From Octopus bimaculoides (taxonomy: Eukaryota): a DNA stretch of 64,000 nt. The notes below the pieces were generated by a model, which saw only the letters and a program-made list of their open reading frames with translations, had not been told where the DNA came from and made no database searches. Shown here piece by piece: positions 1 to 64,000 of this stretch. A program made the position numbers and the translations under genes. Each line of letters starts with the position of its first letter. Position 1 is the stretch's first letter. The stretch is from the NCBI RefSeq assembly GCF_001194135.2, contig NC_068998.1:54246313-54310312 (forward strand). Reading direction: 5' to 3'.

Positions 1-1756
1 ACATAAAAAGCACCATGTTGGTACCATATACAAAAGCGCCCATTTACAAACTGCAAAGTGGTTGACATTAGGAAAGGCATCCAGCTCTAAAAACCATGCC
101 AAACCAGACAATTGAAGCCTGGTGCAGCTCTCCAGCTTACCAACTCCTCCTGTCAAACCATCCAACCCATGCCAGCATGGAAAACAGATAAAGTGCCTAC
201 TGTCATTATGGTAGAGGCTCATTTTAGCACTGCTTAGGAATCCTAATCCTAACCATCACCATCATAATCACAGTATTGGAAATTGTTTCCTTGAAAGTTA
301 AAGATTCTATTGATCGATAATTAAAGCAACTGAAGAATCAAGTTTTGGTTAAGAGGAATTGCTACCATTCAGGAAATTAATCCAGAACTGTTCAGATGCA
401 GGGGAAGCCCATCTTTTTATTTTTCTTCTATGTATTTTCTTTAATTCTTGTTTTGAAATGTGAAAGAACTGAACAAAACTGACAATTCCAAGTAATTTAG
501 AATTAATTTTATGGTTAAATAATAATAATAATAAAGTAATAACACTTAAAAGAAATTGTTTTGTCTTTTGGAAAACAGATTTGTTCTTGGCAATGACAAA
601 ATCTACAATGGCACCAGACTTATAGCAGATATTAACATATATTGAAACCATTAGTGTTCTTGTTCAAAACTCAAAGAATGAAAAAAAGCAATTTTTTTTT
701 TTTGATTCCTTTCATTCCGTAACAAATGATATGAAAGAGAAAAATATGTTCAAATGGTGCTTAAACGTGATTTCTTTGTAAATAAAATTAATTATCAATA
801 TTGCCAACATTTTCCATTGATTTCTTCCAAGGAAATAAGCTAGATGAGCACTGAAGCACATTGACACATATTGAACAGAAAGCCAACAGTTGACCGCAGT
901 AACATTACTCGAATCAACGATTACTCAAAAATTGTAGCAAATATTAAAATAATTTTTGTTTAAAAGATTGTACTGACAAGTTTTACTAAAATAATTCCTT
1001 CATTAAAATTTAAAATTCAATGTAGTTTGTACGGGTGCACATGCATAATTGTTCCCCCTCCCCTCCCACTACAGCTTGACAGCCGGTGTAGGCTTGTTTA
1101 CATCCCACAGCTTAGCACTTCAATAAAAAAACACCAATGGAATAAGTACCAGATTTAATAAAAAAAAAAGCGCTGGGGTCAATTTCTTTGGTTAAACCTT
1201 TCAAGGCAGTGCCCCAGCATGGTCACTGTCCAATGACTAAAACAAGAAAAGAATATCACCAAATTCTCACTGCCTGAATTATCCCCAGAAACAGACAACA
1301 AAACCTGCAAAGATGGGCTTTAACATATAAAAAAAAAAGAAAGACCAGGTCATTTCAAGATGAAAGCATAATTTATGCAGATATTCTCCAAGCAGAGAGA
1401 ATTAAAAAATTTTTGTCTAATAAATGAGATTAACTAAAGCAGAGATAAAAAGAGAAAAAGTAATATTATATTGTTTGTGATAAGGACAGCAGCTCAAATG
1501 TCAAGAACATGAGATGATTGTAAAGTAAGAATTAAGTAAATTCTGAAATGGTAACCAGAATAGAGAAAGGCAAAGAAGAGCTGGAGACCATTCACTGAAT
1601 ATCAGCACCAAGAAGCAGATAAAAATCTCTCTCAACAAAGCATGCTTCTAGTCTTAAATATTTCTAATTTTGGCACAAGGTCAGTCATTTTGATGGAAGC
1701 CAATTATATTGACATCAATGAGCAAGTGGTATGTACTTTATCAACCTTGAAAGCAT

Positions 1757-2250
1757 GAATGACAAAATTGGGCATAAGAGGCATCAGATATGGTGTGCAA
1801 GAGAGACGACTGAGCTGGTTTGATCATGCGATGCGTATGGATGAGGACAGGTGTGTGAAGAAGTACCGATCTCTAACTGTAGAGGGGACCTGTAGAAGAG
1901 AGAGACCCAGGAAGACATGGGACGAGGTGATGAAGCATGATCTTCAAATGTGGAGCCTCAAGGAGGTGATGACAAGTGATTAGGAGCTTTGGTGATTTGC
2001 TGGAGAAGACTTGTGAAGCCAAGTGAAATCATACTTGTGGACAGTGCTAGTGACACATGACAGCATCTATGCTGGTGATATGTAAAAGGCACCTACTACA
2101 CTCTTAGAGTGGTTGGCATTAGGAAGGGCATAAGGCCTTAGAAACCAAGCCAAAATCGGACTGGAATATTCAGCTCTCCGGCATACCAGTTCCTGCCTGT
2201 CTAACTCGTGCCAGCATGGAAAGAAGACATTAAATGATGATGATGATGAT
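1757..2250 (+). mobile_element. RTE-clade LINE 3' end (C-terminus of ORF2 plus 3' tail)
   Basis: ORF 1759..1983 LGIRGIR..VQERRLSWFDHAMRMDEDRCVKK..VEGTCRRERPRKTWDEV matches the RTE ORF2 C-terminus (RL.W.GHV.RM...GRP.KTW). It is followed by the shared tail ending in (GAT)n. Confidence 0.85.
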
Positions 2251-3274
2251 AAGAAGTGAAACAGAAGCAGTACATGTGTTTATTAGAGCAGAATGACCCT
2301 CCCAAGATACAACAAAATAAGGAGCAAAACTCTGCAGCATGATGTCATTAGGTAATGTTAAATGACCAATTTGGAATAGCAGACAATTTCAGTGATACAT
2401 GAAGGAATAATCCTTTCTACTATAGGCACAAGACCCGATATGTTAGGGGAAGGGGCTAATTAATTATATCGACCCAAATGCTCAACTGGAACGTATTTCG
2501 TTGATCCCAGAAGGATGAAAGGCAAAGTCAACCTTGGCAGAATTTGAACTCAGAATATAAAGAGTCAGAAGAAATACAGTAATCCCTCAACTACAGTCCA
2601 AAACCCCTCATCACCAGTAGACTCATTACAGTGCCAGAAAAAAATGCCATAGTACATTTCTTCTAGTTCTTAACATTCCGAGTTCAAATGCTGCTGAGGT
2701 TAATTTTTGCCAATCATCCTTTTGGGGTTTGATAAAATAATAGCAGTTGAAAGCACTCCTGTCAACCTAATTGACTTCCTCCTCCCCTCAAAATAGCTGG
2801 CCTTGTACCAAAATTAGAATTAAAGAGAAACCTGGCTGTTGTTTGTAACAGGTTCAATGACCACACAGAACCACCACCACCACCACCATACAGTGAATGG
2901 TTGTACAGTGTACTAATAACTGAAGATATGGCTCTACTCTAATTATAATAGTGGTCTCTGACAAAAACTGGCTAAACAGAGTCAATGGTGGCAGTCACTC
3001 CTAACTACTCTCTTCTATTTGTTCTCTCAACACAACAACTCCAAACATTTAGCCCAGTGCATTCTATTCCAGCCAACAGACAACCACCCAAGTAGCATTA
3101 AAATATTATGAAGGACAATTTCCAACAAAGACAGTCTATGGATATTGACAAAAACTATTCAAACTATGCTGAATTAATTAAGCTGCCAACAAGTCAATAT
3201 GACTAGACCAGCAGTTCAATAAGATTTATTCATTAACAATTTCTCTTTATATCTATATGCACTGTCAATACATA

Positions 3275-3520
3275 TCATCATCATCATCATCATTTAGTGT
3301 CTGTTTTCGATGCTGGCATGGGTTGGGTGGTATGAGAGGAGCTGGCAAGCCAGAGAGCTGCACCAGGCTCCAGTTGTCTGCTTTAGCATGGTTTCTACAG
3401 CTGGATGCCCTTCCTAATGCCTACCACTTTATAGGGTATACTGGATGCATTTTATGTGGTACCAACATGGGAGATTTTCATGTGGCACCAGCACAGGTGT
3501 TTTTTTTATGCAACACCAGC
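3275..3520 (+). mobile_element. RTE-tail-related short repeat family C (representative copy; biological orientation is probably the reverse)
   Basis: String (CAT)n-ttaacgtcc..ccatgctggcatgggttgga..ctggatgcccttcctaa(t/c)gccaaccac. Copies lie at ~8-190, 5540-5660, 14265-14450, 25665-25890, 27100-27305, 33140-33235, 34752-34890, 47705-47870, 52275-52430 and 58748-58930. The same tail follows the RTE fragment at 1757-2250. Confidence 0.8.
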
Positions 3521-3521
3521 A

Positions 3522-3556
<35 letters not shown>

Positions 3557-4139
3557 CATGAACAAAATTAAAAGAAGTTGTTGGACAGCACAGTGGTCAG
3601 ACATACGATCAAAGCGCTTTCCAATTGTGATCATCCCTTCTTGTTATCAAAACCACATTATTCAACATACCCTCCTACTTTTTTAAGATGCTAGGGCATG
3701 GTTTGAGGGAGATTTGCTGCTATTTCTAAAGCAACAGTGTAAAAGCATTAGCTTATCTAGAAATATCAATAAACTTCAAAATCCCTTAAAATTCAAATGT
3801 AGATGCTTCAATAAAAGTGGATTTGTGATATTTACAACATTATAGAATTAGAGAAAAATTTTAATTAGAATATGTGAATGGCATAACAAATTCCAGCTTT
3901 GATTGTTACCATTTAAAACAAACAAAAGAAAACTAACCTAACACATATGATTGTTTAAATAATGAAATTCAATTTATTGAGATTTCAAACAGTTTTTAAA
4001 AGTTCATACAAACAAAAGGTCAAATACTGTGAAATTTAGTTTAATTAAGTAAATGACATAAATAAAATTATAAAATTACATTTAGGGTCTGAAGACAGGA
4101 AACTTTGAAACGAAATGAAAAATAACACTAATACTTTTT

Positions 4140-4350
4140 ACTAAAGACACAAAGCCTGAAATTTGGGGGGAGGGGACAAGTCGATTACATCGAGTCCAAT
4201 GTTTTATTGGTAATTAATTTATTGACCCCTGAAAGGATGAAAAAGAAAGTTGACCTCGGCAGAATTTGAACTCACAACGATGCAATAGGCGAAATACCGC
4301 TAAGCATTTCATCCAGTGTGCTAACGATTCTGCCAGCTCACCAGCCTAAT
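4140..4350 (-). mobile_element. SINE family A copy
   Basis: Reverse complement of the family A string, ending next to an (AAT)n tract. Confidence 0.8.
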
Positions 4351-4909
4351 AATAATAATAATAACAATATTCAATATTTAATTAATACATGTTGCCAGCC
4401 CCAAATCACACTAAGCAATATCAGTCGACTGGACCTATGGTCAAAGGCATTTCAGCCATCACCAACAGGATGGGAGTCTCTCTAAGGATACTTACAAGTT
4501 GTGTGTGTGTGCGTGTTCCTCTAGAAAGTTGACAGAGATAATGTATGCATTATATTATTCAACCAATGATGGAGGGAGGTAGAGGGTGAAGGAGAAAATC
4601 ATTGAAGAGGGAAAGCAAGAGAAAAAAAGAAGAGTTTGGGTGGTGAAGAGGTTTCACAGCATAAACAAATACACACATAAATACATGCTTGTGGGAAACA
4701 ACAAACTAGACTCCACCCACAAACCCAAACGCAGGCCTAAATGTCAACAGATACCCTCTACACACACATATTGACCTACAAATATCTGTCAATATATTAC
4801 CAACACACACAGTGCTGAAGCACCCTTCACTCACAATTTGTGACAATAAAATTTTTTTCTCTATGGTCTTATATTGCACCTAGCTGTTTACATTAATTTA
4901 TATATACAT

Positions 4910-4962
<53 letters not shown>

Positions 4963-6295
4963 TATAAAGACAGAAGAAACTTATCTATATTTAGGTTGTT
5001 TTGTTTGTTTTTACATATTTGTCCCTTTCCTTTTTATTAATAATAGGTAGTCAATGGTGCAAAAATAGTTGAGGACCACTGTACAGGATCATAAGCCATT
5101 GACTTCCCCTCTGACTAAAAGATAGAAAATATAACTGATATTCATCATAATTAACGACTCCAACTAAATTTTGAGAAAAAAATCTCATTCAAATTGGTCA
5201 TCTTTTTAAATTTGCTTCCATTCTAATTTTTTTTTCTTTTTTAGTTGAAAGGTGTTTTTTACCCAGGTTCAAAGTCATTCCAGTCCTGACCATTCTGTAT
5301 TTTTGTTCAAAAGGAAATTTGGTTACTATTTCTAGCATATCAAAGACCAGGTAGAGATACCACATTCTCTCATGTAGCAATTGTTTAGCCCAGTGACTAT
5401 CAACCATTTTTTACCCATGGACCTCTTTAATTTCTAACCATTCTATATTTTAAAATATCTGACTATATAAATAAAAAGTAAATAGAATCCACTTATTTTC
5501 TGAAGCTCAGTTAAGGACTAAAATATATTCTATAATAACGTTAGGAAGGGCGTCCAGCCATAGAAACCATGCCACAACAGACAATTCGAGGAGTCTGACC
5601 AGCTCTATGTCAAACAGCCCAACCCATGCCAGTATGGAAAACAGACGTTAAATGATGATGACTGACAGTTTTGTCTCTGAAGGAAGCTTGTTTTTGTTCT
5701 TTTTTTTTTTTTTAACGATTCCTTCCTTCTACTAGAGGGAATAATATTCTTGGGCGGATACTTAATTTCTTAATTTTCCTTTTCATGGAATTCATGTTTT
5801 TTATCCTAGTTTTCTAGTTTCTGTTTGTTAAGTTTATTGAATAACAACAAACTGGCTGCCTTTGTTTACAGAGAGCCGTCATCGACCGATACATTTCAAA
5901 GTAAAAAAACATAGTAGAAGTTTAATGATTGTAGCCAGATGGGGAGAAAAACTAATTCTAAGATCGTTTCCTGGTTAGATACTGTTAGAGTGCAAGAGGG
6001 AGGGTAGCAATAGTACCAAAAACAGACATGTTGGTTTAATTTGTTTTAATGTAGATTTATCCGTTTAGTCACATACATAACAATTATCTACATAGCTTGC
6101 TTAGAAGGGAGATGTGTACGAGTACTTTGTTATACTGTTCGGACCCAATTGTGGTCTTCGGAATAATGCAACAGTACCACATTCATTTAGTACAAACACA
6201 CACTTCGTGTTAATACACACACGTCATTTTCTTCCTAAGTAATATAATTCGACAAGTGTACCAAAATGTTCGGATGTGTCAATATATTACACGTA

Positions 6296-6798
6296 CAACA
6301 TCGATTTTCCAGAAACTTTCGTCCCAAAGCCTTTCCAGATCACTGATTTTTCCGAACCAGGAGAAGACGCTTTTGTCACCACAGTCTAAATTAAACAAAT
6401 ATTAAATTTACTGAAATAATTAAATGAAATATGTATCTATCTGTTCGTTAGAATAAACGGGCGAAATTCTGCTTTAAGTACGCCATATATAATCCCTCGT
6501 AACTTTTTATTATTATTTTTTGGAATTTTCAGAAGACTTCTGTAAATGTGTGTTACACTCGGGGATTCATACTGAAAATTCCTAAGAATAAAGAAGTTAT
6601 GAAGGGTTATATGACATGCTTAAAGCAGAATTTCGCCTCCAAAAGATTGCAAGTTTATTAATACGGTACTGCGCAAGGTACTGCCGTGTGACAGGGCCAT
6701 CCAGTAAACTAGTCTCGCAACAGCGAGAGCCCCCTGCTTGTAAATTAGTGCGGATTATAAGGGGTTCCGGACATTCAGTGTCCGGAAAGTCGATGTTG
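6296..6798. repeat. Large degenerate inverted repeat (palindrome) centred near 6547-6552
   Basis: GGCGAAATTCTGCTTTAAG at 6460-6478 is the exact reverse complement of 6619-6637. GGAATTTTCAG at 6522-6532 pairs with 6572-6582. A 22-mer at 6296-6317 pairs with 6777-6798 (19/22). Confidence 0.85.
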
Positions 6799-9039
6799 CC
6801 AACGATTGACCTGAAGCTGACAAAATTGCTATTTATTTCACTTCTTTTGAAACACAAGAATAATGATCTCAGGGGTTGAATATTCCATTCACATAACATG
6901 GTGGATTAATAATTTTGTTCTCGTTTATTAGACACTGTTGTCCTCTATAATTATTACACCCTTGTTTTAATTAGAATAAAGTTGCTAGTATTTTACTGCC
7001 TAAAACCAATCAGTAAATAATTCAACGTATTCGATTTACCTGGTATAAATTTTAGATATCTTATTGAAAATTTATACCAATTGTAGATAAGAAGCAACTG
7101 CAGATAAAAAGAAAACAAGAATAAGAAAATGGGAGGAAGACTGATCGCAGATTTAGAAACTAAGAAAGTAATTTCCTGTTGTAGAATACCCTGATGGCAA
7201 TAGTTTAGATTTATTTACACTCACCACATACACACACGTACATATATGGGGTGGATTCGCAGAATCGTCGGAGCATTTGTTGAGGGAAGGATAACAAGCG
7301 GTATTTTGTTTCGGCTCTTTACGTCCCGAGATCAATTTTGCCTTTCATCCCTCCGAAATCGAGAAAATAAAAGTACCACCCAAGTATTATTAGCCCCAAA
7401 TAAGAAAGCATATATATATATACACACACACACACACGACAAAAAGTTTACAACGTACAATTTTGGTTAAACGATATAGGTATTCATATTTTTGCATTTC
7501 TGTCATAGCGAAAACATAATTTATGATTGTTGAAAGTTGTCAAAGAATCGAGGGACGTATGAAGTAAAAGTAAATGTGTTTTTTTCAATTAAGCTAAATA
7601 TAAACACTTAAAATTAAATATTGCATTTGAAAGGTGGAACATTTCTCAAAGTTTTGAAACATTCTGGTCCTAAAGTTAAGAGCATTTATATATGAATGAT
7701 ATCTACTTTTATATATAATCCAAAATATCTGTCGATTGTTGAAAATTTAAATGGTTTCTATTTTGGCGTCCACTTTCCAACAGTGGAAGACTATTGGACA
7801 GGAGTATGACTTTGTTTATATATTTTAAATTATTCTGAGACGAATTTCATAGCTTTAGCTTAACGATTACTATAAAACGTATTGCTAAATAAATATATAT
7901 TTATGTGTTCTATAAACATAAACACAGTCGGTCAGGTTTTTGCTAATCAATAATCCGCTGATATTGACTGACAGCAGAGAGGAAGGTCTAGAGGAATAAA
8001 TATACAGACTGGGAGGTCATTAACAGGGAAAGGTTACGGTTTCATTAACAGATGATATATTAATATTGTGATTATACAAAGAATACAGCTTGATAACGTT
8101 TGACGATTGAATTTTTGTAAGTTATAACTTGTATGCTGGCTAATATCCAATATAAACAAATATATAATTAATTTTTTTTATTTTTAGAATTGTTTTGCCA
8201 ATAAAATCTAATTAACGAGAGCAAAAATATAGACAAATATGATAATAATAATAATAATGATAATAAAGTCTGCCAATAAGATAAAACTAAAGTAATGTCA
8301 GTTTCTCTCTGAGCTTAATCACTTTTCAATAAAATTGGGTTTTATAGCAAATAAACTTTACAATGACAGACAGAACAGAGAGCCACATCTATACAAACAG
8401 GACTGAATTTTTGACTACAAACAATAAAAAAGAACATTACATCCATTGCTAAGAAGTGTCCAGTACAGGTATTTTAAATAAGTTTGAGACTTCAATAACA
8501 ATTATCTCCACTAGGTGAATGGGTTCATGTATAAACAGACTCAAGATTTAGATATCTGAAGCAAGCTATTGCAATTCTTTAAATATTTTGGTAAATAACT
8601 GGAGCTAATAAAGTAACTTTTAATTGTACGTAATAAAAATTCCAGGTTGAAGGAAATCGGACATTCTAAGAATTAAAAGAAAACATAAGCAACATATTGA
8701 CATATCTCCAGTCTGCACAGATATATATATATATATGGCTATAGGCATAAACATGTAACATATTTCTTTATTCATGATGGTAACAAGACATCCATAAATA
8801 TATTCAGACACATTTAAAGTTTAAAACATAGATCACGAAGAATATATCTAGAAGAGGAATTAACGCAACAGGAAAGACACTTGTGGCTGGAAACGATGCA
8901 AATATTATGTTTGTCTGATGACACAAAGTCATCGACCATAGCAATTAATGACAATTAATACATGGCTTTACAGCGACAGGACATGGGTTTTTCAGCTAAA
9001 TATATCTGAGAATGATGTAGTAAAGTGTTGACAACAAAC

Positions 9040-9124
9040 CAATTGCAATTTGTGAGGCAGCAGAATCGTTGACTCCGGCCAAATAGTTCTCCACAATGTT
9101 ACTCCACGTGCTGGAAGCGGCCAT
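9040..9124 (-). CDS. MMS19: Probable first coding exon of MMS19 (cytosolic Fe-S assembly targeting complex HEAT-repeat protein); the rest of the gene lies left of the window
   Basis: The minus-strand ATG at 9124 reads MAASSTWSNIVENYLAGVNDSAASQIAI+G, followed by donor G|GTTTGT (9040/9039). IVENYLAGVNDSAASQIAIG aligns without gaps to human MMS19 LVHDFVVGQQEGPADQVAAD (recalled sequence). Human MMS19 is head-to-head with UBTD1. Only 28 codons are visible, so the identity is not proven. Confidence 0.75.
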
Positions 9125-9147
9125 TTCTGTCAAGAACACAATAATTC

Positions 9148-9155
9148 TGACGTCA
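9148..9155. promoter_or_regulatory. Palindromic CRE (CREB/ATF) site
   Basis: Perfect TGACGTCA 24 bp upstream of the MMS19 ATG. Confidence 0.55.
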
Positions 9156-9639
9156 TCAATAACAGCGATCTATGACACATACACATACATGCAGCAACAT
9201 CAACACAATGAACCATGCAACACAGACACACATATACACACACACACACACACACGCTTTATAGCTACATTTATACTAAATAAACACATTAAAACCGCTG
9301 ACTTTTTTTTGTAAAAAAATTTCAGATATTTTATATCAAAATATCCGGTTTTGTTTAAATTTAAATTTATGTTATGGAATTTATAGAGAAAAAAAGTGAG
9401 AGAGAGAGAGAGAGAGATCAACAATATTGCAAGTTGCGTTTCTATAAATGTATATATAACATGGCTATAATAAATATTTATTATGGCTGGGTTTAAATAG
9501 TAATAAATGTGTGATGGTTGTATAATGCTGGAGTGGTAAGATAATAAAAGAAGGCATGGTGAGTGTCTGAAGGAGATCCATCAATTTTGACGTATCAAAG
9601 CACGTCCAGAGCTGTGACTGCGAACACACGGCGGCATTG

Positions 9640-9647
9640 TGACGTCA
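9640..9647. promoter_or_regulatory. Palindromic CRE (CREB/ATF) site
   Basis: Perfect TGACGTCA 114 bp upstream of the UBTD ATG. Confidence 0.55.
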
Positions 9648-9761
9648 TCGAACGAGAAGCAGGCAAAGTCGTGGTGGTTGTGATCGGCTGCACTTTGAAG
9701 GGGGTTCCCTCTACAAGCGGATTATTTTGGCTCAACTGTCCTCCACCTTTCCCTGGATGAA

Positions 9762-9828
9762 ATGGGAGGGTGTATTGGAGCACACAGAGACAACGGGCCA
9801 CCCTCTGGAGAATCTTCTGATGTCACGG
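9762..9828 (+). CDS. UBTD1/UBTD2: UBTD coding exon 1 ([22 protein letters not shown] + G), with N-terminal MGGC myristoylation/palmitoylation-type motif
   Basis: The ATG is in strong context (gaaATGg) and the donor is G|GTAGGC at 9828/9829. G+TT from exon 2 gives Val and restores the frame. It is not in the ORF track because it is short. Confidence 0.92.
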
Positions 9829-12166
9829 GTAGGCTAAAACATTGGCTATATTTCCTGTTTGTTTATGATCCTTCCTTCTCTCAGCTGAGTTGTTGATTGT
9901 AGCAGCGCTCACCATAATTCACACTTCACAGCCACAAAAAATATCTCTTCTTTATTCTTCTTCTTCTGAAATACCTTACCAAAGAACACAAATACCATTA
10001 AATTCCCTAACCCTATTTATTTTTATTTATTCCAAACCTATCTCCATATACACACACATCCACATTTAATTCATTTATTTACTTGTACATTTCTGTCGCC
10101 GTATTCTCGTTTTTTCTTCCATCTGCTCTCTTTCTTATCTCCTCTAAGTGCTTTTTCTAGTGTTTAATTAACCACCACTGCTGCACACGCTTCAAATTTA
10201 TCAAATTTTATCTTTTAACTGAATAACTAAATAATAAAAGGGGGGCAAAAAAGCCACCACATTATATTCACAACTCGTTTAATGGTTTCACCGTTTTAGT
10301 AACAATGACTGAAAGGACAGCAAGTTGCTTGTCTCTTCATACATACGTGTCTCTCATGTCGTTGCTTCTACATTTATATCATCATATCGTATCACATCTA
10401 TAAGACCATGAAATATCTCCACAACTACAAATATACACAGATTTAGTTAAGACTAAACTAAGCTGGCTGCTCTCCTATAAAACCTCTTCCACGCTTCGAA
10501 AATACAAGAAACACCATCATTACTTCCTACTTTACTGCCATTTATTTGTTTTATTTTCCCCGCATTTTTTATTTTATTTATACTTGATAGGATTTTATTT
10601 CCAGAACCAAAGAAATATTTACTTCAGAGAATAAAAAAAAAAAGATAAAATTGCAAAACAATGAGATTAAATGAAATAATATTAAACCCCCAACCTTGGT
10701 GTTACTTAATGAGACACTGATCAACTTAGTGTCTGCTTTACATCGATATTTTACCAATTTCTCTACACGCATCCTATGTCTGCAGGTCTGACTGGCTGTT
10801 TGCAGTTTTAACATTTTTTTTCACTATTTTCGGAACAATTAAAATTTTTTTTTCATTGTAATTCATTATATCTCTTTCCTTTCTAATTAAGCACCACCTT
10901 CTAGAAGACCTGTCTCTCTCTCTCTTTCTCCTTCTCTGCTTTTATGTCCACACAAGTCTGCAAGAAAAAAAGAATTCTTCTCTGTTCTGACATTCAAGAA
11001 ACAGTGAAATAAAGGAAATAAATTTAAAAAATAACAAAGCTTGGATTCTACAATTTTTTTTGTCTATTGTAAAAGTCTTTTGTGAGCAGAATTGTTGACC
11101 AAGTCGAGTAAAGATCTCTTTATAGAACTACAGTTATTCCTTATAGAACTAAACTATTTGACTCGCTTTCATTGAAATTTTCTAACTTATTCTTCTTGTG
11201 CCATACATTGAATTAATTTTTTTTTCTTTTTTCGGTTTCCTTCTTTAGGACTATTTTCCATTTGGGAGAAATTACTATTTCCATAGTTATCAAATCATCC
11301 ACCAATTTTTTGTTATCAAATCCTCCTCTTATTTTTTCTGATATAAAATTCTGCATGATAAACTCTGAATATTATTATCAGCATGTGTAGAGCATGTTTG
11401 CCCTAAATCGGTGCTACAGTCGTCGGACAGCCAGCTTTTGGCCATCGCCGTTGCTTTATTCTATCCCATCCCACTGCCATATTTTGAAAGCAACAAGATC
11501 TTTATCCCCTCATTCCTCCTCCTTGTCAGAGCTCGCCACATTTTCTTGCCAATTTTGACTCTGATTCCCACTCTCTCCCTCACACATGCCAGAACCACTG
11601 GGCCATTTACTCTTCTGTGATGCCAGCATTCTTCTTGGATAAAAGGGGGAACTAGCATGGCCAAAAAAATCATTGATTGGTATCTATCTCGAACCATAAT
11701 GTTGCTGCTGAAGAGATGATGTCTGATAAATGTCCTAGCTTATTTACCACTAACAGATTTTTGGTTTGGCATTTTTTAAATGTTTATGCCTTTATATTAG
11801 CTCTTATTATATTCACACGTCTTTCTACCAGATTTTTTTCCACCAATATGCACGATATCAGTTTTTAAAAACTAAAACACCATTTAAACTCGATATTATA
11901 TAAGAAACGCCTTTTATTTTCTTCGTTATCAATCACCCCCAATCGTATAAAAAAAAATTGTTGGCATTAATTTTGGGGGTCTAAATTTTTTTTTTCTCTT
12001 TATTTAGTTAAATCTTTTGTTTCGGTATTCCGTTCAGGAACTCAGTGTTTCAGACTTGCCAATAGTTTAGACAAGACTGCAATGTGCTCACACAATTCAA
12101 CATCCTGTACATATTAAATCCAACTTGAAGAAGCTATAGATAGATGATACATGCATAGATAGATAA

Positions 12167-12197
<31 letters not shown>

Positions 12198-15100
12198 GAT
12201 AGACTGACGTAGATATTTAATTAATTTCTATTATTGACCAAGAGATTTCATAATCTGTTGTTTTTGGCATTATACTTCTAATTTTTGTTTATAATTTTGT
12301 CATATTTTTCTAAAGAATAACGAGAAAAAAATCTTGGAAGTAAAAATAATTGAGCTTTAAAAGGAGAATTGTGGTTGAAACTTTTCGTTTTGTTTTTTCC
12401 TTTGTTATTTTTTTTGCTCTTTGGAATTGCTGTGTGTAGAGGAAGTGAAGAAGAAAAGCACATTGGTCCTAAAAGCATATTATAATGACTCATAATATAT
12501 AACCTTATGATATAGAGTTCAATTTTTGTATTGTGGACAGTTGTGTTTGTATTTATGCTGTCGTCGGGAAAATAGGCACGTGGGGGGGGGGGCACAAGAT
12601 ACATGCCATTGAAGCTAAGAATTTTCAAACTTAATAATATAGTATATTACTCAACTTTTGGCATTCAAGTACTGTTTTTCTCTCCTTGTTTTACACCTAT
12701 GTGCTTATTTGTTTGTGTGTATATATACACACACATGCAAACACACAAACCTTGCTGAACTCAGTTGGAAAATTTGAGTTGCTGTGGTTGTTTCAGCCCC
12801 AGACTAGTTCTATTCGAAATAATTCTAGCAATGGTCATTCTCTCTTATTTCTGAATACCCTATCCAAGACTACATTATGAAATGTTTTTGCTTTCTTTTT
12901 GTTTTTCTTTCTTTCCGTTTTAAGATAAAATGATGTGTTTATAAGGGAGGACTTTTGTGTGCTGTTTCCAGCAGGTGGAAGGGGCGCATTCCAACCACCC
13001 TTCACCTTCTTGGCTCGGTTGATGAAAGAGAGAAAGATACCAATAAGTTTTATTCAATACATACTGAACCAATATGAATTCTTGTCATAATATCGATTCC
13101 CAACATTGGCACAAGGCCACACGTGCGGGGGAGGGTTTCGTGAAGCAATAACCACAAACAATACTTACGAAGACATAAATGCAGTTTAGTGCCCTCCCTC
13201 AGTTTGCCTCCTCCTCCTCATAACTTCTTCGAAAAATGCATATATTTTAATGAAATTTGGCAGAGATATGTTATCGATGGTGTAGGTTGCGATTAAGTTG
13301 ACAAAATTTCTTATTATTATTAAACCAGAATCGTTAGCATGCCGGGCAAAATGCTTAGCAACATTTCGTCCGTCTTTACATTGTAAGTTTAACTTCTGCC
13401 GAGGTCGACTTTGCCTTTCATCCTTCGGAGTCGATAAAATAAGTACCAGTTACGCATTACTGTCAATGTAATCGGCTTTCCTCCTCTTGTGCTAAAATTT
13501 GAAATCATCATCATTATTATTTATTATTATTTCTCTTTTTTGTGAGGACGACTAAGCGAACCATTTTTTTCTTGCCTGCAGATTTCCTCGTAACTCTCTT
13601 TAAAACGCATGCCTTTAAATAACATTTTGCTGGAATATGTTTTCGGGCGTATCGATTATTTAATGTTGATGTTTCAAACATAACTAAAACGGAAGGGGAG
13701 AAAAATACGCGGAAAATTACCTGAAACTTCACATTTTTTCCTTCTTAAATTTAATCCACATAATAACCCCACGCAAATCTCATTAAAAGTATGCGTTTTT
13801 CATTAAGTTCTGAGGAAACGGTCAAAGGGCACCAAGTTGTAGCTATGAACACACACGCACACATTTCCATCCTTCATCATCGTCATTTTAACGTCCACTC
13901 TTCCATGCTGGAATGGGTCGGAAGAAGTAAATTGAAGCAGGTGCTTTTCCTGTTGCCATCCCCCACCTGTTTCCAAGCAAGGTAATATTTCCCCTCCATG
14001 GCCAGAGAGAATATTGAAAATGAACAACACTGCTTGTATGACAGTGATAATCATTTACAACTACCATGTGATGTTAGGACAAGGACACACGCATACACAC
14101 AAAGTTTTCACCTTCCAGATCCAATCTCAACGTTTTGGTTTGCCCAGGGCTGTGGTTATAGTAAATGTGCCACACAGTGGGACTGAACCCAGAACTATGT
14201 GGTTGGTGAACAAACTTCTTTCCATACAACCATACCTGCACCTCTGTGTGTGAATGAGTGCATTGTCATCAGTTGATGTCTGTTTTTCATGCTGGCTTGG
14301 GTTGTGCAGTTTACAGGAACTGGCAATGCAGAGAACTGCCCCAGGCTCTGTTGCTTTGACACGGTTTCTACAGTTGGATGCCCTTCCTAAAGCCAACCAC
14401 TTTACACTGTGTACTGGGTGCTTTTACATGGCACCAGCACAAGTGGGGTAACCAAGTGACTTGTATTATGAAGGCCATTCAGCTAGGACAGGGAGTAAAC
14501 ACTAGCGACATAGACAAAACAGTGTGTGAAGGAAAGCAAAAAACATCTCATAATTTGACAGATGGAGGTATGGCTTAGTGATTTCTACCAAGTTTAGTTA
14601 TTTTTTTTATATATATAGTGAATTAGTCATTCCCAAAGTTTCCAAAGACAGGAGTACCTAAAACTTGCCTGTTTTCTACCAATGTGACAAAAGATATAAA
14701 CACACACACACATACACATACAGGACAGCCTCCCACGTGGTTTCTGCTTAGCAAATGTATCTCAGAAAGTGTTGGTGGACCAAGAAATATACTTGTCCAA
14801 GATGCTGTACAATGGAGTCAAAATAGGAACCAAAGAATTCTGAAGCATAATTCTTTGCTACGCAGCCACAACTTAGCCCAAAGTATTTTTATTTTACCAA
14901 ATTTGGAAGGATGGAAGACAAAGTTGACATCAATCACCGATGCCATCATGGAAAAACAGATGTTAAATGATGGTCGACATCATTTTGTTTGACTCTCTTT
15001 ATGGTTCTGTTGTTGTTTAGTCCAGGTCAACCTTGCATCAAGCAAACCTTATATCGGTCATTCCAGCCATGATCATCCTGTCTTTTTCTTATATGCAAGG

Positions 15101-18100
15101 AATTCTGAACCACATTATCTAGTGAGCTCTTTTCTAAGACAGCAGGGATGCAATATAAGGGAGATTTAACTGCTATTTCTTGCTGGTTTACTGACCACAT
15201 AGAAGCTCCCTTGTCCTGTTTCCCTGCTGCTTACATCAGACTGCATTCAGGTCTTCTCTTCTCCACCTACCCGCCCTACCTCTGCAATAGTTCTCTCAGA
15301 ATAAACTACTCAGAATTTCCTACCACCACCAATTCCAGTTGAGTATGATTTTAGTCTTGAAAATGTTTCAGATCTCTAGAGTTGACTAATGCAGATGGAA
15401 TTCCTCAAGTTTGGTCCTTCTTATGTTTCTAAAGTTTCCTGTTAATCTCTTGTATCTTTTACTTGTTTCAGTCTTTGGACTGCATCCCATCATGGGGCTC
15501 TGTCTTTGAGGGTTTTGTTCAAATTGGCTTCAACTACAGCCTCCAGATGACTTCAGAATCTCCAGCAACTCTTCTGAACGGTCTCCTTGTTTAAGTTGGT
15601 CAATGCTGCCATAATCCTTGCCTTCAGTTCATCTTTGTTATTACAAGGAGTTTTGTTGGTCCCTTTCTCAACTGTGCTCCATACAATAATGAAGGGAGTT
15701 GAAGTCTGGGGAGTCAGGTGGCCAGATGTTATGGGGTGGTGTGGTTGCAGAAATTGTCTGACAGCCAGGACTAGGTTCTCCTGCCTGTGTAGCATAGTGC
15801 AGAGTCCTGTTGCCAGACATCGGGTCTTCCAGCAGCCACCCTCTTCACCCAGGACAGCACTTGATGTAGGCCTCTGTGTTGATACTGAGGCCGTGTTTGA
15901 AGATGAATGGAGACATAACATTGCCATCACTAGTGACCACTCCAAACACCATAATGTTGACTGGATGTTTGATTTTTATCACTCTCGGTACATGTCCTCA
16001 GATTGACACCCAGACACTCTGAAATATTCGTGGTTGGAAAGCAAACTTCTCAATTATACAGCCATGCTTATACCAGACTTGTGCCTCAGAGGGGAACTTT
16101 CTAGGTACAATGCCATGGTCATTCATGACTGAAAGGGTCTTTACCCTTTACACACACATACATACATATACACACACACACACACACAATGGGTTCCTGC
16201 TGTATGCATCTACCAAATTACCTCACAAGTCATCAGTCACTCTTGGGCTGTAGTAGATGACACTTATCAAAAGTGCTTTGCAGTGGGACCAAACTTGAAA
16301 CCTGGTTGTTGGAAAGTGAACCTCTAACCACACAGCCATCCTTGGAGTTTTAACTCCTTTTATTGAAGTCCATAAACTAATACATTAAACTTAGTGTTTT
16401 GTTCATACCCTTAAAATATCTATTTAACCAATAATCTATCCATCCATCTTCTCTGCCCACTATTCCTGCAAGGGTCGTGAAGGTAGAATCCTCAAGTATG
16501 ACCAACTGACATAATGGATATTATCCAACCCTCTTGCACATGATGTACTCCTATGTCTCCTGTCAGTTATCTTGGCTTGAAGAATCAGTCTTGTGCTACT
16601 TTCCTGTGACATTCTAACCTGTAGTACAAAAGCTGTGCCCAAGAAGTAACAGGTCAACATGGAAAGACATCCTGATCTTCGAGCTATGCACCCCCATTGA
16701 GTAACTGCTATGGAGAAGGTGCTTGAAGACTGTACTGCTACTACCCTCCCAGGAATAATGGGTGGCAAAACTGGATGGATGATTTATGATAAAGCTTCTT
16801 TATAAACTGAGCCTTTCGGCAAGCTGAGTTTTTAAACTCCAAACTGAGCATTGTAGTTGAAACACTGACCAAAGATCTTGCTCTTTTTGTTGTTATTGTT
16901 TGGACATTCAGATTTGGGTGTGCTGTACCTTACTCAGCAGATTAGACTAAACATCTGTCTTTTTTTCATCTGAAGAAGATACATGCTTATAATAGGAATT
17001 GATTTTTCTTTCTTTTCCAAGCCAAGGAATCTTATGACATGAAGCCAATTCTTTTGTTAATCAATAACTGATGACATAGCTGGACAAATTGATCATTAAT
17101 ATTGACCATCTATTGAAGACTAGAAACAAACTTAAAGAATAACTTAATTACTTGAGAATAGGATGGCTAACTTGTGAAAGGAAATTCTGTTACTCTTCAG
17201 ATTTTATTCAACTCAAGTATTGCTCGTTCTTCAGATTACAAAAATATGTATGGATGTCAATAAGGGAAATCTTTTGTTTCCATTTCTTATTGTACTATCC
17301 TCCATTATATAATCATGTTTATATTCTCACCTGTTTTTAATTTTAATTTTTACACTGAATTTTTTTAAATCTTATATATCATCATCATCATTTAATGTCC
17401 ACTTTTCCATGCTTGCATAGGTCGTACAGGATTTATTGAGGCAGATTTTCTGACCAGCTGCCCTTCTTGTTACCAACCCTCATCTGTTTTCAAGTGAGGT
17501 AATATTTCCCATTGTTGGACATGTTTTTCATGGAAGACTGGAGACGACCAACCTCACTTGTATGACAATGATGCTCATTTACAACCATCGTGTGATGTCC
17601 AGACAAAAGTACACACAAACATGTATGTACACATGCCCTTCCTAATGCCAACCATCCCAAGAGTGTAGTGGGTGCCTTTGATGTGTCACCAGCACAGGTA
17701 TCTTTTACATGGCAGTGGCACAAGTGCCTTTTATATATAATCAAAACAAAAGATTGGAAAATCTTTAATTCCTTGTTACACACGTTTCATAAAAGATAAG
17801 AGTTACAAAGGTATAGATTCAAAAAGGTATAGATTGATAAATTTACTCTAAATTCATAAACTGTTACATCTTTCTTTTTTCTGGAATATATTCTCAGCAG
17901 TTCTACTGAAGAATATTTATGGCCAGCACTTTAGACTTGGTCTGTCACCTTTTAGGTTGGCTTTGTGATTTAGGTCTGTTTTTCCATGGGTTGGATGGGT
18001 CTTTCAAACAGATTCTTGCCATTTATTGCATTTTTTTGACATTTCATTTTTGAGGTCCAACATTCTGGTATCAGTTTTTACCACTTTTTCCCCATGTCTT

Positions 18101-20915
18101 CCTTTGCCTTCCTCTTCCAAAGTGTCCTGGCATCTCTTTACACATCTTGCCTGTACCAATGCAATCTTCATTCTCGCTCACCACAACTAATTCATCTTGT
18201 ATCTAATTTATCTATCAGCTCATGTATACTCTGCCATTTGTGCATGCTATCATTATACATCTAGACGAGCATGCTTGCTTTATTTCTTTCCACTCTTTGT
18301 TTATCCTCCACATTTAGTGCCCACATCTCGTGTTGCCATGCAGCATCACACTTCAGGCACAAGCATCAAGTTGTCCTCTCTCTTTTCAAAGAGAGAACCC
18401 CCTGAACATTTTTCCTCTGTTCTTATTCAGTTAGCTATTCTTTCAGAGCACTGTTCTCCACTGCTACTTAGATTTCCCTGCTAACATAAACTATCAACTA
18501 CTACAGATTTTGTGTGTGTGTGTGTTTATACGCTTGTTTTGACATGTGATGGTTATAAACAAATATCATCATGCAAGTGATGTTGTTAGTTTCCAGTCTA
18601 AGGTGAAAAGAATGTCTGGCCTGGAAATAGGCTTGGGTTGGTGACAGGAAGGGCATCAGGCCATAGAAAATCTGCCTCAACAAATTCTATCTGACCCATG
18701 CATGCATGGAAAATAGATGTTGCATCATGATGATTGATAAATATAAACTCCCTATCTAAAAGTTGATAGGGAGTTTGTTTAGGAAATGTTCTCTGCTCTG
18801 CCAACAACAGTGATAACATCTAAGTTCATTCATTGGTTGAATTCTATGTCAGTTTTCTCTGCTGGTGAGAATTCATTCAAGTATTTGGAACTGGAGCAGG
18901 TATCAAACAGTTAGATGCCTCCTCTAATGGCAACCATTTCAACAAGTATCTCTTTTCCAGCTCAGTTAAAAAAAATAGAAAAATCTGAAGCAAGTGGAAT
19001 AATCTGCCTTGTTAGAAGAACATAAGACTTCTTTCTTTTCTTTTCTTTTTGACATTTCCTCTTCTTAGCAAATGGAGTTGTGGGCTTTTCTCTTTCTCAC
19101 TGCAAGCCCTCATGGATATTTAGTATTGAATAAAAGAACTTTTTGAGGCAGGCATCATTTCAGCAGTGCTCTCATAACTTAAATTGTTAGCTAACTTTGT
19201 TTCTAAAGGAAGATAGAATGGAGAGGAATTTTGCACGACCCCAGCACATAGGCAAAATGCCATGCAACTCTCGTGAGTTTGTATAAGTTACAAAATATTA
19301 GGTGCTGTTGTCTGTTGTAGAGTAGTTTTAACAGCAAGCAGCTTACTGTTGTTAACTCGGGACTATGGGCCAAACTTAATATTAATTATTTCTAATGAAA
19401 CAAATGGTTTGGGTATTTATCTTTATTAGAATGTTTCTATCAAATGAGATTATAGAGCTTCTGTTTTTTGTATTCAAGGCTAAGGAAGAGCATTTTTGTA
19501 TCCCTGTATTCTTTGGTGTTTTATCCACGACATTAAATCTCTTCTGAATACATTTAAAACTACCGCAATTCTTAGCTCCTTGACCTTATTTTTTACTTCG
19601 TTATGTGTCGTAGTACATTGTCTAACTAGCAATTTAAAAGTTGATATGCATCATCTTTTTACATGACTCTACCATACAACCATTTGGAGTACACCTTAGG
19701 AATCTTTTGCTTGCCACTAATATCCTTGAATATCATAAATAATATTCTTTTACTATCAAAACTACTTCTACAGAAATATATATATATATATATAATCTGA
19801 TGTTAGAACAGCTTACAGTTTTTCCGTAGGCTTTCATGATTTACTGCTATAAGCATGCAAACTACCTGCTGTCAAAAGTATCATTTCATTCTGATAATGA
19901 GGCCAGGAAAGTCTTGCACTGTTAATGGACTTAATGGGTTTCGGAATGTTATTGATCCAACTAAGCATAATGGAAATATTACGGATCCTTATTAAGAAAA
20001 GATCAAACTTAGAATACAGTTGTGTCTTCAATGTTTGTAAGAAAAGCTGTTCCCTAGCTATACATACACACACCAACAAATTTTGTGTAAGATGTGGCTG
20101 GCTGTGAGTACAGGGCCAAGATGCATCTCCCTTTCTTGCTAGCCACAGCTGGAACAATTTTCATCATCACCATTATCATTTAACCTCTCTTTTCTGTGTT
20201 GGATGGTTCAACATGATCTTGGTAAGTTGCCCTGTGCTCCAGTATCGGCTTTGACATGGTTTCTACAGCTGGGTGTCCTTCCTAACACAACTAACTTGCA
20301 AGACAGAAAAAGAACAAGAAAACGACAAAAATCAAAAGCTCCTGCTTCTAATTGGTGAGTGGGGTTGCTGGGCCATGCTAAGTGTTGAAAGGCTTAAGTA
20401 TGACAGAGTAGTTGGGAAGGTGATGAAGATGGTAGTCTTTAAACTCAGAACATCCATAAGAGATGTTATCTCTGGATGAATATCACAGTAAATTTGCCTT
20501 TCAATGATGTATTCAGTTTAAGTATGATACATAGATAGCTGACACGCTCACATACATAGATATGACTTCAATAAAATGTCATTGGTATTATTTTCTACAC
20601 TAGGTCAACTGTGTAATTTATTTTGACAAAGTATGTTTATAATCTGGCAGAACCTCTCCTTCTGCAAAGCCATTATAATTGTCTCGTATAATTTTACTTT
20701 GTCTATCTTTACCATTTAATTTAGTATCGTGTTTATTGTATGGCATGTTCAACATTTGAAGAGTTAATAAAACATATAAAATTGCGTTAACTTTTCTTAC
20801 TATGACTTTCATATTATTATTTATATGGCCATCTCTTCTGCATCTGAAAGATGAAAGAGCTTGCTTCTGCTTGTCTATTATTTTTATTTATTCTTTTTGT
20901 TTTGCATTTGTTAAT

Positions 20916-20959
<44 letters not shown>

Positions 20960-21212
20960 ACACGCTCACACACTGTTTCTTTTTCTTCCCTCTATATCAT
21001 TTTTTTTCCTACTCCTACACAGACTTCTCTCCAGTTACAATAGGCTGCTACTGTCTCTTCGTTCTCCTCCCACCCCTTTCTCTCTTTCTCCCTCTCTCTC
21101 TCTCTCTTTCTCCCTCTCTCTCTCTCTCTCATCTGTGTCAATCTTAGTTTATCTCCACATTTCTCTTATACACACAGTCATGTAGGGCAATCGTAGGTGA
21201 TCCATTTGTTGA

Positions 21213-21243
<31 letters not shown>

Positions 21244-23042
21244 GCAAGCTCTCTTCTGCAGAACATCAATCCAAAAGCATTGTTTTCTCTGTTGTATCCA
21301 TACCAACAATGGATTTAGCCTCACTATTTCAGGCGTATCCATGTGTCATGGAATGTGATACTCTTACTACAAAAGCCAAAACGTTACAGGAAATTATTAT
21401 TATGTAAGATATAATCAAAAATTAAGATTTTTTTTTTTTTTAAATGAAACTTAATAAAGCAGTTAAATTCTGCAAACCAATTTTGTTTTTATTTCCTACA
21501 TTCCACAATCCATTATGTTTATGCTTCAAGAATTATTAACTTTCACCCATTTGTAATATTTTTGTATCTCTTCCAATCTGTTGGATTGCATTCATCAAAG
21601 TATGAGGTACTAATGTAACGAAATGGCAAAATTGTTGAAGTGTTTGATGGAACACTTCACAGTTTATGTTTTAAGTATCTACATGCTGGGTTTGATTCCC
21701 ACTGAGGTCAATCTTGTCTTTCATTTCTACTTAAGCCCTTTTCACCCTATGGAGCATTGGCCATTGATAACTTCTTGACTCTGGGATGTCTTCTCTGTGT
21801 CTCTTCAGTTCTGCCTCTCTATCCCCTCTCCATCTATTTTTAGGGCATCGTTTTTTTCTGTCTCTCTTGTGGGTTCGTGTTTCTCTCAGGGAAAACCTTC
21901 CTTTCCCAGGTCTTGTTGCTTTTCATTGGTCTTCAATGCTTTTGTCACTTTGCCTTTTTCTTTGTAGGGGTGTTAAACCTATGCAAATCCATTTTCACTT
22001 TTGGCAAAAGGTAGTCCATATTAGCTTAATCTCTATCTTTTGACCTGTCCAATATGATAGGCCCTACCAAGCACTCTGTAACATTGTGGCACACAAGCCA
22101 CCATGCTGCCAGAGGGACTTGACCTTGTGGTGGTTTCATTCTTCCATGGTCAACAGCACAAAGTACCAATGTAAGTCAGTGGATTGGCTTAACTGTTGGG
22201 TAGGGGGGTGGACGCAAGATTCTTTGTGATGTTTGTTCTGACTTCAATGTCTGTATCAGCTCAAGATGGCATCCTTTTCCTCCGATGAACTCAATGGCAT
22301 GGAGAGAGAAGGGAGGAGTTTGCATGCATGAGTAACCACCAGTCTTCCTCACCTCTGCAGACATAACGAGATGTAGCATGGTCAACCTTAACCAATGGAG
22401 GCTTCAATGTGTGCATAAAGTTAACACTGGCTCACGCTTATTGTCCAATCCCCATGGACTGCATTAATATTCCTTGCATTTTCCATTGCGTTGTTGCCAT
22501 TATTGAACTCATAAAGTAAAATATGCCAAATATGCTCCTTTGTCACTTCCATTATAGCTTTGAAAAAATAACTGTTAAAATTGAACTGCACTCTTCAAAA
22601 CTTGCACCAAGAATAAGTGCAAGGTAAAATTACAACCTGCTTTTAAAGCAAGTTGATGCAGGTAGTGTTGTTGGTCTCTATTCCTGCTGCAAATGACTGG
22701 TAATTTGGCAGCTCAATACATTTTGTTAGATCAGCTTCTTCACATGACATTAATCTGTAGAGGCAAAGCTGGTTCTGTTTCACCCAGCAACAACAAAAAA
22801 TGATCTATTTTAATATGGCTGAATAACAGCTGAAATACGATTAAAGCAATTAAAAAAAAAAGTTGCCACTATTGCATGTTGTTGTTGTTGTTGTAGTTTG
22901 TTTTAAATATTGTTTTTAACTTATATTTCTGAATTCTATTTCTATTATAAAATTATTCAGACTATTGGCTATTGATCTGTATTAATAATTGTTTTTGCTT
23001 ATTTACTAGTTTCTGTTAGCATAATAAATGTAACATCTTCAC

Positions 23043-23097
<55 letters not shown>

Positions 23098-23404
23098 ATA
23101 TGTATGTGTATACTGCGTGTGTGTGTGTGTGTATCAAACTTCTATTGCAACTGATGATGTTGACTAATTTTACAGTAAGTTAAAAAATGCAATATATCTA
23201 AATGAATTTTGACTCGGACCATCTGTTGCTACTGCTGCTACTACTACTACTTTTGCTATTATTGCCTACTTTTTTTATAAATCATTCCCCCACCTACATC
23301 CTCATCCCATACTCCAAAACTAGATGCCATCAGGATCGAATGAGTGAGGCCTAACACTGTCGAGGAAAGATATACACATACACATACACATATCTCTATC
23401 TATA

Positions 23405-23438
<34 letters not shown>

Positions 23439-26400
23439 TGTATAAGTATAACTGAGGAGGAGAGTGGAGTGAGCAAGTCCTTTTATTTCATTGATTTACA
23501 ATTGTTTCATTGGAAATCAATCTCTTGAACATTGCTATACTATACAATAATATATGCAATTATTGATACATGAGGTGTCATTGACACAATTCCAAATTCG
23601 ACTCTTCAGAATCATGCGTAAAAGTTATTTGCTGTGGACACTTAAGTTAACAATAATTCATATCTATATCGAGCTGGGTGTGTTTCAATGGTTACATTTA
23701 CATATTACAAGCCAAACAGAACAAAACTTGGTTGGAGTTGACCAGTGAAGAAGAATGAAGTGAAAAAAAAGAAAAGAAAAGGTTTTGTGTTTATACAATA
23801 TTTTGAATTATAGTCTTGTCAATACTTTCTGTCTTAAAGGTATTTTAATACTCTTGTTTATCTAATTCATGTGTCATTCAGACAAAGAAATGATCCTAAA
23901 ATGGAAACCCAGATATTGAGGTGTAATCTTGGCTCTATTCATACAAACTCTTGATTCACCAAAGTCAGCAGCTTCTTCATATAACATTGGAAATGCTTCA
24001 GGTCCTCGTTCACTCTCTCTGTTCTGATTTCTGATCTCTCCAGCACACATCTCTTAGATATACCTGGCATATTGGGTGTCTCCTGCAGAAGGTCCAGTCC
24101 TTGTTGCAGTGTGGTACTTATGTATCTTAAATACCCTGAGAGCAGAACAGTCTCCTGGTAGGGTCTTCTATGTTGGACAGGTTAAAGGATAGAGGCCAGA
24201 CTAATGTGGACCACCTCTTCCTAGAGGTAAAAATGGATTTGCTTAGCACTAACACTCCTCACTAGAAGAAGCAAAGTTACAGAAGCATTGGTCATGATTC
24301 AAAACCTATGAAGGGCCACCTTCCCTCAAAGGGAAACGTTTGCTGCAGTGCAGCAAAATCTGAAAGGACTGAGTTGAAAAAACAAGGAGAGAAGTAGAAA
24401 AGGATGCCCAGAGTTGAGAATGGCGGAGAAACGTCATTGATGGCCTATGCGCCAAAGGGCCTAAGTAAGCAATGTCAGTTGTCCCCACAAGATACAGACT
24501 GCTTCCAGTTGCACTGTCCAACCACTTTTAACCTGGGGGTGAATATGAAACAATCTCTGAAGAAGGCAAGAAGCACCAGAAGGAACAACATGCTTCTAAG
24601 TAGTTTCTTAATATGCTAGAAATAGAGCTATATCTCCCTCAAACTGTCTTAGAAAAAGACACCTTGAACAATTTGAACTTGGTTACATTGTATTGTTGAA
24701 AAAAAAGAGGTTGGTCACAGCTTGAAAACCTTTGGTAATTGGCATTCTTGCTCAGGGATGATCTTGGAGTAAATAACAGCTTGTGATGCCAATCCACTGA
24801 GAGTATTTATAGGGGTGCTGAACCTCTTAGAATTATCAGTCAAACTCCCTAAAATCATACTTTATTATCTGAAAAAGGGAAGAATGTATTGGATAACATG
24901 AATCTACAATCACTATGCCTGAAAAAAGACAAGACAGTCACAGCTGTAATGCCTTTCATCATAAGCTTGTTTGATCATGGCTGACCTGGGGCTAAATAAC
25001 GACTGCGTATTATTAATTCAAACATAATCCAACCCCGTTCCATAAATCAAGATTAATCTTAGTAATTATAAATTCAAACTGTAATGCCAAATTAATATAT
25101 CTTTGGCATTCTATTGTTTGTTCCTTGCTTATCGTTGAAGCCTGCTGGTTCAGATTGATTGAGAAAGATGAAAGGCAAACAAAAGAACACTCATCACAGG
25201 CAGATTAATTGCTTACAAACTTCTAGAATTTCATTGTGATTCTGAATTCCTTATATTTACTCCTCTTCTAGTAAATGTCAGCTATATTCTTATCCTTTCA
25301 TTGAGTGGCTTTTGAAGTTGATTGATAATTAATCTAAAGACACATGTACGTCTGTTCACCTGCTTTTCCATTGGATTGCAATAAACCTATAAGTTTATTG
25401 TTTAACTACAGGTCAACCTTAATCCACCAAGCCAACTGGATCTATAATCAAAGTCATCTGTTTCTTAGCAATCTTATCTTTGATTCAAACACATTGTGTC
25501 TAGGATTTTTTTTTTCCTGTGATATGATGGAGATTTAGCTACTGTTTCTAGCTCTAGCAAGTCCATCAACCATCTAGAGTAGTGCCTCCCAACCATTTTT
25601 TTACCTATGTGTCTTCTACTATAGCCCTAGGTGGAAACTGAAAGAAGCCTGACGTGTGTGTTATCATCATCATTTAATGATTATTGTCCATGCTGGTATG
25701 GGTTGGACAGTTTGACTGGGCTGGCACACTGGAAGGCTCCATCAGACTCCAGTCTGATTTGGCATGGTTTTCTACGGCTGGATGCTCTTCCTAACGCCAA
25801 CCACTCTGAGAGTGTAATGGGTACTTTTACATGCCACCAGCACAGGTGCCATTTATGTGACACTGGAGTGCACTTATGTGCCAATTTGTATGACACCAGT
25901 GTATATATATATGTGTGTGTAGATGGGGTGGGAGTTCTGTGTAAACGTGTATCACTGTCCTACAAGCAGGGTTGTTCATTTCCAGTCTTCTGAGGAAAAA
26001 CTTGTCTGGCCATTAAATATTACTTGGAAGGTAATATTTAATGGTTAGCAATAGGAAAGACATCTAGCTGTAGAAAATCTGCAGAAAGTAGACATTAAAC
26101 GATGACGATGATGATGATGATTGGCAGTGCCTTCTCATTTTAAACTAATTCCTAACCATAAAATCAAAGTAGCACAGGTGACGACCAAGCTAGTTTAACA
26201 TTACATTGTATGGTCACAATACAATGCCAGATGTCAGTACCTTAATGATTGTACTTGTGCAAGCCATGGTCACAAAATACACACCAGCACAGCTCTGCAA
26301 ATATCGTGACACATTAGCAAGACTCTTAAGCAATAGAAAAACGAAAAAAACTTTCTCACTCAGCTTTGTCCAGATATTTTTGGTTTACAGTTTAAACAAC

Positions 26401-27627
26401 AGTCTCCGTATTTGTTGATATTCTCTGTGTTCAAATTCTGTGAAGAAGTGACATGGCCAGGTGAATATGTTGTTGATTTTCCTGGCCAGTTCTTACTGTA
26501 TGTCAACATTCGGTTTTCAATCAATCTTGTCTTGTCCCATTTGAAAATAATTATCATTAACACTAATGGTTAATTGGGGAGTTATTATGGAAGTATATTA
26601 AAAATTTTCTTTAGCAAACTATATTGTTAACTATGTGCTCTTCATGCAGAAAGCATCCCTGAGAAGCTTTCCCATGTCACCTTTTTTAAAAAAGTCACTG
26701 TTCTCTCCTCCCCCCATTATTGACATATCTCTGCTATACATTGCCTCACTTGTGTATGGCTGAAGGGCAACAATGATGTTCACTCTTCTGGATGTTGCAC
26801 ACCAGAAATAATAAAACAGTTTCTTATGCAGAGACTGGAGACTGTTTTTAGAATCCTTTTGTCATCCAGCAGCTGGAAAAAATGTTAGAATCTCCCAACA
26901 TTTAATTTTGATAATCTTTACCTTGAGAGTTCATTTCGGCACCATGTTACCATCTTTATCCTCTCTCTCAGCTACTCTAACCCACCCTTATCTCATGCAG
27001 GGTAACCATGTACTTCCCTCATAGCAAGACACCTGGTATAAACCTACCCCCACCTTCCCCCTCTCGAGTATTTGTGTTTTGTGTCTGTCTACGAATTTAC
27101 TTGGTGACTTGTGCCAGTGGTGCCATGTTAAAAGCACCCAATACACACTGTGAAGTGGTTGGTGTTGGGAAGGGCATCCAGCCATGGAACCCTTGCCAGA
27201 GTTGACAATGGAGCTCAGCACAGCCCCCGCAGCTCGGTGGATCCTGTCAAACCATCCGACCCATGCCGGCATGGAAAGTAGAAATTAAATGATGTTGATG
27301 ATTATTGATGATCTGGCAGAATCGTTAGCATGCCAGACAAAGCATTTCAGCCACCTTTTATGTTCTGAGTTCAAATTCTGCCAAGGTTGACTTTGTCCTT
27401 CATCCTTTTGGGGGTCAACAAAACAAGTATCAGTTGGACATTGGGGTCGATGTAATCAATTTACCCCCTCTTCCAAAATTGTGCCAAGATTAGAAAGGAT
27501 TATCATTATTATTTACCTCTATGCAGCGGAAGCAATTTAAGAATCTGACATGATACACACACCAAGAATTTAAATGCCATAGATTATGAAATTATGACCC
27601 CCCTCCCCCCCTCTCTCNNNNNNNNNN

Positions 27628-27666
<39 letters not shown>

Positions 27667-30600
27667 GGTCAAAATCAAACACAACTCATTTACTTAATTC
27701 TCTCTACCCTCCCTCCGTCCCTCTCTCATATTTTTGTCTATATTGCAGTTAACAACCAATATTACAAGTTCCTTCCTAAATTCTCTGTTTGCAAAAATCT
27801 ATACTTTAATCTAAACAGTCCACAAAAAAACAAACAATCAAACAAAACCAGCTAAATTACATCTGGTTGTTATTTGTTAAAAGTAAAGTTTTACAAAACC
27901 AGAACATGGTTTTACAAAATGGTATAAACTTTTGAAAAAAAAACCAACAAAAGTTTATAATCCCCTTCTGCCATGCTTTTTTGTTTGTTTTCTTTTAATA
28001 AATTTATCTTTTCACTACATTTAATGCCTAGTGCTGCACATAGCTCACTTCACAATAACAATCATTTCTAGTAATCCTGTCTGTTTTTTGGTAATTTATT
28101 TTCTCTCTCTAATTAGAACAATTATGCAGAGTTTTATAATCGGTTGCAGCTTCACTGAATGTTAACTCCATGTTTTCCGAAATGAAATTTTGTTTTCTAC
28201 CATCATTATTGATTTGTTATGCACTTATTATTATAATCAGCAGCCAATCCACGAGCATTTGGAATGGTGTTCTTCCTCTTGCATTTCCTTTATCTCTTCA
28301 TAATTCTTCTCTTCATCTCACCACGCTTCCCTCTCATCAAACAAATGTCTACAATTTCTTTCTTATATACCACATTCCACCTCCGCACTCCATCGAATTA
28401 CTTAACGTGTTATTTAAGTAAACTTTTTTTCCTACATGGTTGACTATCGATACCTTGTTTCCTTTCCTCTTCATGCATCGTCTTTCATTCCCTTCTCTGT
28501 TTGTCAGTCATTAAAACCTCCGTCTCACTGCGCCTCCTCCCAGACTTAAAGACTTTGGTAAATCCTTCTGTAAAACAGTGGCATGGCTCAGGTTTCCCTT
28601 CCAACAACCACTAACTTGCTGGAATTTCAACTGAACCCTACCCCTGCTCTGGTTATTTCCCCCCAACCCCATCCCTTCTCAGAGGGTCGAAGGAAACTGC
28701 TATCATTCGTCTGCTACACATTAAATCACTTAAAAATAACAAAAATTTCTTTGTTTCTTTTATGAAATATTTAACCATTAACACTCCTAGTTCTTTTATT
28801 TTGTTTCAATCATCCGGACTGTGGCCATGCTGGGGCTCCACCTTCACTGGTTTAAAGACATCAACCTTAATACTTAATTTTTTAAACCTCATACTTTTTC
28901 TATATGCCCCTTTTTTGCTGAACTGCAGGGACGTAAACAAAGCAACACTGGTTGTCAAGTGGTAGCAGGGGACAGACAGACAGACACACACACACACACA
29001 CACATACACGATGAGCTTTGTTCAGTTTCTGTTTACCAAATCCACAAAGCTTTGATTGACTCAGGGCTAAAGAAGAAAATACTTGCCCAAGGTGCTATAC
29101 AGTGGGACTGGACCCAGAAACATGTGGTTGGAGAGCAAGCGTCTTGCCATACAGTGACACCTGTGTCTCCAGCCCTTCTTGTGCATCTCTCTCTCTCTCT
29201 CTCTGGCATTGCAAAAAGGGTTGAGTCCACCCACAAGAGATGTTGGTGTTTGACAAAGAAGTGACTTAGGTGAGCAGTTAGTATAGTTTGCTTCACGTAA
29301 CCAATATGGAAAGTACTGGAAGACTGTTGTTTGTCAGGTGACTAACAGAAAAGATATTTACTTCTAACGTCGTTCTTTCACTACCCTGAATAATACTGCT
29401 ACCCTGGTAAGTTGTACAATGTAAATGTTGCAGACTCAAAGATTTACTGACATTTCCTTCCGGAATTGGTTGTTTTGAAAACTGAATCAGCTTTTAGCAG
29501 CATCTGCCTATCAGAAAAGTCTTCATTTAACAGAACCATTCCACTTCATTTTTGTATTTTTATTTGGAATATGCTGCTACAGGGATAGCTATCTGATCAA
29601 GGACTTGACAAGGCACATGGCCTGGTGGTTAGAGTATCTCAATCATGATTATAAGATCGTGGTTTCAACTCCTGGACCAGGCAGTGCATTCAATCCACTC
29701 AGCTGTGAGTTCCAGCAATGGGCAAGAAGTGAACTGGGTGAGAGGTCAGCATTCCATCTCGGGGTGGGATATTCTAATCTCAGTCACTCATACACCTTGG
29801 AAACTGTATTAAGCTCTGCTCTTATGGGTCTTGGGGCTCATGAGAGACCTAAGGACTTCATAACCGCATAGTTCTGGGGTTAATCCCTCACATGGGGGCA
29901 TCTTGGGCAAGTGGATCATCTACTCAGCCTTGAATTGACCAATATCCTATGAGTGGAATTTGGTCAGCAGAAACTGTATAGATACCCATCATAAATGATG
30001 CAAAAGATTTTTTTTTAAAAGTATATTTTTATAGATAAACAGTAACTTAGCTATTTGATAATAGAGATCGGTTAAGTAAGTACCAGACTAAAATAAGTAC
30101 TGAGGTTGATTTGATCAATTTTAAAACCCTTCAAGGCTGTTCCAGTGCGTAACTGGTATTTATTTAATTGACCCCGAAAGGATGAAAGGCAAAGTCAACC
30201 TCGGCAGAATTTGAACTCAGAACATAACAGCAGACAAAATACCACTAAGCATTTTTCCCAGCTTGCTAACAAGGTTGTCGTCATCATCGTCACCGTTTAA
30301 CATCTGCTTTCCATGTTGGCATGGGTTGTATGCAATATAATTCCTTCAGCTTTGCAAACTTTGTATCAGTTTGTGAATTAAATTTGGCCACTTTCTTAAA
30401 ACTGGAGAAATACAATCATTCTTAAACCATCTTTTTGGTAAGCACATATTATTAAACAAGTGGAATTGCCTCTGGATTAATCAGACAAGACCTTTCATTT
30501 CAAAGCTTTCTTATTTAATTTGAAACCCTCTTCCATAATTTTGCATAAAAGCCTTTTATGTTCCAATCTAATAAAAAAAAATGTATATATTTTACTAAAG

Positions 30601-33600
30601 TCCTCCACATTTTCAATTATTTTATAAATTTATCGGAATACAAAAGCAGTGGATTTCTATAGAAATTTAGTCATGAATGAATAATTAGTTTCTGTGCAGT
30701 GAAATAACTTTTCCAGATTGTTTCTTTGATAATTTGCAATTTTTTTTTTTTTTAAACAATATATATCATTATATGATATGATATTAATAATAATGATAAT
30801 AATAATAATAATAATTAGTATCAAAAAGAAAAAAATGAGAGAGAGAAAAAATTTTTTCTTTGGTTCTTTTCATTTTTGATTTTCCTGTTTTTTACAGCAA
30901 TTTTGTTTTCAATTGGGTGAATTTAATGCTTTTGATAAAAAAAAAATTTTGATATTGCCTCAACTATTTTCTCAAATGAAATTATCCCATTTTTGTTTTG
31001 TGAAGAGCAGCATAACTATTTAATTACATTTCTATTACCTCAACTTTCAGACAATTAACTTTTACTAATGCTAGTTAAGCATTATGTGTTGTCAGGAGTC
31101 GTATTTGGTTAGCTGGGTTAAATATTTGTTGAAATCTAAGGATTAAATCCTCTCTCGCTTAATTCATCTAAAGCTGCATAACAACAGGAGAGAGAGAGTG
31201 AGAGAGATGGAGCATTTAGCTAGGTCAGAGCAGGTAAAAAAAAAAAAAAAAAAAAAAGAAAGGAAAAGCAACACAAAAAGCCTGGTCAATAGAAATTAAG
31301 TTTAGATTTATTCACAATAGATTTTTTCGGCAGCCAATGATTGGTTAGCATTGTCATCGTGGATAATTATATGCACAGAGGAAATAGTTTTATCGAAACA
31401 ATAACCAATCATTTGCAAAAAGATTTCAAACATTGCGAATTTATTTATTTGCTTTAATTATCTGATATTTGATTTCCCTATATTGGATCATGACAAAGAA
31501 TATTGGGAAAGGAAAAGGTTTTTTTTATGTCAAGTCTGTTGAGATTTGTTCAATATTAAATTTGTATGAATTGTCGTAACATACCAGTCATCATATACGT
31601 CTACACAGTAAAAACATTAGTAAAATGCAAGAGGCATGGCTGTGTGGATAAGAAGCTCACTTTGCAACCATATAGCTCCGAGTTCAGTCCCACTGAATGG
31701 TATTTTGGGTTTGCGTTTTCTTCTATAGCCTCAAGGCACCCACTCCCTAGTGAGTGAATTTGGTAAACGCACTGTGTCAAGATCCATTGTGTGTATATAA
31801 GTGTATATATGTGTGCGTGTGTCTTTGTGTTTATCTTGACGACTTGTGTTGGTTTGATTATGTCCCTGTGACTTAGCAGTTCAGCAAAATTGACAGAATA
31901 AAAGGTACCAGGGTGAATTTGTTTGACTAAACCCCAGCACAGCTGCAATCCAGAGAATGGAAAGTGTGTCCCCCAGCATTGTAGTATAGTTCCAGTTCTC
32001 TGTCATTAATTCACAGCCCCATCAAGTGAAGTAATGCTATCATAAACCAAGATAAGCCTGACATTACCCACATAGAATTACAGTTTGTTTTATAACAAGG
32101 CTGACAATATATGCACACATATTTTGAAAACCTTATCAAACAAGAAAACAAAAATCCTATGGAGAGAGAGCCCTTTGCTTGGTCACTTGACTTGACTCCC
32201 CCAGACACACACACACACACCCATCTTGTTACCTTCTCTGTCAGGGTAGTCTTCATCTTCCAGTATTATGATGCGACATGTTGATAATCAGTTGAGCAAA
32301 TACAAGTCAGCAATGTGGTGATGTAGTGGGTGAAAAATACATCAATGGATTAAGTGTGGGTGGAGAGTGTTGTTAGAGGAGATAAATATTATTAGCTGGC
32401 CCTCTCATTAATCTAATCTGTTGCAGCTTAAACGAAATTCAATTATTTGTTGGATGCAATACTTTCACATTAACTTTCTACCTGTGTGTGTTTTTGTTTT
32501 TTTCTAACCAGGTTTGTCATGGCTGGGTAGGTGTTAAGAAGCTTGTTTGGCAAACTCTTGGTTTCAGATTCAGTTCCACAGTGTGGCAACTTGGGAAAAT
32601 GTCATTTATTCTAGCCCTGGGGTGATCAATGCCTCGTTAGTGAATTTGGTAGATGGAAACTATGTAGAAGCCTGTCTTGTGTGTGTGTGTGTCTTTGTAT
32701 GTGCTCATCTCTCTATTATCACTCAACATCCAGCATTGATTTGTGCATGTTCTTGTAACTTAGCAGTTCAGCTAAAGAGACTAATAGAATAAGTACCTGG
32801 CTTTAACCAAAAGAAAAATAAAATAAGTGCAATTTGTTCTGACCAAACTTTTCAAGGTGGTGCTCCAGCATGGCCAATGCCCGCTGACTGAAACATCATC
32901 ATTTTACCACTCTATTCCATGGATTGATTGAGTGTTTTTTCCTGAGAGCCACAGGAGCCAGCATCTTCAGCTTTTATGAAGACTTCCTCTTGTCAGAAGT
33001 AACACCTGACAAGATAACTACTAGATATAATCTTTCTCTCTCTCTCTCTCTCTCTCTCCCTTTTTCAACTATTGCAAATCACTTTTAGCATTTANNNNNN
33101 NNNNCCTTTTTCAACTATTGCAAATCACTTTTAGCATTTAGTGATTGGAGCCTGGTGCAGCCTTCCAGCATACCAGCCCAGTCAAACCGTCCAACCCATG
33201 CCAGTGTGGGCAACAGATGTTACATGATGATGATAAACAAAGCAGGTGTTTTAGTATACTACCAGCAAAAGTAGACTAGTTGGTCATAACCCCTCCACAT
33301 GCTCTCTCTCTCTCACACACACACACACTTTCTCCCAACCCTTTTCCATGCCAACACCTTTCTATTTATATTTCTTGGTGCTCCACCATGACCATGGTCC
33401 AGTGCCAGAACTCGTAAATGCATGATCAAAACATGGCCACCATTATCATTAAATGGTATCTTTGAAAAGATTTTTTCAGTTTTGTATTTGGTTTGCAAGA
33501 TTCTTGGTGTGAACCCATGAATTGAAACAGAATCTCTTGTATCTTGGGAGGGTCATTTTTCTAATAATAAATGCACACACTGGTCCTAGTTCACTTCTTT

Positions 33601-36600
33601 TATTATTATTATTATGAAGGCAGTTAGCTGACAGAATCATTAGTGTGCTGGGCGAAATGCTTTGTGGTACTTCGACAGTCTTCACGTTCTGAGTTCACAT
33701 TCCACCGAGGTTGACTTTGCCTTTTCATACTTTTGGAGTCGATAAATTAAGTACCAATCAATACTGTGGTCGATGTGATCGACTGGTCCCCTCCCCCAAA
33801 ATTTCAGGCCTTGTGCCTTTAGTAGAAAAGATTATTATTCTTAGTTAATTGATTAACTATGTAGCCAATTAACTCCTTGGTTGTTTGATTAATTGATTAC
33901 TCATTTGGCCAATTAATCAATCAGATTTGTGGAAGTCCTTTTGTCACCATACTCATCAATGATTCCACATCTCCTTCTGTCATTATTCATATAATGATCT
34001 TCTCAAGATACAATAGAAGACTTCATTGAACTGTTGCTTCAAAAAACAAAAAACTGTGGTAATAACTGAAGAGATTTGACAAAAACTTCACCAATGACTT
34101 ATTATTCATGAAAACCTAAACCATCTCTGGTTTAGTGATAAGTTTATATTTAGCAGAATTTATTTTATTGAAAATATGTGTATTTTAATGTCAAAGATAG
34201 ATATAGATGCAAAACATGTGAAATTGATCATTTCTATAATTGCGAAAAGGAGGGATGAAAATTTTATCAAAAAAAATTCGATGACATTTATTTTGACATT
34301 TTGGCATCATCCATAGANNNNNNNNNNTTTTTTTTTTTTTAAAAATCTACATTAAAATTCTGCAGACTACTTTAAGATCTGAACTATCTAATTACCATCT
34401 AAAAGCTAATTTATTAACGAGCACTGACAAAGGGAATTTCTTGTGATCAGTTAACTTACTAGAAATAGTAGAATGATTTGAGCAAAATATGGCTATGTCA
34501 TCTTGAAATAAAATTTTAAAAAAACAATATATTTGTCTTCAGGAGCATATATAACCAAAATATCACGTCGGAACCTATATGGAGAAGTTTCTTTAAACAT
34601 TAGAAGATTGAATGCATTAAAAACTTTTCTTCTTGAGTATGTGCTGGGATATGTATTATGTGTCCCTGTGTCTTATACTATCAAATACAATATTGTTGGA
34701 ACAGTTTCCATATGGGACCAGATGAAATCAAGTTCTTATGAACTAATTATTATCATTTAATGTCCATTTTCCATGCTGGCATGGGTTGGACAGTTTGACA
34801 GGAGTTGGCAAGCCAGAAGAGTTGCACCAAACTCCAGTTGTCTGTTTTGGCAAGGTTTCCATAGCTAGATGCCCTCCCTAACACCAACCATTTTACAGAA
34901 AATATGCTACTGAAGATTCATCCAGTTCCTGCCAGTGTCAATAACCAACATGAAACCTATGATAGCAGTGGTTAGTTGATAAACTTTTTTCTTTTTTTTT
35001 TTTCCATGGCAAAACCTGTTTAAATGTTTGCTTTGGGTGAAGAGGGGCTGGACTTGTCTTTTATTTTTAATCATTCTAATACTGTATTTTAATAGGTGTT
35101 ATAAGGATAGTATCTATTCCTGTGAAGTTGTGTAAATGTTTCAGTGGTGTCAAATGGGCCTTTTTTGGCTCTGTCTGAACACAGCAATGCTGGATTACTA
35201 CGTCACTTGGCCATAATCACACATTTAAACTGTGTCCAGAAATTTTGCCATAAGACATTTTTTAAAGTTAAAAAAAAAAAAATAAAAGGTTTTATAAAAA
35301 CATTAGATAGGCAAGTCTTTATTCAACGAAAAACATTAAAAAAGTGTGATGAGGTCATTTAAAAGGAAATTTCTAACAGTGAATTTTCTTATGGCAAAAT
35401 TTCCTATAACCCATTTAAGTATGATCTCTAGTGATAACAGGACATCTGATAAGGCCTAAATAAAATGAGTCTTCCCTGTGGACAGATAAGTAAATAGAAA
35501 CAGATAAGCGTGTGTTGCAATATATGATGCAGCATTTAATCTCTCACACACAGAAAAAATTCATGTGGATGGATAATGATCAGAGAGACAAGCTGATAGC
35601 CATACACGTTTAAATATAACCAACGTGACATTGGTTTATGTATGAATGTATGCTACAGTACATCTATTTACATATGCAGGTCAAACATCAGACTAGTGAC
35701 CTTGTTCTTCAATGATGTCCATTCATTGTAGTTTCTCGAGGCAAAATGCTACAGAAACAATACAGTGATTAAAATCTCCTCAAAGTTTATTCTCAGTAAA
35801 TAATGTAGATGTAAAACTGGTATTTAAATATCAGCAGCAAAATAGATAAAATACTAGGGTTACTTAGCAACAGTGACACAGTTTCTATTCAATGTAAACA
35901 AATCCAAAGAGGAGCAGTGTTAGTGATCCGTTGACGTAACTGTTTCATTCTTCTATAAAACACAAATGACAGGGCTTCGGGGACTATTTTTCCCATGAAT
36001 CATTTGCTTAGTGGTGAAATACTATCCATGTTGCTGGAATGGGGAATTGTTTCTTGGTCACCAAAATTCTAGACTCTGTGTCCCATGAGACATCACTAAT
36101 TTCTTTTCTAATAGCTCAATAGTTTCTCTGTAGCAATCAAATCTCCATCAATAATCTCCCTTCATTCTTTAAAATCAGGATCAGTTGTTCTGAATCTTAA
36201 GACTACATCATCATCATAACATCCGCTTTTTCAGTTTATTGAGGCAGATTTCCTATGGCTGGATGCCCTTCCTGTCACCAACGCTCACCTCCTGTTTCCA
36301 AACAAGATGATATTTCCTCATAGCCAAAGATGTTTTTCCTGGAAGATTGAAAATGCTCAACAACATTGCTTGTATGGCAACGATGCTCATATACAGCCTT
36401 CACAAGATGTCTAGACAAGGGTATAAACACACACATAATAAGCTTCTTTCAGTTTCCATTAAGCAAATCCATTCATAAGGTTTTAATTGACCTGGGTCTA
36501 TAGAAGAAAACATTTGCCCATGGTGATGCACAGTGGAATTGAACCCAGGACCAAATGATTGGGAAGCAAGCTTCTTAACCACATCTCCACACCTGAACCT

Positions 36601-39600
36601 ACTGAGTGAAAGATCAGTGTGTTGACAATAAAAGTTTATTGAGAGAGATTTTCTATGAGCACATGTCAAGCCATGCAATCCCATATCTATTCACAGTATC
36701 CATCACATTGAACTATTCATCCATGCATGGATTGAGTTTATATCAATTACAGACTTTTCATGAGGCTGAGAGCTTAATCCTGTATTGTCTCAATAAAATA
36801 CCAAGCTATGAGCTAATGAGGAAGCTTTTCTGCTGCTTTTCAGCCAGCGAGAAGAATTAGCTGCCAAATTTCCACAGATTACACCTTACCATCTTAAAAC
36901 AGGAAGGTAATTTTCAACTGTGGTAATCCTGGATATAAACAAAGGTAAACCTGTTTAATCAGGACTGGTTTATGGTTAAACAAGATAACTTTTGCAGAGA
37001 CAATTAACTATGATAGATTAAGATTTTGTCCAGGGGGAACTTGATCTTATCCATTGCATACCATCATGCAAAAGCAGATGTCAGATGATGGTGACAGTGA
37101 CTTGTAATTTATTAAATATATAGGCACAGACAGGAGTGTGTGGATGAAAAGTTTGCTTCCTAACCACATGGTCATGGGTTCATTCCCTCTGTACAGCACC
37201 TTAGGCAAGTGTCTTCTGCTATAGTCCCAGGTCACCTAAAGCCTTGTGAGTGGATTTGGAAGACAGAAACTGAAAGAAGCCTGTCGTGTGTGTGTGCGTG
37301 TCCTTGTTGTGATGTTATGTGATAGTTACATATGACTGACAGTGTATCACATGTCTGGCAATGGGGAAATATTACTTTGCTTAGAAATAGGTGAAGGTAG
37401 ACAAACGGGAAGGACTTTTGCTCATAGAAAATCTCTCTCAATAAACTCCCATCTGACCAATGTGAACATATGAAAGAAAAGGTTATTGAACCGATGATGG
37501 TGACAATATTTTGGCTAGCTGGCATAGTTTACAGCATTCTTCTCTCCATATCATTACAATGGTCACTGGGAAATGAAAGCACTCTCAGCCAAATAATCAC
37601 TTTTGTCATCATCATAAAGGCAATAGTAGTCACAATAATGCCACAAAGCCAACAGATTGAAGGGACAGCTTACTACCACTGCTACTACAAATAATAATAA
37701 TTGCCATATTTTGGTTATAAATGCCAGTTTATTATTGAATCTATTTCCTGTTTCTGTTTCTGGCAGTATTTTTTGTTTCTCATATCAGGTTGCCTTAGTA
37801 TTGTATAATTCTCTCTCTATCTCTCTCTCTCTCTCTCTTTTGTTTGTTTTTAATTCTATAAATTCCTACAAGTGTAAGCCTTGACAGCCAATGTGGTTAT
37901 TTCAATTCAAAGGTTATTAGATTCAGTTTCATTATAAGATTTTTTCTTTTGTCATAGCATTTTATTTTTCTGTGTTTAGATATGAGTTACAAGGTCATTA
38001 ACGTTACAGAAAGGGTCATAGCTCAACTAATTAGAAAGAAGGTTAACCTAGATGAGATGAAGTTTTTTTGTCTTGTGCCAGGATGAAGCTCTATTGATGT
38101 TCTTTTCTTAATAAGGCAACTTGGGGAAAAGCATTTGGACAAAGACTAAACTGCTGTTTATGTGACCTTTGTCAATATAGAGAAAACCTTTTGGAGAATC
38201 CCTTGCTCCCTCATTTGGTGGTCAATGCAGAAGTTAAAGGTGAGAGCTATCCAAGCCATGTACAGGGACGCTGTCAGTAAGGCTATCACAGCTACAGGTG
38301 GGATCATCCTAGAGACCTCCTGTAGTATTTGAAAGAGAAAATTTCAGCTGGAAAATTTGTAATCTTTCACAAATATTTCCCTGGTATTCCTCAATCTTTA
38401 ACCATCCATTCCATTTCACCATGTTCTTCACCTGATTACGCAAGATGAGGGTCTCCAATATTTAACATTGACAATTTAGAATCTGGAACAGACGGAGCTA
38501 GCTACCAGTTTCTCTAAGATATTCAGCTTCTTCCTTTTAGTTTTACATCCTTCTCTAAGCTGGAGATTCTTGGAATGATAGAGGAAGCTTTTATTTATAT
38601 ATTTTCTTTTGCGGTTTTGTCTTGTTTTTGTTATTAACTGCTAGGAATTTGGTTGTTCTTATTAGCAGTCGGTTGTTAATATCAAAATACCAAAGTTTTC
38701 CATTATTAGAATTCGTCTATTTCACCTGCACTTTTATTCCTTCTACCGTTATCTTCTCCAGTTTCTTATAGTTCTCTGTTCCATATTTATCTTCTTTTGT
38801 CTTCTTATGACTTGTTTCAGTCATTTGACTGTGGCCATGCTGGGGCACCACTTTGAAGAGTTTTAGTTCAACAAATTGACCCTGGTACTTTTTAAGAAAA
38901 AATAAAACAATTTTTGGTGTTTACTCTATCGGCCTCTTTTGCTGAGACTGCTAAGTTACAGGGACATAAACAAACCAACACCAGTTGCCAAGCAATGGTG
39001 GAGGATGGGGCAAACACAAATTTAGCAAAGACCAAAGTCCTACTAGTAAGTAGAAAAGCAGACAGATTACTAACCCCTTCAGGGAAATGTCCCTGCTCAA
39101 TATCTCAAAGTGAAAGTAGAAATTTCATAAGTTGACTTAAGGCCACAAGCTCACAAAATCATGACAGAATGCATAGCGACATTTCACAGTTTTGCCTTTC
39201 ATCCTCCTCTGGGATGAATAAGTACCAGTTGAAGACTGGGGTCAATGAAATCAACTTACCTCCCACCCCATCTTTAAATCACTGGCCTTGTATCAAAATT
39301 TGAAGCCATTATTAAACTGATTTTTGAAACATAAATTAACCTGAAAGTTTTGAGAAATTTTTATTTAGATCACTTTAAAATAGGAAATTTGTATCATAGT
39401 TTGTACGGGAACGGTCTTGGGCAGGTTGGAATCCAAAGCACTACTGAGGAATGATTGGGAATTAATTATTCTCACGTTATTTACATTTGATGGATATTTG
39501 TCCTCATCTTGTTTGTTGTTAACACGTTTCGGCTGATATACCCTCCAGCCTTCATCAGGTGTCTTGGGGGAAATTTCGAACCTGGGTTCTCATTCCTAAG

Positions 39601-42336
39601 GCATTTTTTGATGTTATTATTATCATCATCATTCAGGTCACTGCCTGGAATCGAACTTGGAATCTTGGGGTTAGTAGCTTGCGCTCTTAACCACTACACC
39701 ATATGCCTGTAATTATTCTCAGTTGAGAACTACCAGAGTCTCTCATTCGACCACAACTTAGAATCGTAAAAGTTTTAAGACTGCTATTAATCCTTTTGAT
39801 ACCATATTTTTGTTGATATATATTGCCTTTATTTCAGTTAATTTTGGAAAACAATAAAGAATTTAGTGAAATAACTATTAAGCTGGTGTTTGGAACATAA
39901 ATTAACTTGATATTTTGGTGGAAGAAAGTTTTAAATTAAATCCCTTTAAAACCGGAAGTTTGTATCATAGAATCTGGAGCAGTTTCAGGCAGTTTGGTAT
40001 GAAGAGTCATTTTTGTTAATTTTGGCAACATGTGGCTTGCAGAATCAGTAGAGCATTGAACAAAACACGTGTGATATTTGGTTCAATCCTTTTTATGTTT
40101 TGAGTTCAAATTGCACCATAGTTTTTACATTGCCTTTCATTGTTACAAAGTCGGAATAAAATACCAATCGATAAAATAAGTAGCAGAGCTGAGCTCAACA
40201 ACTTACATTCATCTCTCAGCAAATTGCCACAGACAGAATGCCCTTGTGAGACGCATAAAGAAGCAGAACTTATTTACACTTCTNNNNNNNNNNNNNNNNN
40301 NNNNNNNNNNNNNNNNNNNNNNNNNNNNNNNNNNNNNNNNNNNNNNNNNNNNNNNNNNNNNNNNNNNNNNNNNNAATAAATATCAAGTTATAATACCAAT
40401 TGGATAAGACAAAACAAAACAGAAACTACTACTTCACCCCCTTCCCTCCTCATCCCTTCTTCCCCTTTACACCACATCCGGACACAGGTGGATGATGCTT
40501 CAACAGAAAGATAGCTTTATTCATATCTCTGCTACTCAGCTGCCAATGAATTCATGAGCCATTTTATTATACATAATGGGAATTTTTTTTCTTTCTTTCT
40601 TTCTTTTTAATTCTGTCCCAGCATTTATCTTGCTTCTAATGCACAGAATGGAAATATTTACTATTAATTTTCTTTCTATTTCATTCTCTCTCTTGTTTTT
40701 TTTTTCCAGTCTCTCTTTCCCTCTCTCCATTACAAAAACTACAATATGTAATTGTTACATGAAAGCATTACAATTTCATTTCAAATAAATTCATCATCGT
40801 TTTGTATATTATTTTGTGTTTTAAATTTTTAATGTGTATGTATGTATGCATCTGTGTGTATATATGCTTCCGTGTGTCTGTGTATGTGTGCGCACGCGCG
40901 CATTATATATAAAAATATACCAACCGCAGTTTTATATTATTCCTTTAGAATTGATGTTAGAGCATCGGGGGAAAATGACATGCAGTATTTGTTGAAGCTC
41001 TTTATATTCTGAATTCAATTCCTGCTAAGGTCAACTTTACTATTCATCTCTCCAGAGTTGATAAAATAGAGTACCATTCAAGTACTGGCATCTGTAATAT
41101 CAGCTAATCCTTTCCCTCAAATTTCACGCCTTACACTTAGGTTAAGAAACAGATCATCAACAGCTCTGAATCCTTGACTTGAACACATCTTAAGTGTTTC
41201 ATAAACAAGACTAGGCTCAACAATAACACAAATGAAAACAATCTGTGTATTTGAGCCATTATTACTAAAGTTCATCAACACACACACACACACACTTTCT
41301 CTCGGTTATTTCATTGAGCAATTTTGGAATTACTAAATCCATGAAATTAATTTTGGAAAGTTCTATTAGACAGAGTTGGAATCAACAGTGTGTCTGTAGT
41401 ACATTGATACTTTTGGCTGGTTGCCAGCTCCAATAACTGCCTCTTACTCTCTTTCTCCCTCAATTTCTCTCTCTCTCTCTCTTTTCTCGCTCAACATATT
41501 TTTCAAACTAATAACTGTCTCCTTATCTTCCTCTCTATCTAGTTCTCTATCTTGCTTTCTCTCTCAAATTAAATTCATGTGGANNNNNNNNNNNNNNNNN
41601 NNNNNNNNNNNNNNNNNNNNNNNNNNNNNNNNNNNNNNNNNNNNNNNNNNNNNNNNNNNNNNNNNNNNNNNNNNNNNNNNNNNNNNNNNNNNNNNNNNNN
41701 NNNNNNNNNNNNNNNNNNNNNNNNNNNNNNNNNNNNNNNNNNNNNNNNNNNNNNNNNNNNNNNNNNNNNNNNNNNNNNNNNNNNNNNNNNNNNNNNNNNN
41801 NNNNNNNNNNNNNNNNNNNNNNNNNNNNNNNNNNNNNNNNNNNNNNNNNNNNNNNNNNNNNNNNNNNNNNNNNNNNNNNNNNNNNNNNNNNNNNNNNNNN
41901 NNNNNNNNNNNNNNNNNNNNNNNNNNNNNNNNNNNNNNNNNNNNNNNNNNNNNNNNNNNNNNNNNNNNNNNNNNNNNNNNNNNNNNNNNNNNNNNNNNNN
42001 NNNNNNNNNNNNNNNNNNNNNNNNNNNNNNNNNNNNNNNNNNNNNNNNNNNNNNNNNNNNNNNNNNNNNNNNNNNNNNNNNNNNNNNNNNNNNNNNNNNN
42101 NNNNNNNNNNNNNNNNNNNNNNTTTTTTTTTTTTTTTTATGCATCTCAAAAGAACAAAATTCAAAGTTTGACCTAAGCAGGATTTGAATTTAAAGCGCAG
42201 AGATTTGAAACAGGTGCTAAATCTAATCTGTAATCAGACCAGTAATTGGACATCAGCAGTGTACTGACCTTGCCTGTCCCGCACTAGAATGGAGAGAGAA
42301 GACTTTATACAGATTTTTCCTTTCCTGAAGTTTGTA

Positions 42337-42374
<38 letters not shown>

Positions 42375-42565
42375 ACGGACTCTGTATTTATAAGCCTATA
42401 TTATGACTCAGGTGTGGCTGCATAGTAAGAAGTTTATGTCCCAACTACATGGTTCCAAGTTCAATCTTATTGTATGGCACCTTCAAGAAGTGTCTTCTAC
42501 TGTAGCCCCAAGCCGATCAAATCTTGTAAGTGGATTACGTTGATGGAAGTTGAAACAAACCTGTT

Positions 42566-42615
<50 letters not shown>

Positions 42616-45600
42616 ACACACTACTGTCTCTTTGCAAGTACCATTTAAGTACCTGGACTCAATGTAATCAGCTTGCCCCTCCTCTCAAAATTGCTAGTCT
42701 TGTCAAAATTTGAAACCATACTCAATGTGATATGTGTATTCTTTTCTCACAATATTATAAGAACAATCATCAATCTGAGTAGGTTGGTGGCTGGGCTGTG
42801 TGTGTGTGAAGGTAGGTCACCTAGTGCTTAGGCTGCTAAGTACACAATCACAAGGTTATGCATTCTATTCCTAGAGTAATTGGTGCATTGTGTCGTTGAT
42901 CAAGGCATTTCATTCCACACTGTGCTCCAGTCTGCTGAAAATGAGTAGCAGTCAAGTGCTGCTGCAGCGGCCCATTTTATCTCCAGCTGCCACATCCCCA
43001 ATGTTCTGCTGGGTCAATGGTGGGAGAGCCCTGGGAAGGTGTGTCTGTCTGCTCAAGACCACTCAGGCACTGAAACCTTGGTTTTAGGATCTCAATTCCG
43101 TTGTGGTGGGTGGGTCTTCTTGAGTACACCAATGCACCATAGATAACCATTATCATTCAGTGTCTGTTTCCCATGCTAACATTAGGTTGGAGGACTACAC
43201 CAGGCTTGTCTGTCTTGGCTCTGTTTCTGGATGCCCTTCCTAATGCTAACTACTTTAGAAAGTGTATTGCTACTATATATATATACATATATATATATAT
43301 CGTTGTTCACAAGACCCGATATAAAACAGAACAAATAGAAGACCTGTATGGAGGAGTACCATGTTATGAAGTAGACTAATACTTGAATCAGTCTTTCATT
43401 AGAGAGGGGAAAAAAATTTGTCATGACAAAAATGTTAACTCGGATTACCGCAACACACACCTCCTCCTCCTCTTATTTCATTTTCAATAAAGCTGAACAG
43501 TCATATATAACCCTTTACACACACACACACATATATTATGATGGTTATTATTTAGCAGAGGTTACAGAGTGACTCAAGGGCTGAGAGTTTCATGTGTTAG
43601 CACTTATCAAACTAGTTGGAAATTGAGGAGTTTTTAATTTCTATACCAGTGATAATGGTATTTCTCTGGATAGTTCTGGAATGAATTATAAAAACAATTA
43701 CAATGTCACGTGGATAATTCATATTTTTCAAATAGTTTACCCATTATGCCGTTCAATAAATGAATAAATAATCAAATAAGAAATATTTGTGCACACTTAC
43801 ACATAAGAGTGCTGGGGAATATACACGAAATCTGTGTGTGTGTGTGTGTGTGTGTAAACTATTAATGGTTGTGATTCCATATTTCCTCCATCAGTTAGAT
43901 TAATTATTCACTATGGTGGGTATTTTACTTTACATGTAGGGTAGTCAGCTACTTGCCTAAAGCTGTATGCAGAATTGAAAAATCATTATCTTTATATTTT
44001 ATGGTCGTGTTAAATTACAAAATAATTTTTATAAATAGAATCAGTGACCCAGTTTTAATTCATTTACAGTCCCCATGACCTTGAGAATGGCATGAATGCC
44101 CCTTATCACAACAATTTCCCTTCCTGGTTCCTGTCTTTTTTTTTTTCCTTTTTTACCTTTCAGTCTGAATTAAAGAAATAATTATTTCAAGTTTAGAAAC
44201 CTTATTTCTTGTCAAACAGCATCAGTTATCCTTTTACCATGTGGTTTTAGGTTCAACCCCAATGGGAAGCACCTTAGGTGTGTGTCTTCAACTGGAGCCC
44301 TTGGTCAACCAAAGCCCTATGAATGAATTTGGTAGGGGAAAATTAAGAGAAGCCTGTTGTGTGTGCGTGTGTGTTTTCATATCTCCGTGCCTTAATGTCA
44401 CATGCTAATTGTAGACAAGTATTATCAAACAAATGGTTTAATTCAGTTTGACAAAGTAATCTGCATTGCTAAAGGGTTAGGGGGTCTTGCAACAATTGTT
44501 TTGGGTTCAAGCTTCTCCTTTTTTGTCGGTTTCTTTGTCTGCTATTAATGTTATCTTGCTAATATTATTTTTCAGTTAGATAAATGTAGACAAGTAGGTT
44601 GGATTTCATTACGTCATACATTTGTATGTCAAAAAATGCAAATTCAAAAACAAGTCCTGTGGCTGGCTCTCAAACATGAACAGCAAAGAAACTATAAATA
44701 GATTCTTTTTTTTTTTTTCTTTTTTTATTCATTATGTGTACAAGTTGTTATTTGACATAATGAATCCATTCCTGAAAAATATTCAACTCAAGTGAATCGA
44801 TGTTAAAACAAAACCAGTTTTGTTGCCAAACTGGGTTTGGTCCATTTTTTTTTTTTTTGTCTCTTTCCTTGTTTTAAGAGCAAAATAGTGAAGGAGTTCC
44901 TTCACAGTGTTTCCTGAAGTTACAATCAAAATATTGCCAAATGGAAACACAGTGTGTTACATGACCGTTTGCGCACCCAATTTATGCTAGGTTTTTATTG
45001 TCATAACTATTTCCATTGTTATAATTACTGGGGGGTGGGGGTGGAAGAAGAAATAGTTATGTTTTATTGAAATGATATGAATAACAAGCTTGCATTGTTA
45101 AGACTCCTTGCCATCGTGGTATAAATACCATTATTTGTGGTTTCTTGGCCACAAATGAAACAACTGTAGTTTTATGTCCTTCACATACAACTGTGATGAA
45201 TCTGTTTTTACAAGCAGAATTTCATCTGAATAAATGACAATGAAATTTAAGGACTAGAATTGAAGCAAACTTATTGTTTAACCCCAGGTCATCTCAAAAT
45301 GAGCAAACCTAAGATCAAAGGTATTCCTGCAATAATCATTCTCTCATTTTTCCGTCATTGCCAACCAAAATCTTTGTGAGAGGGTTTCATAGATGGAAAC
45401 TGAAAGAAGCCTGTCACATATATGTGTTTGTGTGTGTATCTACCCTTATCTAGACATCATGTGATGATTGTTAATGAGCATTGCTATCAAACAAGTAACG
45501 ATCACTTCCAGTCATCAGTGGGAAACTTGCTTGGCCTTAGGAAGTATTGTCTTGTTTAGAAATGGGTGAGTGTTAGCAACAGAAAGTGCATCTGGCCATA

Positions 45601-46629
45601 GGAAATCTGTCTCAACAAATTCTAACTGAGCCATGCAAATGTGGGGAAATGGACATTAGATAGTGTGTACTCTATTAGAGAATGTGTCGTATTTTGTTTT
45701 GTTGAGATGGTAGGATGTGATCTGAGGGAGATTTGAGTAAGTAGGAAAACAGACAGGACTCTGCTACCATCAGAGAAATGGCCTTATTTAATATGTCGAG
45801 AAGAGGTAGGTAGTAATTCCATATGGTGTACCCAGTGCAAATTCAGACGCATAAGAGCTGCCCTGGTATCAGAGGCAGGTTGAGAGAGAAAGCAGATTCT
45901 GTACATGACTGATGCATAGGAGTTGATAAGCGTTAAGAGCGTTACAGGAAATGAATTTTCTCAAATGCTCAGGAGATTCCCCAGAGGTGATAGAATACTT
46001 TTGGTACCTCGGGTGACCTAATTAGAATTAGAGGTGGAGAGTCTGAAAGTATAATGATAGAGTATAAACAGGCTGGAGAAAGTTCAGAGAGCTACTACTG
46101 CTCTTTTGTAATAAAAGGTTTCTCTTTCTCTCTCTCAGAGTGAAAGACAGATTGCTATATGGTTGTGAGATGTGGGCCATGGATGTGGAGGAGTTAGCAT
46201 GCTCCCTTGGGTGTGCAGAAATGATGAATTACAAATACATTGAAAGAAAAACTGGGTATATGGTGAATCGGGTGTTGTGTGCTGGATCAACATGAGTGTA
46301 AAGTGATCCACCAAAGCTCAGTATAGTTTCATTATATAAGCCATTACGTTCTTTTGTAATGTTTATAAGATGAAAGCTAGGCAGCACCACTCTGTTCAAA
46401 TGTCTAGAAAGCAGGGCATACACTATACGAGATGGTATACACAGAATTAGCTGCTGTTTGATTTGAATAATCTGGTGATTTTTTTTTTTGCAAATCATGG
46501 GAAAGGGGGACATTTTGTAAAGTACCATTTGGTGTACAAAAGGGCGAGAACCACTGNNNNNNNNNNTTATATGCATCTCTTCTCAAAGAACACCCCTCAG
46601 AAATGTTCTCCTCCCCACTACTTTATACA

Positions 46630-46674
<45 letters not shown>

Positions 46675-49600
46675 TAAATAGCAAAATGTCAAGTTATAGA
46701 ATGCTATATTTCACAGTGAATTATATTTCAAATGAATTGCTGCTGTTAGCTTATTCTTCATGCAAATGTTTTACAATAAAAAAAACTATGCTCCAACCAA
46801 CCCATTTAATTTACTGTAAAATCCTAAATTTTTTGTCTCTAAACTTGAAACTATGTTATTGCTTCAGTATATCAATTGTCTGGTCTTGTGACAGGAACTG
46901 TTTTCCTGTTTTTTTTTGTTTTTTTTCAGAAACCCTATGTTGTGCTATTCTTAGATTGCTTCTACTTGTTTGTTTTCCAATTTATTCAACTTTTAATCGT
47001 AAAGACCACTTTGTTCCCTTTTCATTTGTTAATTCTTTCGACTCAGCTCTTACTTCTGCCAAATGTTGTTTCAAACTTAACCTTGACATTAGCTGAGGTT
47101 TTTAATGACGGCTACTGCCATTGGTCGGATGACGAGTGAATAATACTACACGATACTTCAATGTATCAAGTGTTTATATATACTTGAAGGATTAAGATAT
47201 TTCATTTTCAATGTGATTCACATTCCACCACCATATCTCTTTTCCATTTAACAAATAAGTTAATTGCATATTTTCAAAAATGGCCAAGGAAAGAAATCCT
47301 TTTGATAGGTTTACAATTAAAACACCAAATAAAATTGGTGTTGTTTACTTTTGTTTAATGGCTCGTCACCTTCTAATTAGGTGCCACAAGTTCGTTTTCA
47401 CTAAAGCCTCACCTTCAAAATCTTTCTGAAAGAAATTTGACCTTTCTTATTAAGATTTCAGACATAACAAACATTAATCAGATTAGTACAATTCCACACT
47501 TTACTACGTGTTTTTAATCCAATGCATTTAGTGCAATTTAAATTGCTTTCCTTAGACAGGACTGAAGATTAATATTTTTGTTGGATACCATCGGTTCAGC
47601 TAACCCTTACACGTACTCTTTTAGAGGTCCTCCTCCTCCTCCTGCTCCCTTAGAGGGAAGGCAGCATCAGCTTCTGTGAGAGATGGACTCAAGATAGAAA
47701 GAGATCATCATCATCATCATTTAACATCTGTTTTTCTGTGTAGGCATAGGCTGGACGGTTTGACAGGAGCTGGCACGGCTGGAGAGCCACACCTGCCTCC
47801 GTAGCCCGTTTTGACCTGGTTTCTCTTGCTGGATGCCTTTCCCAATGCCAACCATTTTACAGAGTTTACTGGTTGCTTTAGACATGGCATCAACAACTGA
47901 ACCATGTAAAGTACTTCTCTTCTTTCAGACGATTCTTCTCACATGCACTGTCTTCATTATTCTCTTTGCCTTTTGTCTTTCTACTTCTTTCAGTCATCGG
48001 ATTGTGGCCATACTGGAGTGCCACATTGAAGGATTTCGTTGAAAAAAAAAAAAAAAAATCAACCACTGTACCGTAAATCCTCGAGTATAATCCGCATTTT
48101 TTTCCCCCAAAAAATTTAAAGGTCAAAATCCCTAATGCGTATTATATACAAGGCTTCTCAAGGTGATACAGTTGACATATTCCTCACTCACAAATTCTTT
48201 CATGTTTTAGCACAAATGTCTTAACCAACTGCTTTTTTTAAACTAGCAAAATGTAAAACTGCCTGCGGCCCTGAGGAGAGAAATACTTGCTATATTTTAG
48301 TATCAGGTGTGAATATGACAGCCCCTGTTGATAAATTGAGACAAAAGGACCTTTTTTTTTTTTTTTTNNNNNNNNNNCCTTTTTTTTTTTTTTTCTTTAA
48401 ATAAGAAATATTTTCTTCTCTTTCTGATTAGAAGATAGTTATTCAGCGTTTTGCTAAAAATCCAAATTACCATGGAGTGGCTGGTTGTTGTTGTTCAGTT
48501 AGCTGGCTTGGCTTCGTCATGACTTAGCTAGTTTGGCTGTTCCATCAAGCTGTCGAGAATGTGTGTCAACAAATTGCATGCGAGTTATGCGAGCAGGGAA
48601 AAGCGGATTGAAGACGATGAGGAATGTAGATAGGTCTCAGGCTTAAATGAAACTGATGTGGGGGGGGGGGATGTTTCAGTTATGTATCTCTAAAAAAACA
48701 TTGTACTTTAGATTCTCTGTTTAATGGTTTCTTGTCTATGGTAATCATAATTAGCACTAATTAACGAGTCTCTGTTATGTATATATGCATGCTAATACAT
48801 GCTAAGTATTCATTGGGAGAGAGAGTTTTGTGAGTCTTGAATGATTTTCGGAAGTGGTGGTGAGATTTTGATATTCTCTTTGGTTTCAGACTCACATCAA
48901 ATATGTATGCGGTTAAAGGATAGTCTGTTGAAAGCCAACCAATCGGATGATGTTGCAGCCTCTTGTTGGACATGTATAACAGATGTCAGAATGTTGAAGA
49001 GGCTTTCTGCAGGTGGTGGACGACTTAGTAGTGGTAGAGGGTGTAGTGGAAGGAGTGAATGTANNNNNNNNNNGGAACCGTCTCCACAAAAAAAAAAAAA
49101 AAAAAAGCACTGATGGGGAATATTAATGAGGAGGTTTGTTTGTGTTTGATATTGATGAGTTTGAACAGACTAAATTTCAGCTATTTCACTGGTAGAACTA
49201 AATACATACTCGTATGTGTCCATGGAAAACAACATCCATCATGTGTTGTCCGTTTTCATTGATGCATTTCTGAAGGCGTTCTCGGAAGTTGGCCTCCACT
49301 CTCCCCACCATTGCTCTGTTGATTTGGGCAACTTCCACGCACACAGCTTCCTTCAAATCGTCCAATGTATGAGGCTTATGTGCATGCAGACATGCCTTGA
49401 GGTTTCCCCACAAGAAATAATCACGCATGGACAACAGTAAGGACCAATGATGGCAGCACACCAGACCATCGCTTTTGGGCTGTGCAGTTCTCTCTGATTT
49501 TCTAGAGACCAATAATAACAGTTCTATTGATTCACCATTGAGATGAAAACGAGCTTCATCAATCATTAACAAAATGGGGTTTTCATTTGCCTCCAAAACT

Positions 49601-50570
49601 GCTTACATCTGACATGTGAAGTTAAGCCGCTGTGCATAGTCTCATGGTTTCAACTGTTGCCCAATGACCAATTTGTATGGATGGAAATGCAGGTCTTCAT
49701 GCAAAATATGCCTTACTGACCGATTACCAATGCCAAGTTCAGTGGAATGCCTCCAAACAGAGCGATTCGGACTCCATATCAAAGCTTGTCTGATGCATTA
49801 CACATTTTCTGGAGTTCGTACCATTCGTGGTGCCCCCACCAGTCTCCTGTTCATTAGTGTACCTCATGTATAAAGTGCATTCACCCAACATAAGATTGTG
49901 TAGTGGGTGGGAACAGCTTGAATTTGGTGAATGTTGAAGTGGCACCGAAACTCATGCTGAACTGCTGTGACAGACTTGTTAGTCTTCACATAATTGTCGT
50001 TGGCAATCATGTAATGTTCTATTATCCAGACGATGCCTTGGCTTCACCTGAAAAGAAAAACAAAATGCTAAGACATCAAGGACCGAATGGTACCTGTCGG
50101 ACATATGTCCCTTCCCCTGGGGCTGAGTAATAGCCATTTCTAAAAGGTCCGTCCTTTCTGCCTCACCCTGAAGTTTTGTGGTTTTACCAATTATAAAAAG
50201 CAGAGGATGGAACGTGATGCTGCCTGTTTGGCATCACTCATTCAATGCTGATTTATTTGGTATTAGACATTTTCAAAGTTTCTCTCTTCGACCTCCTCTG
50301 TTTTGTGAGGAAAGGGGAAATATGTCAATCGTATTGGGTTTAAAAACAAAAAACACCCATGGGACAGCCTTTGACTTTTACTCAATAATTGTAATCTCTC
50401 TCTCACTTCTTTTTCTTCCACTCTATCTTTCACTTTCTCCTTCTCTCTCACTCTCTCTCTTCCACTCTGTCTTTCTCTCTCCCACTCTTTCTTTCTCTCT
50501 CTCTCTCTGTCTTTCTCTTTTCCCCTATCTCTCTCTCTATCTATATATATATATATATATATATATACAT

Positions 50571-50605
<35 letters not shown>

Positions 50606-53328
50606 CACACATATATATATATATACACACATATATATATATACACACACATATATATATATATACACACATACATATATATATATATATGTATACACAT
50701 ACATATATATATATAGCTTTATGTATATATTTCTCTGCCTGCATGTATGTGTGCATTTGTCTCCAGTGCCAAACCAGGTTCATTGTCAAGTCGGCTGTGC
50801 CAGATTGCCAGCGACCAAACAACTGTGCCCAGTTGTCTCGTTCTATAAAAGCACACAATCTCATTAGTCTGCACAATGACTAAATTTGATGGATTCTCTT
50901 CAGATCTGGAGGCCATGAATTACAGAACCCATTGGCCGATGCCGGTCATCTCTGTAGACTTTATCTTAAAGCTGTGTTTCAAAGAAAAACAGTCATCTAT
51001 TTTACACTGCATTCATTGTTGATGTTGCTGTTGTTGATGATGATATAATCAAATTGGAGAGGTATGATGAAACAGAAGCCTGCTTTTTCCCCCCACCCCA
51101 TCTTATGGCTATAATCATAGCAAAAATATAAATGTGTACATTTAAGTTTTAAAAATTGGGTCACATATTTGTGACGGTAATGGGGGCAGAGGAGAGGCAA
51201 ATACCTCCAGGCAATTTGGCTTTGTTGCTTTCTCTTTTTTAATATCGTTGAAGATACAACAATGTGCAGCACTTTGTACAGGGTCGTTGCGTCTGCTAGA
51301 AATAGTAGCTAAATCTCTTATGAATCACCTTAACCCTTTTGTTACCGTATTTCAGTTGAGAAGCTCTCTGTTTCATTCAATTAATTTAAAATATAATAAA
51401 GAATTTAGTAAAATAACTTCATTATCATTCAGCTAGTGTTAGGAACATAAACTGGGACTAAGGTTTGGGTGGAAGAACTTTTGAAAGCAAGACATTTGTA
51501 CTCGAGAGCCAGGGGCGGTTTCATCCGGGTTGGTATCGAAAGTGTTAAAAAGGGATGGAGACATTTGATAATGTGGTCCTACAAAGTGTCTAAAAACAAA
51601 TTGAGTCAGAGACTGTTAAACCTTTCATTTATGTAAGTCTGTGCAATCTGTAGCTGAGTTCATGTTATTGTTGAATTATTTTTACAGCTTTTCTCCCCTC
51701 TTCAAGTTTCTATTTTTATTTTTGGATATTTCCGAGATAATTGATTTTTCTACGAGATAGGCTTCACAAACTTCAGCACTCTGTCGAGATATAAGGGTGC
51801 TGACCCTGTTTCCATTTAAAGCAAGCTGAAACAAGACAGGTTGTTGTCCATTGCCTAATAGCACAACACACAAGGGGAGATGACGACGACAAGGATGATT
51901 GTAATAATAAGATTTTACTGCTTAATCATGTGATCTGCTATCTAATAGCCTGACCTTGTGGCTATTATATCTTTTGAAACTGCTATAATTTATAAATAAA
52001 TACTTCAAGCAGACCAGATATCTTTTTAACCTATTATTTCATTATCAAAAAACGTGCATAAAACTGAATGTTTTAGTTAAGTCAATATTTAGCGAAAATG
52101 TTCTTTGAATTTGCAGTCAACCCAAGGAACTCATTGGGAAGTTGTTTTGCTCTGGTTTTGTTGTTATTGTTTAACTCAGGATTAGCTCTGATTAAGCCAG
52201 CCTTGAATTAATCCTTTTCTTACCATTTTCCTATTGGAATACACTGCCTTTGTTTCAATTAATTTCAATGGCCTCACTAATGCTGATGGCAGGAAAAAGG
52301 CACCCAGTATATACTGTAAAGTGGTTGGCATTAGGAAGGGCATCCAACCATAGAAAGCATACCAAAGCAGACAGTGGGGCATGACCCCTTGGATTCTGTC
52401 AAACCACCCGTCTCATACCAGCATGGATAAATAGTTCAATATTCAATGAAGTCATTAGTGCATAATTTCCTTTTCAATGGAATTTATTTTCTTCTGAATG
52501 TGGTTTCAAAAAATTCTTTAAAATATTTGATTTATGGTTTTTCAAAATGGTTTCTTCATTGAAACTCAGAACAAATGATCAGCTGAGATTTCGGAAGCCT
52601 TCACCTTCCAAATCCCGTTGCTGTTTCTCATAATTTACTTTGACAATGATGTATTGGATGATGGAATGGCAGAGTATTGGGACAAAATGCATTACAGGTA
52701 CCAAACCTCTTATTCACAATCCAGAAATCCAGCTGTCTTTGAATTTCGTGGGCTGTAGTAGTTCACCGCACAACCACTTTGTATTGGTTTCCAGGGCACA
52801 TGCGTCACACAATGCCAGATCAAACAGACCCTGCTTTAGAAATGTATTAATTTGTATATGTTATACAATTTTGTTCTTTATTTTGCGTTGTTTATTTTGT
52901 ATTTTCGGTACGTATTCGGCGGCCTGTGTCCAGGAATCACAAAACACGATTTGCATTCATCCTGTCTCCTGCTCTGACCTAAACTGTTTTTTCCCCCTCT
53001 TTTGTTTCCAGTTTCTATTGGACGAAACCAACCCCTGAAACCAGAGAAACCTAAATGGAAAAGTGATGTTCCATTGACTGAAGGACAGCTCAGAAGTAAA
53101 AGAGATGAATTCTGGGACACAGCCCCTGCATTTGAAGGCAGAAAAGAGATCTGGGATGCACTTAAAGCTGCTGCGTATGCTCTGGAAACCGGAGACCATT
53201 CACTAGCTCAAGCCATCGTTGATGGAGCCAATATATCATTACCAAATGGTAAGTTTATTCCATAACTTTACCCTGATTGAGTTTAATGAACCAGGGATTT
53301 CACCATGTAGCTACTTCTTAATGACTCT

Positions 53329-53364
<36 letters not shown>

Positions 53365-56300
53365 GGTTCTGTTTCCTCATCCTCTCCTATCTGCTAGGAA
53401 CAAGATAACCCACTGGTGCTACAGAATGAATGGAAAGATATGTAGATCATTTAGTTCATTCTTAGTTTTTTATGGGGAGTATTGAGACTATGGTGGGGAG
53501 GAAGGGCATAAAAACTGCCATACTTAATAGAATTAGCACATTTGAGGGCATACAAGATGCACTTGTTTTCCAAAAAAACGATGTCTCTGAAGATCACCCC
53601 TGAGTCTATATGTGAATTCAGAGTGGTTGATGGACAAATGGAGACAAAATGGGGGTGGGGATTAGAGATGAGAGGAAAGGCATCCAGCTGTAAAAAAGTG
53701 AACCTTTAAAAAGAATGGAATGTGCATACAAGACATGGTCCTCAGGTTTTTTTTGTTTTTTTTGTACATAAGGAGAGCAGTGTGACAGCAATTGAGATGC
53801 AACTCTTTCCATGATGCCCTGTCTAGCCCATTGCTAGCTTGGAAAAGCAAAAGTCATCATCATCATCGTGGTGATGGTGGTGGTGTAGAAGTCCGTTATT
53901 GATTTCTTATGATTTGGCATAAAACATTTTTTCCTGTAAAAGAAAGGACCAATTTGATCAAAGCAAAAGAGGGATTCCTTATTTTATCAATACCCAGGGA
54001 CAAATGTCAAATGGAATCTGCAGTCAGAACATTAACAATTAGCTGTAATTCAAAGGGGCCAGCCTTGTCATATTTTGTGTAAGGCTGAATCTCCCTGAGA
54101 ACTACGTTAATGGTATGCATGTCTGTGGAGTACTCAGCCACTTGCAAGTTAAATTTTATCCTCGTGTGGTAATGAAAAGTGAAAGTGACATCCAATATGT
54201 GCTGTGTCTTTATATCTCTGTATCAATTTTTCTTTGGATCTATGTATCTATTGTCTCTCTTTCTCTGTGTTCCTCCTCTCTCTCACTTTTAATTTAACAA
54301 TGTGTGTATTTATATATCAACTTTTCTTTCAATCTATGTATCTACTTTTTTTGTGGTGTGATAAGCATTTAAAAACACAAAACGAACATTGTCCCTTTCA
54401 CTCTCTCTGTTTCCATCTGAATCCATTCAGCAGTTGTTGAGATATCTCATCCACAGACAAACAAACCAACACAACTGAAAACAATACCTCTGCCTTAGTG
54501 AAGGTGGAGGTAATAATGGTTTCAAATTTTGGCTTAGGGCTAGTAGTTTTTGAAGGGAGAAGGAAGTTGATTACATCAACTCCAGTACTTACTCAACTGG
54601 TGCTTAATTTATCGACCCCATAAGGATGAAAAGCAAAGTCAACCTTGGCAGAATTTGAACTCAAAACATAAAGACAGACTAAATGCCACTAAGCATTTCA
54701 CCCAGCATGCTAACGATTCTGCCAGCTTACCACCTTAATAATAATAATAATGCTTATTCACCTCCTAGCTGGATATATGAAGTCCCAGTAATATTGATTT
54801 ATTTTCACAATTGGGAGTGCAATCATGCAACCAACAAACATTTACTTTGTGAAAATGTCCAGAATATAATATATTTCTGTATTCGAATACATTTCAGCTG
54901 TGTTCATAACTAACACAATCATTAAGGTGGTAATTTTTCAGACTATTAACCTCATCTTTACAGTGTTTATCTACAATATTTACCTTAACTCCATGTTTCA
55001 CCTGGTTTCGTCTGTAACTGTTCTTCCTTCCAATATATATTTACATTATCTTCTGACTGGATTCAAACTAGTTTCAATTGAGATTCAGCCAATCAAAACA
55101 CTATTTATTGTAAATATACACTAAAAAGAGAAGTTGTTTGCAAATTACCATTCTAATAACAATATCGCATTGCAGTATTTTACGCATTTATAGTCTCTCT
55201 TATGATTTTGAATATATTTTCAGCCAGTCACTCGTCATGGACTGACTACTTGTTCACACATGCAAACAAGTCTCTGCTACTTTTCCTGGGCTAAATTTTT
55301 TATTACTCACATTATGTTGCATCATTTTATCATCCGTTTCCCCGTGCTTGTATCGGTTAAACTGAATTTGTTAAGGCAGGTTTCCTATGGCTGGATGCTC
55401 ATCCTGTTTCTAAGTAAGGCAATATTTCCCTGTTGGCCAGACATGCTTTCACAGAAGATTAAAAACAAAAGACACTTCTCTGTTATTGTGATACTCTCTC
55501 GCACACACCCACATGTGTATGACTGTGCAATTTCCATTTCCTTTAACTTTTTTCAAGTTTTATTTTACCCCCACCCACCTCCTGGCTTTCGTTTCTTTTC
55601 TCACACAATCTTAATTGATGTTTGTCTGGAGTTGAAACTATTTTTGTATCTTTGTGTCTCCTTGTTTGTCAATTGTGTTGACAAACCACTTTTTATATCA
55701 ACTTCATAGTTGAGAATTAAAGTAAAGGACACTCACGCAGCTCATTCGTTGAGCTGCGTAGGCATGACTGTGCAATTAAGGAGTTCATTTCCAAATCACC
55801 TGGTTTCAGGTTCAGTCCCACTGCATGGCCAGTGAACCCCAGATTCACCAAATCCTTGTCAGTGAATTTGGCAGGCAGAAACTCAAAGAAGCCTATTTTG
55901 TGTGTGTGTATTTATGTCTCCTTGTAAAAAATGATTATTTTTGATGCATTCAATTTGCAGTGGTTGTGGTGGTCATGGTCGTCGTCATCGTCCAAAGTTC
56001 CATTGAAAGGTTCTATTTTGAATGACATAGCATAACAGCTATTCTTAGCTTAGAATTCCATGNNNNNNNNNNNNNNNNNNNNNNNNNNNNNNNNNNNNNN
56101 NNNNNNNNNNNNNNNNNNNNNNNNNNNNNNNNNNNNNNNNNNNNNNNNNNNNNNNNNNNNNNNNNNNNNNNNNNNNNNNNNNNNNNNNNNNNNNNNNNNN
56201 NNNNNNNNNNNNNNNNNNNNNNNNNNNNNNNNNNNNNNNNNNNNNNNNNNNNNNNNNNNNNNNNNNNNNNNNNNNNNNNNNNNNNNNNNNNNNNNNNNNN

Positions 56301-57327
56301 NNNNNNNNNNNNNNNNNNNNNNNNNNNNNNNNNNNNNNNNNNNNNNNNNNNNNNNNNNNNNNNNNNNNNNNNNNNNNNNNNNNNNNNNNNNNNNNNNNNN
56401 NNNNNNNNNNNNNNNNNNNNNNNNNNNNNNNNNNNNNNNNNNNNNNNNNNNNNNNNNNNNNNNNNNNNNNNNNNNNNNNNNNNNNNNNNNNNNNNNNNNN
56501 NNNNNNNNNNNNNNNNNNNNNNNNNNNNNNNNNNNNNNNNNNNNNNNNNNNNNNNNNNNNNNNNNNNNNNNNNNNNNNNNNNNNNNNNNNNNNNNNNNNN
56601 NNNNNNNNNNNNNNNNNNNNNNNNNNNNNNNNNNNNNNNNNNNNNNNNNNNNNNNNNNNNNNNNNNNNNNNNNNNNNNNNNNNNGTTGTGGTGGTCATGG
56701 TCGTCGTCATCGTCCAAAGTTCCATTGAAAGGTTCTATTTTGAATGACATAGCATAACAGCTATTCTTAGCTTAGAATTCCATGTTTATCCAACTTCCTT
56801 TCAGGTGTCAAACATAACTTGCCCTCTGGTTTCTGTTTGCTATTACCCGCATTTCAATAGATTACAGTGTAGATGCGACAGCAGAATGAAGATCTTATAA
56901 ATAGTTATAAAATCTTATAACCAAACACATACACATAGAAAAGTGGAAGTCAAAAAGACGATGGTTGTTTTTGAATTTCATTAAAACCCTGCATGGTTTA
57001 TGGCATTTATTAATGAATGAACAGAAATTCTCCTTACATGCTAAAAAGGGCAAGAAAATGCATAAAATATTACCCCAAGCAGTTTGTTTAGAGCATCTTA
57101 ACCGGTTGGTGTGTGTGTGTTCTCCTTTGTGCAGAAGAAAGAATGAGAGGAGGTTGTGGATTTAGAAAAGTAATTAGGTCAAGAGACTGCCAAGTGGAAA
57201 GTCAGTTCCAGACATAATGCTAACTATTCACTGCTGTCTAAAACATGCAAAGCTCACTTTCATATAGAATGTTGCAGCTCTGTCTGTCTGTATGTAAGTA
57301 TATATATATATATATATNNNNNNNNNN

Positions 57328-57369
<42 letters not shown>

Positions 57370-59887
57370 AAATGTCTGTGTTTGGAAAACAGGAAATAGA
57401 GATGAAGTAACATCCAACAATTGCAGGACTGAGGCTGCTTGAAGGAATTCTGGATTTTACCATTCATGGGATCTATTTTATGGTTGTTGTTGTTTAGCCC
57501 CAGGTCTTCCCTAATCAAGTGGGCCTATGTTCTGAGGTATTGCAGACATGACCATCATGTCTGTCTTTAAAATAGGGGTGTATTTATGATTGTATAATTA
57601 TCCAAAGTGTCCCGCTTTTTTTTAAGATGGTAGGGTGTGTTTTGAGGGAAATTTTCAAGTGGTTTGAGCAACTGCCTAGAAGCCATGTAGTTATTAATAC
57701 ACTCGACAAGAGGAGCTGTCAGCCAGGAAGTTATCCAGGCTAAACAAGCTTCTGTGACAGCTTTGCTTTACAATAATAATAATAATAATAAAATTTTAAA
57801 AATTATCATACAATGATGTACCATAATACTAGCTATGGCACCAAAAATTTGGAGAGACAAACTGTTTGAGATAAAGATTACCCAGGCATCAGGAGGCAGA
57901 GAACCATGGCTAAGGTGTCTGTATATTGTGTGTCATCATTGTTTAACATCCACCTTCCATGCTGGCATGGGTTGGACAGTTTGACAGGAGCCAGCCAGGT
58001 AGAAGACTACACCAGGTTACTGCGTCTAAAATTCTTCTTCCGGTTTCTGCTGCCTCTTGTTATTATGGGTCTTATATCAGTTGAAGATTTCAATAGAGTT
58101 AATGGCCCCGTTTAATAAATATTCCAGCAAGTTTGTCTGAATATTTAATAGTTGGCTTAGATTTATATTACACTTTGAGCAGCTGAAGTTTCTTACTTGC
58201 CATGGCAGCTCAGGAGATATTTCTCTGTAATACTTCCAACCTGTGTGATCTTAGTTCCTTTCAAATTATTCTAAAAAGCAGAAAGGTTTTAAGTGAGAAT
58301 ATCCTGTTTCAATCCCAAAACCAAGATGCTTACCTGAATGTAACTCTCATTGTGCACATATATATTGTTCATGAGGGAAGAAGGTCTGTAAGCTGATGGA
58401 AAGCAGACGCATGTATACGCATTCTCTCAAAAGCCAACAGAGCTAATCAACACAGCATTGCTCAAGAAATACGGAGACACACACTGACAAAAGCATGATG
58501 CCTTTTAGAGAAATATTTATGAGCCGAGTAGAGATTTAATGAATATTTAATGGGAACCTTTGAAGGAGAGAGTCTGTTTCTTTGATACTTGTAGTTGTAC
58601 ATGGAAAACTTTGCCTTAGATATTCTTTTGACAAAAGTTACACAGAAGAAGTGGGCGTAGAATAAAACAAATTTCTCTCGCAATTGCATTTACTGGAATT
58701 TCAGCCACCTTATTGACTGAAGGTAGAGTAGTATGTTTGATTTCAAGTCATCATCATCATCATCATTTAACATCCATTTTCCATGTTGGCATAGGTTGAA
58801 TGGTTTGATGGGAGCTGGCAAACCAGAGGATTGCACCAGGCTCCAATTGTTTGTTTTGGCAGGGTTTTTACAGCTGGATGCCCTTCCTAACGCCAACCAC
58901 TTTACAGTGTGCTAGGTGCTTTTTCCATGACACATCCCCCCATAACTTAGCAGTTCCATAAGAGACGAATACAATAAGTCCTAGGGTCAATTTATTCAGC
59001 CAAAATCTTCGAGGTGATGCACCAGCATGGCCACACTCCAAAGACTGAAACAAGTAAAACGTTATCCTTTTGGGGGTGAAGGGGTTCAAGAGAGTAGGGT
59101 GCCATTTGAGTGGGATTTGATTGCTATTTCTAGCAAGTGGAGTGTGACAGTTTTTAGTTGTTTAATAATTTCATCAAAAAACTCAACTTTTTGTTGTTGT
59201 TGTTGTTGTTAGTCTTCCCAAGAAATCTCCTAGATTGTGACTGAACCTACTTAGAATCACATGGACATGTCTTAAGAATTAACTGACCATCTACTTCATT
59301 TAATAGGTCTTCTCAGTCTAAGCTGACCACGTCCATTCAGGACCAGCAGCAACAACAACAAGGTAGTGTTTGTGGACCAGAAATAACTGCTGCTGTGTAA
59401 CCTCAATACAAATCTATTATCATCAACTAATAACTAATCAATACCCTTGGTTTACAATTGCTAATCTCAATGTGTTTGCTCTATTTTAGGTACTTTAATG
59501 GACTGCTACGATGAACTAGGCAATCGATATCAACTTCCTGTGTATGTGTTAAGTGCCCCGACCAATTTAATTGAGGAAGTCAGTGACAGTGATACAATAC
59601 AAGATGCAGACTCGGCGTCCCCTGGTCTGGAACTACCAATCAAATTCCGTCTTTCACACACTAATAAAGACTTAAAGTTGTACGTTCGAACAACGGACAC
59701 TGTATGGAAAGTTAAGAAAAGAATATTCGAAGAAGAAGGCATAGATCCTTCTCGTCAGCGATGGTTTTTCTCTGGTCGACTCCTTAGTGATAAAATGAAA
59801 ATTGAAGACACAAAAATTTCCAAAGGATTTGTAGTACAAGTCATTGTATCGCCATCTCCATGTAATCCAGCTGGTGACCATGCTTAA
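9762..59887 (+). CDS. UBTD1/UBTD2: Ubiquitin domain-containing protein (UBTD1/UBTD2, DC-UbP family), complete 3-exon CDS join(9762..9828,53012..53248,59490..59887), 233 aa
   Basis: The spliced CDS is 67+237+398=702 nt and open from ATG to TAA. Both introns are GT-AG and phase 1. The protein [41 protein letters not shown]...[15 protein letters not shown]...[14 protein letters not shown]...[11 protein letters not shown]...FVVQVIV matches, from recall, human UBTD2 ([25 protein letters not shown]..). Invertebrates have one co-orthologue of UBTD1 and UBTD2. Confidence 0.97.
12156..12202. repeat. (GATA)n microsatellite
   Basis: Directly visible tandem TAGA units with two TAAA interruptions. Confidence 0.95.
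13325..13505 (+). mobile_element. tRNA-derived SINE family A (representative copy)
   Basis: Conserved string gaatcgttagc..aaatgcttagc..gccgaggtcgactttgcctttcatcc..gataaaataagtacc. Other copies lie at approximately 2415-2575(-), 2655-2820(+), 4140-4350(-), 7255-7380(+), 27312-27505(+), 30140-30270(-), 33617-33835(+), 39170-39310(+), 40960-41140(+), 54525-54735(-), 61510-61690(+) and 61930-62110(+). Confidence 0.85.
13830..14245 (-). mobile_element. Composite tRNA-headed SINE family B (head + middle module + (GAT)n tail), representative copy
   Basis: The head tggctgtgtggtaagaagcttgcttcccaaccacatggtt..gggttcagtcccactg recurs at ~14715-14875(-), 16190-16340(-), 29010-29150(-), 31635-31880(+), 32520-32880(+), 36215-36600(-), 37130-37460(+), 42412-42612(+), 44235-44400(+), 45365-45660(+) and 55765-55910(+). 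The middle module ggtaatatttcccc..ggccagacatg recurs with it. Confidence 0.8.
15540..16010 (-). mobile_element. Tc1/mariner transposase catalytic-domain fragment
   Basis: Across frameshifts the minus strand reads [44 protein letters not shown] and [27 protein letters not shown]. Confidence 0.85.
16440..16780 (-). mobile_element. Highly decayed RTE-like LINE C-terminal fragment
   Basis: [23 protein letters not shown] resembles the RTE motif ILQGKI.GRR.RGRP..RWLDNI. Confidence 0.45.
18075..18490 (-). mobile_element. Decayed RTE LINE ORF2 C-terminal fragment
   Basis: The minus strand contains, with stops and frameshifts, VMLHG, L.W.G and GRGRQRKTW-like motifs. Confidence 0.65.
20917..21130. 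repeat. (GT)n and (CT)n microsatellites
   Basis: (TG)n at ~20919-20957 and (CT)n at ~21080-21130. Confidence 0.95.
21780..22400 (-). mobile_element. Decayed LINE (RTE-like) apurinic endonuclease-domain fragment
   Basis: The minus strand gives [15 protein letters not shown] (compare YAPT..SSEEEKDAF) and [14 protein letters not shown] (compare W.HP....QID). Confidence 0.45.
22440..22552 (-). mobile_element. Mariner transposase N-terminal HTH fragment
   Basis: The minus strand from ATG 22552 reads [34 protein letters not shown], a typical mariner N-terminus (KEHxRHILLYEF..G..A....RNI..V.G). Confidence 0.75.
29610..29860 (+). mobile_element. Degenerate tRNA-headed SINE with an ancient core-like domain
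   Basis: Head ggcctggtggttagagt..ggtttcaactcctgg, then gcattccatctcgggg..tcagtcactcatacacc..ggaaactg..taagctctg, resembling widely distributed metazoan SINE cores (recall only). Confidence 0.4.
33617..33835 (+). mobile_element. SINE family A copy
   Basis: Near full-length copy following a (TTA)n tract. Confidence 0.8.
36215..36600 (-). mobile_element. Composite SINE family B copy
   Basis: Head at ~36600-36430 and middle module at ~36420-36240. Confidence 0.75.
37130..37460 (+). mobile_element. Composite SINE family B copy
   Basis: Head at ~37130-37300 and middle module at ~37320-37460. Confidence 0.75.
38114..38281 (+). mobile_element. RTE LINE reverse-transcriptase fragment
   Basis: [50 protein letters not shown] corresponds to the RT motif F.DLEKAFDRVP..LIWW. 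Confidence 0.8.
39480..39707 (-). mobile_element. tRNA-headed SINE-like element with a hammerhead-ribozyme-like (Penelope-type) 3' module
   Basis: On the minus strand: a tRNA-like head with A box TGGTGTAGTGG (39701-39691) and B box GTTCGATTCC (39656-39647), then an (AAT/GAT)n spacer, then GACAC-CTGATGA-A-GGCTG..CAGCC-GAAAC-GTGTT (39563-39521). Confidence 0.7.
41584..42122. other. Assembly gap (539 N)
   Basis: Run of n. Other large gaps are at 40284-40374, 56063-56684 and 63162-63289, and there are many 10-N gaps. Confidence 1.
49198..50170 (-). mobile_element. Decayed Tc1/mariner DNA transposon (near-complete transposase with stops and a deletion)
   Basis: The minus strand reads ...[21 protein letters not shown] (HTH), [46 protein letters not shown] and [41 protein letters not shown]-like end CAGGGTGAGGCAGAAAGGACGG starts at 50170; the matching end was not seen. 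Confidence 0.9.
50390..50716. repeat. Compound (CT)n/(TA)n/(CA)n microsatellite block
   Basis: Directly visible; it generates several spurious YI/IY ORFs. Confidence 0.95.
53012..53248 (+). CDS. UBTD1/UBTD2: UBTD coding exon 2 (N-terminal ubiquitin-binding domain)
   Basis: A pyrimidine tract ends in ttccAG at 53010-53011 and the donor G|GTAAGT is at 53248/53249. It encodes [78 protein letters not shown] (ORF 53002..53265). Confidence 0.98.
54525..54735 (-). mobile_element. SINE family A copy (UBTD intron 2)
   Basis: Reverse complement of the family A string. Confidence 0.8.
56063..56684. other. Assembly gap (622 N) flanked by an exact 100-bp duplication
   Basis: 55963-56062 is identical to 56685-56784. 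Confidence 0.95.
59490..59887 (+). CDS. UBTD1/UBTD2: UBTD coding exon 3 (end of UBD plus C-terminal ubiquitin-like domain, stop)
   Basis: The acceptor ttttAG is at 59488-59489. It encodes [24 protein letters not shown]...[48 protein letters not shown] (ORF 59498..59887). Confidence 0.98.
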
Positions 59888-60220
59888 CAGGAGTATCATT
59901 AGTAAAATGAAAAATTATTGCTTTTATGGAATACGGCTGATGAAATACCGCCATGGAAAGAAAGAAAAAAAAAAGAAACAAAAGAACATGAATGAATGAT
60001 TGCCTGCCTGTGCATGTATGCATGAATGTTTGCTTATGTGCATGCATGTATGACTGTATGCGTGGCTCTGTGTGTGTGTGTGATTCAGAATGTTAACTGA
60101 CAAAGCGAGAATGGAGAAAGGAAGAGAGAAAAAAAAAATATTGTTTTGAAACCTATTTAAACTAAAGAAAACTTCATGTCTATACATTCCATTTCTATAA
60201 TGGAATGCTGTACAGATAAG

Positions 60221-60226
60221 AATAAA
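60221..60226 (+). terminator. Candidate polyadenylation signal of UBTD
   Basis: First AATAAA noted after the stop codon (~330 nt downstream), just before a large (TA)n-rich block. AATAAA is common in this AT-rich DNA, so a longer UTR is possible. Confidence 0.4.
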
Positions 60227-60261
60227 GGTATACTTGTAAAGGAAAGCATTTTATAACTATA

Positions 60262-60468
60262 CATATGTGTGTATGTATATATATATATATATTCACACAC
60301 ATATATATATATATATATATTCATACATGTGTGTGTGTATATATATGTATATATATGCATATGTATACAAATATATACATATGTATACATATATAGACAT
60401 ATACATATATATATATATATATGTATACATATATAGATATATATATATATATTTGTATACATATATAG

Positions 60469-60499
<31 letters not shown>

Positions 60500-60591
60500 A
60501 ATAGATACATATATATATATACATATATATGTATATATATATATATACATATATATATATAAATAGATACATATATATATACATATATATG

Positions 60592-60627
<36 letters not shown>

Positions 60628-60723
60628 CACATATATCTACATATATATAATATGTATAATCTATATAATATGTGTGTGTATTCTATATATGTTTATTATT
60701 TGTATATTATATGTTTATTATCT

Positions 60724-60757
<34 letters not shown>

Positions 60758-60760
60758 TCA
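60262..60760. repeat. Long compound (TA)n-rich microsatellite downstream of the UBTD stop codon
   Basis: About 500 bp of TA repeats interspersed with TACA/TAGA; source of ORFs 60157..60783. Confidence 0.95.
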
Positions 60761-63700
60761 AAGTTGTATCAGGAAAATTATGAGGACAGTTCAAAAAAGA
60801 ATCTAATGGAATATTAGAATCTCTATGGAAGAATGTGAAGTTCATTGTGACAAAATGTAACTATATATATATATATATATATAAATGTATATACATACAT
60901 ATATATATATATAAGCAGCTGGAAAATATATATATATATATATATATATATAANNNNNNNNNNTTATTTTCATCTCTGTTCTTTTGGGACTGTTTTGTTT
61001 TTTTGTTATTTGTTTTATTTTTAATGAAATTTCCTTTTTTTTTTTTTCTTTGTTTATATGTTTTTAATTTGAGTTTCTCTATGATTTTTAAAAGCAAAAT
61101 CTCATCCTCGTTCCCCCGCTGATCAGAAATTTTTATGACAAGAGATTTCAAATTTGTGTTTTATGTTTTTGGGGGTCTCCCCACCCCCTATCGTATTTTT
61201 AAACAATGTTGTTTAGGTCTTAAAAGGAAAAAAAAGACAAACCAAAAAATAACATTTTCATCACCACCACCACCACCACCTCTTAAACCTTAATTTTTAC
61301 CTGTATTGGAATTTAACTGTTTTGTTTGTTTTTTAGTGTTGCTGTTTACTCCCTCCTTAGGAATCTCTCTCATTTTTTTTTTCTTTGATAAACTGAAATG
61401 GATAAGGATATTGAGGAAACAAAAAAGGTTTTACAGTTAATTGTAATTATCATTTTCCCTTTCCCTGTCAGGACATTCTATTCTTCTTCTTCTTCTTCTT
61501 GCTGGTGAGAACTGTTTGCACATCAGGCAAAAATGCTTAGTGGCATTTCTTCCAGCTCTTCTGTTCAGAGTTCAAGCTCCACTGAGCCTTTCGTCCTTTC
61601 AGTGTCAGTAAAATGAGCACAAGACGAGCCCTAAGGGGGTCAGCGTAATCAACTGACCCCTTCCACCTCCCATCAAAATCTGCAGCAATTATTATTGAAT
61701 TGGTAGAGCAACAGACAAAATGCCTTGTGGGGGTATTCAGTTTTGGCCCTTTACATTCTGAATTTGAATCCTGCCAAAATCAACTTTGCCGTTTCCATCC
61801 TTCCAAGGATGAAGAACCAATTGGGTTCTGGAATCAGTATGACTGACTGTAGCCCTTCCTGCAAAATCCTGGGCCGTGTGCCTCTCACAAAATATTATTT
61901 CTTTAAATCATTCGAAGGCAGACAATTTGTAGAATCATTGCAACAAAATATCTGGTGGTATTTAGCTGTGGCTCTTGACGTTCTGGGTTCAAACTCCATC
62001 AAGAGCAATTTTGTCTTTTATCCCTCTGGGGGGTAGTTAAAGTACTAGTTGCATACTGGTGTCAATTTAATCAACCCTCAAAATCTCTGGCCTTCTACCA
62101 ATACAAGAAACTGTTATTTGTTTTCTTTTATTTTCTTTTAAATCTCTCATTTCTTTTCATTTCATCATCGAGTCCTTTTCTTATCCTCAGCCTTCCTTCA
62201 ACACTAAATATGTTGTCATTGTTTAGTTCCAGGTCAGCTTTGATCCAGCAGACCTATGAGCAAAGGGCATTCCAGCCATGACCATCCTCATTTTCTTTTT
62301 TCTAAACTCACTTCCTTCCATTATTAAATACATCATTTGTGGGGGGAAAATGTATGTAGTGAGATTTGGCTGCTGTTTCTAGATATTTGTGCAACCATGT
62401 TAAGACACCCTCCACTGAATATATATTAATAGCTGTGTGTTTCATTTTTGTTTCTTCTTGTGGTTGTTTGTGAAGCTGTTTTACTGTGCCTTGTTTTCAT
62501 TCGAACAAGTCTTCTTATATACAACTTTCCTGATTGACAAATCTATTTTATTTATCATAATAACCCACCAGTCTAGTTCGTTTGGTTTTTCTTTTTATTC
62601 CTTTATGAAATTGTTTAAATTCATTGAATTCACATTCATTAGTTTGTATTTCTATTTTGATATTGTATTTTTCTCTTCTTTTTGCGTCTCTCTCTCTCTC
62701 TCTCTTTATAAATATCCCACCTTATCTTCTTTGCTGTTAGAAGATTCCAAAATCTCCTTTATTACCGCTAAACTTATTAGCATAACCTATTTTTCTGTTA
62801 AATTGAGATTTTTGTGTCATGTATCTTTGGGTGTGGAAGCTGTCACATTTACAAGAGCTCTTTATTTATCACTCTCTCTCTCTCTCTATAAATATAAATA
62901 TATAAATATAGATATATATAGTATAAATAAAATTTCCACCTAAATATTCATTTACTTGGCTACACAAATAGTTTGGTTCTTCCAAGATATATATATATAT
63001 ATAAATAAATAAAATACACTAAAGTTAGCTGTATGTGTGTGTTAGTGAATGATACTACTGTATCTCATTTCTTAATACAGTTTATTATTTGTTCATCCTT
63101 CTAGAAAATTTTTAACTGAAAAGAAAAACCATTATTTAATGCTTTTAACCCCCCCCCCCCCNNNNNNNNNNNNNNNNNNNNNNNNNNNNNNNNNNNNNNN
63201 NNNNNNNNNNNNNNNNNNNNNNNNNNNNNNNNNNNNNNNNNNNNNNNNNNNNNNNNNNNNNNNNNNNNNNNNNNNNNNNNNNNNNNNNNCCCCCCCTGAC
63301 ACAACAATTCTTCCCCATTTATTTACAACTGAAAACATTTCTATGGATCCAAATTCCATAAACCTTATTTTATGTTATTCTATTAATTTTGATATATCTA
63401 TATACATGTGTGTGTGTATCTTTTTTATTAGCCAAAGTTGTTGTTTTTTCATTTAATTTTCTCAAACCAAGCCCCCCTTCCATCCCCTCCCAAAAAACTA
63501 GAATATAAAATGTTATTTTTATCAACAGGTTTAAGTTATTTGTGTTAAGATAAAATATATTTTTAAATGTACATTTTTCGAATAGTAAAACAGTGATATT
63601 TATTTTTACAAGTTGTGGTGAACAGGAAGGGAAGTGGGTGTCTTTGAGATAGTAAACTCTTATTTCATGAATAACTGATGAGATTATTTCAATGTAAACA

Positions 63701-64000
63701 ATATTAAACTTTATAAACATCCTAATTTGAGACTCAAAAGCCACGATAAGCTAAGAGCAGCTTAATCAATAACAAGGTTACTCCAGCAAATGGTTGTATA
63801 TAAATATATATCTCAGTTGACTGGTTTAATGGTTGTTTCTCCATGCTAGCATGAGTTGGACGAGAAGCTATTCTGTGGCAGGATTGTAGAGTCAAATGCC
63901 AACTCTTAACTGTTTCTCAGATAAAACATCTGTTTTTAAAGTGATTTGGGGTTCATGGGTTCAATTCCCTCTGCAAGTATACATTCTCTTTTTTTTCCAA

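Follow-up and report, generated by a model that had tools for sequence, protein, structure and literature searches.

The 64,000-nucleotide stretch of Octopus bimaculoides DNA analysed here (hereafter, the window) carries on its minus strand, at positions 9124–9040, the first coding exon of MMS19, which lies divergently from the single-copy UBTD gene in an arrangement that goes back to the bilaterian ancestor and has since come apart in some lineages; we place the probability of this reading at about 0.93. MMS19 is a HEAT-repeat adaptor of the cytosolic iron-sulfur assembly (CIA) targeting complex. The window matched the sequence of O. bimaculoides, a coleoid cephalopod, base for base (CM046618.1, assembly GCA_001194135.2; 0 mismatches in 64,000 positions). 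Three independent lines of evidence, namely public annotation, exon structure and statistical comparison, show that the exon belongs to MMS19, and the distribution of the gene pair among bilaterian animals carries the evolutionary part of the reading.

The first coding exon of MMS19

Direct reading of the minus strand confirmed the gene start given in the preliminary description of this DNA, which had placed an ATG at 9124, a 28-codon exon and a phase-1 donor at a distance of 637 bp from the UBTD ATG. The ATG (9124–9122) has a strong Kozak context (ACAGAAATGG) and is the earliest in its frame, which is closed by a stop codon 16 codons further upstream. The frame reads MAASSTWSNIVENYLAGVNDSAASQIAI, comprising 28 codons and one further base (G at 9040), and the GT donor at 9039–9038 (G/GTTTGT) follows directly, leaving the exon in phase 1. 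The exon had been reported as missing from a list of open reading frames, which is true of that list; its absence reflects the prokaryote-style way in which the list was made, and eukaryotic annotation includes the exon. The coordinates of all features are collected in Table 1; base 9040 of the window corresponds to about 54,255,352 in CM046618.1.

Table 1. Features of the MMS19–UBTD locus, in window coordinates.
Feature	Position	Strand	Details and basis
MMS19 intron 1, beginning part	1..9037	-	Window without later MMS19 exons; profiles and human probe
MMS19 intron 1 GT splice donor	9038..9039	-	Context TTG/GTTTGT; sequence read
MMS19 coding exon 1	9040..9124	-	85 nt, phase 1; sequence, annotation, profile, global score
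Intergenic region, putative bidirectional promoter region	9125..9761		637 bp, between ATG 9124 and ATG 9762
Palindromic CRE TGACGTCA	9148..9155		24 bp upstream of MMS19 ATG
CpG-rich, GC-rich promoter-like stretch	9561..9761		GC 0.51, CpG o/e 0.84
Palindromic CRE TGACGTCA	9640..9647		122 bp upstream of UBTD ATG
UBTD coding exon 1	9762..9828	+	ATG 9762, MGGCIG..., 22 residues, phase 1; spliced protein equals the annotated one
UBTD coding exon 2	53012..53248	+	tblastn (E = 2e-42) and splice reconstruction
UBTD coding exon 3, including stop codon	59490..59887	+	tblastn (E = 1e-41) and splice reconstruction; end agrees with annotation

In all three octopus genomes compared (O. bimaculoides, O. sinensis and O. 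vulgaris), the CDS of the annotated minus-strand gene upstream of UBTD starts at this ATG, base for base. In locus coordinates, where the UBTD ATG is position 10001, the CDS boundary lay at 9363 in O. bimaculoides (window position plus an offset of 239), 9317 in O. sinensis and 9312 in O. vulgaris. The listed gene ranges coincided exactly with the start codons on both sides and are thus CDS ranges. The product annotated in O. sinensis and O. vulgaris is a protein of 1023 aa with the MMS19_N (PF14500) and MMS19_C (PF12460) domains, and the O. bimaculoides model, of only 110 aa, has MMS19_N. The sequence that codes for these domains falls outside the window, and the annotated octopus gene extends past the 10-kb flank; the link from the donor at 9040 to the MMS19 exons rests on public gene models. 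The exon 1 peptide was identical in the three octopuses, with one synonymous change at the nucleotide level. Three gene models were flagged as incomplete during this work: those of O. bimaculoides MMS19, Lottia MMS19 and Acanthosepion UBTD.

The structure of the exon matched that of its counterparts in distant animals. MMS19 exon 1 is 82 nt long and ends in phase 1 in five of five invertebrates (Liolophura, Lottia, Owenia, Ptychodera and Lytechinus; the Lottia value refers to the true, unannotated exon 1 found here and not to the annotated model), and the octopus exon, also in phase 1, is longer by one codon. Intron 1 has the same position and phase in the MMS19 genes of octopus, chiton, limpet, annelid, hemichordate and urchin, and the phase-1 end is likewise shared by gecko and octopus. 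A multi-species alignment gave an exon 1 pattern common to all, M-A-A..W...[VAI]-E-[ND]-Y-[VIL].G......I..G. The 20-residue register against human MMS19 that the preliminary description had proposed is the same as that of the alignment; taken alone, the human similarity is at noise level (E = 9.8).

A profile HMM built from four non-octopus MMS19 first exons was searched against the 2836 stop-free segments of the window and ranked the octopus exon first (1 of 2836, E = 0.004). The same HMM found the unannotated Lottia exon in the MMS19–UBTD gap of that species (E = 0.0007), and nothing better than E = 1.5 was returned from three control loci that lack MMS19. A second, near-equal match in the window (14187–14273, plus strand) was rejected, since it is only partial, spans 10 residues, has no Met and falls within a dispersed repeat of which the window contains at least 10 copies. 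In a stricter test, we scored 201 ATG-to-phase-1-donor candidates of 76–91 nt from both strands by their mean global BLOSUM62 score against five genuine MMS19 first exons. The octopus exon scored 40.8, the next best candidate scored 9.8, and none of 5000 shuffles reached 40.8, a value inside the range that the genuine exons gave against each other (35.8–51.8).

Pairwise and library searches were less informative. Human MMS19, UBTD1 and UBTD2 sequences served solely as search probes; in a tblastn search of the window with the MMS19 probe, the exon was fourth among noise matches. A tblastn search of the chiton, limpet and cuttlefish loci with the octopus exon returned noise only and did not single out the orthologous chiton exon: BLAST is too weak for an exon of 28 aa. 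The exon peptide had no match in the PDB, a word-index search of a set of 5.8 billion proteins with the 42-aa read-through ORF gave no candidate, and an exhaustive phmmer search of 1.84 billion representatives with a 30-aa peptide returned no octopus MMS19 with this N-terminus. The sole phmmer match (P0126) was an unrelated tandem-repeat ORF, its E-value inflated by five copies of a weak 19-aa match. That octopus MMS19 was missed in both protein-library searches is a false negative, presumably caused by searching cluster representatives alone. The Lottia MMS19 core, searched against a large protein database, returned five short fragments only.

Exon 2 of MMS19 codes for a DVK.G...VE.L motif. 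Profiles of MMS19 exons 2, 3 and 4, together with the human probe, gave nothing below E = 0.14 in the window, and intron 1 of MMS19 must therefore exceed 9 kb. An intron of this size is unremarkable beside the 43-kb first intron of UBTD, and both are much larger than the introns of the human MMS19–UBTD1 pair.

The short O. bimaculoides model (110 aa) and the library searches that found no protein with this N-terminus might be taken to mean that the exon is a relic, or part of some other transcript, and that the models starting there are artefacts passed between octopus annotations. We consider this very unlikely, as three separately annotated assemblies agree on the CDS start, even the 110-aa model reaches MMS19_N, the peptide is unchanged in the three octopuses, and the first exons of five distant species match in length, phase and sequence, with the octopus exon in its expected place beside UBTD. 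That chance alone produced this ORF and its likeness to MMS19, as noise-level similarity to human MMS19 and the failure of BLAST to pick the orthologous exon at the chiton locus might suggest, is refuted by the profile test, the global-score test and the annotation, with phase, length and position all conserved, and has next to no probability. The assignment to MMS19 exon 1 made from the octopus sequence at the outset is thereby upheld, both by the CDS start in three octopus annotations and by the agreement with five invertebrates.

Distribution of the head-to-head pair

UBTD exons were placed with the human UBTD1 and UBTD2 probes, and the spliced protein (233 aa) was identical to the annotated UBTD2-like protein of O. 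vulgaris, O. bimaculoides and O. sinensis. Used as a query, it retrieved more than 1000 UBTD proteins with the Pfam domains UBD (PF16455) and ubiquitin (PF00240), and it has the signature of that family, a UBD followed by a ubiquitin-like domain and an N-terminal MG..(C).G motif (MGGCIG). Rfam and tRNA scans of the whole window gave no match.

With UBTD orthologues as handles, we examined a 10-kb stretch upstream of UBTD in each genome. A head-to-head MMS19–UBTD pair was found in the chiton Liolophura (start-codon gap 285 bp), the annelid Owenia (302 bp), the limpet Lottia (542 bp when measured from the true exon 1), the hemichordate Ptychodera (651 bp), the three octopus species (637–688 bp), the gecko Sphaerodactylus (MMS19–UBTD1, 4.3 kb) and the sea urchin Lytechinus (8.3 kb). 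The gecko locus has an ankyrin-repeat gene downstream, in the place taken by ANKRD2 in human. At every locus with the pair, MMS19 was on the minus strand and UBTD on the plus strand (5'-5'), without an intervening gene. Thus, the pair occurs in molluscs of three classes, in one annelid, one hemichordate and one sea urchin and, with UBTD1, in a gecko. MMS19 was not next to UBTD in the amphioxus Branchiostoma lanceolatum, where a different gene on the same strand lies upstream, nor was it beside UBTD in the spider Parasteatoda. A look-up of UBTD in Ostrea and Priapulus found no record. The contig and gene model at the Acanthosepion locus lack UBTD exon 1, and this locus is uninformative for synteny. 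A survey of adjacency had been proposed in the preliminary description with gastropods, annelids, amphioxus and insects among its targets; the pair held in gastropod and annelid, and additionally in chiton, hemichordate, urchin and gecko, and failed in amphioxus and, among arthropods, in the spider.

In human, the published gene order is EXOSC1-ZDHHC16-MMS19-UBTD1 (PMC6563950), and MMS19–UBTD1 is catalogued as divergently paired with a distance of 112 bp between transcription start sites (TSSs) (PMC3815023 Table S1), in agreement with the divergent adjacency on which the original proposal was built. The human pair (10q24) and the octopus pair are alike in consisting of orthologous genes in 5'-5' orientation across a short gap, measured between TSSs in the former (112 bp) and between start codons in the latter (637 bp). 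They differ in that vertebrates have two UBTD genes, of which only UBTD1 keeps MMS19, whereas octopus has one.

Since Lophotrochozoa, Ambulacraria and vertebrates share the partners, their orientation and a similar spacing, a single origin before the protostome/deuterostome split, followed by at least two losses, is the parsimonious reading. The pair thus most likely predates that split, as had been predicted from the octopus and human loci, and occurs in protostomes and deuterostomes alike. Its origin could be older than the bilaterians, to which all of the taxa sampled belong. The absence of the pair from amphioxus and spider, and a sampling confined to bilaterians, would leave room for independent origins in protostomes and deuterostomes, but molluscs, annelid and hemichordate share partners, orientation and similar spacing (286–652 bp) as well as a CRE upstream of UBTD, and the repeated assembly of one pair is far less parsimonious than two losses, so that we give this alternative almost no credence.

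The intergenic gap and the persistence of the pair

The gap between the octopus start codons was ~95% identical among the three octopus species, microsatellite length excepted. Relative to the whole window (GC 0.35, CpG o/e 0.33), the 201 bp next to the UBTD start codon (9561–9761) were richer in both GC (0.51) and CpG (0.84), and the highest CpG counts in the 64 kb were those of the 200-bp windows that begin at 9551 and at 9601. Judged by base composition, the undepleted CpG of the gap is a promoter-like signature. With start codons 637 bp apart, the octopus TSSs would be less than 1 kb from each other unless there are upstream non-coding exons.

Each octopus start codon has a palindromic CRE upstream (Table 1). 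The element on the MMS19 side was kept in the three octopuses only, which are close relatives. The element on the UBTD side has a much wider distribution: TGACGTCA was the sole 8-mer common to all five short gaps, in which it stands upstream of the UBTD ATG by 122 bp in octopus, 123 bp in Lottia, 90 bp in Liolophura, 82 bp in Owenia and 128 bp in Ptychodera, at a background density of 0.03 sites per kb. It was also present 142 bp upstream of amphioxus UBTD, where MMS19 is not adjacent, so that six lineages in all have it at a distance of 82–142 bp upstream of UBTD. Its presence in amphioxus marks the CRE as an ancient proximal-promoter element of UBTD and not as proof of joint control.

We infer that the short, CpG-rich gap with a CRE by each start codon serves as a pair of bidirectional, or at least tightly abutting, promoters. 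The pair has probably been kept because a break anywhere in so little sequence would harm one promoter or both. On the question of whether MMS19 and UBTD are genuinely under shared regulation or are merely physically interleaved, we see roughly even chances; the assignment of the CRE to UBTD, the gaps of 8.3 kb in urchin and 4.3 kb in gecko, and the broken pair in amphioxus and spider speak against shared regulation.

The strongest alternative accepts that the pair is real and ancient and attributes its persistence to neutral inertia and not to a regulatory link, in that hardly any breakpoint within a few hundred bases would be harmless and the genes would stay together with neither regulation nor function in common. 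In amphioxus and spider the adjacency has been lost, presumably with both genes still functional, the amphioxus CRE has remained with UBTD alone, and in urchin and gecko the gap has widened to the sizes given above with the pair kept. Ancient microsyntenies are, furthermore, as many in coleoids as in scallop (PMC9023564). Against inertia, most gene order is scrambled over such a time, 5'-5' orientation and co-expression are strongly over-represented among conserved pairs (PMC3514665), the sampled lineages that still have the pair number at least seven, and the human TSS distance of only 112 bp is typical of truly bidirectional promoters. We regard neutral inertia as a serious contender whose chances fall a little short of even.

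Survival of the pair in a coleoid genome had initially been read as a sign of regulatory constraint, and this argument is weak. Euprymna retains 275 ancient metazoan microsyntenies and scallop 216 (Schmidbaur et al. 2022, PMC9023564), and survival in a coleoid is therefore not unusual in itself; the losses in amphioxus and spider mean that any constraint is not absolute. It appears improbable to us that the two genes form a regulatory module under constraint for over 550 million years, with one bidirectional, CRE-bearing promoter matching the supply of an Fe-S targeting adaptor to that of a ubiquitin-pathway adaptor. If such a module did exist, it would imply an unrecognised link between UBTD proteins and either cytosolic Fe-S protein maturation or the turnover of MMS19. 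Any functional tie of UBTD to Fe-S delivery is speculative and has a low probability.

MMS19–UBTD resembles the conserved ancestral microsyntenic pairs (CAMPs) described by Irimia et al. (2012, PMC3514665) in that its genes are non-paralogous, adjacent across phyla and in 5'-5' orientation at a short intergenic distance; both adjacency in distant lineages and conservation of the 5'-5' orientation, which define such pairs, were found here. Among conserved metazoan pairs, 55% are 5'-5' (Irimia et al. 2012, PMC3514665), and the conserved 5'-5', short-gap signature has been ascribed to shared promoters or co-regulation (PMC3514665). The archetype of these pairs, HSPD1–HSPE1, is nearly universal, whereas MMS19–UBTD has been lost in amphioxus and spider. 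The pair is also like the coleoid microsyntenies of Schmidbaur et al. (2022, PMC9023564) as an ancient linkage that survived the reorganisation of coleoid genomes, although their blocks need at least three genes and a two-gene unit is outside that definition (PMC9023564). Neither MMS19 nor UBTD is named in the accessible part of the supplements to that study (PMC9023564), and in the seven papers found to mention both genes there was no discussion of their synteny.

The octopus gene start (public annotation), the human pair (published catalogue) and conserved 5'-5' pairs as a class are already known. What is new amounts at most to modest details, namely the conservation of exon-1 architecture, the spread of the pair among animals and the conserved CRE, and the result, which is correct but ordinary, reveals no new gene, mechanism or class of genome feature. 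Its importance, also modest, is that MMS19–UBTD is a clean, well-dated head-to-head two-gene unit dating from the bilaterian ancestor, and could be used to ask whether pairs of this kind last through shared promoters or simply through a gap too small for a break.

UBTD neighbourhoods and the vertebrate duplicates

It had further been proposed that UBTD1, and not UBTD2, holds the ancestral locus. This was true in part. UBTD1 retains the linkage to MMS19, as seen at the gecko locus. In amphioxus, however, UBTD is followed by a kinase gene of the SLK/STK10 type (Pkinase and PKK domains), and it is UBTD2 that lies beside STK10, the order on human chromosome 5 being STK10-EFCAB9-UBTD2 (PMC7581054). 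In the spider, an EF-hand gene precedes UBTD. These neighbourhoods suggest that each vertebrate duplicate keeps part of the ancestral one, as expected after whole-genome duplication. The octopus protein is closer in sequence to UBTD2 (82% and 58% identity over the two large exons) than to UBTD1 (78% and 50%), which also runs against a simple claim that UBTD1 is ancestral.

CRE and other features of the MMS19-UBTD intergenic region

In octopus, limpet, chiton, annelid, hemichordate and amphioxus, the UBTD start codon was preceded at a distance of 82-142 bp by a perfect CRE palindrome (TGACGTCA), a motif with a background density of ~0.03 per kb. It was not found within 1 kb in urchin, gecko or spider. 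The out-of-frame ATG preceding the UBTD start codon (GGATGAAATGG) was kept in all three octopus species (3/3) and may define a small overlapping uORF. The gap between MMS19 and UBTD was longer in O. sinensis and O. vulgaris (683 and 688 bp, respectively) due to (GATA)n/(GA)n expansion.

Positions of intergenic features and of dispersed repeat copies in the window
Feature	Position	Remark
Perfect CRE palindrome	9640-9647	Equivalent sites in L002, L003, L004, L005 and L006 (jointly the limpet, chiton, amphioxus, annelid and hemichordate UBTD loci)
Upstream ATG, out-of-frame	9757-9759	5 nt ahead of the UBTD start codon
(CA)n microsatellite	about 9233-9256	Within the MMS19-UBTD intergenic region
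(GA)n microsatellite	about 9397-9419	Within the MMS19-UBTD intergenic region
Dispersed repeat copies	14100-14450, 3287-3467, 58760-58933, 2070-2240, 52272-52381, 27107-27201, others	

Gene neighbours of UBTD and the UBTD2 locus

The UBTD2 locus may have kept another portion of the ancestral gene neighbourhood, as suggested by a kinase of SLK/STK10 type (Pkinase and PKK domains) that lies downstream of amphioxus UBTD on the same strand (L004:19060-23922), a 207-aa EF-hand gene that precedes spider UBTD (L009:1-5401), and the human gene order STK10-EFCAB9-UBTD2 (PMC7581054).

Gene models and protein-library searches

Three public gene models look incomplete. The MMS19 model of O. bimaculoides comprises 110 aa, compared to 1023 aa in congeners (L012:1-9363). 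In Lottia, the 843-aa MMS19 model (L002:7727-9458) omits the first exons; exon 1 proper is located at L002 9458-9377. The 335-aa Acanthosepion UBTD model (L001) is without its true first exon. The N-terminus annotated for octopus MMS19 was recovered by neither of the two large protein-library searches, presumably since these cover cluster representatives only; for short N-terminal peptides, a negative result from these libraries is weak evidence. The sole match in the exhaustive search, an unannotated 316-aa ORF (P0126), contains a 23-aa unit (MDTVCSSETWANICQSYIASALT) repeated five times in tandem; its weak similarity to the MMS19 exon 1 peptide was judged to be coincidental and inflated by repetition.

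A dispersed repeat family

ARAGORN detected no tRNA in the window, and Rfam gave zero matches across its whole length. A dispersed repeat family, which occurs ten or more times in the window (71-89% identity) and yields translations that look ORF-like, accounted for a spurious match to the profile of non-octopus MMS19 first exons.
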